Positions 1-63,919 are shown, numbered from the whole stretch's first letter. The stretch is 63,919 bases of DNA, filler included, from Octopus bimaculoides (GCF_001194135.2; 6 parts of 6 records of this genome joined end to end with filler, not necessarily neighbours in it), one strand, 5' to 3'. Translations and numbers: made by a program. Notes: generated by a model not told the origin, from the sequence alone.

Positions 1-37
<37 letters not shown>

Positions 38-468
38 CATATATATATATATAAAAAACCTTCAAGGCAGTGAGCTGGAGGAATCGTTAGCACGCCACAC
101 AAAATGCTTAACTCCACCGAAGCCATCTTTGTCTGTCACCTTCCGGTGTTGACTAAATTAAGTACCAGTTCAGTATTGAAGTCACTGTAAATGAGTAACC
201 TCCTGTCTCCAAATTTCAGAGCTCGGGCCTTCGGCAGAAAAAACAATATAGCACACCAACCGAGGTGAGCTGACAGAATCGGTAGCGCATCGGACAAATC
301 TTTATGTACATTTCTTCCGAAGAATCTATTGGAGTAGATGAAAGCGCTAATATGATTTATAAAGACATGACATATTAATAAAAATCTGTAAATGTACAAC
401 CATCCAGATCTCTGAGTACCGTATTTTTTCTAATATATAATACCTGTACATCACCTCCAGACCTTTTA

Positions 469-469
<1 letters not shown>

Positions 470-514
<45 letters not shown>

Positions 515-522
515 ATATATAT

Positions 523-554
<32 letters not shown>

Positions 555-815
555 ATGTATGTACGTATGTATGTATGTATATACATATATACATATATAT
601 ATGTATATTTGCATGTCTATATTTATGTGTGTGTCCACCATCGCTTGACAGCCGATGTTTGTGTGTTTACGTTCCCATAAACTACCGGTTCGGCAAAAAG
701 CGAACGATAGAATAAGTACTAGGCTTACAAGCAATAATCGACCCGGGGTCGATTTGTTCAACTAAAGGCGGTGCTCCTTATGGTCGTAGCTAAATGACTG
801 AAACAAGTAAAAGAA
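470..815 (+). mobile_element. SINE family B (local name), 3' half preceded by its internal (TG)n/(TA)n tract
   Basis: CATCGCTTGACAGCCGATG...GATAGAATAAGTACTAGGC...GGGGTCGATTTGTTCAACTAAAGGCGGTGCTC...AATGACTGAAACAAGTAAAAG matches the 3' half of the full copies at 1839-2250 and 61116-61492. Confidence 0.8.
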
Positions 816-1838
816 TAAAAGAAAGGGTATGTATGCCGTGGTCTTCCACTCAGTTTCCGTCAACCCAATTTACTAACAGAACATTGGTCGATCCAGTGCT
901 TAGAAGAAGACACTTGTCCAAGCTGCAGAACCGGAAGTTACGTTGTTGCAAAGCGAATATCTTAACCACACAGCAATGCCTGCGCTTTTAATCGGCTTCC
1001 CGATAGTTAGTGTAAGGCCAAAGAAGAATGTATTCACGGACAAATACTTCAAATTTTATAATATTGGAAGCATTTCAAATATTACATTAGTTGTGCAATA
1101 TATTTGTTCATGTATAGGCCTATGCTTTTGTGTATTAAAATTTATTGCAGACGCTTTAGACTTTATTCCATTATATTTTGAACGAACATAAAATTCTACG
1201 CTGAAATCAAGCAAACATGCAAACAGTCTCTTACAGATATAGGCGTTAGCATGGCTCTGCATTTAAGCGATTGGCTTTCCAAGTTGGCGATTTACGGTTC
1301 AGTCCCACTTCACTACAGCTTCTACTATATCCCTAGACCCGACCAATTCTTTGTGAGTAAATTTGGTATATTTTAACTATGGCGAAGCCCGTCATACTAC
1401 TTCAAAAGAAATGAAACTTGGTTTACCAACTGATCGAAAACGAGAAACTCCGAGCACCGGAAACCGGATCCATTCGGTTATAATGTTAGTCCTTTTTTAC
1501 TTTTAACATTTTCGGGGTCGATAAAATAAGTACCAGTTGATCACTGGAGTCGATATAATGGACTTATTCCCCCACCACCACCACCACCACGAAATTGCTG
1601 GCCTTGCGCCAAAATTTGAAATCAATATACGTGTAAATCTTGTGGGGAGTGCGTGGTCCAGTGGTTAGGGTGATACATACATGATTGCAAGATAATTATT
1701 TCGGTTTCCGGACAGAGCTCGGCATTGTGCTTACTTTGTTTCCCGTTTCTCCACTCCACCCAGCTGTAATTGTGCAACCATGCAACGTCCCGTAGCAGGG
1801 ATGTTGTGAGCTCGGCCTTTTATATGCCACGGCACTTT

Positions 1839-2250
1839 GGCGCAGGTGTGGGAGTGTAATAGGAAGCTTACTTCCCAATCACACGGCTTCGAGTTCAGTC
1901 CCACTGCGTAGCACCTTGGACAAGTACATTGCATTACAGCTTCGGGCAAGCCGAAGCCTTGTGATTGGATTTGGTAGACGGAAACTAAAAGAATCCTCTT
2001 GTATGTGTGTGTGCACGTGTGTGTGTATGCACGCGCGCGTCTTTGTATCTCTGTGTGTTCCCCACCGCCGCTTGATAACCGGTGTTGGTCTACCTACGTC
2101 CCCGTAACATAGCGGTTCGGTAAAATAGTTCGATACAAGAAGTACTAGGCTTAAATAAAGGACAAGAATCTATTCATTCGACTAAAAGTTCCTCAAGGCG
2201 GTACTCCAGCATGGCCACAGACTAATGACTGAAGCAAGTAAAAGATAAAA
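1839..2250 (+). mobile_element. SINE family B, full length
   Basis: tRNA-like head with B-box (GAGTTCAGTCCCAC), body, internal (TG)n tract, tail ending GACTGAAGCAAGTAAAAGATAAAA; more than 15 related full or partial copies in the window. Confidence 0.85.
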
Positions 2251-2747
2251 CCTTAAGGATCAAGGTTTGTTGTTGATGATTTAACGCCAGAGGGTGTATG
2301 TATTTATGCGTGTGTATGGTAAAAGATAATCCGCTGATGATAATTAACCACTCAATATTCTCCTATTTATGCTAAGTTTAACGCACGTATAAAAACGAAT
2401 TTATCGGATTGCGACGTATTACTGAATAACATTAAACAAATTACGTACATTTTCAGAATATTAAATTTCATCGTTGTCTTTCCATCTGTATCAATTGGAA
2501 AGGTGCATAGCTATCACTAAGCTTATTTGCAAATGAAGCAGTAAAAAACGAATTTGTATTTTATTTAGCCACTTAGGAACAGAACATGAGATATATTCCA
2601 AGAAATTACTGTATCCAATTTACATTTGAATATTGTTTTATTAACCTAACTTTATTCGAAGCGAACAAAAGCCTGAATTTCAATCAATGGCCGCTTGCGC
2701 AAACGGCACGTTATAAATTTTACAACACTCTCTATGTATCATTCACA

Positions 2748-2779
<32 letters not shown>

Positions 2780-3596
2780 TAAGAGACACATACAACACCC
2801 ACACATGCACACATACACTTCCTTTCTTTCTATCTCTCCCACTCTCTCTCGATAGATATATATTTATATATATATATATACACACAGAGAGAGTGATGTA
2901 TATATATATATATAATATGTGTGTTTGTGTATAAACCTTTGCGTTTGGCTTGAGTTTCTCTGTGTGTATGTGTATATGTATCTGTAATTTATTTAAGTGT
3001 AGGTGTGTCTGTATGTGTGTATCTGTGTATGTACGTATATATTTGCATGTGTGTTTAAACTGGTTCATTACTCGAAGATGCTCATAATGCTATTATTGAA
3101 CTGAAACAAATAACAAGTATATATCATGCACGAAACGAAACAAGAGAGAATAAATATTTTACGTGTACAAACATATGCAACAATCAATATTCACGCATTC
3201 ACACTATAAAACCGATTTAAATGAGCGGTTTATGAAGAATTGAACTCAAAAGAAAGAAAACGTAATAAAATATCAATGTCAATAGAAAGAACGATATTTT
3301 TATAAAATTCACATCGAGAGAAGCAAGCGACACAAAATGAGAAGACATTACGCATAAAATTTAGAGGTAAACATTCTAATTGCTATGAGCGCGCTTTTAT
3401 CTTCCCGAAAGCTATGGTATCCGTCTTCTTGTTTTGACGTTGTCCAAGCATCATTATTGGAACAAATTGTTCACGTGATCGCTATGTCAGTTGTCAAAAA
3501 GATTGAATCAGTCTTCTAGGCTACAAGGTTTCTTAAGACTGAGAGTATCCCGTGTGTGTATAAGGCCACCATTCATTAATTATTACTGTCAACTAG

Positions 3597-3654
3597 TGCC
3601 TCCTCTGAGTGTCTTAACCTACTGGAATCAGTTCAGAATCAAATTATTAACATG
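3597..3654 (+). other. Candidate 58-nt exon of an unidentified host gene (ASSECLNLLESVQNQIINM)
   Basis: AG at 3595-3596, one stop-free frame, strong donor ATG|GTGAGT at 3654/3655; acceptor tract weak and no homology recognised. Confidence 0.25.
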
Positions 3655-3984
3655 GTGAGTCCTCTTCTTCTTACTAGATTAAAGCTTTCCTAGGCAAATT
3701 GTTGCTTTTTTGCAACAATATTTATGTAAATAAATTTTTAAATTACATCTATTATCATATCATTGATACGAACATTAATTCTTAACTAAAAGCAGCGTCT
3801 TCACCCTCTGTGTTCGTCTGTCCTTGTTCGTTTACAGAGGAGCAAACTGGAACTTTGTCAAATGAAATGATTTACACGAGAACACAACATACCTCACGAA
3901 CCGGAAATCGAAACCACGATTTTGCGATTGTGAGTGCAAGACTCTAACCACCAGGTCACATGCCTTTATAAATTTACCTTAAAT

Positions 3985-4155
3985 ACCAAGGCGACGAGCT
4001 GTTAGAAACGTTAGCAGTATTTCGTTTGTCTTTATGTTCTGAGTTAAAATTCCGCCGAGGTCGACTTTGCCTTTCATCCCCTCATAATGGGGTCGTTCTA
4101 ATCGACTGGCCCCCTCCCCAAAAATTTCGTGCCTTATGGTTAGAGTAGAAAGGAA
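3985..4155 (+). mobile_element. SINE family A (local name), internally deleted
   Basis: AAGGCGACGAGCTG..AGAAACGTTAGCA head, GTTCTGAGTTAAAATTCCGCCGAGGTCGACTTTGCC body, GTGCCTTATGGTTAGAGTAGAAAGG tail. Confidence 0.8.
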
Positions 4156-5329
4156 TAAAGACTGCTATCCGTTGATTGCTTCTTGGTTTAGACAATCCCC
4201 ATTCTTTTACGTTTCGCTCTATTTTGAAGGCATCAACGTCACAACTTAAACTCCGTTCTTTACTCGAAAAATAATTGTGTTGGGGATTAATAGAAATAAA
4301 ACATTTTTTACTCTGTTTATGATCCGTGGTGAATACGTTAAGTTTAAGCATTTTATTTGACAACTGTCTTCGATATATTGCCAGTTTATCATTGAACTGA
4401 ATTGTTGATTGTAACATAGACATTGATTCACGGAGGGGAAGGTTTTAACTTTTCAACAATTTCCTCTAGGAGAAATATCGCTTGATAATTTTTGCATATC
4501 GATAATGATTTATAATTCTCACAAGGGTCACACATAAAAGATAAGTTTTCTGGAAGATGACAACACTTGTCAGTTTTCAAATTCCCAGATGAAGCTAATC
4601 ACATTTTCACTCCACTTCCATCGATAATGTCCTTAATAAACCTATGTTCAACTCAATCTTTTATTCATCTCGCTAAAGAACTCCTGTCATTTTACGGAGG
4701 CAAAAATAAAATTAATCTTGAAAGTATAGCCGGGCATACGTGTAGAAGAAACAATAATTCACCAGTTTAAATATATCTACATATACAGAATACAGCGTTA
4801 TCTTTTAATAAATTCCATCGGGATAGACTTCCTTTTGTGGGACAGAGATCAATAACTTAAGCGCCATTTACAGATAGTCAGATATATTTCTATTAAACTA
4901 TAGCGGTTTGTCAATATGAAATATCAATATTAGGTTTTCAAAAATATATTCGTGTAAAACAACTGTGAATATTGGACACATGAAGAACAATAAAGCATCA
5001 ATAATTTATTGGTTGCCTGTCATGTGCGGTTTAGGTAGTAAACTATCAATTAAGAAGGCGCTGTCTGTTTCAATACGTGATTTGAATCATATTAATATAA
5101 GAACTGAAGTACACGCTGTCTTGGCGGTAAATGTTGATGGCGTAAACAACATTTGCCTCCTATTTATCTCTGGTTAAATCCTGCCCCACCAAAACATAGG
5201 CCTCAGAGTTAAGCTTCTCTTTTTCTTTTTCTTTTTTTTTCAGCTTCATAAGCCATCGGTTAAATTATTTTCTTTATTTCAGAGGCAGTAGTACAAAAAA
5301 TAGACCACTATTCCCCCAGTCATGAATGA

Positions 5330-6062
5330 ACACGCGATTGCTCCTAGAAAGTTGCCCTGCGGACACAAATCTGGTTAAGGTTGTTTAAGAAAGACCAGCA
5401 CTTGCCCATGCATACCAGCCTCACATCACCACCTCACTCCACCGATGTTATCCAAGGGAAACGCAACGGGTGATACAGCTTGGCACCAGTGACATCGCAA
5501 CTCATTTCTACAGTTGGGAGAGCTGGAACACCGTGAAATAAAGTGTCTTACTCTTTTACTCTTTTACTTGTTTCAGTCATTTGACTGCGGCCATGCTGGA
5601 GCACCGCCTTTATTCGAACAAATTGACCCCAGGACTTATTCTTCGTAAGCCTAGTACTTATTCTATCGGTCACTTTTGCCGAACCGCTAAGTTACGGTGA
5701 CGCAAACACACCAGCGTCGGTTGTCAAACGATGCTGGGGGGACAAACACAGACGCACAAACACACACACACACACACATATATACATATATATACGACGG
5801 GCTTCTTTCAGTTTCCGTCTACCAAATCCACTCACAAGGCCTTGGTCGGCCCGAGGCTATAGTAGAAGACCCTTGCCCAAGGTAGTGGGACCGAACCCAG
5901 AACCATGTGGCTGGTAAGCAAGATACTTACCACACAGCCACTTCTGCGCCTATGTCTTGCTGAAGTGCACAACACAACCACAACACACAGCCCGGTCAAA
6001 GAATCAAACTCACAACCTAATGATTGTAAGCCCGACGCTCTAACTACTGAGCCATGAGCCTT
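5330..6062 (-). mobile_element. tRNA-headed SINE interrupted by a full family-B SINE (5550-5952, -)
   Basis: Host reads AAAGTGTCTT at 5540-5549 and resumes TGTCTTGCTGAAG at 5953, tRNA-like head at about 6000-6060; intact family-B copy between the halves. Confidence 0.7.
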
Positions 6063-6435
6063 CAGAGGCAAAAGTAGCTCAGTGTTATTATATATTACAT
6101 ACAAATTCATATGAACCTTAAGTGGCTCAGCCTATTTGCATATTACTGCAATCGTTGAAATCTGGTGAGGCGGCACATATTCTCTGAGAAGATAAACGTT
6201 TTGTATAAAAAAAGAAACGTATGTCTTTCATTTCAGAATATTCTTAAATGAAAGCTAAATTTATATTTCGTCTTTTGTGAACTCGTCTGTGAAATAGATT
6301 CTAACAATATGTAACCATTCTTTGTTTCAACGCATGAATTCACATCGAGAATCATGCAAACCCAATACCAAAACGAAATAACAGCAATTGTATTCACGAA
6401 AAAACATACGAACCATACACTGTGGCAACGCACGC

Positions 6436-6436
<1 letters not shown>

Positions 6437-6514
<78 letters not shown>

Positions 6515-6540
6515 TGTAGATAGATAGATAGATAGATAGC

Positions 6541-6589
<49 letters not shown>
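6437..6589. repeat. (TAGA)n tetranucleotide microsatellite
   Basis: About 150 bp of near-perfect TAGA; source of the YLSI-repeat pseudo-ORFs. Confidence 0.97.
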
Positions 6590-6851
6590 GTCAATGTATC
6601 TATAGTCAATACTCACAGTAATCTAAGTATCTCAAGTGGCATGGAATTAGGTTTAATTTTCAAGTGGAAATTGAGTTTAAATTTCACAGCAAATATTTGC
6701 GAATTGATGTAGCTAGAAGATGAAAAGATAAGAGAAAACTTAAATGTAGACTCGAAACGTAAAAGACTTTCTCAACTTCCCGAGTGTTAAACTAACACAC
6801 GTTTGTTTTTTATACACCTGTCTTCGTCTTTTGTTTCATGGTAAATTCCAG

Positions 6852-6928
<77 letters not shown>

Positions 6929-7389
6929 TATATGTATGTTTCTTTGACTGTGTGTTTTTTCCTCCTACGCACCACTTGACAACCAGTGTTGGCTTTTCTA
7001 GATCTGCGTAACTTACCAGTTTGGTAAAACAGACAGATGGAACAAGAACCAACCTCTTAAAAAAATAAGTACTGGGACGATTTATTCGAACGAAACCCTT
7101 CAAGTTGGCACCCTAGCATGGTCGAAGTCCAATGACTGAAATTACGTTGATGTAAAATGTTGGGTTCTGTTCGTTGGCCTTTTTGCATATACTTTTATTA
7201 CTTTCCAATGTTATTTGAATTATCAAGATAAACATTGTTATCGTAACGTTTCATGATTGTTTTGTCTTTTATTTTTAATTTATTTATTTAGTTTTTTTAT
7301 ATATTTTGTAGCTCTAGCTCTGTTTTTCCTCTACGACGTTTGTTAATCGATTTTGAAACTTGTATAAATTTTACCTCTTTTCAGACATA

Positions 7390-7560
7390 TGACGTTCGAG
7401 TGCCAAGTAAAGGAAATGATCATATCCGACACCTGCTTCTCCGAGCTTGCTCTCAAGATTTTAAAGATGCCAAAGGCGCTCCTGTTTGTACTGTGTACAG
7501 AAAACTCGCTATTACTGAGAGAACTGCACAGAAAATTATTTCAAGCTTTCTCAAGCAGTT
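7390..7560 (+). mobile_element. mariner transposase N-terminal (HTH) fragment, degenerate
   Basis: Frameshifted MxFECQVKE / NDHIRHLLL...VCTVYRKLAITERTAQK resembles the mariner N-terminus (HxRHxLL...ICxVYG...TERTAQxWF). Confidence 0.65.
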
Positions 7561-8129
7561 CTAACTATGGTTAAGACAGCCTCTCATAATTACCGTATAA
7601 ACGTTCCATCAGTTTATGACGAATAGCCAAGATTAAACCCGATTGGTTACGCTTATACCCTTCGTGTATTAATTTATTTGTAGTAACATTGTCGAGAATG
7701 CCAATGTCTTGTGATTAGTGGTGTTTGTTTCGAATACAAAGGATTATATTCTCCAATATATGCTTGAAGGCGACAAGCTTGCCACAGCATTACCGCTCCG
7801 AACAAAATGCTTCACTGCATTTCTTCCGAATTTACATTTTCAGTTCAAATACCACCGCGGTTGATTTTTGCTTTTGATCCTCCTGGAGTTGAGAAAATAA
7901 CTACCAGTTGAGCAATGGGGACAATGTCATCAACTTACCAACACCCACGAAAGTGCTGGTGTTCCGCAAAGATGTAGGACACATACATCCTTCCAGTTTA
8001 TAAAAAAAAATGGTGTTATTTGGGAGACAATTTGGGAATATATTATTTTATCTTTGTCCCTTACTTATTTCACTCAAAGGCCTGCGGTCGTGTTAGGATT
8101 AAATCGACACAGCTATGGATAGTCTTCTT

Positions 8130-8720
8130 TTCTCTCTTCTTTTTTAATTCTCTTTTGGCATGTCGAGCGTTTAATATCCCCGAGAACCCATTGCCGAAAG
8201 CTTGGATGTTTCTGCATTCACTTTTCAGCCCAAATTTTATGTATTATTGTTTATGCTGTTCTTCCATAGATAGTATGCGATTGTCAAATGTTATCTGCTC
8301 CGATCTCAAGTCTCTACCCCCATCATCTATCCTTAGCTAGAGCTTGCCGACATTAGTGTTTCTGTGCAAGTTTCCAGTTGATGTCAAGATCTTTCAAGTT
8401 TTAATGATCTGAAGGGGATCATTCAAGTATCCCTACAGATCATTCAAGTATCCCTACAGATCATTCAAGTATCCCAGATTTTAGTAACAACATTGGCATT
8501 ATTGTGTAATAATGTATTACTATAAGAGGAACGTTCTGACAACATTTTTCTAAGTCTGGTGTAGTATTCTCGGTTCACTCTATCTTTTTTTCAGAATTCT
8601 CTCATATGGTTCCATGCCTAGGAACTTGCATTCTTTATGTGGAACAGAAATTATAGAGAGACCACTAATGCACACAAGTTTTGGGTTTGGATGGGGGATG
8701 ATTTTCCACGTTCAATAAGC
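8130..8720 (-). mobile_element. R4/Dong-type (RLE) LINE, RT-thumb remnant
   Basis: Minus-strand KECKFLGME...REYYTRLRKML and TSTGNLHRNTNVGKL*LRIDDGGRDL match YKYLG...EYxxRLRKIL and LYLxRxxGGRGL motifs; contains stops. Confidence 0.55.
8417..8475. repeat. 21-bp tandem repeat x2.8 (GATCATTCAAGTATCCCTACA)
   Basis: Two perfect units plus 17 nt of a third, inside the LINE remnant. Confidence 0.95.
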
Positions 8721-9584
8721 ATATACCTCTTATTTAGTTTCACCAAATTTCATTCTTATGTCAGCTGAAAATATTATTAAGTCCAGTTGATTTGGTCCTT
8801 TGTAAACATTTTCGCATAAATCTTCGTGTCATCCACAAAGAAATTACGTGTTACATTGGTACCTGTAGCAGATGCAGAGCTTAACATGTAGGCATGGCTG
8901 TTTTATGTATTTATGTATGTATGTATGTACCGATGTATGTACCTATGTACGTATGTAGGCATATATGTATGTATATGTATATTGTCAAATTAGCAAGAAA
9001 CCAGTAAATATGAATTCCATCTTTAAGGTTTTTTGTGCACGTACCAAAATTAAAATTCTTTCATCTCAGCTGATACGATGAATCATCAATCATTTAGTTC
9101 TGTAACTGGCGTAGTGGAATAATGTGTTGCTGTTTTTTATGAATTTTCACAAAAAAAAAAGTTTAGTATTTCTTGTTTTACAAACAAACTGCCTCCAGCA
9201 AATAAAGAAAATGGGAAAATACTCAAATAGTTCTACGTCTAAGAAAGAAGAGAATTTCTTTTACATCAAAGCAATAATTTTATCAAATATGATACCATAT
9301 ACACAGGGATTGTAATTTGAAACTGGACAGAGATGTTGGCATGCATGAAATCGGATGCATGAAATATAACATACGTGAAGGTACACTTGTATTAACGTTT
9401 CAATAAATACAAATGTTGTCAGGTTAGAAATAGAACGCTTTGTTGTATATATTGTACGTTGTAAATAAAATCGTATTCCTTTCTCCAAATCTACAATTCA
9501 AACAAAAGCTTTGAGTAATGTTACAACATTGAAAAGAACTGGTCGTAACATCAACACTGGAGAAGGACATAAGGTTTTTTTTTT

Positions 9585-9990
9585 CTGCGGAAAGAAGCTT
9601 GCAACACAACGACAGTGTTCCAGGTTCAGTCCCACTGCGTGGCAACTTGAGCAAGTGTCTCCTACCATAAAATCAGGCTGAACACCTTCGAAATGGATTC
9701 GGGATAGGGAAATTGAAAGACACCTGTCGTATATATGTGTATGTGTCTGTGTGTGCGTGCGTGTGTCCGTATGCGACTGTGTGTGGATGTCTGTGTGTCT
9801 ATATGTGTGTCGGTATTTGTTTCTTTGTGTGACAACCGCTGTTGGTTTGTTATCTCCACATAACTTAGCGGCTCGGCTAAAGACCGATAGAATAAGTTCC
9901 AGGTTTAAAAGTACTACAGCCGATTCATTCGGCTAAACTTCTTGAAGGCCATGCTCTAGCATGGTCTCAATCTAATGACTAAAATATGTA
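9585..9990 (+). mobile_element. SINE family B, near full length
   Basis: CCAGGTTCAGTCCCACTGCGTGGC head, internal TG-rich tract, GACCGATAGAATAAGT and CATGGTCTCAATCTAATGACT tail. Confidence 0.8.
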
Positions 9991-10139
9991 GAAAATTAAA
10001 ACATATCTGTGAGTGTGCGTGTTTGTGTGTGTGTGTGCGTGTGCGTGTGCGTGTGTGTGCACGCGTGCGTGTGTGTGCGTATATATATATATGTATATAG
10101 ATATATTTATATACACATACATACACATACATACATACA

Positions 10140-10175
<36 letters not shown>

Positions 10176-11408
10176 AACAAACACACAAACACACACACAC
10201 AAACATAGGGACTATAATTGTCCGAAAATGCTGTTCGAGAATTCCTTATACAGAATTCACTTTCAGCAATTTCCGCTACCTCATCGATAAGGACTGGGTG
10301 TGTTTACGCCCCCGTAACTTAGGACTTCGGCAAAAATGACCGATAGAATAAGTACTAGGCTTACAAAGAATAAGTTCTCGGCTCGATTTGTTCGACGAAA
10401 GGCAGTGCTCCGGTATGGCCACAGTCAAATGACTGAAACAAGTAAAATAGTAAAAGAATATATATATATATATTTGTGTGTGCGTGTGTGTGTTGTTATA
10501 AATAAATATATATTTATATATTCTGTGTGTGTGCGTGCGTATGTGTGTGTATGTGTGTTTGTCTGTGTGTGTGTGAATATATATTTAGCTGTTTCCATGT
10601 TCCTAGCAGGTCAAATGATAACACAGACGCCCTGTCGTTGTTACTCTGTATAATTCCAAAATTTCCTTTTCCCGAGTAACTACGTCTGTGAGTACTTACG
10701 ATATAAAAGACCGACTCGCGACTGATGGATGTTTATTATATAACTTATAGTAACATTCCCAGTCGTGTGGTTCCTTTATGATCAGTAGGCCGAATACAGA
10801 GGATGGAAATGGTACAGTAATATCACCCTTTTGTAAGAAATTGTGATGTAAATAATTGATAAAGATAAAACATACTAGAAAAAGGTAATATACTGATGAA
10901 GAACTAATTAGCGCGAATATAAAATGTCAAATCACAGCTAGGTTCTTTGATTGCAATACCGTTAGATGTAGCGTAAGATTATATTTTACCAGTAACATGT
11001 CGTGAGGGATCTGTGAAAACCATAAAACGGCATCAATTAAACTGTTTCCTTCCATACAAGATATTCAAATATACACGGATTTTCTTTGATCCGTTTACGC
11101 ATACAACTAAAAGTCATGTTGAATCGATGTTCAATTGTGCGAAAGCACGACATAAATGAGATATCGGCATTCATTGCACACGATTAGATTCTCATTTAAT
11201 AGAGACTTTTGTGGTGTTGTACCATTCCTAATGATGGATTTGAACAATCATTTGCAGGATTGAATAAAAGTATAAAAAATTAATTTTGCTCAGAAAATCT
11301 GTTTTATTCTTGCGTAAGATTTTTTCACGTTTCAGATTTATCTTTTTTTGTTTTTAAATGCCAAAGGTCATTAGGAATGTATTTATTCAATAATTCCGTT
11401 TTCTTCAG

Positions 11409-11440
11409 ATGTTGGTCTTAAGGAAAAACATCATTGCGAG
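11409..11440 (+). other. Candidate 32-nt micro-exon
   Basis: Acceptor TTCCGTTTTCTTCAG| at 11408 and donor GAG|GTAAGA at 11441 in non-repetitive AT-rich DNA; open as MLVLRKNIIA or (D)VGLKEKHHCE. Confidence 0.35.
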
Positions 11441-12489
11441 GTAAGAAGAAAAATTTAAAAGATAAATTTATCAGCGAAATGAAATGTACCAAGTTTGCTT
11501 TCATACGTGGCTGATTGAATGCAAATTAAAATAAAATCAGGTGAAAATATTAATAGTTAGAAATTACTTTTTATGCAATTTTTATTATTAAAAATTACTA
11601 ATTAGAATGTCTTCATTATTTTCAAATTTAAGTTTCATTACAATTCCTGATGAGAAAACTCTAAGTGTAAACTTCACTTACATACTGAAGCACAAATGCG
11701 CTAAATTTAATTTTCCACTTTTAGATTTCGTTTTATTTTAAATTTGATGTTTTAAAAAATTTCCAAAATACCTAATTACACAGATTAATGTGAAAATGTA
11801 AGCTAACTGTAAATTTTAATATAACGAAAGAAAAATACATGGAAAATATTAGCTTTATGATTGGTATTATATTTAATTAAACAAAATAAATTGTACCAAC
11901 TGGTTTTTCTTCGAATCTTTATAAATGTGCTTTTAAGTAAAGAAAATTTTGTCAAGATCCCCGCAGACTTTGCATGATTCTTTTGATGCTTAATATTTAT
12001 ACATTTCTATATATTGTTTCATATTCCATGCTGAGAGACTACCTTTGTTGCTATTTGGCAATCGTTCCTTCATTTAATGTATCACATTCATCAAAAAGAA
12101 AGGTGATTGTTACATAATTCTCCCATTTGTGATTCGAACATTTCATGGACTCCAACGAAGTCACGTATTGTCCTTGCCTTCGAAACGCGGAGTAGATGGA
12201 ACAGGACAACTGACGAAGGGGCATACTCTCTATGTTGCATGTCTCGTTTCTCTGTTTGTTTTTTTCGTTGTTCGAAAAAACTTCGTTTTCTGTCTTCGTC
12301 TTTATGTTTTCGTTTCTCATTGTGTTTAACGTTTTTTGTGATGTCATGTACCCATATATGCATGTATGTATACATATAAGATGTCGGTATGTACATATAT
12401 GTATGGATATATGCATATAATTATATATTATTTATGTTATTATATGATCGAACGCCACGCACTGTCTCCAAGTAAATTATATATATATA

Positions 12490-12800
12490 TATAGGGGAGA
12501 ATGTACGAAAAAACAACAACAGACGAGGACAGGTGGTGTAAATAACAAAAGGATGTATTAGTATGACGCTCGGGAATGCGGAAAGTCTTTGACGTTTCGA
12601 GCTACGCTCTTCAACAGAAAGAATACGGAGACAAGGAGAAAACACGGAGACAAGGAGAAAAACACGGAGAAAAAAAATTGAATAGTGTTCAGTCAACGGT
12701 CAATCATAATAATGGCTAATAATGGCTGACCGGAAGTTAGAAATTCTTTTTTCAGGAGAGCTAAGAAAAGGGGGAGATAACAAACGGTGATCGAAGAACG
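12490..12800 (-). mobile_element. Dispersed repeat, probably a Penelope-like element 3' end
   Basis: GACAGGTGGTGTAAA..GGATGTATTAGT..CTTTGACGTTTCGAGC block recurs at 6745-6855, 15092-15135 and 42925-43115; Penelope assignment rests only on the CGAAACGTC motif. Confidence 0.45.
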
Positions 12801-13871
12801 AGGGGCTGTGTGTGGGAGGTAGAATGCTGNNNNNNNNNNNNNNNNNNNNNNNNNNNNNNNNNNNNNNNNNNNNNNNNNNNNNNNNNNNNNNNNNNNNNNN
12901 NNNNNNNNNNNNNNNNNNNNNNNNNNNNNNNNNNNNNNNNNNNNNNNNNNNNNNNNNNNNNNNNNNNNNNNNNNNNNNNNNNNNNNNNNNNNNNNNNNNN
13001 NNNNNNNNNNNNNNNNNNNNNNNNNNNNNNNNNNNNNNNNNNNNNNNNNNNNNNNNNNNNNNNNNNNNNNNNNNNNNNNNNNNNNNNNNNNNNNNNNNNN
13101 NNNNNNNNNNNNNNNNNNNNNNNNNNNNNNNNNNNNNNNNNNNNNNNNNNNNNNNNNNNNNNNNNNNNNNNNNNNNNNNNNNNNNNNNNNNNNNNNNNNN
13201 NNNNNNNNNNNNNNNNNNNNNNNNNNNNNNNNNNNNNNNNNNNNNNNNNNNNNNNNNNNNNNNNNNNNNNNNNNNNNNNNNNNNNNNNNNNNNNNNNNNN
13301 NNNNNNNNNNNNNNNNNNNNNNNNNNNNNNNNNNNNNNNNNNNNNNNNNNNNNNNNNNNNNNGAGAGAGTAAGGGTGAGAGAGTAAGAGAGTAAGAGTTT
13401 AGAGAGTAAGAGTGTAGAGAGTAAGAGTGAGAGAGGGGGAAGTACGAGAGAAGAGAGTGAGAGAGAGTAAGAGAGAGGAGAGAAAGAGTAGGGGTGGTAG
13501 GAGGGAGGGTGGGGGAGAGAAGCAGGAGGAGGGGGTTAAAGCAGTAAGTCCCACGGCAGTTACTGTCTCTTTCAAGTCCTAGAACTTGTAAGGGTCGATT
13601 AATTGGTTTCCACGGTGTAAAAGTGGCTGAGAGCACAATATTCACCCTTGAACCAGACGCCAATCCGTCACAGAGTCATTCATTTACATCTGAGTGAACT
13701 GGAGCAACATGAAATAAAGTGTTTCCCTCAAGAACACAACTCGCCGCCAGATCCAGGAATCGAAACAGCTATCTTGCGGTCTTGAACGTAGCATCGTAAG
13801 CCCCAGAGCTTTACTCTTTTAATGGTTAAGTGAATTCTTTTCGAATAATTTTCTGAAAAAGAAAACTGAAT

Positions 13872-14190
13872 ATTGTTACCTCAACAATATTGAGGCCGAA
13901 TATGATGGTGATCTCAGAGCAATCCAAACATATGTTTCTGTTTGAAATCTCTGTCCCCCGAAAGGGCAACATTGAGAGAACAAATGAAATCAAGTGAAGA
14001 AAATATTCCGAGAAAAATGTGGAAGGTAAGATGCGATCTCTTCGATGTAGTATGTAGGGGGATATACTGTCCAGTCTCTCTGCAAATTTTACAACGTTCA
14101 GCATTGTAGAGACCAGAAGGAAGAATGCCATCAAATTAGTTGTGAAAAACAGTAGAGGTTGCATCAAGGTAACCGTAGCCTGGGTGTGAG
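13872..14190 (+). mobile_element. HERO/NeSL-like LINE, restriction-like endonuclease remnant
   Basis: LRPNMMVISEQSKHMFLFEISVPRKGNIERTNEIK*RKY, (alternative frame) DVVCRG, RRKNAIK match the LRPD..IELTVPWE..ERKxxKY..VEVGCRGF..RRxAIK pattern. Confidence 0.55.
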
Positions 14191-14822
14191 CCTTGGAAGG
14201 GGCAGAGCTACAAGGGTTAATGATAAGCAATACAAACCGAGTCTAAATCAACCCTGGCTAGGTCATTTGTGTGACGGTAACTCATGTTGATTGACGCGAA
14301 ATACATAATGACCCCCAGCACACATCACTGATAATGTGTCTACAGGCATTACAGAATCATGAATGGAAAATTTAATACTGGGGGCTTTTTACAAACTTTA
14401 TGCAAATTCATTCCATCTTTAAATCGTCTAAAGCATGACTTGCTTTCAAACTCTACACAGTATTGTTTCTATAGTACATATGCCTAAAGCTGTTTCTTTG
14501 AATCTTACAGTTAATACGATTTTTAGTATATTGTAGTTAAGATGTTACTTTTGCAACCACATGGTTTTGGGTTCAGTCGCATTGTACGGCAACTTGGTCT
14601 TCAAGTATAGCCTCAGGGCGGTTAGTTTAGTTAACCGAAACTGTGAGCAAGCCGATTGAGTATATATGTGCAAATATTGTAATAAGAAAATGGAGGAGAA
14701 TACGCGGTATCCATCGACTTGCAGACATGTACATATAGACTCCAGGCAGGGAGTCTATACGCCAATGAAACCGGAAAACCGGGCCTTATGATCCAGGCAT
14801 GACTCGAGAACGAACAAACAAC

Positions 14823-14853
<31 letters not shown>

Positions 14854-15131
14854 NNNNNNNNNNNNNNNNNNNNNNNNNNNNNNNNNNNNNNNNNNNNNNN
14901 NNNNNNNNNNNNNNNNNNNNNNNNNNNNNNNNNNNNNNNNNNNNNNNNNNNNNNNNNNNNNNNNNNNNNNNNNNNNNNNNNNNNNNNNNNNNNNNNNNNN
15001 NNNNNNNNNNNNNNNNNNNNNNNNNNNNNNNNNNNNNNNNNNNNNNNNNNNNNNNNNNNNNNNNNNNNNNNNNNNNNNNNNNNNNNNNNNNAACAGACGA
15101 AGACAGGTGGTGTAAACAACAAATGGATGTA

Positions 15132-15159
<28 letters not shown>

Positions 15160-15165
<6 letters not shown>

Positions 15166-15373
15166 GTTGTCCGGAAAGTTCGTGCCGATTTATAGTAGCT
15201 TACCTTCCGACTTATTTGCCATGAAACCACCTCAATTCTGGGAAGAGGGTATTTTCAAGTTAAAGGAAAGATGGAGACGCATTGTGCAACAAAATGGTTC
15301 ATATTTGGTTGATTAAAAATGTAATGGCAAGTATTTATTGACCTTTTTCTTTCCGTTACAAATCGGCACGAAC
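15160..15373 (+). mobile_element. mariner-derived MITE (internal deletion derivative)
   Basis: Left end TATTGGGTTGTCCGGAAAGTTCGTGCCGATTT, partial right end AAATCGGCACGAAC (15360-15373), internal FWEEGIFKLKERWRRIVQQNGSYLVD* = mariner C-terminus; sits in a (TA)n tract. Confidence 0.8.
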
Positions 15374-16319
15374 AAACAAATATATATATATATATGAATG
15401 TATGTATGTATGTATGTGTGTGTGCGTGTGTGTGTGTGTGTGTAAGTGTGCAGGTATTTTGTCGGTGTCCAAATTGCTTAGCAAGCAGTCTTGTGTTGTT
15501 ATATTGTCATAAAGTTCCCAGCCAACAAATTCACCAATGAGGCATTTGTCTGCTCGGGACTGTAACAGAAGACACTTGACCAAAGTGCCGCAAAGTGAGT
15601 TTGAGCCCGAATCCACCTAATTACAAACGAGCTTCTTAGCAACACAGCCATGTCAGAGCCTATGCAAAATTAATTACACATTTTTTAAGCATACTTAATT
15701 CCATATTTCCGTTTATTCTTTTACAGCGGTAAACAATTATTTCTAAAATTAATGTGTTAACTTAGACCAGAATTTAGTCCAATATGTTTTAGGATATTTA
15801 CATCCCCAATATTCCTATATAACATGATTTAAATTTAAATTTTGCTCCATCTTCCATATTCACTTTTGTTTTTCTTTGTCCCTGTAAATATCGTATTTAA
15901 ACATGTTACTTTCTTCTCAAAGTTTACAATTTCTATTTAAATTTAAATCAATATTCAACCATTAGAAAGCTAAAAATTCTCTAAATATCGATCAAAATAC
16001 ACTTAGATTCAGGTTTCCATCCACCTTGAAAGTAAACGCCTCATTCTCATATTTTTACTGCATTCCATTTATGGCGTTCTTTGCTTTCCTACGTTTAATC
16101 TTATATTAGGAATGTAGAAATGCTTGTTTTCTTTTTCTCATTAAAACCAAAGAAATCAAGAATGATTGAAATAAACGTGTAACCTTGTTTATAAATATAC
16201 AAGTCATTATTTAAAATTGTATGTGTTTGTATACATCGTGAGGAAGAGAGAGAGCGAAGAGAGATGCGTATATGCATACATAGCAATAGATAGACAGACA
16301 GATAGATAGACAGACAGAC

Positions 16320-16358
<39 letters not shown>

Positions 16359-16594
16359 AGCATATGTATGTGTATATGTATGTATGTAAGCATGTATGTA
16401 TCAACACCATTGAGGTTTCCACCTTTGAGTTTACGTGATTAAAATCGTCCACGAGTTACGGTTATCAGAAACAACTATAAAACGGAAATGGATAAGTTTG
16501 CAGTTGATATATCGAAACATCTGTAAATACCCGTAAGGTTTACGTAAATATTAACAAGTAAAATAGAATAGGCTATTCGTTTCATTGAATAATT

Positions 16595-16694
16595 NNNNNN
16601 NNNNNNNNNNNNNNNNNNNNNNNNNNNNNNNNNNNNNNTTAATTAATTAANNNNNNNNNNNNNNNNNNNNNNNNNNNNNNNNNNNNNNNNNNNN
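16595..16694. other. Artificial scaffold join: 44N + TTAATTAATTAA + 44N
   Basis: 12-mer at 16639-16650 gives stops in all six frames; identical layout five times. Confidence 0.95.
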
Positions 16695-16997
16695 TATGTA
16701 TGTATGTATGTATGTATGTATGTATGTATGTATATGTATGTATACATGTAACAATGTATGCATGTATGTGTGTAGGTGTATATGTTGATACGATATGTGT
16801 GTCCTACTTCGATATAACTACTACTACTACTACTACTACCACCAACAACAACAACACCAACACCAACACTACCACCATTACTATATCGCCATCACTTCCA
16901 ATATCATTACAATTATCATCGAAATTATCACACATTCCCATTACCACCGCCACAACTATCTTTATTGCTTTATTGCTATTATCCCTGCCACCACCAC

Positions 16998-17063
<66 letters not shown>

Positions 17064-17065
17064 CA
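16695..17065. repeat. Compound microsatellite (TATG)n, (TAC)n, (CAA)n, (AAT)n
   Basis: Direct reading; source of poly-Y/Q/H/I/T pseudo-ORFs. Confidence 0.9.
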
Positions 17066-17778
17066 TGAAGCTCATGGTGATAATCATTCATGATCATGAT
17101 GATCGTAATGATAATGGTGTCACATCGTGCACCGCAGTTGCAGCGTCCTACTGGCCCATTTTTATAGCTTACTCTGCACCCATTCATTTCACACGAGCCT
17201 ACGCTATCAAAAGCGCATATCTATATGAATATATGCACGTGCAAACACGAGTAGTACATGTGTAATGCGTACATGCATCAAGCTCAAAAGTAACGGGCAT
17301 AAACGAGTACACATTGATGTATTCGCACGCGCGCGTATAGGCGTGCATAAGTACTTTTATATAGATCAATAGTCATACTGCTATTGAGTACTTTGTAGCA
17401 GCTCATTGAAAAGACACAGCGCAGTTTGTACCACATGGTATAAGAATATATACTTATATATATATATATNNNNNNNNNNNNNNNNNNNNNNNNNNNNNNN
17501 NNNNNNNNNNNNNNNNNNNNNNNNNNNNNNNNNNNNNNNNNNNNNNNNNNNNNNNNNNNNNNNNNNNNNNNNNNNNNNNNNNNNNNNNNNNNNNNNNNNN
17601 NNNNNNNNNNNNNNNNNNNNNNNNNNNNNNNNNNNNNNNNNNNNNNNNNNNNNNNNNNNNNNNNNNNNNNNNNNNNNNNNNNNNNNNNNNNNNNNNNNNN
17701 NNNNNNNNNNNNNNNNNNNTAAGTGTCAAATATTTTTACAGATATATATATATATATATATATATATTCGAATATAAA

Positions 17779-18345
17779 TTAGAAGCAGCTCAAGTGTTGT
17801 AAACAATATCGAACACACATATTCAATGTATGCGCTTTGCTTGTTCGCCAGTCAGTTTCGATTTGAGGCTTTAGAGATGACTTTCTTAAGGTACCGGGTG
17901 TTCAAAAGCCTGGAAGTCAGTCATAGAGAGTCGAGACAACTTACCACGAGTCCCATTCAGGAGCAAAGGACATCGATGTTTCGTTATTTTTGTGACTTAT
18001 CAACATCGCATACCGGAACCGAACCTGAAGCAAATTGAACAGCTTGTCTATGACTATGTGTTAAATGGTGTAAAAAAAAAAAACCATCTGATGGTATGCC
18101 TGAACGATGCATACTTAGGAATAAATTCAAATAAGAATTAGAAAGCAGCTCGAGAGTTCGCTCCTGAATGGGACTCAGGGCGAGTTACTTCCCGTGGCGA
18201 TGGCTGCCCTTCAGGTGTTTTAACACCCGGCACTTTGAGAGAGCCGTCTTCAGTGCATCGAATCGCAATCCACCGGTGAACAAGCAAAGCACATACATTG
18301 AGTATGTGTGTTCGATATTGTTTACAACACTCGAGCTGTTTCTAA
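17779..18345. mobile_element. Fold-back pair: two inverted, diverged arms of about 186 bp (17779-17964 and 18160-18345)
   Basis: GTGTTGTAAACAATATCGAACACAC at about 17794 is the reverse complement of about 18306-18330; GAGTCCCATTCAGGAGC (17948-17964) is the perfect reverse complement of 18160-18176; the sequence between also aligns. Confidence 0.85.
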
Positions 18346-19237
18346 ATCATTGTGAAGCAGAATGTTTGCGGACAACTTATACGAAACCTATAGCTTTTCT
18401 ACCCTGATTACAGATTCGGATTTATTCCTAAAATTATTGGTACACTTTGCTACGTTAGTAAATATGGAAATTGATAGCGCAAAAATTTACTGACAAAATG
18501 TTTAGAAATCCTTCACTCTAAACTTGAGGCTACGTAAATTTGACTAGATAGTCCTTCATTAGGTCACTTCTTGTTCAGTTGGTAACAACTTTGTAATACG
18601 AAGCCACAGATACGCTTAGTCCATATGATGTACAGCAGAGAATGAAAGAAGCATCTTAAATTTTCACTAAAACTGTGAGAAAGTTGCATAATGAGCAGTG
18701 AGTCAACGCGCCAGAATGTCACTCACTTGTAACTTTAAAAGAAACATAAAAAGGTTGATTTGACATCCAAACTAAGCACAGTTAAATATTGTAGAATAGA
18801 ATGTTATGTTATATTTACATTAACTGTCTCAAGCCAGCATGACTGTGATTGATGTGAGACTACGCATATAGTATGAGTTGTATGAAGGTAAAACGGTGAG
18901 GTGCGCTCCACCTAGATATAAATATCTACCACCACGAGGAGTTGCATTCCATCAAGCTGTACATAACACCAGATTGAAATGCAGTCAACCTAGTTGTAAG
19001 TAGGTACCTAAGGCACAGGTAAGTTGTGTTGGCCCGTGGTTCGTCCTTACCTATGCAGTACAGAGCGGGCAGGCAAACAGCACAGACGTGGCATGTAGCA
19101 GTATGCAATTAAATAAAGCTTGTATGGACATGTAGGTTCTGATGACTACCGGATATTACAAATCTACTCCGTTGTCGGAGCAGAAACGAAAACAATTAGA
19201 TTATTGGTGCAAAACAGAAACTCCAGTTGCTCCAGTA

Positions 19238-19475
19238 AGGCGGCGAGCTGGCAGAAACGTTAGCACGCCGGGCGAAATGCTTAGCAGTATTTCGTCTACC
19301 GCTACGTTCTGAGTTCAAATTCCGCCGAGGTCGACTTTGCCTTTCATCCCTTCGGGGTCGATTAAATAAGTACCAGTTACGCATTGGGGTCGATATAATC
19401 GACTTAATCCATTTGTCTGCCCTTATTTATCCCCTCTATGTGTAGCTCCTTGTGGGCAGTATAGAAATAAGAAAC
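19238..19475 (+). mobile_element. SINE family A, full length with 16-bp target-site duplication
   Basis: AGAAACTCCAGTTGCT at 19216-19231 and 19470-19485; close to family consensus. Confidence 0.92.
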
Positions 19476-20684
19476 TCCAGTTGCTATACGTGTGACGCAA
19501 AAATCCAGTTGAGGGCTTCCTGTCCAGAGTCTTTGAAAAAGCAAGGGAAGAAGCAACAACGAGTCCCAGAAACTTATTTTTCCTAAAGCAACACCGAACT
19601 AGTAAAAACTTCGCCTCACTTTCAATACCGGAAGCTAACAACCAGTTGTACCACCATATCATCTTCATATGATGGGGAGTAAATGTAGGATGAAGATCAG
19701 GGGAGAACTATTTCGGAAGGCAAAAAATTAGGGAGAAAAGGCTTAAAGGAAGAGAAAAAATGAGCCTAGACCAAAGGTGTGTAAAACCAACGAAGAGTTT
19801 ATAAGCACATATTATTTTCATCTCTCGTCCAAAACTAACACAAGATTCATGATTGTGCAAACCACCATCAAGCTTTAGATAGAACTAATGGAAGATGGTG
19901 AAAACGATAATCTCATCACAAAGGAAATAGAGCCAGAATTTTAAAAAATACTCTGATGAAAGACTGTTTAGTGAAACAATCGATAGTACGTCTTCACCAG
20001 GAACTAGCTAGTTCAGCGGACGTGGGATGGTGCTTGTTTCGTCTTGAATAGAAAGAATGCTCATGGGAAGTTTAAGATCTACCAGGTTGCAGAACGATAA
20101 ATGAAAGACCACCACCGGAAGCATGGTGTTCTAATCCAGCCTAGGAGGCGACTTCTCATCCTAATGTAGAAGGGGTGGCTTTTATTTGTTTCTTTATTTA
20201 TATTATTTATATTTATATATCTAGGTACTATTTATTGATGTATTTTAATCAAAATATTTAAGAAGACTCAATACATTGTGTCGTGTTTTCGCCTTCCACT
20301 CATTTTTATGTAATTCTCTGTACATACCACACAAACTGCAAACCCATTTCGAAGCAGGTTTTGTATGTTTTGGCCCTTGTGGTAAATAAATGAAAGTGTT
20401 GTTGTTGTTTCTGTTGTCTTGTTGATATTAGAGTGGTGGATCAGCGGAATAGTTAAATACAACTACGGATAAAATGCCATGCTACATTTTCTCCGGCCCT
20501 CTACGTTCTAAATGCAGAGCCTGCTGAGTTCAACTTTTTCTTTCATCTGCCCGGGATTGATAAAGTACCAGTCAATACAAGGGTTTGTTTGTTTATGTTT
20601 GTCCTAATTTCAATTTAACATATGATAGCGTCTCATAAAGCGAGATTTCTATACATCTTAAATTTGCAGAAGAATCTGTAGTGG

Positions 20685-20758
20685 GGGAGTTTAGCTCAAT
20701 TGGTCAGAGCATCGTGACGCGTAATCACGGAGATGTGAGTTCGAGTCCACAGCTAACC
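20685..20758 (+). pseudogene. tRNA-like sequence with CGT in the anticodon position (Thr-like pseudogene or solitary SINE head)
   Basis: D-arm GCTC-AATTGGTCA-GAGC, anticodon arm TCGTGA-CGCGTAA-TCACGG, T-loop TTCGAGT; G at position 33, T-stem one base short, two acceptor-stem mismatches. Confidence 0.6.
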
Positions 20759-21015
20759 ACCTACACTTTTTTCTGCAAAATAGGGGTAGTTTATCCTGTT
20801 CAGGCTATATTATTAGCATTATCATGCGATTGAGAATTTAAAATCAATTATTATTATTATTATTATTTGAACCTGTGGAAGGCATACTAGATGCTGAAAT
20901 ATCGTTCACGTGATAACAATGGCATTCTTCTTTTTTATTTTTGCATACCTACTGGAGAAGTTGCCTCAATCCTATAAAAAAAAAAAATAATAATAATAAT
21001 AATAATAATGATAAT

Positions 21016-21784
21016 AAAGACAGAGAAAAATCCCAGCAATGGCTGAGAAGCTCAGGACTCAAAGCAGAGACTGAAGGATTTTTAATTGCTGCACAAGACC
21101 AGAGCCTCCCCACCAGAAATTACCAAAAACACATAATGAAAAGAAATATAACAAGTAACTGTAGAATATGTGGAGATCGACAAGAAACAATAAATCATAT
21201 TATCTCTGGCTGCCCAGTCCTGGCTAAGAAGGAATATATTCACAGACACGACAGAGCTGGGACCTATATACACTGGAAGCTATGCCAACACTATGGAATA
21301 ACANNNNNNNNNNNNNNNNNNNNNNNNNNNNNNNNNNNNNNNNNNNNNNNNNNNNNNNNNNNNNNNNNNNNNNNNNNNNNNNNNNNNNNNNNNNNNNNNN
21401 NNNNNNNNNNNNNNNNNNNNNNNNNNNNNNNNNNNNNNNNNNNNNNNNNNNNNNNNNNNNNNNNNNNNNNNNNNNNNNNNNNNNNNNNNNNNNNNNNNNN
21501 NNNNNNNNNNNNNNNNNNNNNNNNNNNNNNNNNNNNNNNNNNNNNNNNNNNNNNNNNNNNNNNNNNNNNNNNNNNNNNNNNNNNNNNNNNNNNNNNNNNN
21601 NNNNNNNNNNNNNNNNNNNNNNNNNNNNNNNNNNNNNNNNNNNNNNNNNNNNNNNNNNNNNNNNNNNNNNNNNNNNNNNNNNNNNNNNNNNNNNNNNNNN
21701 NNNNNNNNNNNNNNNNNNCCAAGGCGCACAGAGCTGCGCTCGGTAGTGAAGTGAAAGCACATTATAAAAATAAAACTACTGAAC

Positions 21785-21790
<6 letters not shown>
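21016..21790 (+). mobile_element. R4/Dong-clade LINE 3' fragment (CCHC knuckle + RHD; RLE hidden in gap)
   Basis: WLRSSGLKAETEGFLIAAQDQSL..CRICGDRQETINHIISGC..RHD; 3' UTR matches the copy at 40448-40865; (AAT)n on both sides. Confidence 0.88.
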
Positions 21791-21853
<63 letters not shown>

Positions 21854-21854
21854 G

Positions 21855-22485
21855 TTAGTATTATATTGTCTTTGCACAGTTTTTAACGCTGGAGATGTAC
21901 TACGGAGTCAGCTGTTCACTACCAGTGAACTAAGGTAACACCTTTTATTTTTTTAGCACCATCCAGTGTATTCGGGCGGTTCCAAGCAGTGCTGTTTTCT
22001 GCAAGTGCTCCACCTTTATTGCAGCCCCCTATTTGTTCCATGTACTTCTCAAGACTTTTACCCACTGTTCCCAGGGCTCCGACAATTATTGGTACTACTA
22101 CCACCTTTTTCAGCGACCACAACTGCTTAACCTCCCAAGCTAACCTGTCATATCTATCGACTTTTCTTTCTTCCTTATCGCATACCTTGTTGTCAGATGG
22201 GCATGCTCTATCTACGATCCAGCATCATTTGCTTTCTTTCTCAATTAACACTATGTCTAGTTTCCTATTCTCTATCTCATGGTCGCACTGAATCATAAAA
22301 TCCCATAGGATCATTGCATTATCATTTTCGATGATGCCTTCGGGTTTATGTTCGTACCACTTTTTTGCTCTGTCAAGTCCATACTTGTTGCAAAGTGTGC
22401 AATGGACAATCCTTGCTGTATTGTCATGATGTCTCTTATATTCTTTCTGGGCTAATGGTGTACATTGACTGGTAATATGCCACAC
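21855..22485 (-). mobile_element. Second R4/Dong-type LINE 3' fragment, different subfamily
   Basis: CTPLAQKEYKRHHD..KPEGIIENDNAMILWDFMIQCDHEIENRKLDIVLIEKE..MWSLKKVVVVPIIVGALGTV with stops and frameshifts; (TTA)n on both sides. Confidence 0.85.
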
Positions 22486-22503
22486 GGTTATTATCCTTAT
22501 TAC

Positions 22504-22566
<63 letters not shown>

Positions 22567-22568
22567 CC

Positions 22569-22605
<37 letters not shown>

Positions 22606-22639
22606 CAACATCATCATCATTATTATTATCATTTTTATT

Positions 22640-22739
22640 NNNNNNNNNNNNNNNNNNNNNNNNNNNNNNNNNNNNNNNNNNNNTTAATTAATTAANNNNN
22701 NNNNNNNNNNNNNNNNNNNNNNNNNNNNNNNNNNNNNNN
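22640..22739. other. Artificial scaffold join: 44N + TTAATTAATTAA + 44N
   Basis: 12-mer at 22684-22695. Confidence 0.95.
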
Positions 22740-22801
<62 letters not shown>

Positions 22802-23324
22802 TGTATATACGCACATATATATTATGCATATACATAGACAGATAAACATATAGACAGATATCTAGAGACGAAATAGCCAGAAAAAAAAATAAAGACAGTA
22901 AGTTAGTGCTGCATACACGTATGTATGTATGTATGTACACACAGATAAATAGTAAGGCATATACAGACTATCATTTAACAACAAGAAGGATAGACAAACA
23001 GAGAAATAGATGTTTAGCTTGCTTTCTGGACAGACATACAAACTGATAGATCAGTTATAATTAATGCTTACATATTAATGTAAGTATTAATGCAAGTGGT
23101 GCACCAGCATGACCGCAGCCACTTGGCTGAAACACATAAATAAATAAATAAATAAATATATGTGTGCATGTACATGTAAGACACACATACGTGTTTGTGT
23201 GTGAGTGCGCGCTTAATACAGATGAGATAGATCACATACATAGGTAGAAATTGTATTCGAACTAAAAAGAAAATAGAATAAATAAAACGAACTATGCCAA
23301 AATCTGAAACCATTATTATGATTA

Positions 23325-25098
23325 TGAGAGAGAGAGGGAGAGAGAGATTGGCAGAGATGGAAAATGACAGGATGTGTTTATAGTCAGAATTGATTGTCTA
23401 TAAAAGAACGAGGTAGATTAGTAATAACACTTACATTAGATCCCGATTCTAGTGACAGAAATAATTAAGTTTATACTGATGCTGTCCACTGTACCGGTAT
23501 CTCCTCGGCATGATATTCTCAGAGAGGACAGTGCGTGTTGTAGATTTCATAAGTGATGAGATTATAGTGATGAAGGAAACTGCGTGTTTGTTCTGTGAGG
23601 TGATGGTGGGAGATAAAACAGATAGAGAGCGGGTAAATTTTAAAGAAAGAGAAAGATTAGTGTTGGTGAGGTGTGAGATGGTAGAGCGAGTAATACTTAT
23701 ATGTGGGGAGAGAGAGAGAGGGGCATAGTAAGAGATTGAATTTGTGTGTATGCTGGAGAGAGATTATAATGTGGTAGGAGGTAGTTATACGAAGAGCGAA
23801 AGAGAGAAAGAAAGACATACACAGAAGACAGTGAAAGAGTAAGACAGAGAAAAAGAGAGAGAGAGAGAATGTGCAGATGAGTGTGTGTGTGTGCTCCCTG
23901 AGATTATAGAAAATAGTAATGATAGAGCGGGTGGTTTTAGAGTGAAAGAGAGAGACAGATAACTGTTTGTGAGTTGGTTATTCGTAGAGCGAGTCATAAA
24001 TATATACAGAGAAACTGAGTGTGAGTGAGTGAACGTTTTATAAGGTGGAAAAGATGTATGTGATTTATGGAGAGATGGAGTTTGAGTATGTTGTGTGTTC
24101 CGTAGAAGCCTTCTCTTATAATTCCATTTATATCTAGAATATTAAATCGTCCCCAATACTTGATTAGTATTTTATTTTATTGTTGTTGACTACAGAAATA
24201 TGGAAAATCAAGTTGACCTTGGCGGAATTTGAACTCGAGAATGTAAAGGGATGTAACTAAATACCGAAAGCATTTTTACGCCTCTGGCAAACCACCGCTT
24301 ATGTGGTAGGAGTAAGTAAATAATGAGTGAGAGAGGGGGGAGAGAGTGACAGAGAGAAACAAAAGCGGTAGAGAGAGAGAGTGAAGTTGTGATTATACAA
24401 CTTTGGAGAGCAAATAGCGATAGAGAAATAAAGAGAGAGTGTTTGTTTTTAAGGTAAGAAGAGAGAGGGAGAATAAGAGAGAGTGTGCTTTGCGAGTTAG
24501 TAGTAGGCAGAGTTGACAGCATAATACAAAGAAAGGGGAAGAGAAAGAGAGAAATAGTGTACTTTTGTGAGAAATCGATAAGTAAAACAAACTGAGAGAG
24601 GGGTAATGAGGTGTAGTGAAAGTAGCGTACTTTGCAAGGGGAGTGAGTGGTAGATAGAGCAGAAAGAGCGAATAATAAATACAATAGGGGTGGGAAGAGA
24701 GGTGGTGGTATTATATGAGTGGTAGTAGGAGGTTTGTAGCGAAGCGAGAGAAGGAATGAGAAAAGGTGCATTGTTTATGGGAGTAATAGGAAGAGGAAAT
24801 TAAATGAATAATAGAGAGGTAGATGGATAAGACTGGAGGGAAGAAAGAGAAATAGTCATTCGTGTGTTGGCAGAAGATAAAAATAAAAGAGGTAATAGTT
24901 CTATAGAGGAGTGGAATTTGTGAATTGGTAGGTGTCATAAGGACAGATGCATGGAGATATACTGAGTGAGGAGGAGAAGAGTGGCACCTTTGAGGAGCGT
25001 TCTGCATGACTACAGGGTAGTCACACATCTCTGCATAATCAAAGCCGATATAAATGTTGATTGGTTGTTGTCATACACAGAGGGAATGGCAAGAGAGG

Positions 25099-25133
<35 letters not shown>

Positions 25134-25300
25134 TAAAAGAGAGATTGAAAGTGAGTTAACATACGGGGCATGATGGCAGGCAATGAGTGAATGTGAGAGA
25201 ATGTATCAGACTTCGGAGAAGAACGAAGGGGAAGAGGAGATGGGGAAAAAAAGGGAGAGGAGAGAGTTAAATGACGGAGTAATTATGGCAGGAGGGAGTT
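23325..25300 (+). repeat. About 2 kb purine-skewed (A/G-rich) degenerate low-complexity tract
   Basis: Strong G/A excess and C depletion on +; recurring GATAGAG(AG)CGGGT and GTAGAGCGAGT.ATA about 300 bp apart (23620-23700 vs 23920-24000). Confidence 0.75.
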
Positions 25301-26131
25301 ATAGAAATAAGAAACTTGCTTTTAAGGCTGTCTTCTATTTTTTTACATGTTTCAGGGATTGAACTGCAGTCATGCTGTGGCACTGCCCTAAAGGGTTTAG
25401 GTCGAACAAATCGACCCAGGACTTATTTTGTTTTACATCTGGTACTTATTCTATCGGTCTCTCTTGCCGAACCTCTTAGTTATAAGGACATAAACCAACA
25501 CCGGTTGTCAAACAATGTTGAAGAACAAGCATACACTTTACAAACACACACAAACACACCCACATTCACACACGTTGATCGAAATTTTGGGACAATACAG
25601 AAAATGCCGATTGGGAGTTGGGGTTGGTAATCTTAAAAGCCAACTGGTGATAATCACAAACAATATTTTTATCTTATTAAACCTCCTCAGTGATGTATGT
25701 TGTCCTCAGGTATTATTGCCCGAGTTTCTACAATCTGCATTGCCTCTCTACCAAGCAAAAATTTCACTCAACTGATCGTATCAAGGATATTTACCTTGTG
25801 TCTGCTAACTGCTCGAATAATTAACTCACTTCTCTAATTCCTCCTCCTCTTTAACGACCATTTGCTTCTGCAAAGCCAGCTCTATGGCAAGCCAACTATT
25901 TTATGTTACTTCCAACAGAAATTTAGTGAAAATAGTGTTGTACTTGATATCAACATAGCTGAGATCAACTGAGTGTCTGGCCTGTGAATCTCCACGTAAA
26001 CTGCATGTCTATTGGCTCCACTCATTTCTTGCCTCTTGGATCACAAACTTCTTTTCAGATGGCACTGTCATAGCATGTGCCAATTGAACTCTTTCTGCAC
26101 CATACTTTATCAACTCATTTGCCACGTTTCA

Positions 26132-26551
26132 TTCTTCACAAATCTTCTCCCAATCTTCATCTACGTACAGCTTATCATCGACGTTAATGATGGCCGCGTC
26201 GGCATCGGCAACGTTGACGTCAACGTCGGCAGTGTTTGCGTCAACGTCGGCAGCGTTTGCGCCGGCATCGGCAGCGTTGGCGTCAACGTCGGCAGTGTTT
26301 GCGTCAACGTCGGCAGCGTTTGCGTCGGCATCGGCAGCGTTGACGTCAACGTCGGCATCGGAAGTGTCGGCCGTGTTTGCGTCAACGTCGGCATCGGAAG
26401 CGTCGACGTTGGAAGCTGTGACATTGGAAGCGTCGACATCAGAAGCATCGGAATCGAAAGCATCGACGTCGGAAGCGTCGGTGTCGACGTATGAGGCGTT
26501 GGTGTCGACAGCATAGCCGTCGGCATTGGTGTCATCAACATCATTGTTCTT
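26132..26551 (-). repeat. GC-rich 21-bp-based minisatellite; ATG-less stop-free frame of 140 codons encoding (NAADVDA/NTADVDA/SDVDA)n
   Basis: Unit GCGTCAACGTCGGCAG(T/C)GTTT on +; manual translation between minus-strand stops at 26552-26554 and 26129-26131. Confidence 0.8.
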
Positions 26552-27369
26552 TCAACGTCCAAATTTCCATGCTTGCATGGGTCAGATAGAATTTGTTGAA
26601 GCAGATTGTCTACAGCTAATGCCAAATCTAAACTGGTTCCACAACGAGACAGTCACTCTCAGTTTGTCAGTTTGTGTTAACGATTTGGCAAAAAAAAAAA
26701 AAGAAAGAAAAAAGACTGATAGAATAAATACCAGATTTCCAATAGGTTTTAGGGCCTATTTTATTGACGAAAACCCTTCATGGCGGAGTTCCAGCAAGGC
26801 CACAATCCATTGATTGAATAGAGTAAAAGAATAACCCTATACAAGATTCAAGTGAGATCGACAATGCTATACTGTTTTCATGTCTATGACGGAGAACTCA
26901 GATCACATCCTCAGCCTAGCACTCCACCAATAGGTTAACGAACATTCTCTAATCTCAGGTCCATAGACGTGATGTCTCCTCCTCCTCCACGCCGCCACTA
27001 CTACTACTACTACTACTACTACAACAACAACAACTGCTGCGGATGAGATAGAATCGGTTCTTTGAGGTTGTAAAACGAATTTCTTACCATTTAGCTATGA
27101 TGCGTTCTGCGATACAAAGGCCCATCTTCCGCATAAAGAGTTTCACACTAATTCTACTTCAGATTTAATTTTACTGTACACTTATCTACGGAGTACTCAT
27201 CCACTCACATGCTAGTTCTTCTTTTTTTTTTTTTTTTGAGCGTGAACGCACGTGGCTTAGTGATTAGGGTATTTGACTCGCAATCGTAAGGTCGTGAGCA
27301 GTGGTGGCTCGTAGATAAAATTAGCGGAGGTGCTGCTTCAGAAAATTTTTAGCCATTTTCTTTAGATTG

Positions 27370-27691
27370 GGATCTTTTGGGTTTGACGGGCAACACTTGT
27401 TTTCTTAACGAAACACTTTCAAACTTGGAACACTGGTAGAATGTGTCATATAAAACAACTTTTTCTCTTAGCCTTCTTAACAAAAAATTGTACGTCGCAA
27501 GTTATTTCATGTTAAAGTTGTCGTATTTCTGTAATTTCAACCAATCACTGACGTCTATTCAGCTGAATACAGTTAGCGCTCTTTTGTAAACAATAATTTT
27601 TTGCCGGTGATACAAGTATACGAAGTTTGAAAGTGTTTCGGTACCAAAAACACTACATAAAAAAATGTTGCCCGTCAAACCAAAAAGATCC
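27370..27691. mobile_element. MITE with about 26-bp TIRs and an 18-bp subterminal inverted repeat
   Basis: GGATCTTTTGGGTTTGACGGGCAACA (27370-27395) / TGTTGCCCGTCAAACCAAAAAGATCC (27666-27691); CGAAACACTTTCAAACTT 27409-27426 inverted at 27623-27640. Confidence 0.88.
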
Positions 27692-27962
27692 AATTTTTAG
27701 CCATTTTATTAAGATTGTGTAAAAGAAAACAAACATATATATATATATATATAAAATTATGCATAAACTAGCCACTGCCGGGTAGTGTGTTTAATTTGTT
27801 CACCGAACACCGCCATGAATACCCCTTGTTTTCCAAAGAATATAAGCACGTATGTATGCATATTTTTCAAAGAATAGAAACATGTATGATGTATAAGTGC
27901 AGGTTTGTATGTTTTATTTTTTGTATGCATTCTCAAGCATATAGTTGCATATCTAAACATGC

Positions 27963-28190
27963 TCATATAAATTTAAACTTCTGGAAAGTTTTACAGATTT
28001 TTACAGTTCCAGTGATGGAATGGATCTGTAGTCTTCGAATTAGCTTTCTCCTTTCTGGTTCTGAGAAGCCTGATTTCTCAAGATTGGTATTTAGGCAGTG
28101 TGTTACATATCCTAGGGCCTCAATAATCACAGGTATAAACCTAAACTTGTAATCTGGATAGAATAACTGCAGATTTTTCAATAGTTCAGT
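27963..28190 (-). mobile_element. RLE-type LINE extreme C-terminus (third family)
   Basis: YPDYKFRFIPVIIEALGYV..LQIHSITGTVKICKTFQKF* parallels the IPIIVGALG..QKIALLGTAHILRK end of the R4-type copies. Confidence 0.65.
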
Positions 28191-28899
28191 GTAGGTGTTC
28201 TCTTTTTCACTGATCTTCAGCTATATGTTAACATCCGCAGGCTCCCTTCTCTATTTGTGTGTGTGTGTGTGTGTGCGTGCATTTGTAGCGCCTCTTTTGT
28301 TTATTTTAGCAGCTTGAGATTATCTCCAGAAATACGAAGCGATCGTATAGAACAAAGCTTTTAACCACCAGCAAAGTACCAAATTTATACTGTACAAGGG
28401 AAATAACTTCAACAAGTAGAAAAGATTACACGAGTGATTTCCCTTGCTTTCATTTTAACTTGATAACTACGTTATTCATTCATTTCTCGATGTGGCGAGC
28501 TGGCAGAATCATTAGCAGGCTGGACAGTGGTATTTCGCCCGTCTGAGTTCAAATTCTGCCGAGGTCGACTTTGCCTTTCATCCTTTCGGGGTCGATAAAT
28601 TAAGTACCAGTTACGCAGTGGAGTCGATGTAATCGACTTATGCCCCCACCCAAAATTTCAGGTTTTGTGCCTACAGTAGAAAGGTTATTCATTCATGAGT
28701 CGTCAATGGGATGTCTCTCTCTCTCTCTCTCTCTCTTTCTCACACACACATACTTTGTGTTCTAGCCATAACCATCTTATATTTTCCCGGGCAAAACGAA
28801 GGCGTTGCTTTGTAGGATAACACAGGAGACGCGCCGGAACAACCACTACGACTCGAGGACAGGTGTAAATGTTAGTGAGTTTATTTGTATGAAAGTTGG

Positions 28900-29555
28900 A
28901 TTTAGTGACGTGTTAGTGGTTGGATTATTCGGTTCACGATCGTAGGGTCGTGAGTTCGACTCCTGGCCTCGCAAAGCACTTCATTTCACACTGTTCCAGT
29001 CTGTTCAGTGGGAAAAATCGAGTAGTGCTTGTAATTCGAAGGAATTGTCTCATTCAGCCTTGTTACATTCTTGACAATGCGTGTCTGTAGAATACTCAGC
29101 CACTTGTATGGCGAGCTGGCAGAAACGTTAGCACGCCGGGTGAAATGCTTAGCGGTATTTCGTCTGCCATTGCGTTCTGAGTTCAAATTCCGCTGAGGTC
29201 GACTTTGCCTTTCATCCTTTCGGGGTCGATAAATTAAGTACCAGTTACGTACTGGGGTCGATATAATCGACTTAATCCGTTTGTCTGTCCTTGTTTGTCC
29301 CCTCTGTGTGTAGCCCCTTGTGGGCAGTAAAGAAATAGGTATTTCGTCTGTCTTTACGTTCTGAGTTCAAATTCCACCAAGGTCGACTTTGCCTTTCACC
29401 CTTTCGGGGTCGATAAATTAAGTACCTGTTGCATGCTGGGGTCGATCTAATCGACTGACACCCTCCACGCAAAATTTCGGGCGTTGAATTACACGAACAG
29501 ACCGTCCGTGCCATCGATTGGATCAATTGAAACTTGTGTCGTCGTAAGCGACGGC
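28900..29555 (+). mobile_element. Nested SINEs: tRNA-headed family C host with two family-A copies (29108-29340, 29341-29480) inside
   Basis: Host reads ..CTCAGCCACTTGTA at 29095-29108 and resumes CGTTGAATTACACGA..GTCGTCGTAAGCGACGG at 29482; these are contiguous in the intact copy at 38900-39265. Confidence 0.75.
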
Positions 29556-30317
29556 CTGTCAATGGGTGTACGATAAGTTAACTGGTACGGGAATTAGTTT
29601 ATTGGTATATCAGTATAAGAATTCATTGCACTGGTGTAAGAATTAGAAGTTCTTTGATATAAGTCTTGGCAGCACAAGGTGTGGGGGGGGGGGTCTTGGT
29701 GACGTCAGTACTGCAAGCATTATTGATTTATGTGTTTGTGGTGTAAATATTTGTAGGACTATTCAGATGAAACGATGTATGTGATAAGTGCAGAAGGTCT
29801 TCATCAGAAATTTAACATTTGGGCTAATTTTCGCACATTCTTTTAGTCTTTTATTCTTTTACTTGTTTCAGTCATTTCAGTGCAGCCATGCTGGAGCACT
29901 GTCTTCAGTCAAACAAATCGACTGCAGGACTTATTCTTTGTAAGTCTAATACTTATTCTACCAGTCTCTTTTGGGACATAAATGAGGATGATATTTTGAT
30001 GGAAGGTTATAATTTGGACCACATAAATTCAGGAAGTCTGTGTCACTGAATTCTCAAAAGTGCTTAAATAGTTTTTTAATCTTGTTTTAGTCTTGGAAAT
30101 ATATTTATATATCACACAGAAAATAACACAAAATCAATAAATATAGGATTATGGCTCTATATTTTATTATATTTTAAAGCCGAATAGATATATAAGATAT
30201 TTGTTTAATGATATTTTAGAGGAATTAGTAAAGTATTGATATACAAGTTAAAATGTTAATGAATTTTTTTCAGTTATACAATAATGAAGGTTTTAAACAT
30301 GAAATAAACAGAAATTG

Positions 30318-31067
30318 TTAAGCAGCCATTTTGTTTTTTATGAAGTTTGTAGCTTTTTCAAGTAACTTCTCTGAATTCATTGGTTGCATATTCTGAGATT
30401 CCAGCCAAACCATTGCCTTGTTTTCCATTAATTCCCATTCACAACGCTGAGAAACTAATTTTTCTCTTAGTACAGCAACAGCAATAGCTGTAGCCCATAT
30501 TTTATCACTAACGGATGGATTCTCATTGTTCAGGTCCTTAAGAGAAATATTGAGAGCTTGAGCCAATTGATCATCTAGATTCCAGAAACCATAGAAAGCT
30601 TGTAGGTCAACCAAGCATGTTAAAATGTCCTTATTTGTTGTCTCAGCAGAAATAGAGGATTCTGCATCACTCACATTTAACGATCTTGTAAATGTCCGAG
30701 ACAAGCAACTGACACCCATAGAATCAGTAGCTTCAATTTTTGAATAACATTTCTGATTTGCTCGCTTAATCATACATGGTAAAATCTCTTTATTTTTTGT
30801 CCTAGAAACGAATTTCTGAGACAAGCAATTCAAATTGGCAAATCCAAAGTCAGAAGGCACAAAATCAGCACTGGAATCCACACTATCAACATTTATAAAT
30901 TCAAAGTCTTCATCTAAATCAAGATCGGATTTATTGACTGGGCAACTGATAGCTTGTGGAGGTGGTGGTACTGGTGCTGGTGAAGAGGAAACCGCGCAGG
31001 GCATTGGCTTACATTCTGGAATATTCTTCTTCAAACCAACAAAACTTGTGTACTTTGAAACCAAATT
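30318..31067 (-). CDS. VWA5A: VWA5A-like protein copy B, C-terminal 249 aa only (5' part lost in gap)
   Basis: NLVSKYTSFVG..LVDLQAFYGFWNLD..WATAIAVAVLR..EWELMENKAMVWL matches VWA5A-family C-terminal motifs; no stops or introns; about 95% nt identity to copy A over the last 108 codons. Confidence 0.8.
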   Translation of the reverse strand, partial: NLVSKYTSFVGLKKNIPECKPMPCAVSSSPAPVPPPPQAISCPVNKSDLDLDEDFEFINVDSVDSSADFVPSDFGFANLNCLSQKFVSRTKNKEILPCMIKRANQKCYSKIEATDSMGVSCLSRTFTRSLNVSDAESSISAETTNKDILTCLVDLQAFYGFWNLDDQLAQALNISLKDLNNENPSVSDKIWATAIAVAVLREKLVSQRCEWELMENKAMVWLESQNMQPMNSEKLLEKATNFIKNKMAA

Positions 31068-31167
31068 NNNNNNNNNNNNNNNNNNNNNNNNNNNNNNNNN
31101 NNNNNNNNNNNNNNNNNNNNNNNNNNNNNNNNNNNNNNNNNNNNNNNNNNNNNNNNNNNNNNNNNNN

Positions 31168-31210
31168 GCGGACCCCCTGTGGTCCGCGGACCACAGTTTG
31201 AAAACCCCTG
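31168..31210 (-). mobile_element. hAT (Charlie-like) element terminus
   Basis: Reverse complement begins CAGGGGTTTTCAAACTGTGGTCCGCGGACCAC; flank CTCTACAT resembles the Charlie NTCTAGAN target; remainder in gap. Confidence 0.6.
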
Positions 31211-31215
31211 CTCTA

Positions 31216-31950
31216 CATGATGATGCAAAATCCATGTGCAGAGACATCACTACTGTCTTCAGTAATGTTAGTGCGGTTGATCTGGTTAGTATCAGTGACG
31301 TAAACCCTCAACTAACCATATCTAGCATAACTTTTGTTGCTCCTGATATCCTAACAGAAATAGATAAGATCAAGCACAACTCGGCAGTAGGTCCCGATAA
31401 GTTACCGGCCACTGTCCTGAAGATGTGTCGACACCAACTTGCGCCCCCTCTAGCTGAGCTCTGGAGAAATTCACTTGACGCAGGCTACATTCCTGATCAT
31501 TTTCTTTCCTAGTCTGTCGTTCCAGTCTTAAAAAAGAGAAACAAATCTCTTGCAGCGATCTACCATCCAATTTCACTCACTTCTCATATCATTAGAGTAT
31601 ATGAGAAGGTGGTGAGATCATGAATAACTCACTTCCTCGAAGACAACAGTCTGCTGAATCCCAAACAGCATGGTTTCCGTGATGGCAAGGACTACCTGTC
31701 GCAGTTTCTACACCATTTTGATGACATCTTAAAAGCTTCGGGAGAAGGCTCCAACACTAACGTCATACAGCTTGATTTCAGCAAGGCATTTGATAGAGTG
31801 GAACACAAAATCCTGCTGAAGAAACTGTCCAACATTGGAGTCCGTGGAAAGCTGCTGCAGTGGATAAAGTGTTTCCTGACAAACAGAACCCAACGTGTTG
31901 TGTTTGAGGGGATATGATCTAGCTCAACCAAAGTCATTAGAGGTGTTATA
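31216..31950 (+). mobile_element. CR1/Jockey-group LINE reverse transcriptase fragment, pseudogenised
   Basis: [59 protein letters not shown] with in-frame stops; ends before the QG/YADD motifs. Confidence 0.88.
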
Positions 31951-32349
31951 TTTTCTTAGAGTTTTCCATCTTCTAGTTTAGATACATTTGTCAGGGCTAG
32001 AAGTCCAACCTGTAATCATCCACAAAATGTAAACCTGTGCACAAAAACAGAAATTTGTAAATCCTCGTATATATAAATGTAATTGAATGGCTTTTGCCTC
32101 TCTTCGCTTCAAACATTTGACAGGTCTTTGACAAAATTTACATCTTTCATTGCATCCAGATAGCATCCTACCCACCAAGCAGTCTTGGTGTTTTTGCCAG
32201 TTTAGTCACTGACAGTTCAGATATACACAAGTGGCAATCATGATTGACCTGCCATATTATATATGAATTAATTGTGTTGCTAATTTGATCTTTGCATGTA
32301 ATTATCATCAGAATCCTCAATAATTCTATCTTTTGTTTGGTTTCTTTCA

Positions 32350-32373
32350 TTTTTGTATATTTTTTCTATACAG
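32350..32373 (+). promoter_or_regulatory. 3' splice acceptor of a 5'-UTR intron, 16 nt before the copy A ATG
   Basis: TTTTTGTATATTTTTTCTATACAG| ending 32373; ATG at 32390. Confidence 0.6.
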
Positions 32374-32389
32374 GTATCTTAAATACAAT

Positions 32390-34607
32390 ATGGATTATTT
32401 AATGGTATTTGGAATCATCTGCGAAAAGAAAACAAAAGTTTCTCTTCTCTATGCCACTCACACGATATCCATTAATGGATTTACATCACATGTCAACATC
32501 GAAGCTGAATATATAAATGAAAACCAACACAAGACAGAAGCTAAGTTTGTTTTCCCTGTGGAAGAAGACAGTGCCGTATATAAATTTGAAGCTAAAATTG
32601 GTGATGTCCATTTAGTAGCCAAATCTAAAGACAAAGATGTTGCCAAAAAGGAGTACAAGGAAGCTGTAGATAAGGGACAGTCTGCCATTTTGTTGCGAGA
32701 GACCAGCACGTCTGGCGATATTTTTGAGTATAGCTTAGGTAATATTCCAGCTAACGAAAAGATCCATTTACAAATATGCCTTGTTTCTGAGCTTTCTTGT
32801 GAAGTTGATGGGGCAGTGAAATTTTATATGCCATTTGTGCTTAATCCCAGATATGNNNNNNNNNNNNNNNNNNNNNNNNNNNNNNNNNNNNNNNNNNNNN
32901 NNNNNNNNNNNNNNNNNNNNNNNNNNNNNNNNNNNNNNNNNNNNNNNNNNNNNNNNNNNNNNNNNNNNNNNNNNNNNNNNNNNNNNNNNNNNNNNNNNNN
33001 NNNNNNNNNNNNNNNNNNNNNNNNNNNNNNNNNNNNNNNNNNNNNNNNNNNNNNNNNNNNNNNNNNNNNNNNNNNNNNNNNNNNNNNNNNNNNNNNNNNN
33101 NNNNNNNNNNNNNNNNNNNNNNNNNNNNNNNNNNNNNNNNNNNNNNNNNNNNNNNNNNNNNNNNNNNNNNNNNNNNNNNNNNNNNNNNNNNNNNNNNNNN
33201 NNNNNNNNNNNNNNNNNNNNNNNNNNNNNNNNNNNNNNNNNNNNNNNNNNNNNNNNNNNNNNNNNNNNNNNNNNNNNNNNNNNNNNNNNNNNNNNNNNNN
33301 NNNNNNNNNNNNNNNNNNNNNNNNNNNNNNNNNNNNNNNNNNNNNNNNNNNNNNNNNNNNNNNNNNNNNNNNNNNNNNNNNNNNNNNNNNNNNNNNNNNN
33401 NNNNNNNNNNNNNNNNNNNNNNNNNNNNNNNNNNNNNNNNNNNNNNNNNNNNNNNNNNNNNNNNNNNNNNNNNNNNNNNNNNNNNNNNNNNNNNNNNNNN
33501 NNNNNNNNNNNNNNNNNNNNNNNNNNNNNNNNNNNNNNNNNNNNNNNNNNNNNNNNNNNNNNNNNNNNNNNNNNNNNNNNNNNNNNNNNNNNNNNNNNNN
33601 NNNNNNNNNNNNNNNNNNNNNNNNNNNNNNNNNNNNNNNNNNNNNNNNNNNNNNNNNNNNNNNNNNNNNNNNTATCTTCAGTTTGTCTCTCGGCTAAACA
33701 TGGTGAAAACAATAAAGAATTATCCTTTATTTCAGTTCCAGAAAGGCTGCCCTGTATTTTCAGTGAAGAAAAATTAATCCTTTATCTAGTTTTGCATGAA
33801 ACTGAGACTAGTTGCGAAAATGTGAAATTGAATCTTTGTGGTAAAATTGGTGAATCAGACTTTTCACTTGACTTTGAAGCAAGTTTGTTCAGACAGATTG
33901 ATCAGGAAATGACAATACACCGTCTTTGTGTGAGAAGGAAAATACAGGAATTGGAATTAAAAGAAGATCTGGGTAAAGGTGATGAAATAAAATCAGAGAT
34001 TATTGATTTGGGTACAGTGGCTAATTTGGTTTCAAAGTACACAAGTTTTGTTGGTTTGAAGAAGAATATTCCGGAATTTAAGCCAATGTCTCCCAGGGCT
34101 TTCTCTTTAGCACCAGCATCACCACAATATTTAGGAGACTATGAATGTATAAGTTTTGATCATGTAGATTCCAGTACTGATTTTGTGGATTCTGGCTTTG
34201 ATTCTGTAGATTCTCGCTGCTTGTCTTGGACATTTAGAAGATCATTAAATGTGAGTGATGTGGAATCCTTTATGTTTTCTGAAACAACAAATAAGGACAT
34301 TTTAACATGTTTGGTTGATCTACAAGCTTTCTATGGTTTCTGGAATCTAGACAATCAATTGGCTCAAGCTCTCAATATTTCTCTTAAGGACCTGAACAAT
34401 GAGAATCCATCCGTTAGTGATAAAATATGGGCTACAGCTCTTGTTGTTGCTGTACTAAGAGAAAAATTAGCTTCTCAGCATTGTGAATGGGAATTAATGG
34501 AAAAGAAAGCAATGGTTTGGCTGGAATCTCAGAATATACAACCAATAAATTCAGAGAAGTTACTAGAAAAAGCTACAAACTTCATAAGAAACAAAATGGT
34601 TGCTTAA
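32390..34607 (+). CDS. VWA5A: VWA5A-like protein copy A (VIT domain, probable vWA domain in the gap, C-terminal domain), about 740 aa, apparently one coding exon
   Basis: VIT motifs EAKFVFPVEEDSAVYKFEA..AKKEYKEAV..DIFEYSLGNIP..PFVLNPRY; after the gap VPERLPCIFSEEKLILY..IHRLCVRRKIQELE..LVSKYTSFV..LQAFYGFW. The 817-N gap (32856-33672) is about the size of linker plus vWA. vWA/MIDAS not visible; frame across the gap is unverifiable. Confidence 0.82.
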
Positions 34608-34840
34608 CAATTTCTGTTTATTTCATATTTTAAAACTTTCATTACTGTATAACTGAGAAAAATATCATAACATTTTAACTTGTCTATTAATACTTTTACT
34701 CTACTAATTCCTCTAAAAGATCAGTAAACAAATATTTAACATATCTATACAGCTGTAAAATGTAATTAAAGATAAAACCATAATCCTATATTTACTGAAT
34801 TTGTGTTATTTTCTGTGTGTAATATGAATATATTTCTGTG
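34608..34840 (+). other. 3' UTR of copy A, homologous to 30090-30317 (copy B), with poly(A) signal ATTAAA at 34765-34770 (AATAAA in B at 30163-30168, -)
   Basis: By-eye alignment of the two UTRs; homology ends about 70 nt after the signal. Confidence 0.7.
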
Positions 34841-34870
34841 ATTGAAGAACGGGTGTGAAAATAAGTTTAA

Positions 34871-35141
34871 CCCTTTAGCATTTAAACTGGCCATATCCAG
34901 CCAAAAATATTCTGCCTGTTTTGTGTTCAAACTGGCCGGATCTGGTTTCTCACACCAACCCTACAATATCATTTTTAAGATTAACAGCTACCTCATCAAA
35001 ATCTCATAGCTACAAGATAATGCATGATTAGTTCAAAACAATGTGAATAAAAAAGCATTAATTTTGGCAGAATAATTAATTCGTTTTATTGGCCACAAGG
35101 GCTAATATCAATTAAAAACATGTAATGCGAACACTAAAGGG
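34871..35141. mobile_element. piggyBac-like MITE
   Basis: TTAA|CCCTTTAG ... CTAAAGGG|TTAA: TIR starting CCC with TTAA duplication (34867-34870, 35142-35145). Confidence 0.8.
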
Positions 35142-36421
35142 TTAAAGACATTCAAACTGAGTACTGAATATTTAACACTGCATTGGAACCGATTTATTAT
35201 TATTATTTTTTTTTTTTTTAGTTGTAGGTGCAATAGTCACTAATCTTGGTTTTGCTTTTTATGCTTTTAATATCCATAAAATAATGACCAATTAAGAAAT
35301 AATATTGATCAAATCAATTACATACTCTACACACATTTCTAGCCCTGTACATGTTTTGTGAATCAGTATTTTAATTTAACTATCTGCATAGCATATCTCG
35401 TCTTTTATCCTCAACTCATTTTGGTCGTTGAACTGCAGCCATTCTAAAGCACAACCTAAAAGGCATGTTTTAGTTAAACATATCAACCCCAATACTCATT
35501 TATTTTAAAATTGGATAGTTATTCCATCAGTCTCTATGGTAGAACAGCTAAATTACGCGTAGGTATGATAAATACACACACACACACACACAATGGGCCT
35601 CCATCCAGTTCCTGCGTACCAAACACACCTACAAGGAATTGGTTTGCTCTCAGCTATAATAGAATACACTTGCTGAAGGTGTTGTGTCGTGGGACTGAAC
35701 CCTAAATGTCATGGTTGTAAAGTGAGCTTCTTAACAACACAGCCATACTTCTGCCTATATACAGCCATGCTTGTGTCTTGGACACTACATTCTCCACAAT
35801 GAAGGTCAGTTATCTATCAACTTTCTCTTCAAGAATAGATGTTCTTTAGTGCGTTACCATGGCTAATTAATAGCAGCACCATTTTGGCCTGGATTTGCAG
35901 CATATTAGGAGGTCAGTGTACTTGATTCCACGCAAAAAAAAAAATCAGAGTTTTTGGGGGATTTTTTTTTTTTCTAGTGAAAATCGTGCGGGGTAAAGTA
36001 TCAAAATTTACCCCAAATTTTAGTACTCACGGGCTTAGTACTCTAAACCTCTGAAAGCAGTACCCCAACAAGGCCGCAGTTCAATGATTAAAACAAGTAA
36101 TTGAATAACAGAATATACATTGCAATGCATGCAGGACAGACCCCTTGCATTGAGGAAACCCCCTCCAGGATTTGATCCCGAAATCTACAATGACAAGCAT
36201 TGCACACAAGATATATACGATTAGCTATCAACACCAACACTACTTGGTTTAGCTTATTCACTGCTTGGTTTAACTATGATAATATTATTTCAACAAGGAT
36301 ACATATTGCATCCATCTACACCAGATTAAACTATTTCGTTTCGTAATTAGTTTTTACATTCCTCATTTTTTTTGGGGGTTGGGGGGTTCCAATCGAAATA
36401 TGTTTATTGGAGCATATCACG

Positions 36422-36452
<31 letters not shown>

Positions 36453-37024
36453 TTGTGTGATAAACATATAACAAAAAACCACACAAGTAAACAAAAACAT
36501 GAGCGAAGAGGAGAAAAAATGAAATAAAAAGTAAGAAAAATATCAATTCAACACCAAGAGGTCCCAAGTGGTTGTAGAAAGAGGTTTTCGTAATTGTCAA
36601 TATAAACGTATTGTGGGCGTTGCCGGCCTTTCCATTCATTCATTCTCTCTCTCTCTCTCTCTCTCCGTTTTCCCATTCTCTGTCTAATTTGTTGTTGGTG
36701 ACGCAGTTATATAATATGGTTCATAGTCTGTTTTGATATTATACTTAAAATCTGTTTTATTAATAAATTTACGTACCTCACTTAACCCGGATGCTCATAC
36801 TTTTCTGCTGACACATTTTATCTGGAGAACAGAACTTCTAAGCAATTAAGATTTTCTACCAAACAGTAACATTACTTTCCATCCAGAACTTAACATATTC
36901 GCAGTTCCGTTTCGTGCAGTTTATTTTGATAGAAAAACAAAAAACAAACAAAACAGGTTATACACACGTTGTTTATTTTATCCTCTTGAATTATAAACCC
37001 ATTATTAGCAGCAAAGAACTTTAA

Positions 37025-37073
37025 ACTAATCAACGAGACATATTTCACCTTTTATTTCTCTCAACAGGTAAGT
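37025..37073 (+). promoter_or_regulatory. Candidate recursive splice site (zero-length exon)
   Basis: ACTAAT branch-like motif 37025-37030, pyrimidine tract TATTTCACCTTTTATTTCTCTC, AACAG|GTAAGT with AG at 37066-37067 directly followed by a consensus donor. Confidence 0.45.
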
Positions 37074-38899
37074 AACAACTTACTGCGATAATTTGCAAGT
37101 TTCTTCATGGACCGTAATAATTGACAAATGACTTAATCTAAACAACGTCCTTTTCTTATAATTGATTTGTGCTCATTAGTTTATCAGTTGCTTTTAAACG
37201 TATTTTTTTTACCCCTTTTTAAAATTTTTTTCCTCGAAGTTGGTGATATTGCGTTTACTTTTCTGTAAAAAGTTGCTAAAACATCAATATTGGACTCCGA
37301 TCATCATTGACAAGTGACCTAATCAATATTTATTTTCTCTATAAATGTTTTGTATTCATTATTTGGAAAATGCTTTTTAATTTTTTTAATTCAGACTTAT
37401 ATTTTTCATCTTGTTGTTGAAGATATATTTTCCACTTTAAATGCCGATGTTATACAAGTTACTTATCAGAAATTATAGGATGTCGGTATTGACGCCTCCG
37501 ATTTTCATTGCAATTCGCTTTCATTTTCTTTATTGACACTGTATTTTCGTTTTACTTTTTGCATCCCTAAACTGCATGTTAACCCATTGTTTTGCCATGG
37601 GGCCTGTTGTTACCTTTCTGTTATCATTTATTCATTCCAGTCATTTGATTGTGGTCATGCTGGTGCACCGCCTTAAGGAATTCTAGTCGAATGAATCGAC
37701 AAAGTAATTTTTGTCAGTATACAGCTTTCGTCGGTTCGGGTCGGGAGACGCACCTATGTGATAGGTATCTTTTACTTGTTTCAGACATTTGACTGCGGCC
37801 ATGCTGCGGCCATGCCTTGAAGTGTTTTAGTCGAAACCTAGCACGTATTCTATCGGTCTCTTGGTGGGGGTAAAGTGCAAGCATTTTTTTTTTTTTTTCA
37901 AAACTTTCTAACGTTTTCGATATAGGAGATTACAAGCGATTTTGCTTAAATAAAAACACATTTTCAAAATTTTTAATTNNNNNNNNNNCCCTCTCACCGC
38001 CCCAATTTTTAAATTTTTCACTTTTTTAAAAATATCTTTTCTATTTAATCCTCGTAGAAAACTACGGTGATTACGAATATGGTAAAAAGAATTTTTTTAT
38101 TTCAAATTTTTTTTAGGAAACACACACACACATCCGGGATGTGCTAGGTGTGCGGTTCACACCGATCGAAAATGGCAAATTCGTTATAAAAATATTAATC
38201 TTACTTATTAGTTTAATCACAAATCGCAGTGGAAAACTTTTGCAATACCTCTGCTTGAAATTTGGTGGAATTGGGTGTAGCAGCTCCCCTAATACAGCAA
38301 GCACCACACACACAGAGAGAGGTTCGTTGCAGTTCAACATGATATAAATTACACTATTTAACAAAATTTTCGGTATGAATTATTTACTGTTTCTGTATAA
38401 ACATAACACGAAGATATTTGTGGCATGGCATCAAGATTCGAATAGATACGGAAAGTTGAGATTTAGAGAAAAAGAAGAAAAAAAAGGCGTTAAGCTGAGA
38501 AAAAGATATTTTCCGGTTGTTTAGCTGTTATTTCTAGCATATCGAATCTCCTGGTGAGGGCTTCATATTTTTTCGTCTGCTGTTTTAGGAGAAATCTACG
38601 CATGCGTAAAACGTACGGAGTTTTATGCTTTTGGAAAGCGAAAAGTGGGTCACTCGCTCACATATATATTTATGTTATTGTCAGTAATTTGGGTTACATA
38701 CTTATTAGTTTGAATCATCCTGGCGAAAAACTCCTCGTATTTTCCATATATACATAGACACCTACACTAAAGAAAACACCCAGAAGGTTTGGGTTGCTAA
38801 AATGCAAGACACCCCTCTAAGGGGTTGCGCAGTTGAACTGAATCCGTAACCATGTGATTGGGAAGCAAGCTTTCTACCACACACCTACGCCTCGCTAGA

Positions 38900-39265
38900 G
38901 TGGAGGCGCAATGGCCCAATGGTTAGGGCAGCGGATTCGATTCCCAGACCGGGCGTTGTGAGTGTTTATTGAGCGAAAACACCTAAAGATCCACGAGGCT
39001 CCGGCAATGGATGATGGCGAACCCTGCTCTATTCTTTCACCACAACTTTCTCTCATTCTTTCTTCTTGTTTCTGTTGTGCCTGTAATTCAAAGGGGCCAG
39101 CCTTGTCACACTGTGTCACGCTGAATATCCCCGAGAACTACGTTGAGGGTACGCGTGTCTGTGGAGTGCTCAGCCACTTGCACGTTAATTTCACGAGCAG
39201 GCTGTTCCGTTGATCGGATCAACTGGAACCCTCGTCGTCGTAAGCGACGGAGTACCAACAACAAC
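38900..39265 (+). mobile_element. SINE family C (tRNA head with short deletion), near full length
   Basis: GGAGGCGCAATGGCCCAATGGTTAGGG A-box region, TTCGATTCC B-box, body ending GTCGTCGTAAGCGACGGAGTACCAACAACAAC; homologous to 49350-49660 (-) and 55845-56165. Confidence 0.85.
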
Positions 39266-40024
39266 GTCTCGTAAGATATCTACTTCGACTATAATAAACC
39301 GTTTTGTTTTATTCAACGGTTTTTCCCAAAATTGATCCATTTTCTTTTTTTTAAATAGATTTTTCAACCTTTTATCCTTTTTTTTTTCTCACATGTTTAA
39401 CTTCTTTGCTCTAAGAAGTTGTTAAAATGTATATATTGAACTGCGGTAACTGTTGTCGGGTGACCAAATCAATGTTTTGTGCCTAGAATTTCTCAGTTGC
39501 GTTGCATCTATGTATATTCTCATCAATAAGACTCATTGATCGGTTGTTCGGATTCGTGTTATCGTAATTCCATGACAACACTGATCAAGTAACGCTAATG
39601 ATCAAGCCTACTTCATTCGTGCGCCTTTTCGTATATATAGGTTAACATTGTCCAGTGTATATTTCTTTATTTAAGACGGTAGGGTGAGATTTCAAAAGAA
39701 TTGGCTGCTATTTCGCGCAAATTGAGCAACCTCTAAGGAGCTGCGTCGTTTTCACTGAAAAACTTCTCTCTCTCTTTCACTCTCTCCCTCTCACACGCAC
39801 ACTCTCAAACAGACGTTCCGAATTCACGCACTCTGTGTGTGTGTGTGTGTGTGAAAGAGAGAGAGAGAGAGAGAGAGTTTTGTATTATATAAAGCTTCTA
39901 AAATAGCAGAGGTAATAAAAATTGCGTAAAGATAGAACTTAAATAAAAGCGAGGCGATCTTCCGATTTAAGTCGCGTACCTGTCAAACATAATACCAGCT
40001 GTATTATGTATTCGTTGTAAGAGG

Positions 40025-40405
40025 ACTGTGTGGTAAGAAGCTTGCTTCCCAACCACATAGTTTCGGGTTCAGTCCCACTGCATGGCACCTTGGGCAAGTG
40101 TCTTCTACTATAGCCTTGGACCGACCAAAGCCCTGTGAGTGGATTTGGTAGATGGAAACTAAAAGAAGCCTGTCGGGTGTGCGTGTTAGTGTTTGTCCTC
40201 CCCACCACCACCACCACCACTTGACAACCAGTGCTGGTGTTTTCATCGCTGTAACTTAGCGGTTTGGCAAAAGAGACTAATGAATAAGTACCAGACGTAA
40301 AGGAAAAAGAAAATAGTTCTACGATCAATTCATACAAGTAAAAAAATTCTTCAAGACGATGTCCCAGCATGGCTACAATCTTAACTAAAACAAAGAAAAG
40401 TATAA
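40025..40405 (+). mobile_element. SINE family B, full length
   Basis: Same head, body and tail blocks as 1839-2250. Confidence 0.8.
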
Positions 40406-40447
40406 ACGTTAAATGGACTTTCTTTCGGTATACCCCTCAGAACTGTC

Positions 40448-40900
40448 AATAGACCAGATAAAGTTGTCAGAGATCATGAAGGAAAAAAAATGCTTTCTAA
40501 TTGATGTATCAATACCAGCAGATGACGTTTCCCTAAAAGAAATGGAGAAACTTTCAAAATACAAAGACCTGGAAATAGAGGTAACTCGAATGTGGAATCT
40601 AAAAACAGAAACAATTCCTATCATAGTAGGTGCCTTAGGTATAATAAAAAAATATTCAGACAAATACATAACAAAAACACCAGGACTTACAAATATATAT
40701 AACATACAGAAAATTGCACTACTGGGCACTGCACACATCCTACGCAAAACACTTTCAATACAGTAACCATAAGAGCATCACAGCAAACCACAGCACATAC
40801 CCAAGGCACACAGAGCTGTGCTCGGTAGTGAAGTAAAAGCACGTTATAAAAATAAAACTACTGAATAATAATAATAATAATAGTAATAATAATAATAATA
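40448..40900 (+). mobile_element. R4/Dong-clade LINE 3' end with RLE domain and (AAT)n tail
   Basis: NRPDKVVRDHE (frameshift) KKCFLIDVSIP..KEMEKLSKYKDL..IPIIVGALG..LRKTLSIQ* = PD-(D/E)xK nuclease; 3' UTR matches 21719-21790. Confidence 0.9.
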
Positions 40901-41112
40901 TTTTTTTTATTGCCCACAAGGGGCTAAACATAGACGGGACAAACAAGGACAGACAAAGGGATTAAGTCGATTACATCGACCCCAGTGCGTAACTGGTACT
41001 TAATTTATCGACCCCCGAAAGGATGAAAGGCAAAGTCGACCTCGGCGGAATTTGAACTCAGAACGTAAAGACAAACGAAATACTGCTAAGCATTTCGCCC
41101 GGCGTGCTAGCA
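40901..41112 (-). mobile_element. SINE family A abutting the LINE (AAT)n tail
   Basis: Reverse complement of the 19238-19475 type sequence. Confidence 0.85.
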
Positions 41113-41843
41113 AACATAATGAGCCAATTCAATATAGACTATGGGGTTTACTGACCTGCTACAAGTAACAAGCACCTCTCTCAAGTCATGACCTGCAACC
41201 TTTAAAACATAGGAAGAACACATAGGATGATATAGTCTAAGATAAACAGTGTCATGAGAGATGGACTGATTGTGACTAGAATTTATTTTTATTATAGTTT
41301 TGTCTGTTTAGGTTTGACATAAGTTTCAGCAACCATAACATAACAACAAGAAACAGTAACTAATTCTCCCTCATATCACACTCAGCCATGTCTGAACGAA
41401 GAGGATCACACTAAATTATGTAGACCTAGATAAACTGCGCATGTACAGAGATGGGATTGTCATGGGCAATATACTTTTCACTATTATTGTGGTGGAGCAA
41501 GGTCAAGCTGGAGCAAAATATGATCACCTCTGACAACATTGTCATCATTTGTGTACCATCTTTACTTTATTCACCTGCACAACCAGCGGCAACAATAATG
41601 TTAGTAGTAGTAATAGTAGTGGTGGTGGTGGCAGCAGCAGGAGCACTATATTCCCCTCATCCCCATGCCTCCAAGAACGTTATCAGCATCACTACAGTCA
41701 ACAGACCTGGTTCTTAGAAGTCATGTTTACTTAGAATTAACATTTCTCACCAAAAAATAAAATAACATTTGAAATGCATCATATATATCATTTCTAAATA
41801 AGACGTTTCTCCTTCTATTTTATCTAGCACTTTCATTGCAAAC

Positions 41844-42207
41844 ATGAATAAGCTAATGGTATTTGGAATCATCTGTGAAAAGAAAACAAAAGTTTCTCTT
41901 CTCTATGCCACACACACGATTTCCATTAATGGATTTACGTCACATGTCAACATCGAAGCTGAATATATAAATGAAAACCAACACAAGACAGAAGCTAAGT
42001 TTGTTTTCCCTGTGGAAGAAGACAGTGCCGTATATAAATTTGAAGCTAAAATTGGTGATGTCCATTTAGTAGCCAAATCTAAAGACAAAGATGTTGCCAA
42101 AAAGGAGTACAAGGAAGCTGTAGATAAGGGACAGTCTGCCATTTTGTTGCGAGAGACCAGCACGTCTGGCGATATTTTTGAGTATAGCTTAGGTAATATT
42201 CCAGCTA
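41844..42207 (+). CDS. VWA5A: VWA5A-like protein copy C, N-terminal VIT domain only (cut by scaffold end)
   Basis: Protein identical to copy A from residue 4 to 121; only 4 silent differences; own acceptor TTTCTCCTTCTATTTTATCTAG| at 41827. Confidence 0.8.
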
Positions 42208-42307
42208 NNNNNNNNNNNNNNNNNNNNNNNNNNNNNNNNNNNNNNNNNNNNTTAATTAATTAANNNNNNNNNNNNNNNNNNNNNNNNNNNNNNNNNNNNN
42301 NNNNNNN
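42208..42307. other. Artificial scaffold join: 44N + TTAATTAATTAA + 44N
   Basis: 12-mer at 42252-42263; supplies the false LIN* end of ORF 41844..42263. Confidence 0.95.
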
Positions 42308-42924
42308 CACACCTGCGTGTACATGCACAATAGAACAGAAGGAGTGAGGATGCGTGCTCAATACTGCCTTTGGTAGATAAATATTATCTATTTCAAGACA
42401 GTGAGGTGGCAGAATCGTCCCAAGCGGCATTTCGTTCTGGTGAGAGTCTTAATTTTAAATTTCACCCACTTCGACTCCGCCTTATATTCTTTCAGGCTCG
42501 ATAAAATATCTACCGGGCGATCAGTAGGTGGGGGGGGGTCGATACAATCAATTTCCCCACTCCCTCTCAAAACAGTTGGTCTTGTACCAAAATGTGCAGC
42601 CATCATTATTTATTTGTAGATTAACAAAGCAACTATTTGTTTTATAGAATAGTTTCATCCGAAATTATTGAAGAAATCCGTTTATAACTACAGATATATG
42701 TATAACATATGCCTAACAAGTATTGATAGCAACATGCGATTCAATAAATTGTACTTTTTTATCTTTAGCTTGTATCTGTCATTAGACTGCACCGTTGCTG
42801 AAACACCGCCTTGAAGGTTCGGTCGAGCAACTTGAACAGGTCCTTTTTTTTAATATTTAAAGTTACGGGACCGTAAACAAACCAGAATTAGTTGCCAAGT
42901 GGTGGTGAACATGATAGATCACTA

Positions 42925-43115
42925 ACCACTACACACATTTTTTCTCTCCTTGTTTCGGTTTCTCTCCGTGTTTCTTTCTGTGTTCCTTTCTGTGGAAGAG
43001 CGTAGGCTCGAAACGTCAAAGACTTTTTCAATTCACGAGCGTTATACTAATACATCTGTTTATTTTCTAAACCACCTGTCTTAGTGTGTTGCTTTTTTGT
43101 GAATTCTCCCTATAG
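42925..43115 (+). mobile_element. Probable Penelope-like 3' end, same family as 12490-12800, opposite orientation
   Basis: GAAGAGCGTAGGCTCGAAACGTCAAAGACTTT..CTAATACATC..CCACCTGTC. Confidence 0.45.
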
Positions 43116-44069
43116 ATATATACATATATGTATGTATATATATGGGTGGGGTCAGTTTCCGTCAACCGAATCCAGACATAAAACTTTGATCGTCCCAACG
43201 CTACAAAGAAGACAGTTGTCCAAATTTCCTCGCAAAACCATGCTTTGAGGAGCAAAAGTTTTACCACACACCCACGCTTGCGCTTAAGTATATGGCTATA
43301 TAAGTATTTCTAAGGATTTATAATTTCATGGGCTGGTTACGTTCGAAATCTCATAAGTTATAAGATGTACATGCTCAAACATCAACTAAACGCATGCTTG
43401 ATACATATATTTAATATGGGTGTGCATTAACTTGTCGCATAATACAATTAAGGAATAAATCTGTCCGTGTTAAACATAATTTATTGCAAAAGTCCTGGGT
43501 CAACGGAAGACTGATTATAAATCAAGAAATCCTTATGAGTTTTCTCTCACGGTCTGTGTATTTATGTCGAAATCCCGAACGAACGCATGTAGCCTCGTCT
43601 ATACTCATCAAAAATGAGGGTGATTACGCAGTGTAAGTGTAGTGCTTCAAGAATTATGGGCGTTCTCTCCACGTGAAACCATTTTTACCTTTGTCAATAC
43701 CAAAATAATGTATAGATACATCCATACACAAACACACACTCGCATTTATATATATAGATTGATATATACATACATACTTACAAACATAGACAGTATTCTA
43801 TATATCAAAGTACACACATATGTATATATAAACGCATAAACATATGTACATAGGTGTATGTTTATATTTATGTCAATAAAGATAAACATATACACTAATA
43901 TATGTGTGTGTATTGTATATATGCGCGTGTTCACGCCGCAATGTGTACTAATACTTCTTCCTCCTCTTACTATTACCCCGTTTCCATTACGTAACGTGTA
44001 ATAATAGATGAGGATGAGTAAGTTAATTTTAAACGTTGATATTGATTGTCCTTTCCAATATATCCTTTT

Positions 44070-44330
44070 CGTGGAGGTGCGTGGCTTAGTGGTTAGAGTG
44101 TCAGAATCATGATCGTAAGATTGTGGTTTCGATTCCTGGACCGGGTGACGGGTTGCGTTCTTGAGCAAAACACTTCATTTCAAGTTGCTCCAGTCCACTC
44201 AGCTGGCAAATATGAGTAACGCTGCAATGGACTGGTGTCCCGTCCAGCTGGGGAACACGTACGCCATTGAAACCGGGAAACCGGCCCCATGAGCCTGGCT
44301 AGGCTTTGAAAGGGCGCATTTATTATTTAA
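44070..44330 (+). mobile_element. tRNA-derived SINE family D
   Basis: GGAGGTGCGTGGCTTAGTGGTTAGAG head, TTCGATTCC B-box, core GCAATGGACTGGTGTCCCGTCCAG, tail related to 14755-14815. Confidence 0.75.
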
Positions 44331-45189
44331 TTTTTTAATATATCCTATTTAGCGTTTAACGATCCATATGAGTTTAAACTTTCTGCTTTCAGATTTCTTG
44401 AACAAATATTGAGAAATAGATCGCATCACATTACAAAAGAGTTGAAAACACCAATGTTAGACTTTAATAAATTTGTCAGCTCGTTATGGAGAATTAACCA
44501 CAAATTTATCCAATAATAGTACATTTGTATGACACAGTGCAAATCTCTCAAAATATTGAATAGTTACCGTATAAAATTTAACTCACCAACACGCTAAGCT
44601 TATTGTACATTTTTGACAGGTTGCAGTGACACTGGATGTGTCCCGAAAGCATATTAAATACAAGTCAAAACATTAATAAAACGTTTGATTAAATCTAAAG
44701 TAATCGCTGTTGATATTATGGAATAATGGAGACAAAACTAAACCGTGGTCAAATACTACAAGACTGAAGCGATACGAATTTCAGGCAATGTAAAAATAAC
44801 AACACTTTTTAGCCTTGAGGCAGATAGGCTAAAATTTAGCTGTACACGTTGGATTTCTAAGCAAACAATATCTAAACAAAAAGAAAAAAAAACTATGCAA
44901 ATTTAATCATAAAACAATGGTGAACGTCAGCGGCAGACTCTGCTAAAGGCAAAGAGACACCGTCAACCAACTCATTTCTGCTATCCTTCTACTTCTTTCT
45001 AAAGACAAAATATAGGTTGACATGTAGCTACACACCATGGGCAAAACTCAAGCACATCTGCGTCAAGCATTAAAAACACAGTAAAAGTACGGTATATAAG
45101 TAAGTAAGGAACTATTTCGGATATGTAACCAGAATAAAGTGTAAATCCTTATGTTGAAACTCACATGTGAACAAAGTGAAGTCTTTACA

Positions 45190-45880
45190 TAGACTGATCA
45201 ATAAGTATCCGGACTGCTGCCATAGTGACGAGGCTAAAGCACGAAGAGTACAGTCGTTTGGTATAGGTCGACCTCAAACTCCGCTATCCATGCGCATTAA
45301 GTTTTAATGTTCTAGCTCACTTACTATGTTAACAGCAGTGCCTGGAAGGAACGTGTGTAGCGTGTGGTCGTCGCATTGACCATGACAGAAAAAGTTGAGC
45401 AGAGAATCGGCATCAAATTTTGCCATACCTCCTCAGAGGTATTGGTGATGCCTGCTCAAAGGCCTACGCAAAATTTTCAAGCAGGTTTCATCGTTCGCGA
45501 CACAATCAAGGATACCTTGTACAACTTAAATTCCAGCGTCTTTTGGTCACCTGAAAGCAGTTTTGGCACAGATTAGCAGATACGTATCTCACACCCAAAT
45601 CTTCAGTGATAATGGATTGAACTGAATTTTAACTAATCTGCAATCATCTGATAACTCACGGATGGTGATTCGATGATTTCCCTCACAGCTGCACGCAAAT
45701 CTGCGATGTTTTTCTCAGTGCTACTGGTTGCGGGTCTCCGAGAACACTCGTCACTACCGACATTTTTCCGGACCTCTTGGAAACGTCTGAACCAGTCGTA
45801 CACTTGTGTGCAGCTCATACACTCCTCTCTCTACACTTTCCGTAAATTTGCAAAGGCCTCTGAGCAGATATCGCCATGAC
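45190..45880. mobile_element. mariner transposon 5' portion with internal inversion
   Basis: + strand 5' end and MTEKVEQRIGIKFC (45382 onward); - strand GDICSEAFANLRKVYREECMSCTQVYDWFRRF..SRRPATS (HTH) through GILDCVANDETCL. Confidence 0.8.
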
Positions 45881-47004
45881 AACTTTTCCTATCGTGGTTA
45901 ATGCGACAAACATATGCCACGCACATTCTTTCTTCCAAACAAATAGCGAAAGTGAGCTAGAAAGGATGAAAAACAAAATCGACGTCGGCGGAATTTGAAC
46001 TCAGAACGTAAAAGACAGGCGAAATACTTCTAAGAATTTCGCACGGTTTGCTAACGTTTCTGCCAGCTCGTACTTTTTAAAAAAATATATTAAGTTAGAA
46101 CAATTTTGTTAATACTGTGACATAATATATCTTATTTCTCTCGGAAGGTAATGACAATAACAATAATTAAAAACTGTTTCATTGAATTTCAGCCATGTTG
46201 ATTTTTTGTTCAATTTCGTATCCTATTTTTAATTTTGTAAATGACATTTTACCAAAAGCAATTTTCATACGTAATAACCGCATTTATCTGTAAGGCTTTT
46301 TCGATTGTGAACAGACTCCTATGAGCGCAGGCGTAGCTGTGTGGTATGATGCTTCCTTCCCAACCATATGATTCCAGGTTCAACCCCACTGCATGGCATC
46401 TTAGGCAAGTGTCTGCTACTATAGTCTCGGACCGACCAAAGCCACTTACAAGCGTTTGGTAGAGAGTGACAAGACTTTCGGTCCAGCCTATACATGACCA
46501 GCTATGAACACAGCCTTACTTAACCCTTATGTTTGGTGGGTTTGGCGGTCAACTTGAACATATAGGCATTGTTTGCGAAGATATGGGTCTGGTAAAATGT
46601 TCAGAACGGGTTCTGAAACTGATAGATATTAAGTAACAATATAGAGAAATAGATGGTAACATGGAATGTATTTAAATCAGACTTGTACGAAATCGATAGT
46701 AGTTTGATGTTTCTGAAATCTTCATATCTAAGTTACCCATAGATCTGAAGATTTCATAGTAGATTTCATATTACCTATAGTAACAAAACTATAACTCCGA
46801 AGTTACTTATCATCTGGACAACTAGCAGTCTAGTATTATTATATAGGGTGTTCGGACTAAATATGAGGATTTTTATGTCTCCTTTTTTTTAAGGAAGAGC
46901 TTCATGTATTGCTGAACAGTCAACGATGATCAAAAGCATAAAGATAGAAACTGTAGCTGCGAAAAAGTTTTCTGATACGGAAGACTGGGAGCCATTTGAA
47001 TATT

Positions 47005-47223
47005 CTTATCTTTTCTACTCTAGGCACAAGGCCCGAATTTTTTGGGGAGGGCCCCAGTCGATTAGATCGACCACAGCAAGCAACTGGTACTTAATCTATC
47101 CGTCCCGAAAGGATGAGAGGCAAAGTCGACCTCGATGGAATTTGAACTCAGAACGTAAAGACAGACGAAATACTACTAAGCATTTCGCCCGGGGTGCTAA
47201 CGCTTCTGCCAGCTCGCCGCCTT
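47005..47223 (-). mobile_element. SINE family A, full length with 19-bp target-site duplication
   Basis: TGG(G/A)AGCCATTTGAATATT at 46986-47004 and 47224-47242. Confidence 0.92.
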
Positions 47224-47394
47224 TGGAAGCCATTTGAATATTGAAAAAGATTTACCTGTATTATGATTATTTGCACCAATATCAAAATGTCGACATCATT
47301 ATTGCAGCAACGGACACAGCAAAGCTGTGGCCAGTAGAATGGAACGCAGCAGGAGTTCTGACTGCGCTTGTATACCAGAATTCCGCCCCATGCC

Positions 47395-47770
47395 TTCACA
47401 CAGGGCCTTAGGCTCATTTCAGACTGTTATGTGAAGGTTCTGAAGACTGATTAGGGTGGCTGCTGGAAGGCCTCACGCATGATAATAGGATTTGATTCCT
47501 TGCCATATCCTAGAAAGAATCAGATGTGGTTGTCGGAGAATTACTAAGACATCACCAGCCCCTATTTCTGGTCCTCTAATTCCTGCGATTGTAATTACAT
47601 GGATTACAATGTGTGAGGCGAGGTTGACAAAGACGCTCATCACTCAACGCTAAACTGGTGGCCTAGATCAAATTGTTCGAATATCTCTCCAATGAGGAAG
47701 CGTGCGCCAGATTCAGGAGCCTTCTTGACGTCGTGGTGGAAGCTAAAGGCGGCTACTTTGGGCAAACTAT
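47395..47770 (+). mobile_element. Tc1/mariner-superfamily transposase C-terminal remnant
   Basis: Frameshifted WLSEN..FWSSNSCDCNYMDYNV*G..ACARFRSLLDVVVEAKGGYF matches WPPNSPDxNPxDY..ACxRFRxRLEAVVEAxGGYFE. Confidence 0.7.
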
Positions 47771-49349
47771 TTTCTCCCAGCCATAATCTAGTTGATATTA
47801 AATTTCCTTTACTTTTTTATGGAATATTGTGATTTCTTTTCCTTTCAAGCAAACAATCAAATTTAGCCAGGATACTCTGTGTATCATATTACACTATGTA
47901 TAAATCCAATACTAATCACAACTTGAATCATTTCAGAATACTAGCTGGGATTATTGGTGCATCTAGATGTTGATCATTCAAACGGGAAATAATTGCTGCG
48001 GGAGAAGAAACATAATGAAGCTCAGCAAAAGGTACCCTAACTAGAAAGCTGTAGTGCCAGACACAGTAAACCTTTTTCCCTAATAATACTGAATTGTTGC
48101 CTCGACTTCGTCGAAATTTTCAAGTGCAACCAATCGTTCGAAGGTGACAGTTCAATATCCAGTGTTCAGACTCTACATTAACAATTGAAAGTGTTTATAT
48201 AGAAGGAAATGTGATTAGTTACAAATTTCACCTTCACATTTGAGCTATTGGAAATGAGTGTAACGCACCCGTAGTTTTCAGGGTCCACAAATTTTTAGTT
48301 GTTTTCGTTTCATAGAGAGTTTAGTATTGTAAGATGTGGCTTTATTATTTGGGTAATGATGCACTCGCTGACTTGGCAGAATCGTTAACACGCCGGCCTA
48401 AAGACATAGCGGCATTCTCGCCGCTTTTATGTTTTGAGTTCGCATTCTACTGAGGTCAATTTTTCCTTTCATCTTCTCAAGGTCATTAAAACAATGTACC
48501 ATCAAGCACTTGGGGTCGATGTAATCAACGAAGCCCCTACTGCTAAAATTACTGGCCTTGTTCCAAAATTTGATGGATTTATTTTGGTGAGGATACGGGG
48601 ACCCCAAACCTCGAGAATGTTGTATGAATGTAATAACGATTTTGGCATAAGGCCATCAATTTCAGTGGAGGAGTAAATCAGTTCTAGCGAGCCCAGGCCT
48701 CAACTGGTACACATTTTATCGATCTCAAAAGCGTGGAAGGAATTCTAATGTAATAACAAGGACAATACTTGTTTTATAGCATCCAGCAGTTGGTATTGAA
48801 TAACATGTTCATAACTGGCAAACTACACTGCCTTGTAGGAAGAGCTTACGTATATGCAGAGTCTAAGCAATATTTGTATAGACTTTCAATGCGATTATTG
48901 CTTTTTGAGAACATTCAGCAACATATTGTCTGATCAAACTGTGATAATATGTATAACATTGGCTGTATTCTATAGACTAATTCCACACTCTAATCCATGC
49001 CTTCAAGCCATTTTATATTCCTCTCATGCTGAATCATTACTATTTCTTTGGGAAATAAAAGTTATTTTAATATATCTACGACGGCATATTTTCTTTCTAA
49101 TATACAATATATTTTGTATGTGGTACTTGAATATATTAATTTCAAATATTTGTTATTACTTTATTTATATGACGTACGGAGATCCTGAGTGGGCAGAAAA
49201 TACATTATATGTCTGGTATATCTTCCGTTCTCTACAGCTAAAAGTTACTGCGTTGGACTTGGTTGGAACAAAGGTTAAAATGACTATGACGATGTTTGAA
49301 CTCTGGGGTAAGACACATGAATCTAAATGAAATAAAGTCATTTCATGTG

Positions 49350-49660
49350 GTTGTTGGCACTCCGTCGTTTACGATGTCAAGGGTTCCAGTTGATCCGATC
49401 AACGAAACAGCCTGCTCGTGAAATTAACGTGCAAGTGGCTGAGCACTCCACAGACACGTGTACCCTTAACGTAGTTCTCGGGGAGATTCAGCGTGACACA
49501 GTGTGTGACAAGGCTGGCCCTATGAATTACAGGCTTAACAGAAACAGGAAGTAAGAGTGAGAGAAAGTTGTGGTGAAAGAGTACAGCAGTGTTCGCCACC
49601 ATACCCTGCCAGAACCTCGTGGAGCTTTTAGGTGTTTTCACTCAATAAACACTCACAAAT
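49350..49660 (-). mobile_element. SINE family C, 5' truncated
   Basis: Reverse complement of the 38960-39265 body. Confidence 0.85.
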
Positions 49661-52397
49661 ACTGCGAAATATATATTGGTTCCAAATTTTACCACAGAAC
49701 CAGTATTTTCGGGAAATAAGGTAAGTCGATTATATCAATCTCAGTGTTCAACTGGTGCTTCTTTTATTGACACTGAAAGAATAAAAAGCAAAGTTGATTT
49801 CGGCGGAATTTCACCTCAGAACACAAAGATGAACGAAATACCATTACATGTTTTGCCGGTGTGTTAACGATTTTATCAGTGCGCCGCCTAAGCGAAAACA
49901 TAAATATTAAGCAATATAGATTTTATGCACAACACAGCATGAATCACAGGTATTGAAATATATTTAAATATAAAGCCATTAGCTATGATAAAGAACCTTA
50001 TGAGAAGGCAAACACATACCTTCTTTCCGTTGTATGGAATTGAATGAGGTAAAATCAAATTGATGGTTTTCAAATATGTATTAGTTAATAAAGCGGCGAG
50101 CTGGCAGAATCGTTTTTGCGCCGGACAAAATATTTTTGTGGCATTTCCTCTGAATTTACTATCAATTTCAATTGCCACCCGGGTCAATTTTGCATTTCAT
50201 CCTTTCGAGGTCGATAAAATAATCACCAGTTGTGTACAGGGTTTGATGTAAACCGATAAACCCCCATTCTGAAATTGGTGGCCTTGTGTCAAATTTTGAA
50301 ACCGATATTATCATACATGATTGCATAAAAGCATTCTTTTTGGAGGGAGACTAGNNNNNNNNNNNNNNNNNNNNNNNNNNNNNNNNNNNNNNNNNNNNNN
50401 NNNNNNNNNNNNNNNNNNNNNNNNNNNNNNNNNNNNNNNNNNNNNNNNNNNNNNNNNNNNNNNNNNNNNNNNNNNNNNNNNNNNNNNNNNNNNNNNNNNN
50501 NNNNNNNNNNNNNNNNNNNNNNNNNNNNNNNNNNNNNNNNNNNNNNNNNNNNNNNNNNNNNNNNNNNNNNNNNNNNNNNNNNNNNNNNNNNNNNNNNNNN
50601 NNNNNNNNNNNNNNNNNNNNNNNNNNNNNNNNNNNNNNNNNNNNNNNNNNNNNNNNNNNNNNNNNNNNNNNNNNNNNNNNNNNNNNNNNNNNNNNNNNNN
50701 NNNNNNNNNNNNNNNNNNNNNNNNNNNNNNNNNNNNNNNNNNNNNNNNNNNNNNNNNNNNNNNNNNNNNNNNNNNNNNNNNNNNNNNNNNNNNNNNNNNN
50801 NNNNNNNNNNNNNNNNNNNNNNNNNNNNNNNNNNNNNNNNNNNNNNNNNNNNNNNNNNNNNNNNNNNNNNNNNNNNNNNNNNNNNNNNNNNNNNNNNNNN
50901 NNNNNNNNNNNNNNNNNNNNNNNNNNNNNNNNNNNNNNNNNNNNNNNNNNNNNNNNNNNNNNNNNNNNNNNNNNNNNNNNNNNNNNNNNNNNNNNNNNNN
51001 ACTCCAAGACTTATTATTTGTACTTATTCTATGGGACTTTGTTGCTGAAACGCTAAGCTACGGGGACGTAAACACGCGAACATTGGTCGTCAAGTGATTG
51101 TTGCGGGGCAAACACAGACACACAAAAACATGTATATATATATATATATATATATACGATGGACTTCTTTCAGTTTCCATGTACCAAATCCACTCACAAT
51201 GCTTTGGCCAACTGGGAGCTATAGTAGAAGACGCATAAAGTGCTACGCTGTGAAACTGAACCCGGAACCATGTGGTTGGAAAGCAAACTTCTTACCACAC
51301 AGCCACTATGAATGAATACTATAAAATGAAAGCACTGGACATCTCCTTATCGCACAATGAATGAAACGAAACTTCTCTTGGGAGACGAAACCTGTTTCCA
51401 CAGCACTTCTCGGATTCCGTAATATACAATTCTTTTCTCCTTTTCATTCGACATAGAGTTGCTTTAATAAATACTAATTCTACTACAAAGATATTTTTTC
51501 AATAGTCATTATTGAAATATTATTTCTCGTATAGTCAATAAAGAATTAAAACTCAACAGTTAGCGTGATTGTAGGAGGGAAATTAAAATAAATCAGTTCG
51601 GTAATAAATTACTCCATCATCTTTCCCATCCTTCACCACAGCTGGCATTTTCTTAAGGAGGAGCTAATTTTTGTGGAAGCCGTCTGAAAGGCAAGACAGT
51701 GATGTATTAATGAAAGCTAGCTTATAGCCATAGAACAAAGTGCATCGGAAGAATGGAGACTACCAAGAATGTGCTCTATAAAATTTGCGTTAGTTATTAA
51801 CTACTGACCATGAAAATGAGTGGCATAGCCAATAATCGAAGTGGCCAAGATGTTATTCATGATTGAGTTTGGATTAAATCTTGCGTGATTTTGGAATAAA
51901 CAAAGGCTTTTGAGATAAGAGATAACTTATTGAACTGTGAATAATGTTGAATTTGCTTTAAAACAAGAAGGAGTGGGTCGGGCTTCAACAGATGCTTGGC
52001 TAAGAAATTGCAGAATGTCAAGACAGTAGTGTTATGCAGCCTTTAGCTGAATGACAATCTAATTCTGCAAAGCAATCATCCATATAATTTGATTGTATGA
52101 TATTTGTTGATATCTTCACGCATGATCGAATTCTCAACAGCTTGGTCAATTGGTGAGTTTGTAGTTACACAAATGAAATAGTTTACATTGTTGATCACTA
52201 TTTTTATTTGATTGCCCGTAAATTCAATAATATCAACATGTTTAAGGAAACATTAAGGACCCAAAGTACCTATGAAATGCTATTGTATGAGAAACACACA
52301 AAGAGTTTTCGGTGGTGCATAAAGAGATATGTTTTTCAAAGCCATTGTTTCCATCTAAAAACTTTCATAAGCGTTGAAATTTACAGAGATTCAATTA

Positions 52398-52401
52398 TCA
52401 C

Positions 52402-52455
<54 letters not shown>

Positions 52456-52610
52456 CATTATTATTATTACTATTATTATTATTAATATTATGATTATTAT
52501 AATAATTATTATTATTATAATTATTATCATTATCATCATCATCATCATCATTATTATTATTATTATTATTACGATCAAGAAATCAGCAACAGCAGCAGTT
52601 TCAGTAGTAA

Positions 52611-52641
<31 letters not shown>

Positions 52642-52672
52642 TGTAGTAGTAGTAGTAATAGCGATGTTGTTG

Positions 52673-52704
<32 letters not shown>

Positions 52705-52860
52705 GGAGGTGTTAGTGGCAATAGTTTAAGTTGTGTGGCAGTGGTGGTCATGGTGCTGGCTACCTTGGCAGTGGTGGTGGCGGTGTTAGTAGCAGTAGTA
52801 TTTTCGATAGTGGTCGTAATGGTAGCTGTGACACTACTACTACTACTACCACTTGTAGTC

Positions 52861-52891
<31 letters not shown>

Positions 52892-52960
52892 CGGCGGCGG
52901 CGGCGGTGATGGTGGTGGTGGTGGTGGTGGTTGTGGTGGTGGTATTCGTGGTGTCTTTAT
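52398..52960. repeat. Compound trinucleotide cascade (TTA, TCA, GCA, GTA, GTT, GTG, GCG)
   Basis: Direct reading; source of the poly-I/V/L/S/G/P pseudo-ORFs. Confidence 0.95.
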
Positions 52961-53151
52961 TGCTTTCATTAGCATTATTAAAGGGGCAAGAGAATGAAGA
53001 AGAATTAATTATTTACGATAAATTCAAATTCAGCTGAAATACATTTAATTTCTGTCTTCCTGGGGTTGTTATAATACAGTATCTGACATTTATAAGGCTC
53101 TTATTACAACACCGGTATTAGATTCAGCCATGCAGCTTAGGTATAAAATAT

Positions 53152-53217
<66 letters not shown>

Positions 53218-53225
53218 CATTATCG

Positions 53226-54935
53226 AAGGCGGCGAGCTGGCAGAATCGCTAGCACGCTGGACGTAATGCTTAGCGTTATTTCACCTGTCCTTACGTTCTG
53301 AGTTCAAATTCGGCCGACGTCGACTTTTCTTTTCTTCCTTTCGGGATCGATAAATTAAGTACCAGTGAAACACTAGGGTCGATATAATCTATTAGTCCCC
53401 TCCTACCAAATTTCAAACCCTGTGCCTAGAGTAGAAAGGATTATTATTATTATTATTATTAATGTGCGTGTCAAGACAGCAAGTTGGCAGAATTGTTAGC
53501 ACGCTGGGAAAAATGCTTACCGGCATTTCGTCCGTCTTTCCGTTCTGAGATGAAATTCCGCCGTGGTCGAATTTACCCTTTCGTCTTCTTGGGAGTCGAT
53601 GAAATAAGTACCATTTGGATATCGGGGTCGATCTAATCGTTTAACCCACTATCCTCAAATTGCCGGCTTTGTGCGAAAATTTTAAACTATTATTATTATG
53701 ATAGGCAAGGTGATGCTTTGGCACAATTGTGAGCACACCAGACGAAATGCTTCACAGCATATTCTCCGCCTTTTCGATCCGTGTTCCAATTTCACCGTTG
53801 CCAACTTTTCCTTTCACCCTTACGGGATTGATGAAGGAAATACCAGTCGAATACTAGAGTTGATGTAATCGACTGTCCTATAGAAGAAAGGATTATCATT
53901 ATTATTATTAAGGTCCGCTGCTATGTTCTGATTTCAAATTCCGCCGAGGTTGACTTTGCTTTTCGTCCTTTCGCGGTCGATAAATTAAGTATCAGTTGAG
54001 CACTGGGTCGATGCAACAGACTATTCCCCTCCCCGGAAATTTCAGGCCTTGTGCCTATAGTAGAAGATATTATTATTAAGGTGATTGTTACTGTGGCGAG
54101 CTGGCAGAGACGTTAGCACGCCGGACAAAAATGCTTAACAGCATTTCTTCCGACTCTTCATAGCTTTAGTTGAAATACGGTTGAGGTCGATGTTGCCTTT
54201 GATCCTTTTGGAGTCAAGGACAGGGATCAATGTAAATGGTTTACCCTCTACTAAAAATCACTGGTCTTGTGCCAGAATTAGAAAGAATCATTAATGTGAA
54301 CGGTTCATGTGGTGAGCCGTTAGAATCGTTAGTGCGTCGAACAAAATGCGTAGCAATATATCTTCCGATTTCTGTATGTTCTGAGTTTCAGTGCTGCCGA
54401 GGTCAACTTTGGTTTCGGTGCTTTTGGTGTCCATAAATAAAAATACCAGTAGCCTACTACGTCGCTGTAATAGACAAGCCTCTTACCTAAAATTGCTGAC
54501 TTTGTGCCAAAATTTGAAAGCAATTATAGACGCGAGCTAACAGAATCATTAGTAAGCCTGATAACATACTTAGTGGCATGTCTTTCGGCACTTTGCGTTC
54601 AAGAAAAAAACGTTGTTGTTGTTGTTGTTGTTGTTGTTGCTGCTGCTGCTGCTGCTGCTGTTGTTGTTGTTGTTAATATTCTCTGGCAGAGATTTCGGGT
54701 CTTGTGCCTAGAGAAGAAAAGAATATTCTCTCGCAGAAACGTTAGCACGCCGGGCAAAATGCTTAACAGTATAACGTCTGTCTGTACGTTCTGAGTTCAA
54801 ATTCTGCCGAGGTCGACTTTGCCTTTCTTTCTTCAGGGGTCGATAAATTGCGTACCAGTTACGTACTCGGGTCGATCTAATCGACTGGCCCTCACCCCAA
54901 AAATGTTGGGCCTTTTCCCTAGAGTAGAAAAAAAA
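53226..54935 (+). mobile_element. Head-to-tail array of about 8 family-A SINE copies
   Basis: Heads or partial bodies at about 53226, 53475, 53708, 53912, 54093, 54310, 54528, 54731, all on +, mostly separated by short (TTA)n linkers. Confidence 0.85.
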
Positions 54936-55612
54936 GATTCTCTCACCTCGTCTATGTGTTGATATATCTGTCATATTTTCAGTTAGAGTTTATTTTATCT
55001 GTCATATTTTCAGTTAGAGTTTATTTTGGACCAGTTAGAGTTTATTTTGTATTTTCTCTTAAGACATTTAAACATAAATTGAGAGAGATTTGGTTGCTAT
55101 TTTTAGCTGATCGTATCACCATATAGAGTAGACCTGGCTCTCTAGTTGAAGAAAAATTTAAACAAATATGGTAAAGTATTGTTATCAATTTAGTTCCGTT
55201 TCTTCGGCTGCACAAATGATTTTCTATTCAGTCTACCCAGACATATAGAATAGACTAAAATCAGATTTATCATTTTCATCGATGTTTGAAGATATTGTAG
55301 AAGTTAATCTTCAGAAAATGCAATTACATTAAGTGAAATATGGTCTGTTGTGTTGATAAATATTTGATATCATACAATATATGCATAAGGTATATTGATC
55401 TCAATGCGTGAGATAAAGTACATTTAACTATTTAACTCTTCGTTGATAATGCTGTCGCGAAGGAAATTGGCAGAAACAAGTAATATATTTACACAGGGAA
55501 AAGATTTTAATATAATTTCATCAATAAATCTGATGGTCGATATGGAATAAGATTTAAGTTGTCAATGAGTCAAGTCTGTGACATGGTTTCGGTTTATGTG
55601 TGCTGCAAGATA

Positions 55613-55808
55613 TAGTAATCCCTCGCCATATTGCTGTTCACCTATCGTAGTGTTCTTTTGCATTTATGATAAAATAAATATATGCAAATTATTTTTAAAA
55701 TAATTAAAAAATATACAGTACTATACTGTTTCTACTTCGCGGATTATCACCTATCGCTGGGGTGAGGGATTCTGGAACTTAACACCCGCGAAAGTCGAGG
55801 GATTACTG
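55613..55808. mobile_element. pogo/Tigger-like MITE
   Basis: TA|TAGTAATCCCTCG ... CGAGGGATTACTG|TA (13-bp TIR with one terminal mismatch, TA flanks). Confidence 0.75.
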
Positions 55809-55844
55809 TATTTACCTTTTATATGTCATTAAAAGGCTAACGAA

Positions 55845-56165
55845 ATGTGACTTAGTGGGTAGGGTACTCGGCTCACGATCGTAAGGTCCTGAGTTCGATA
55901 CCGAGCAACGCGTTGTATCCTTGAGCAAGACATTTTATTTCAGGTTACTCAAATCCACTCAGATGGCAAAAATGAGTAGTACCTGTAATTGAAAAGGGCC
56001 AATCTCGTCATATTCTCTGTCATGCTGAATCTCGCTAAGAACTACGTTAGGGCTTATTCTTGTTTGTGGAGTGCTCAGCCGCTTGCACGTTAATTTCCCA
56101 AGCAGGTTTTTTCCGTTGATCGTATCGGCTGGAACTCGCGTCGTCGTAACCGACGGAGGGCCATT
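55845..56165 (+). mobile_element. SINE family C-related, tRNA head intact
   Basis: GACTTAGTGGGTAGGGTACTCGGCTCACGATCGTAAGGTCCTGAGTTCGATAC head; tail GTCGTCGTAACCGACGG. Confidence 0.75.
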
Positions 56166-56609
56166 TAAAGTTAAATACTAAAGGTAAAGACGCCTAACAT
56201 GAAATTAAAGACTTCCTGGGTCGGCGAGGCGTGACGAAACTCCACTGAGGCCGCTTGAAGAAGAAGAAGAAGAAGAAGAAAGGCTTCTTTCAATTTCCTT
56301 TCACCAAATCCCTATCAAGGAATACTGTCAAGGCTTTGGTTGGCCCGGAACTATAGTAGAAAACACTTGACCAAGATGCCGCGCAGTGGAACTGAACCCT
56401 GAACGATGTGGTTGTGAAGCAAATTTCTTATCACGGAACAACGACTATACATAACAAACTAAGTTTCAGAATTGAGTGTTTTTATGTATTGCTAAGCGCA
56501 ATCATGAATATGCATTATATGCACACGGGTGTGTTCCCTAAGCTTGAAACCCAGAGTAATAATTCTTTCTACTCTTTGAATTTTTTTTTTTTTTTATTGG
56601 TGGGGGGTA

Positions 56610-57225
56610 TGGGATGAATCGATTATATCAAGTCCAGTGCGTAACTGGTACTTATTTAATTGACCCCGAACGGTTAAAAGGCAAAGTTGACTTCGGCGGA
56701 ATTTGAACTCAGAACGTAAAGACAGGCGAAATATTGCCAAGCATCTCGCTCGGCGAACTAAAGACTCTGCCTTGAATGATATGAAATGTTTGGCACAAGG
56801 GCAGCTTNNNNNNNNNNCTCGGCGAACTAAAGACTCTGCCTTGAATGATATGAAATGTTTGGCACAAGGGCAGCTTGGGAGAGGGGATTAAGTCGATCTT
56901 ATCGACCCCAGTGCGTAACTGGCACTTATTTAATTGACCCTGAAATGTTGAAAGGCAAAGTTACTCGGCGAGCTAACGATCCTACCAGCTCGCCGCCTTC
57001 AAACTCAGAGTTATAATCCTTTCAGCTATAGGAACAAGGCCTGAAATTTGAGGGAGGGGATGAGTCGATTACATTGACCCGATATTTCACTGGTGCTTAA
57101 TTTATCGACCCCGAAAGCATGAATGGCAAAGTCGACCTCGGTTAAATTTGAACCCAGAACGTAGCGACGAGCGAAATACCGCTAAGCATTACGTCCAGCG
57201 TGCTTACTATTCTGCCAGCAAACTC
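56610..57225 (-). mobile_element. Cluster of three family-A SINE copies on the minus strand
   Basis: Reverse-complement blocks at about 56610-56760, 56880-57000 and 57005-57225. Confidence 0.75.
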
Positions 57226-58023
57226 AGAGTAATACTGATGTGAGAAATTACAACTTCCAGCAAAATATCACATCTTAATTCATTATTTATGTTACTTTCT
57301 TTTCTGGAAACTCGGCACGTACTGACAGCTGATGCTCCACGGACTGACACCGGTCCGTGGAGCACCACATTCAGTAGCATTGCTCTAGAGCACATTGGAC
57401 AGCATGTTAACTCGACTGGTTTCCGTTGGCCATGGTTCTCGCCACATCTACCCACATGATACTGTCCTCTTTTTTGTTAGCCATGAATGTTCTGTGCCAT
57501 GTGATAATCAGTCTTATTCTCCTTCTCTTCTCTTCTGGCGATGTCAAATTTAAAGCTGTTTTAGGATGGTAGCTGCAGTATGTGATCTGTTAGAATGGTA
57601 GCCACAGTGTATGAACTCTTATTCTTTTATTCTTTTACTTGTCTCGGTCATAAATATCACCACCAAGAAAAGTAAATGTATAGTCAACGCATGTAACGTG
57701 ACCATACCATGGTTTCACTTAGACACTGAATCGCCACAGCGAAAAACAAAACATAAATGTAATAAAACGTAGATTCGATGTCATCCACAGGCAAATATAT
57801 ATACGTTCATTAATTCTGCTATACACAGAAGTAAAATTAAAACATATTGTGATACAATTATTTCACTCCAAAAGTTTAAAATTTCGTATAATTTAATGTT
57901 TCTGAAGAGCAGATATTTGTTTCATAGAATATATTATCTCAGAAGAATAAATGTTTACATACAAATATTTAACTATTAATTATATTCATGAATGTAAATG
58001 CACGGGGGTATTTATGTAACTGT

Positions 58024-58083
<60 letters not shown>

Positions 58084-58271
58084 CTGTGAGAGAGAGGGAC
58101 AGACAGAGACACTGAGAGACAGAGAGACAGAGGCAGACTGACAGAAAGACAGACAAACACAGTATATGTTTGTATGTATTCACGGATTTTATGCATGTAC
58201 GCGTGTGCGTCATTTCAGACATACACACATGCACATATGTATATTATAATAAGCTCATGTATAAAGATATA

Positions 58272-58303
<32 letters not shown>

Positions 58304-58819
58304 NNNNNNNNNNNNNNNNNNNNNNNNNNNNNNNNNNNNNNNNNNNNNNNNNNNNNNNNNNNNNNNNNNNNNNNNNNNNNNNNNNNNNNNNNNNNNNNNN
58401 NNNNNNNNNNNNNNNNNNNNNNNNNNNNNNNNNNNNNNNNNNNNNNNNNNNNNNNNNNNNNNNNNNNNNNNNNNNNNNNNNNNNNNNNNNNNNNNNNNNN
58501 NNNNNNNNNNNNNNNNNNNNNNNNNNNNNNNNNNNNNNNNNNNNNNNNNNNNNNNNNNNNNNNNNNNNNNNNNNATATATATATATATATATATATATAT
58601 AAGTATACATTTACATATTTATATATATAAACATATATATATATACCTGGGTATGTGTGTAGGCAAACGACTGCGTAGTTAGGTGTTTATATACGTATCT
58701 ATGTATCTGTGGTTATGAATGATTATATACAGGCATAAAACTATTTCTCTATCAATAACCACATGCACACGCACGCACTTACACGTATACATACACAAAT
58801 ACACCTACGCACATGCACG

Positions 58820-58851
<32 letters not shown>

Positions 58852-59338
58852 CACACACACTTCATATGAATTCAAGCAATGGCGATGTAGGTAACGTGGA
58901 ATCGAAATCATATCTTATTAAACAGCCTGTTCATACTGATTTTTCAGTAAATAATGCGATAAATGATTTGCGTTTAGAGAAAAATATTTTCAATTTTAAA
59001 ACTTACTTAAACATTCTTGACCTTTACATTCATACCCAAAGCTGTATTTTTGGAAACGATGCTGCTTGGGCAAAATTTGAGCGAATAATTTTCAATGAAT
59101 ATGCGCATTTCTAAACAGCATCTTAAGGGTCCGCTAATGAATGCGGCCGCTCTTCTACAAGAAGTTAGGATCCTAAACAACAACGAGGGAGAGCAATTGA
59201 TTTTTTTAAATATAAGTTGACAAATACATACAAACAGGCATACTTATATCCATACGTACGTATATACATATATATACACAGATAGACAGATACTATTACA
59301 CCTGTGTATGTGTATCTCTCTCTCTCTCTCGCTATATA

Positions 59339-59438
59339 NNNNNNNNNNNNNNNNNNNNNNNNNNNNNNNNNNNNNNNNNNNNTTAATTAATTAANNNNNN
59401 NNNNNNNNNNNNNNNNNNNNNNNNNNNNNNNNNNNNNN
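59339..59438. other. Artificial scaffold join: 44N + TTAATTAATTAA + 44N
   Basis: 12-mer at 59383-59394. Confidence 0.95.
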
Positions 59439-59475
<37 letters not shown>

Positions 59476-60540
59476 CGTGTCTCCTGGCCCTATTGAAATA
59501 TTTCCCATAATGACTGAGGAAGTGAGTTGGTGTGAATAGAACAAATGATCCCGAGGTGTGTTTTCAGTGTATGTAATACGATATATGTGTGTGTGTGTGT
59601 GTGTATGTGTGCGTGAGTGTATCTATGTGTGAGCATGTATGTATGTATGTGTGTGTGTATGTGTGTGTAGGTATGTATTTATGTATGTATGTGAGTGTGT
59701 GTGTCTGTTGTGTTTGCTTTGATTAAGTGTAATGATTGCGTACGTGTACATTTATAGATACGTGTAGACACACTCACGCACACCGGCAACGCACACACTC
59801 ACGCACACATATATACATACACACACACACACACATATACATTTATATATATATATATATATATATNNNNNNNNNNNNNNNNNNNNNNNNNNNNNNNNNN
59901 NNNNNNNNNNNNNNNNNNNNNNNNNNNNNNNNNNNNNNNNNNNNNNNNNNNNNNNNNNNNNNNNNNNNNNNNNNNNNNNNNNNNNNNNNNNNNNNNNNNN
60001 NNNNNNNNNNNNNNNNNNNNNNNNNNNNNNNNNNNNNNNNNNNNNNNNNNNNNNNNNNNNNNNNNNNNNNNNNNNNNNNNNNNNNNNNNNNNNNNNNNNN
60101 NNNNNNNNNNNNNNNNNNNNNNNNNNNNNNNNNNNNNNNNNNNNNNNNNNNNNNNNNNNNNNNNNNNNNNNNNNNNNNNNNNNNNNNNNNNNNNNNNNNN
60201 NNNNNNNNNNNNNNNNNNNNNNNNNNNNNNNNNNNNNNNNNNNNNNNNNNNNNNNNNNNNNNNNNNNNNNNNNNNNNNNNNNNNNNNNNNNNNNNNNNNN
60301 NNNNNNNNNNNNNNNNNNNNNNNNNNNNNNNNNNNNNNNNNNNNNNNNNNNNNNNNNNNNNNNNNNNNNNNNNNNNNNNNNNNNNNNNNNNNNNNNNNNN
60401 NNNNNNNNNNNNNNNNNNNNNNNNNNNNNNNNNNNNNNNNNNNNNNNNNNNNNGTGTGCATGTGTGTAAGTGCGGATATCTTCGTAGAAAGCAAAGATAG
60501 ACAGTTTGATATATATATATATATATGTCTATATATACAT

Positions 60541-60592
<52 letters not shown>

Positions 60593-61115
60593 GCAGAGAG
60601 ATAGATATTCCCTAACATACCTGCTCACCGGTCGCCCGCAGTAAGTATCGGCTTACATTGCACCTAATTCTCCATCGCGTAGAAAATTTTGTGTTTGGGC
60701 GTTCGTGTGGGTGTATGGCTTAGTTGTATGGGTTTGTGAGGAGTTTGTGTGTGCGTGTGTGTGTGTGTGTGTGTGCACGCGCGTGTTTTTGCTTTTAATT
60801 ATTATAAATTTTTCCGTTCCATTCATAACATCTTTTACAGTTCGGTCTGGACAACACGTCTTCTTCAAACTTCTTTCGTGCCCTCCTTCGTGTTCCTTCA
60901 GTTATACGGAGCATTTTCCTTTTAACGATTCCAAACTGAACAATATTATCGATAAGGCATCGAAATTGTGATGACTTTTGGTTTATAACTGATGAGGGGA
61001 GAAGCTGTCCACGACCGTTATGAGTTTTTCTTACTGTTTACTGTATTGTACTTCCTCCTCTTTCCGTGTCACATTTTAGCTATTATATACATATACGCAC
61101 ACATATATATATATA

Positions 61116-61278
61116 GGCGCCGGCGTGTCTGTGTCGTAAGAAGCTTGCTTCCAAACCACATGGTTCCGGATTCAGTCCCACTGAGTGGCACCTTGGACAA
61201 GTGTCTTCTACTATTGCCTAGGTACCCACCAAAGCCTTGCGAGTGGATTTGGTAGACAGAAACTGAAAGAATCCCGTC

Positions 61279-61322
<44 letters not shown>

Positions 61323-61492
61323 GTGCTTATGAGTGTGTGTCTGTGTCTCTGTTTGTTGCTGTGTTTAGGTCCCCATAACTTAGCGGTTCGGCAAAAGAAA
61401 ACTGATAGAAAAACTACCAGGCTTAAAAAGTAAGTACTGGGGTCAATTTGTTCGACTAAAAATTCAAGGCGGTGCCCCAGCATGGCCGCAGT
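61116..61492 (+). mobile_element. SINE family B, full length
   Basis: GGCGCCGGCGTGTCTGTGTCGTAAGAAGCTTGCTTCC head, internal (TA)n(TG)n, tail GGCGGTGCCCCAGCATGGCCGCAG. Confidence 0.85.
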
Positions 61493-62208
61493 GCATCTTT
61501 GAGTGTGTATGTGTGTATGTGTGTGTATGTGNNNNNNNNNNNNNNNNNNNNNNNNNNNNNNNNNNNNNNNNNNNNNNNNNNNNNNNNNNNNNNNNNNNNN
61601 NNNNNNNNNNNNNNNNNNNNNNNNNNNNNNNNNNNNNNNNNNNNNNNNNNNNNNNNNNNNNNNNNNNNNNNNNNNNNNNNNNNNNNNNNNNNNNNNNNNN
61701 NNNNNNNNNNNNNNNNNNNNNNNNNNNNNNNNNNNNNNNNNNNNNNNNNNNNNNNNNNNNNNNNNNNNNNNNNNNNNNNNNNNNNNNNNNNNNNNNNNNN
61801 NNNNNNNNNNNNNNNNNNNNNNNNNNNNNNNNNNNNNNNNNNNNNNNNNNNNNNNNNNNNNNNNNNNNNNNNNNNNNNNNNNNNNNNNNNNNNNNNNNNN
61901 NNNNNNNNNNNNNNNNNNNNNNNNNNNNNNNNNNNNNNNNNNNNNNNNNNNNNNNNNNNNNNNNNNNNNNNNNNNNNNNNNNNNNNNNNNNNNNNNNNNN
62001 NNNNNNNNNNNNNNNNNNNNNNNNNNNNNNNNNNNNNNNNNNNNNNNNNNNNNNNNNNNNNNNNNNNNNNNNNNNNNNNNNNNNNNNNNNNNNNNNNNNN
62101 NNNNNNNNNNNNNNNNNNNNNNNNNNNNNNNNNNNNNNNNNNNNNNNNNNNNNNNNNNNNNNNNNNNNNNNNNNNNNNNNNNNNNNNNNNNNNNNNNNNN
62201 NNNNNNNG

Positions 62209-62478
62209 TATTAGGTTGGTGCAGAATTATTGCGGCTTTTGTTTTTTTTGGTTTTTTTTCAAGAAATTTTATTCAACAAAAACAATAAGAACATGTAACA
62301 AAAACATCTTTGAATGATTATTCCGGGGCATATTCACCATCCACTTCAATTACTGCTTCCTATTTGCTTGGCAGACGGTCAGACCGTCATTTAAAGATAT
62401 TTTTGTTAAATATTGTTATTGTTTTTGTTGAATAAAATTGGCTGAAAAAAGCCGCAATAATTATGCACCAACCCAATA
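62209..62478 (-). mobile_element. mariner-derived MITE
   Basis: TIRs TATTAGGTTGGTGCAGAATTATTGCGGCTTTT / AAAAGCCGCAATAATTATGCACCAACCCAATA; internal minus-strand VIEVDGEYAPE* resembles the mariner C-terminus. Confidence 0.85.
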
Positions 62479-62646
62479 TGTATGTGTCTATATGTATGTG
62501 TATATATGTGTATATATATATGTATGTGTATATATGTGTGTATATATATGTGTGTGTATATATGTGCATATATATGCATATGTATGTGTATATATGTGCA
62601 TATGTATGTATGTGCGTGTATACATACATATCTATCTATCTTTCTA

Positions 62647-62721
<75 letters not shown>

Positions 62722-62821
62722 NNNNNNNNNNNNNNNNNNNNNNNNNNNNNNNNNNNNNNNNNNNNTTAATTAATTAANNNNNNNNNNNNNNNNNNNNNNN
62801 NNNNNNNNNNNNNNNNNNNNN
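62722..62821. other. Artificial scaffold join: 44N + TTAATTAATTAA + 44N
   Basis: 12-mer at 62766-62777. Confidence 0.95.
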
Positions 62822-62882
<61 letters not shown>

Positions 62883-63175
62883 AAACTTACTTGTAAGGAT
62901 GACCAGTGCATTCGATCATGTAATATATATATGAGTATATGCATATATACATACATGTATGTACATATGTACATCTACATGTATATATAGATGCATATCT
63001 GGGTACAGGACATTGCAAAAAAACGTGGAGAAAATGATAAACAAAGTACAGAAAACACACAAGCCACATTGAGAATATTTCCTTCATCAGCTACAACCAT
63101 TCTAAAACTAAGCATTTCGAAGAGTTAGGGCAGGACGCATTGTTAGAATGGCTCTTCCCACGGACCACAAATTAA

Positions 63176-63679
63176 ATGCCACCACATAACTTGACACTGA
63201 AGCTGGATGCTCCTATTATGTTACTTAGGAATCTTGACCCACCTCACCTGTGTAATGGAATTTACTTAATTGTTACTTCCATGAAGCCACATGTCCTATA
63301 GGCAACTGTCATAACAGGTAGTCACAAAGAAGAGAATGTCTTTATTCTCCCTCAAGGTAGTTGGACTTGATCTCTCTACTACATGCTTCTCCCATGGCCA
63401 ACTAGATGTTGGTTGGTCACAAGTTGGAAGCAGCAACAATTTATTCATTTGGACTCCGACAAAAAAATTACACAATGAATATTGTTTACCTTGAGTTGCT
63501 TCAAGATTGACATAATTTTAGTCTTAAATTCTATTATCATTACAATTTGGATAATGTTTTAATAAAATATAGATATTTTGAAATAATTAAGAGAAAAGAA
63601 TATATATTTTCATATTTGTTGTTTACTAATGTGAATAAGAACAACAGTAACCTGGGCAACGCTGGGTAATACAGATAGT
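63176..63679 (+). mobile_element. Helitron 3' end: PIF1-type helicase C-terminus plus terminal hairpin
   Basis: MPPHNLTLKLDAPIMLLRNLDPPHLCNG and LKVVGLDLSTTCFSHGQLDV are Helitron helicase motifs (stop and deletion present); CCTGGGCAACGCTGGG at 63651-63666 then ATAG-T as a degenerate CTAG-T end. Confidence 0.85.
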
Positions 63680-63689
63680 CTCATATCAT

Positions 63690-63919
63690 CATCATCATCA
63701 TCATCGTTTAACGTCCGCTTTCCATGCTAGCATGGGTTGGACGATTTGACTGAGGACTGGTGAAACCGGATGGCAACACCAGGCTCCAGTCTGATTTGGC
63801 AGAGTTTCTACAGCTGGATGCCCTTCCTAACGCCAACCACTCAGAGAGTGTAGTGGGTGCTTTTACGTGTCACCCGCACGAAAACGGCCACGCTCGAAAT
63901 GGTGTCTTTTATGTGCCAC
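63690..63919 (-). mobile_element. SINE with GGAAGGGCATCCAGC core and (GAT)n tail (V-domain-like core, RTE-like tail), cut by window end
   Basis: Minus strand ..GGCGTTAGGAAGGGCATCCAGCTGTAGAAAC..CCCATGCTAGCATGGAAAGCGGACGTTAAACGATGATGATG. Confidence 0.65.

Follow-up and report, generated by a model that had tools for sequence, protein, structure and literature searches.

VWA5A (BCSC-1, LOH11CR2A) is encoded by a multi-exon gene in vertebrates, and in the literature on animal VWA5A we found no biochemical function beyond interaction screens. The VIT and vWA domains of VWA5A are also found together in PARP4 (vault PARP) and in the ITIH heavy chains, which are cleaved, secreted proteins with a covalent link to glycosaminoglycans. 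The genomes of Sinanodonta, Mytilus, Branchiostoma, corals and decapod crustaceans each have many VWA5A-like genes, some with consecutive locus tags on one contig. Vwa1 of Dictyostelium, a partner of the F-box protein FbxwD, is located in the cytoplasm and combines VIT and vWFA domains with a disordered loop and a helical C-terminal domain (CTD), for which docking on the vWFA domain is predicted (PMC10539598). Binding of the vWFA domain by a helical CTD that comes after a disordered loop has been described for both Vwa1 and human VWA5A (PMC10539598).

Here, we examined VWA5A-like genes in a 63 919 nt stretch of Octopus bimaculoides DNA, filler included (GCF_001194135.2; the window). Like VWA5A, the octopod proteins have a VIT domain at the N-terminus, a vWA domain whose MIDAS is intact, a hybrid/VITpt2 region and a helical CTD preceded by a long disordered loop, and they are 31–37 % identical to fish and amphibian VWA5A over their full length. 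However, the octopod coding sequences (CDSs) are each a single exon, and the genes form a tandem array that evolves in concert and includes two linker charge classes. The AlphaFold model of the full-length Octopus vulgaris orthologue, P0002, has the same layout as Vwa1, and the high pTM of the model is a hint that the CTD may dock; an SCF partner is not in evidence for the octopus proteins. PARP4 is the best sequence match among solved structures (E=2e-37 over residues 35–587; ITIH4 and ITIH1 also match), but the octopus proteins lack its BRCT domain, PARP catalytic domain and vault-interaction region. The best structural match found by Foldseek is ITIH1 (6FPY, E=2e-31), but the octopus proteins have a different C-terminus and probably lack a signal peptide. 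The one bivalve gene checked is multi-exon, unlike the octopod copies.

The genes of the array are already in the public annotation as 'VWA5A-like'. Searches for papers on VWA5A together with octopus, mollusc, intronless or hemocytes found none, and no paper was found on the array in octopods, on the confinement of its CDSs to single exons, on concerted evolution of the copies or on the two linker classes. With a probability of about 0.75, we favour the interpretation that these genes belong to an octopod-specific, VWA5A/BCSC-1-like tandem array with a homogenised scaffold and a disordered linker that escapes conversion.

Partial genes in the window

The relevant piece of the window matches O. 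bimaculoides chromosome CM046615.1 (approximately 10.69 Mb; 100 % match). Three partial VWA5A-like genes, A, B and C, were located on it from ORFs and by tBLASTn with P0002 as the query, and the closest named matches were all VWA5A or VWA5A-like. The piece contains N runs at 31068–31167, 32856–33672 and 37979–37988, and the v2 chromosome assembly, which is made up of the same contigs with the same N runs, closes none of the window gaps. The vWA domains of A, B and C fall inside gaps and are not visible in the window, and their intactness would be expected from the orthologues. The initial annotation had described a local cluster of VWA5A-like paralogues with uninterrupted coding sequence, and the VIT matches, the named matches and an array in O. 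vulgaris (see below) all bear this out. Its codon counts (155 + 311 for A, 249 for B and 121 for C) were exact, and the visible frames contain no stops and no frameshifts.

The coding start of gene A (32390–32855, + strand) includes residues 1–155, the VIT domain, and the first base of codon 156. The N-terminus (32390–32854) is 97 % identical to P0002 and matches Pfam VIT (PF08487, E=5.5e-29). The assembly gap that follows (32856–33672) replaces approximately 867 nt encoding residues 156–445, among them the vWA domain and its MIDAS site. In eight of nine intact full-length octopod copies, the segment missing from A is 290 codons (870 nt, 867 of them in the gap), and it is 289 codons in the short-linker copy from Argonauta. 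The 817 N are thus in agreement with the 870 nt expected, as had been proposed, but frame continuity across the gap cannot be read from them because the gap size is an estimate (817 is not a multiple of 3). In better assemblies, every orthologue has this stretch without interruption. The C-terminal part of A (33673–34607, + strand) runs from approximately residue 446 to the end and stop; positions 33675–34604 plus stop have 310 codons, corresponding to residues 446–758 of P0002. It includes an acidic-class hypervariable linker of 79 aa (34056–34292, +), which holds a 21 nt in-frame tandem duplication (34178–34218), and the CTD (34293–34604, +), which is free of indels among the Octopus copies, with Argonauta copies deviating slightly at or near its end. 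No domain was found in a Pfam search with the C-terminal 310 residues of A, and a PDB sequence search with the last 108 residues found no match even at E≤10. The 3′ UTR (34608–34836, +), common to A and B, has ATTAAA at +157. Upstream of A, a conserved sequence designated D-type (32077–32373, +) ends in a polypyrimidine tract and an AG (32372–32373) that is likely to be the 3′ splice site of a putative 5′-UTR intron.

Only the 3′ end of gene B is present (30318–31067, − strand), namely the last 249 codons and the stop, from approximately residue 562 to the end (ORF 31067–30321 plus stop; residues 562–758 of P0002), and it ends at a contig edge beside a 100 N gap. Its linker (30633–31034, −) is 134 aa, of the acidic class, and includes an internal duplication. 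The 3′ UTR of B (30096–30317, −), which A, C and the O. vulgaris copies also have, carries one poly(A) signal at +108 and another at +149. When aligned to the CTD of P0002, the tails of A and B show no indels. A and B share the last approximately 390 coding bases and, as had been recognized initially, a 3′ UTR with a poly(A) signal (222–229 nt; AATAAA or ATTAAA at +149 to +157), at 90.6 % identity. The orthologue of B is the O. vulgaris copy Ov_8 (835 aa, intact), and positions 29415–31067 of the window are colinear with positions 35865–34146 of L010 at 82 % identity. B and A are divergently oriented in the assembly, as originally reported, but this arrangement depends on a short-read scaffold join, and both the orientation and the truncation of B may be scaffolding artefacts. 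Between B and A, there is a degenerate LINE-type reverse-transcriptase fragment (31168–31940, +; RVT_1 E=5e-15, two in-frame stops), which is part of the context and not of the VWA5A-like family.

The coding start of gene C (41844–42207, + strand) has 121 codons, residues 1–121, with the VIT domain (Pfam E=4.2e-26). The gene continues past the end of the piece, after a 1271 N gap, with a basic-class linker and a CTD. The conserved sequence upstream of C, designated N-type (41109–41827, +), also ends in a polypyrimidine tract and an AG (41826–41827). B and C differ from A in their linkers and flanks, and both have an O. vulgaris orthologue; they are not haplotype or assembly duplicates of A.

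A further candidate copy near 37.6 kb, suspected because the sequence there is homologous to the beginning of a gene model from O. vulgaris, was rejected as tBLASTn finds no copy there; the 'exon 1' homologue in this region has a stop, and the GT donor position reads AC. Gene models in the region (P0004 and P0025) are chimeric. Scans of the piece for tRNA and Rfam families gave no matches.

Copy number, exon structure and origin

On a long-read O. vulgaris chromosome, a 106 kb region holds at least eight tandem copies with the same orientation. Five are intact and three are broken by frameshifts, a deletion or a stop, and given this proportion some of the copies in the window could also be pseudogenes. 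The identical lesions shared by Ov_4 and Ov_6 indicate that multi-gene blocks have been duplicated. In O. bimaculoides, at least four cluster copies and a short-linker paralogue 3.6 Mb away were found.

The CDS is a single exon in Octopus, Argonauta and one distant relative, and the gene span equals 3×(aa+1) for P0002, P0010, P0009, P0012 and P0015. In contrast, an oyster homologue spans 10.9 kb and has at least 14 coding exons (tBLASTn blocks). However, a polypyrimidine-AG acceptor-like site lies 9–27 nt upstream of the ATG in 15 of 15 copies, and a 5′-UTR intron is likely. The genes are thus better described as intron-poor than as intronless, and the initial term 'intronless' holds only for the coding region. 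In O. sinensis, three transcript accessions lead to the same protein, and an Argonauta entry is labelled 'isoform X3'. We infer that the genes of the array are transcribed and have 5′ exons; the only candidate 5′ exon, homologous to one in the O. vulgaris model, has no GT donor in the window.

No A-run was found where homology between paralogues ends, and non-transcribed upstream regions of 300–735 nt fall into two types that are conserved between copies and between species. Together, these observations point to expansion by tandem DNA duplication followed by gene conversion. The earlier proposal of retro-duplication followed by local expansion fits at most one old event, before the Octopus–Argonauta split. 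A search for a multi-exon parent with the canonical-looking query P0018 found no cephalopod protein, and with it no canonical multi-exon VWA5A from cephalopods, among the best 120 of 707 matches.

Constant scaffold and variable linker

P0002 has a VIT + VWA architecture (VWA_3, E=2e-22), and the MIDAS residues D275, S277, S279 and D373 are invariant across 25 homologues, with T346 nearly so. In the AlphaFold model of P0002 (pTM 0.82), residues 577–654 have pLDDT <50 and helices at 657–757 have pLDDT of approximately 90. The first VIT strand of the model begins 5 residues after the start of the protein, and the octopod proteins are probably intracellular. In the constant parts, dN/dS is 0.15–0.23, and dS is 0–0.08 within species versus 0.08–0.30 between species; nonetheless, linker classes, upstream types and 3′ flanks are common to different species. 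Judged from these comparisons, the constant parts are under purifying selection and evolve in concert.

All indels and length variation are confined to one segment of approximately 80–175 residues, confirming the constant scaffold and single variable segment described initially. Linker pLDDT is 27–36 versus approximately 90 elsewhere, and the segment is predicted to be a disordered loop that joins the C-terminal helical domain to the body. As this loop is already known in the VWA5A family, rapid change within it is to be expected and does not mark a recognition gene. The linker indels are in frame, and net charge ranges from −3 to −15 in the acidic class and from +4 to +8 in the basic class, with both classes found in more than one species. 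The possibility that a basic linker is a frameshifted acidic one was rejected, as alternative frames are dissimilar and the two classes have nothing in common at the nucleotide level. Linkers in the tandem cluster are 37–68 % identical versus 87 % for the single-copy short-linker paralogue. Linker dN/dS is 1.3–3.4 (four methods) in most orthologous and paralogous pairs but 0.6–0.7 for A–B and A–Ov_8, values that depend on uncertain alignments of a disordered region with conversion patches. Pooling gives a pN/pS of 1.8 (Fisher p=0.001), and the comparison of Ob_C with Ov_2 by itself has p=0.007. The ratios above 1 could reflect real positive selection rather than drift. Between the last 108 codons of A and those of B, there are 10 non-synonymous and 6 synonymous changes, precisely as first counted by hand; however, with dN/dS of approximately 0.4, this part is under purifying or relaxed, and not diversifying, selection.

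Alternative explanations

The initial annotation regarded the pattern as typical of recognition or defence genes. The copies would then be a repertoire of cytosolic sensors or restriction-factor-like proteins, with the linker as a specificity surface kept diverse by positive selection. The linker ratios and their p values, the maintenance of two charge classes across species, the contrast in linker identity between the cluster and the single-copy paralogue, the local expansion and the multiplication of VWA5A-like genes in bivalves, amphioxus, corals and crustaceans are all compatible with such a role, but we consider it unlikely. The variable part, predicted to be disordered, has no fold with which to present a binding surface, and the same loop varies throughout the whole VWA5A family. 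The proteins include no receptor domain, no known immune domain and, as far as the model indicates, no signal peptide. Ratios near 1–2 combined with patchy conversion between diverged cassettes are what relaxed constraint would produce, the A–B and A–Ov_8 linkers do not reach 1, and a literature search found no link between VWA5A and invertebrate immunity. A cytosolic recognition or restriction repertoire in which a concerted effector scaffold is given target specificity by a selected, cassette-shuffled tether loop, acidic or basic, is quite improbable.

Decay and misassembly would leave one or two functional genes, with B a dead, 5′-truncated fragment next to a LINE and the family inflated by collapsed or duplicated short-read contigs. 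B does halt at a contig end followed by the LINE fragment, the eight O. vulgaris copies include three broken ones, regional gene models are chimeric and the v2 assembly left every gap open. Against this, all visible frames of A, B and C are open, the tail of B has dN/dS of 0.33–0.48 relative to Ov_8, the linkers and flanks of B and C are distinct and have orthologues in a long-read assembly that includes five intact full-length copies, and the 9 % divergence of A and B, with non-homologous flanks, is too high for alleles; this explanation is also quite doubtful. Independent origin of each copy by repeated RNA-mediated duplication might be suspected from paralogue homology that begins at most 3 nt from the ATG in the A–C comparison and stops 195–235 nt after the stop codon, roughly at the transcript end, and from the nearby LINE fragment. 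However, this is very improbable given that homology ends without poly(A) tails, that the O. vulgaris copies are tandem and on the same strand, that the two upstream types are conserved outside the transcribed region and that whole blocks of genes, lesions included, have been duplicated.

Proposed history and mode of action

In the favoured interpretation, an octopod-specific array would encode intracellular proteins in which VIT and vWA domains are combined with a helical domain at the C-terminus, each gene having at least one non-coding 5′ exon, an intron whose end lies approximately 16 nt upstream of the ATG and a single coding exon of approximately 2.3 kb. The coding introns would have been lost once, before the Octopus/Argonauta split, by retroposition or, in place, by recombination with cDNA, either of which would fit. 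Ordinary tandem DNA duplication and unequal crossing-over would then have multiplied the gene, with gene conversion keeping the body (residues 1–565) and CTD near-identical within a species and purifying selection preserving their function. The disordered loop that tethers the CTD would escape conversion and drift, or be mildly selected, changing through substitutions, in-frame slippage duplications and cassette exchange, and the acidic and basic classes would thus predate the O. bimaculoides/O. vulgaris split. Collapse of short reads over the near-identical constant regions may account for the three gaps and for the unusual placement of B.

The proteins may act as cytosolic adaptors, with a MIDAS-bearing vWA head that binds partner proteins and is regulated by docking of the C-terminal helical bundle on the vWA domain. 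Linker length and charge would tune the tether, or the linker may carry short binding motifs.

The evolutionary pattern is of interest, although it opens no new kind of biology and provides no evidence of a defence function. The array is a concrete case of short-read cephalopod assemblies breaking inside recently homogenised paralogues. It is also a compact natural experiment, in which the same scaffold is joined to very different tether loops in a poorly understood protein family, and it could help to test the autoinhibition model proposed for VWA5A/BCSC-1.

Gene pieces and assembly gaps

The piece at 22740-42207 is identical to approximately 10.688-10.708 Mb of O. bimaculoides CM046615.1 (GCA_001194135.2). 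As the N runs are the same in both, the chromosome-scale version consists of the same short-read contigs re-scaffolded, with no gap closed. The three partial VWA5A-like genes in this piece, A, B and C, were defined by ORF listing and by tBLASTn with P0002, the full-length O. vulgaris orthologue (758 aa). A is represented by an N-terminus at 32390-32854 (plus strand, residues 1-155) and a C-terminus at 33675-34604 plus stop (plus strand, residues 446-758), B by 31067-30321 plus stop (minus strand, residues 562-758) and C by 41844-42206 (plus strand, residues 1-121). All visible frames are open, without frameshifts. Pfam VIT was found at the N-termini of A (E=5.5e-29) and C (E=4.2e-26), and the vWA domain is not seen in A, B or C because its position falls in assembly gaps. 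P0002, which is 97 % identical to A across the N-terminus, carries both VIT and VWA. The initial annotation named the gene family correctly. Its count of 10 replacement and 6 silent changes that separate A from B over their final 108 codons is also exact (dN 0.040, dS 0.098), as are its other counts.

Nine intact full-length octopod copies were compared over the stretch that A lacks. Eight have exactly 290 codons there and show no indels relative to one another, and the Argonauta short-linker copy (AhS) has 289. Given this constancy, the true gap in A should be 867 nt, versus the 817 N written. The gap length is compatible with a continuous exon, though the gap size is an estimate and the frame cannot be read from it. 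C resumes past a 1271-N gap just outside the piece, with its own linker (the variable loop between the body of the protein and the C-terminal helical domain, CTD) and CTD. Every contig break in A, B and C falls where the paralogues are nearly identical in sequence, which is the expected behaviour of a short-read assembler at collapsing repeats.

A 100-N gap cuts the contig of B short within the gene, and the contig that follows opens within a degenerate LINE-type reverse-transcriptase fragment (31168-31940, plus strand; Pfam RVT_1 E=5e-15, two in-frame stops) that begins exactly at the gap. NCBI model XP_052829410.1 joins this fragment to the VIT exon of A. Because of these contig ends, and because the O. 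vulgaris copies all face one way, the head-to-head arrangement of B and A, the truncation of B and the pairing of the two halves of A are insecure, though the pairing is favoured by the 817-N estimate being near 867. Ov_8, which stands last among the sampled genes of the O. vulgaris array, is colinear with B, its 3' UTR and 680 nt of flank. Ov_8 is also the best match of the upstream region and N-terminus of A (93 %), and the linker of A is a shortened Ov_8-type linker. The open frame of B and the dN/dS of its tail relative to Ov_8 (0.33-0.48) argue that B is or recently was a working gene.

Copies in other octopods

At least 8 copies, all on the same strand, were found at 19.280-19.386 Mb of the long-read O. 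vulgaris chromosome OX597828.1. Five are intact single ORFs of 758-835 codons and three have frameshifts, a deletion or a stop. Several copies were found in O. sinensis. In O. bimaculoides, the cluster includes at least one copy besides A, B and C, namely P0008 (N-terminus MDCL...), and a short-linker paralogue, P0010, lies on the same chromosome 3.6 Mb from the cluster. Argonauta hians has one cluster-type and one short-linker gene, approximately 1.1 Mb apart. There are thus more than two genes genome-wide (at least 8 in O. vulgaris, and at least 4 cluster copies plus P0010 in O. bimaculoides), and an O. vulgaris orthologue exists for each of the linkers, upstream types and 3' flanks of B and C, so these two genes are not haplotypes of A.

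Coding exon and likely 5' leader

For P0002, P0010, P0009, P0012 and, from a distant relative, P0015, the span of the called gene is exactly 3 x (aa+1), and each protein is therefore encoded by one coding exon. The outgroup mollusc is not intronless; the homologue from the oyster Saccostrea, P0019, spans 10.9 kb and is multi-exon, with at least 14 tBLASTn blocks. A polypyrimidine tract and an AG lie 9-27 nt 5' of the ATG in all 15 copies examined, and in both cluster upstream types the AG is exactly 16 nt 5' of the ATG (ctatacag followed by gtatcttaaatacaat ATG, and tatctag followed by cactttcattgcaaac ATG). A spliced non-coding leader is further suggested by an 'isoform X3' in Argonauta and by three transcript accessions that share one identical protein in O. 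sinensis. The octopod genes thus have a single coding exon and a likely 5'-UTR intron; they are intron-poor, as initially described, but not strictly intronless. No 5' exon of the cluster genes could be placed within the window, where the only candidate, at approximately 37649-37700, is a homologue of the first exon in the O. vulgaris model P0017. The candidate has a stop in its short ORF and AC in place of the GT donor, and the first exon of P0017 is therefore not conserved in the window.

The variable linker

In the Octopus copies, length variation is confined to the region between 'KYTSFVG' and 'KDIL', where the linker is as short as 38 aa (short-linker paralogue) and as long as 159 aa (Ov_8). 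The Argonauta copies have little extra length elsewhere, namely one residue or a few at or close to the C-terminus. An acidic class of linker (net charge -3 to -15), which includes A and B, and a basic class (+4 to +8), which includes C, are both found in O. bimaculoides and in O. vulgaris/O. sinensis. There is no nucleotide similarity between the two classes, and derivation of one from the other by frameshift was rejected. Linker indels are in frame. An in-frame tandem duplication of 21 nt (DSVDS motif) at 34178-34218 in A shows that slippage is one route of length change, and a larger internal duplication is present in the linkers of B and Ov_8. Differences between the linkers of O. vulgaris and its sister species O. 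sinensis fall in dense patches that look like conversion from other cassettes.

Five pairs give a linker dN/dS of 1.3-3.4, and the pairs A-B and A-Ov_8 give 0.6-0.7; pN/pS pooled over four separate pairs is 1.8 (Fisher p=0.001). At comparable overall divergence, linkers are 37-68 % identical in the octopod array and 87 % identical in the single-copy paralogue.

An AlphaFold model of P0002 (25 homologues; mean pLDDT 81.8, pTM 0.82) has pLDDT of 27-36 at residues 577-654, followed by a confident helical bundle at 657-757. This is the layout reported by Boland et al. for Dictyostelium Vwa1 and human VWA5A, namely a 'long disordered loop' and a helical CTD that is predicted to dock on the vWFA domain, possibly autoinhibiting it (PMC10539598). 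The constant scaffold plus variable segment noted initially is present, but the segment is the disordered tether of the VWA5A family and the pattern a property of the whole family, which is exaggerated in the octopod array.

Gene conversion and the origin of the copies

In the constant regions, dS between paralogues within a species is 0-0.08, and comparisons of O. bimaculoides with O. vulgaris copies give 0.08-0.30. The 3' flanks, the linker classes and the two upstream types (D-type at A and N-type at C) nevertheless pair across species. It follows that duplication preceded speciation and that gene conversion has homogenised the constant parts. Each upstream type is found with both linker classes, which points to exchange among members of the array. 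In the VIT region, the Argonauta paralogue pair has a dS of 0.17, versus approximately 1.0 to Octopus, which suggests long-range gene conversion between genes 1.1 Mb apart. The linkers and tails of these two genes (L005 and L007, BAAFZT010000042.1) clearly belong to two different subfamilies. Between-species dN/dS of the constant parts is 0.15-0.23 by four methods, indicating that the proteins are under purifying selection.

The initial annotation proposed a retro-duplicated gene that then expanded locally. For the local expansion this does not hold. Paralogue homology does not end in A-runs, the copies are arranged in tandem, 300-735 nt of upstream sequence are kept as two types across copies and species, and O. 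vulgaris contains duplicated two-gene blocks with identical lesions. Together, these identify the expansion as DNA-level tandem duplication with gene conversion. The O. vulgaris loci L001 and L003 (OX597828.1 19,315,467-19,317,541 and 19,346,479-19,348,553) have a frameshift, a 70-codon deletion and a premature stop in common, and hence a pseudogene was duplicated within a larger block. Loss of the coding introns is a single older event that took place before the short-linker and cluster subfamilies diverged and before Octopus and Argonauta separated, and here retroposition is possible. A retroposed copy would later have recruited a 5' exon; alternatively, the introns would have been lost in place via recombination with cDNA, a process that typically leaves the 5'-most intron. 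Both fit equally well.

Other elements in the piece

A GC-rich minisatellite with nested 21-, 42- and 63-nt periods (26196-26509) creates long spurious ORFs on both strands (26012-26625). A dispersed repeat of approximately 200 nt, present as a tandem pair and an inverted copy (28493-28690, 29109-29486 and 40902-41109), is probably a SINE; ARAGORN found no tRNA-like part in it, and many copies occur in the loci retrieved from O. vulgaris and O. bimaculoides. An intergenic block at 40005-40449 is conserved (89 %) at two sites of the O. vulgaris array and could be either a conserved non-coding element or what is left of a transposon. It includes the 5' end of an ORF at 40413-40766 (117 aa, with an overlapping antisense ORF) that has no Pfam match.

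Possible function and significance

The octopod proteins are related most closely to VWA5A/BCSC-1, which is intracellular, and to the PARP4 VIT-vWA module. Human BCSC-1 is known from interaction and localisation studies alone. The octopod VWA5A-like sequences contain no receptor or immune domains and appear to lack a signal peptide region; nothing in the sequence points to the earlier recognition or defence reading, which is unsupported and unlikely. The MIDAS-site residues are conserved, and our best mechanistic guess is a cytosolic adaptor in which the MIDAS site would bind partner proteins, the helical CTD on its loop tether would regulate that site, and paralogues would differ by tether length or charge, or by short motifs in the loop. 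A Foldseek search with the P0002 model matched PDB 9e5c chain 4s, a Trypanosoma brucei flagellar microtubule-doublet protein (E=3e-27, TM 0.50), over most of the model length. This match hints that intracellular VIT-vWA proteins can be cytoskeleton-associated.

A literature search found no publications on the octopod VWA5A-like array. The genes themselves are already annotated, and the array is a modestly interesting evolutionary case, not a new kind of system.
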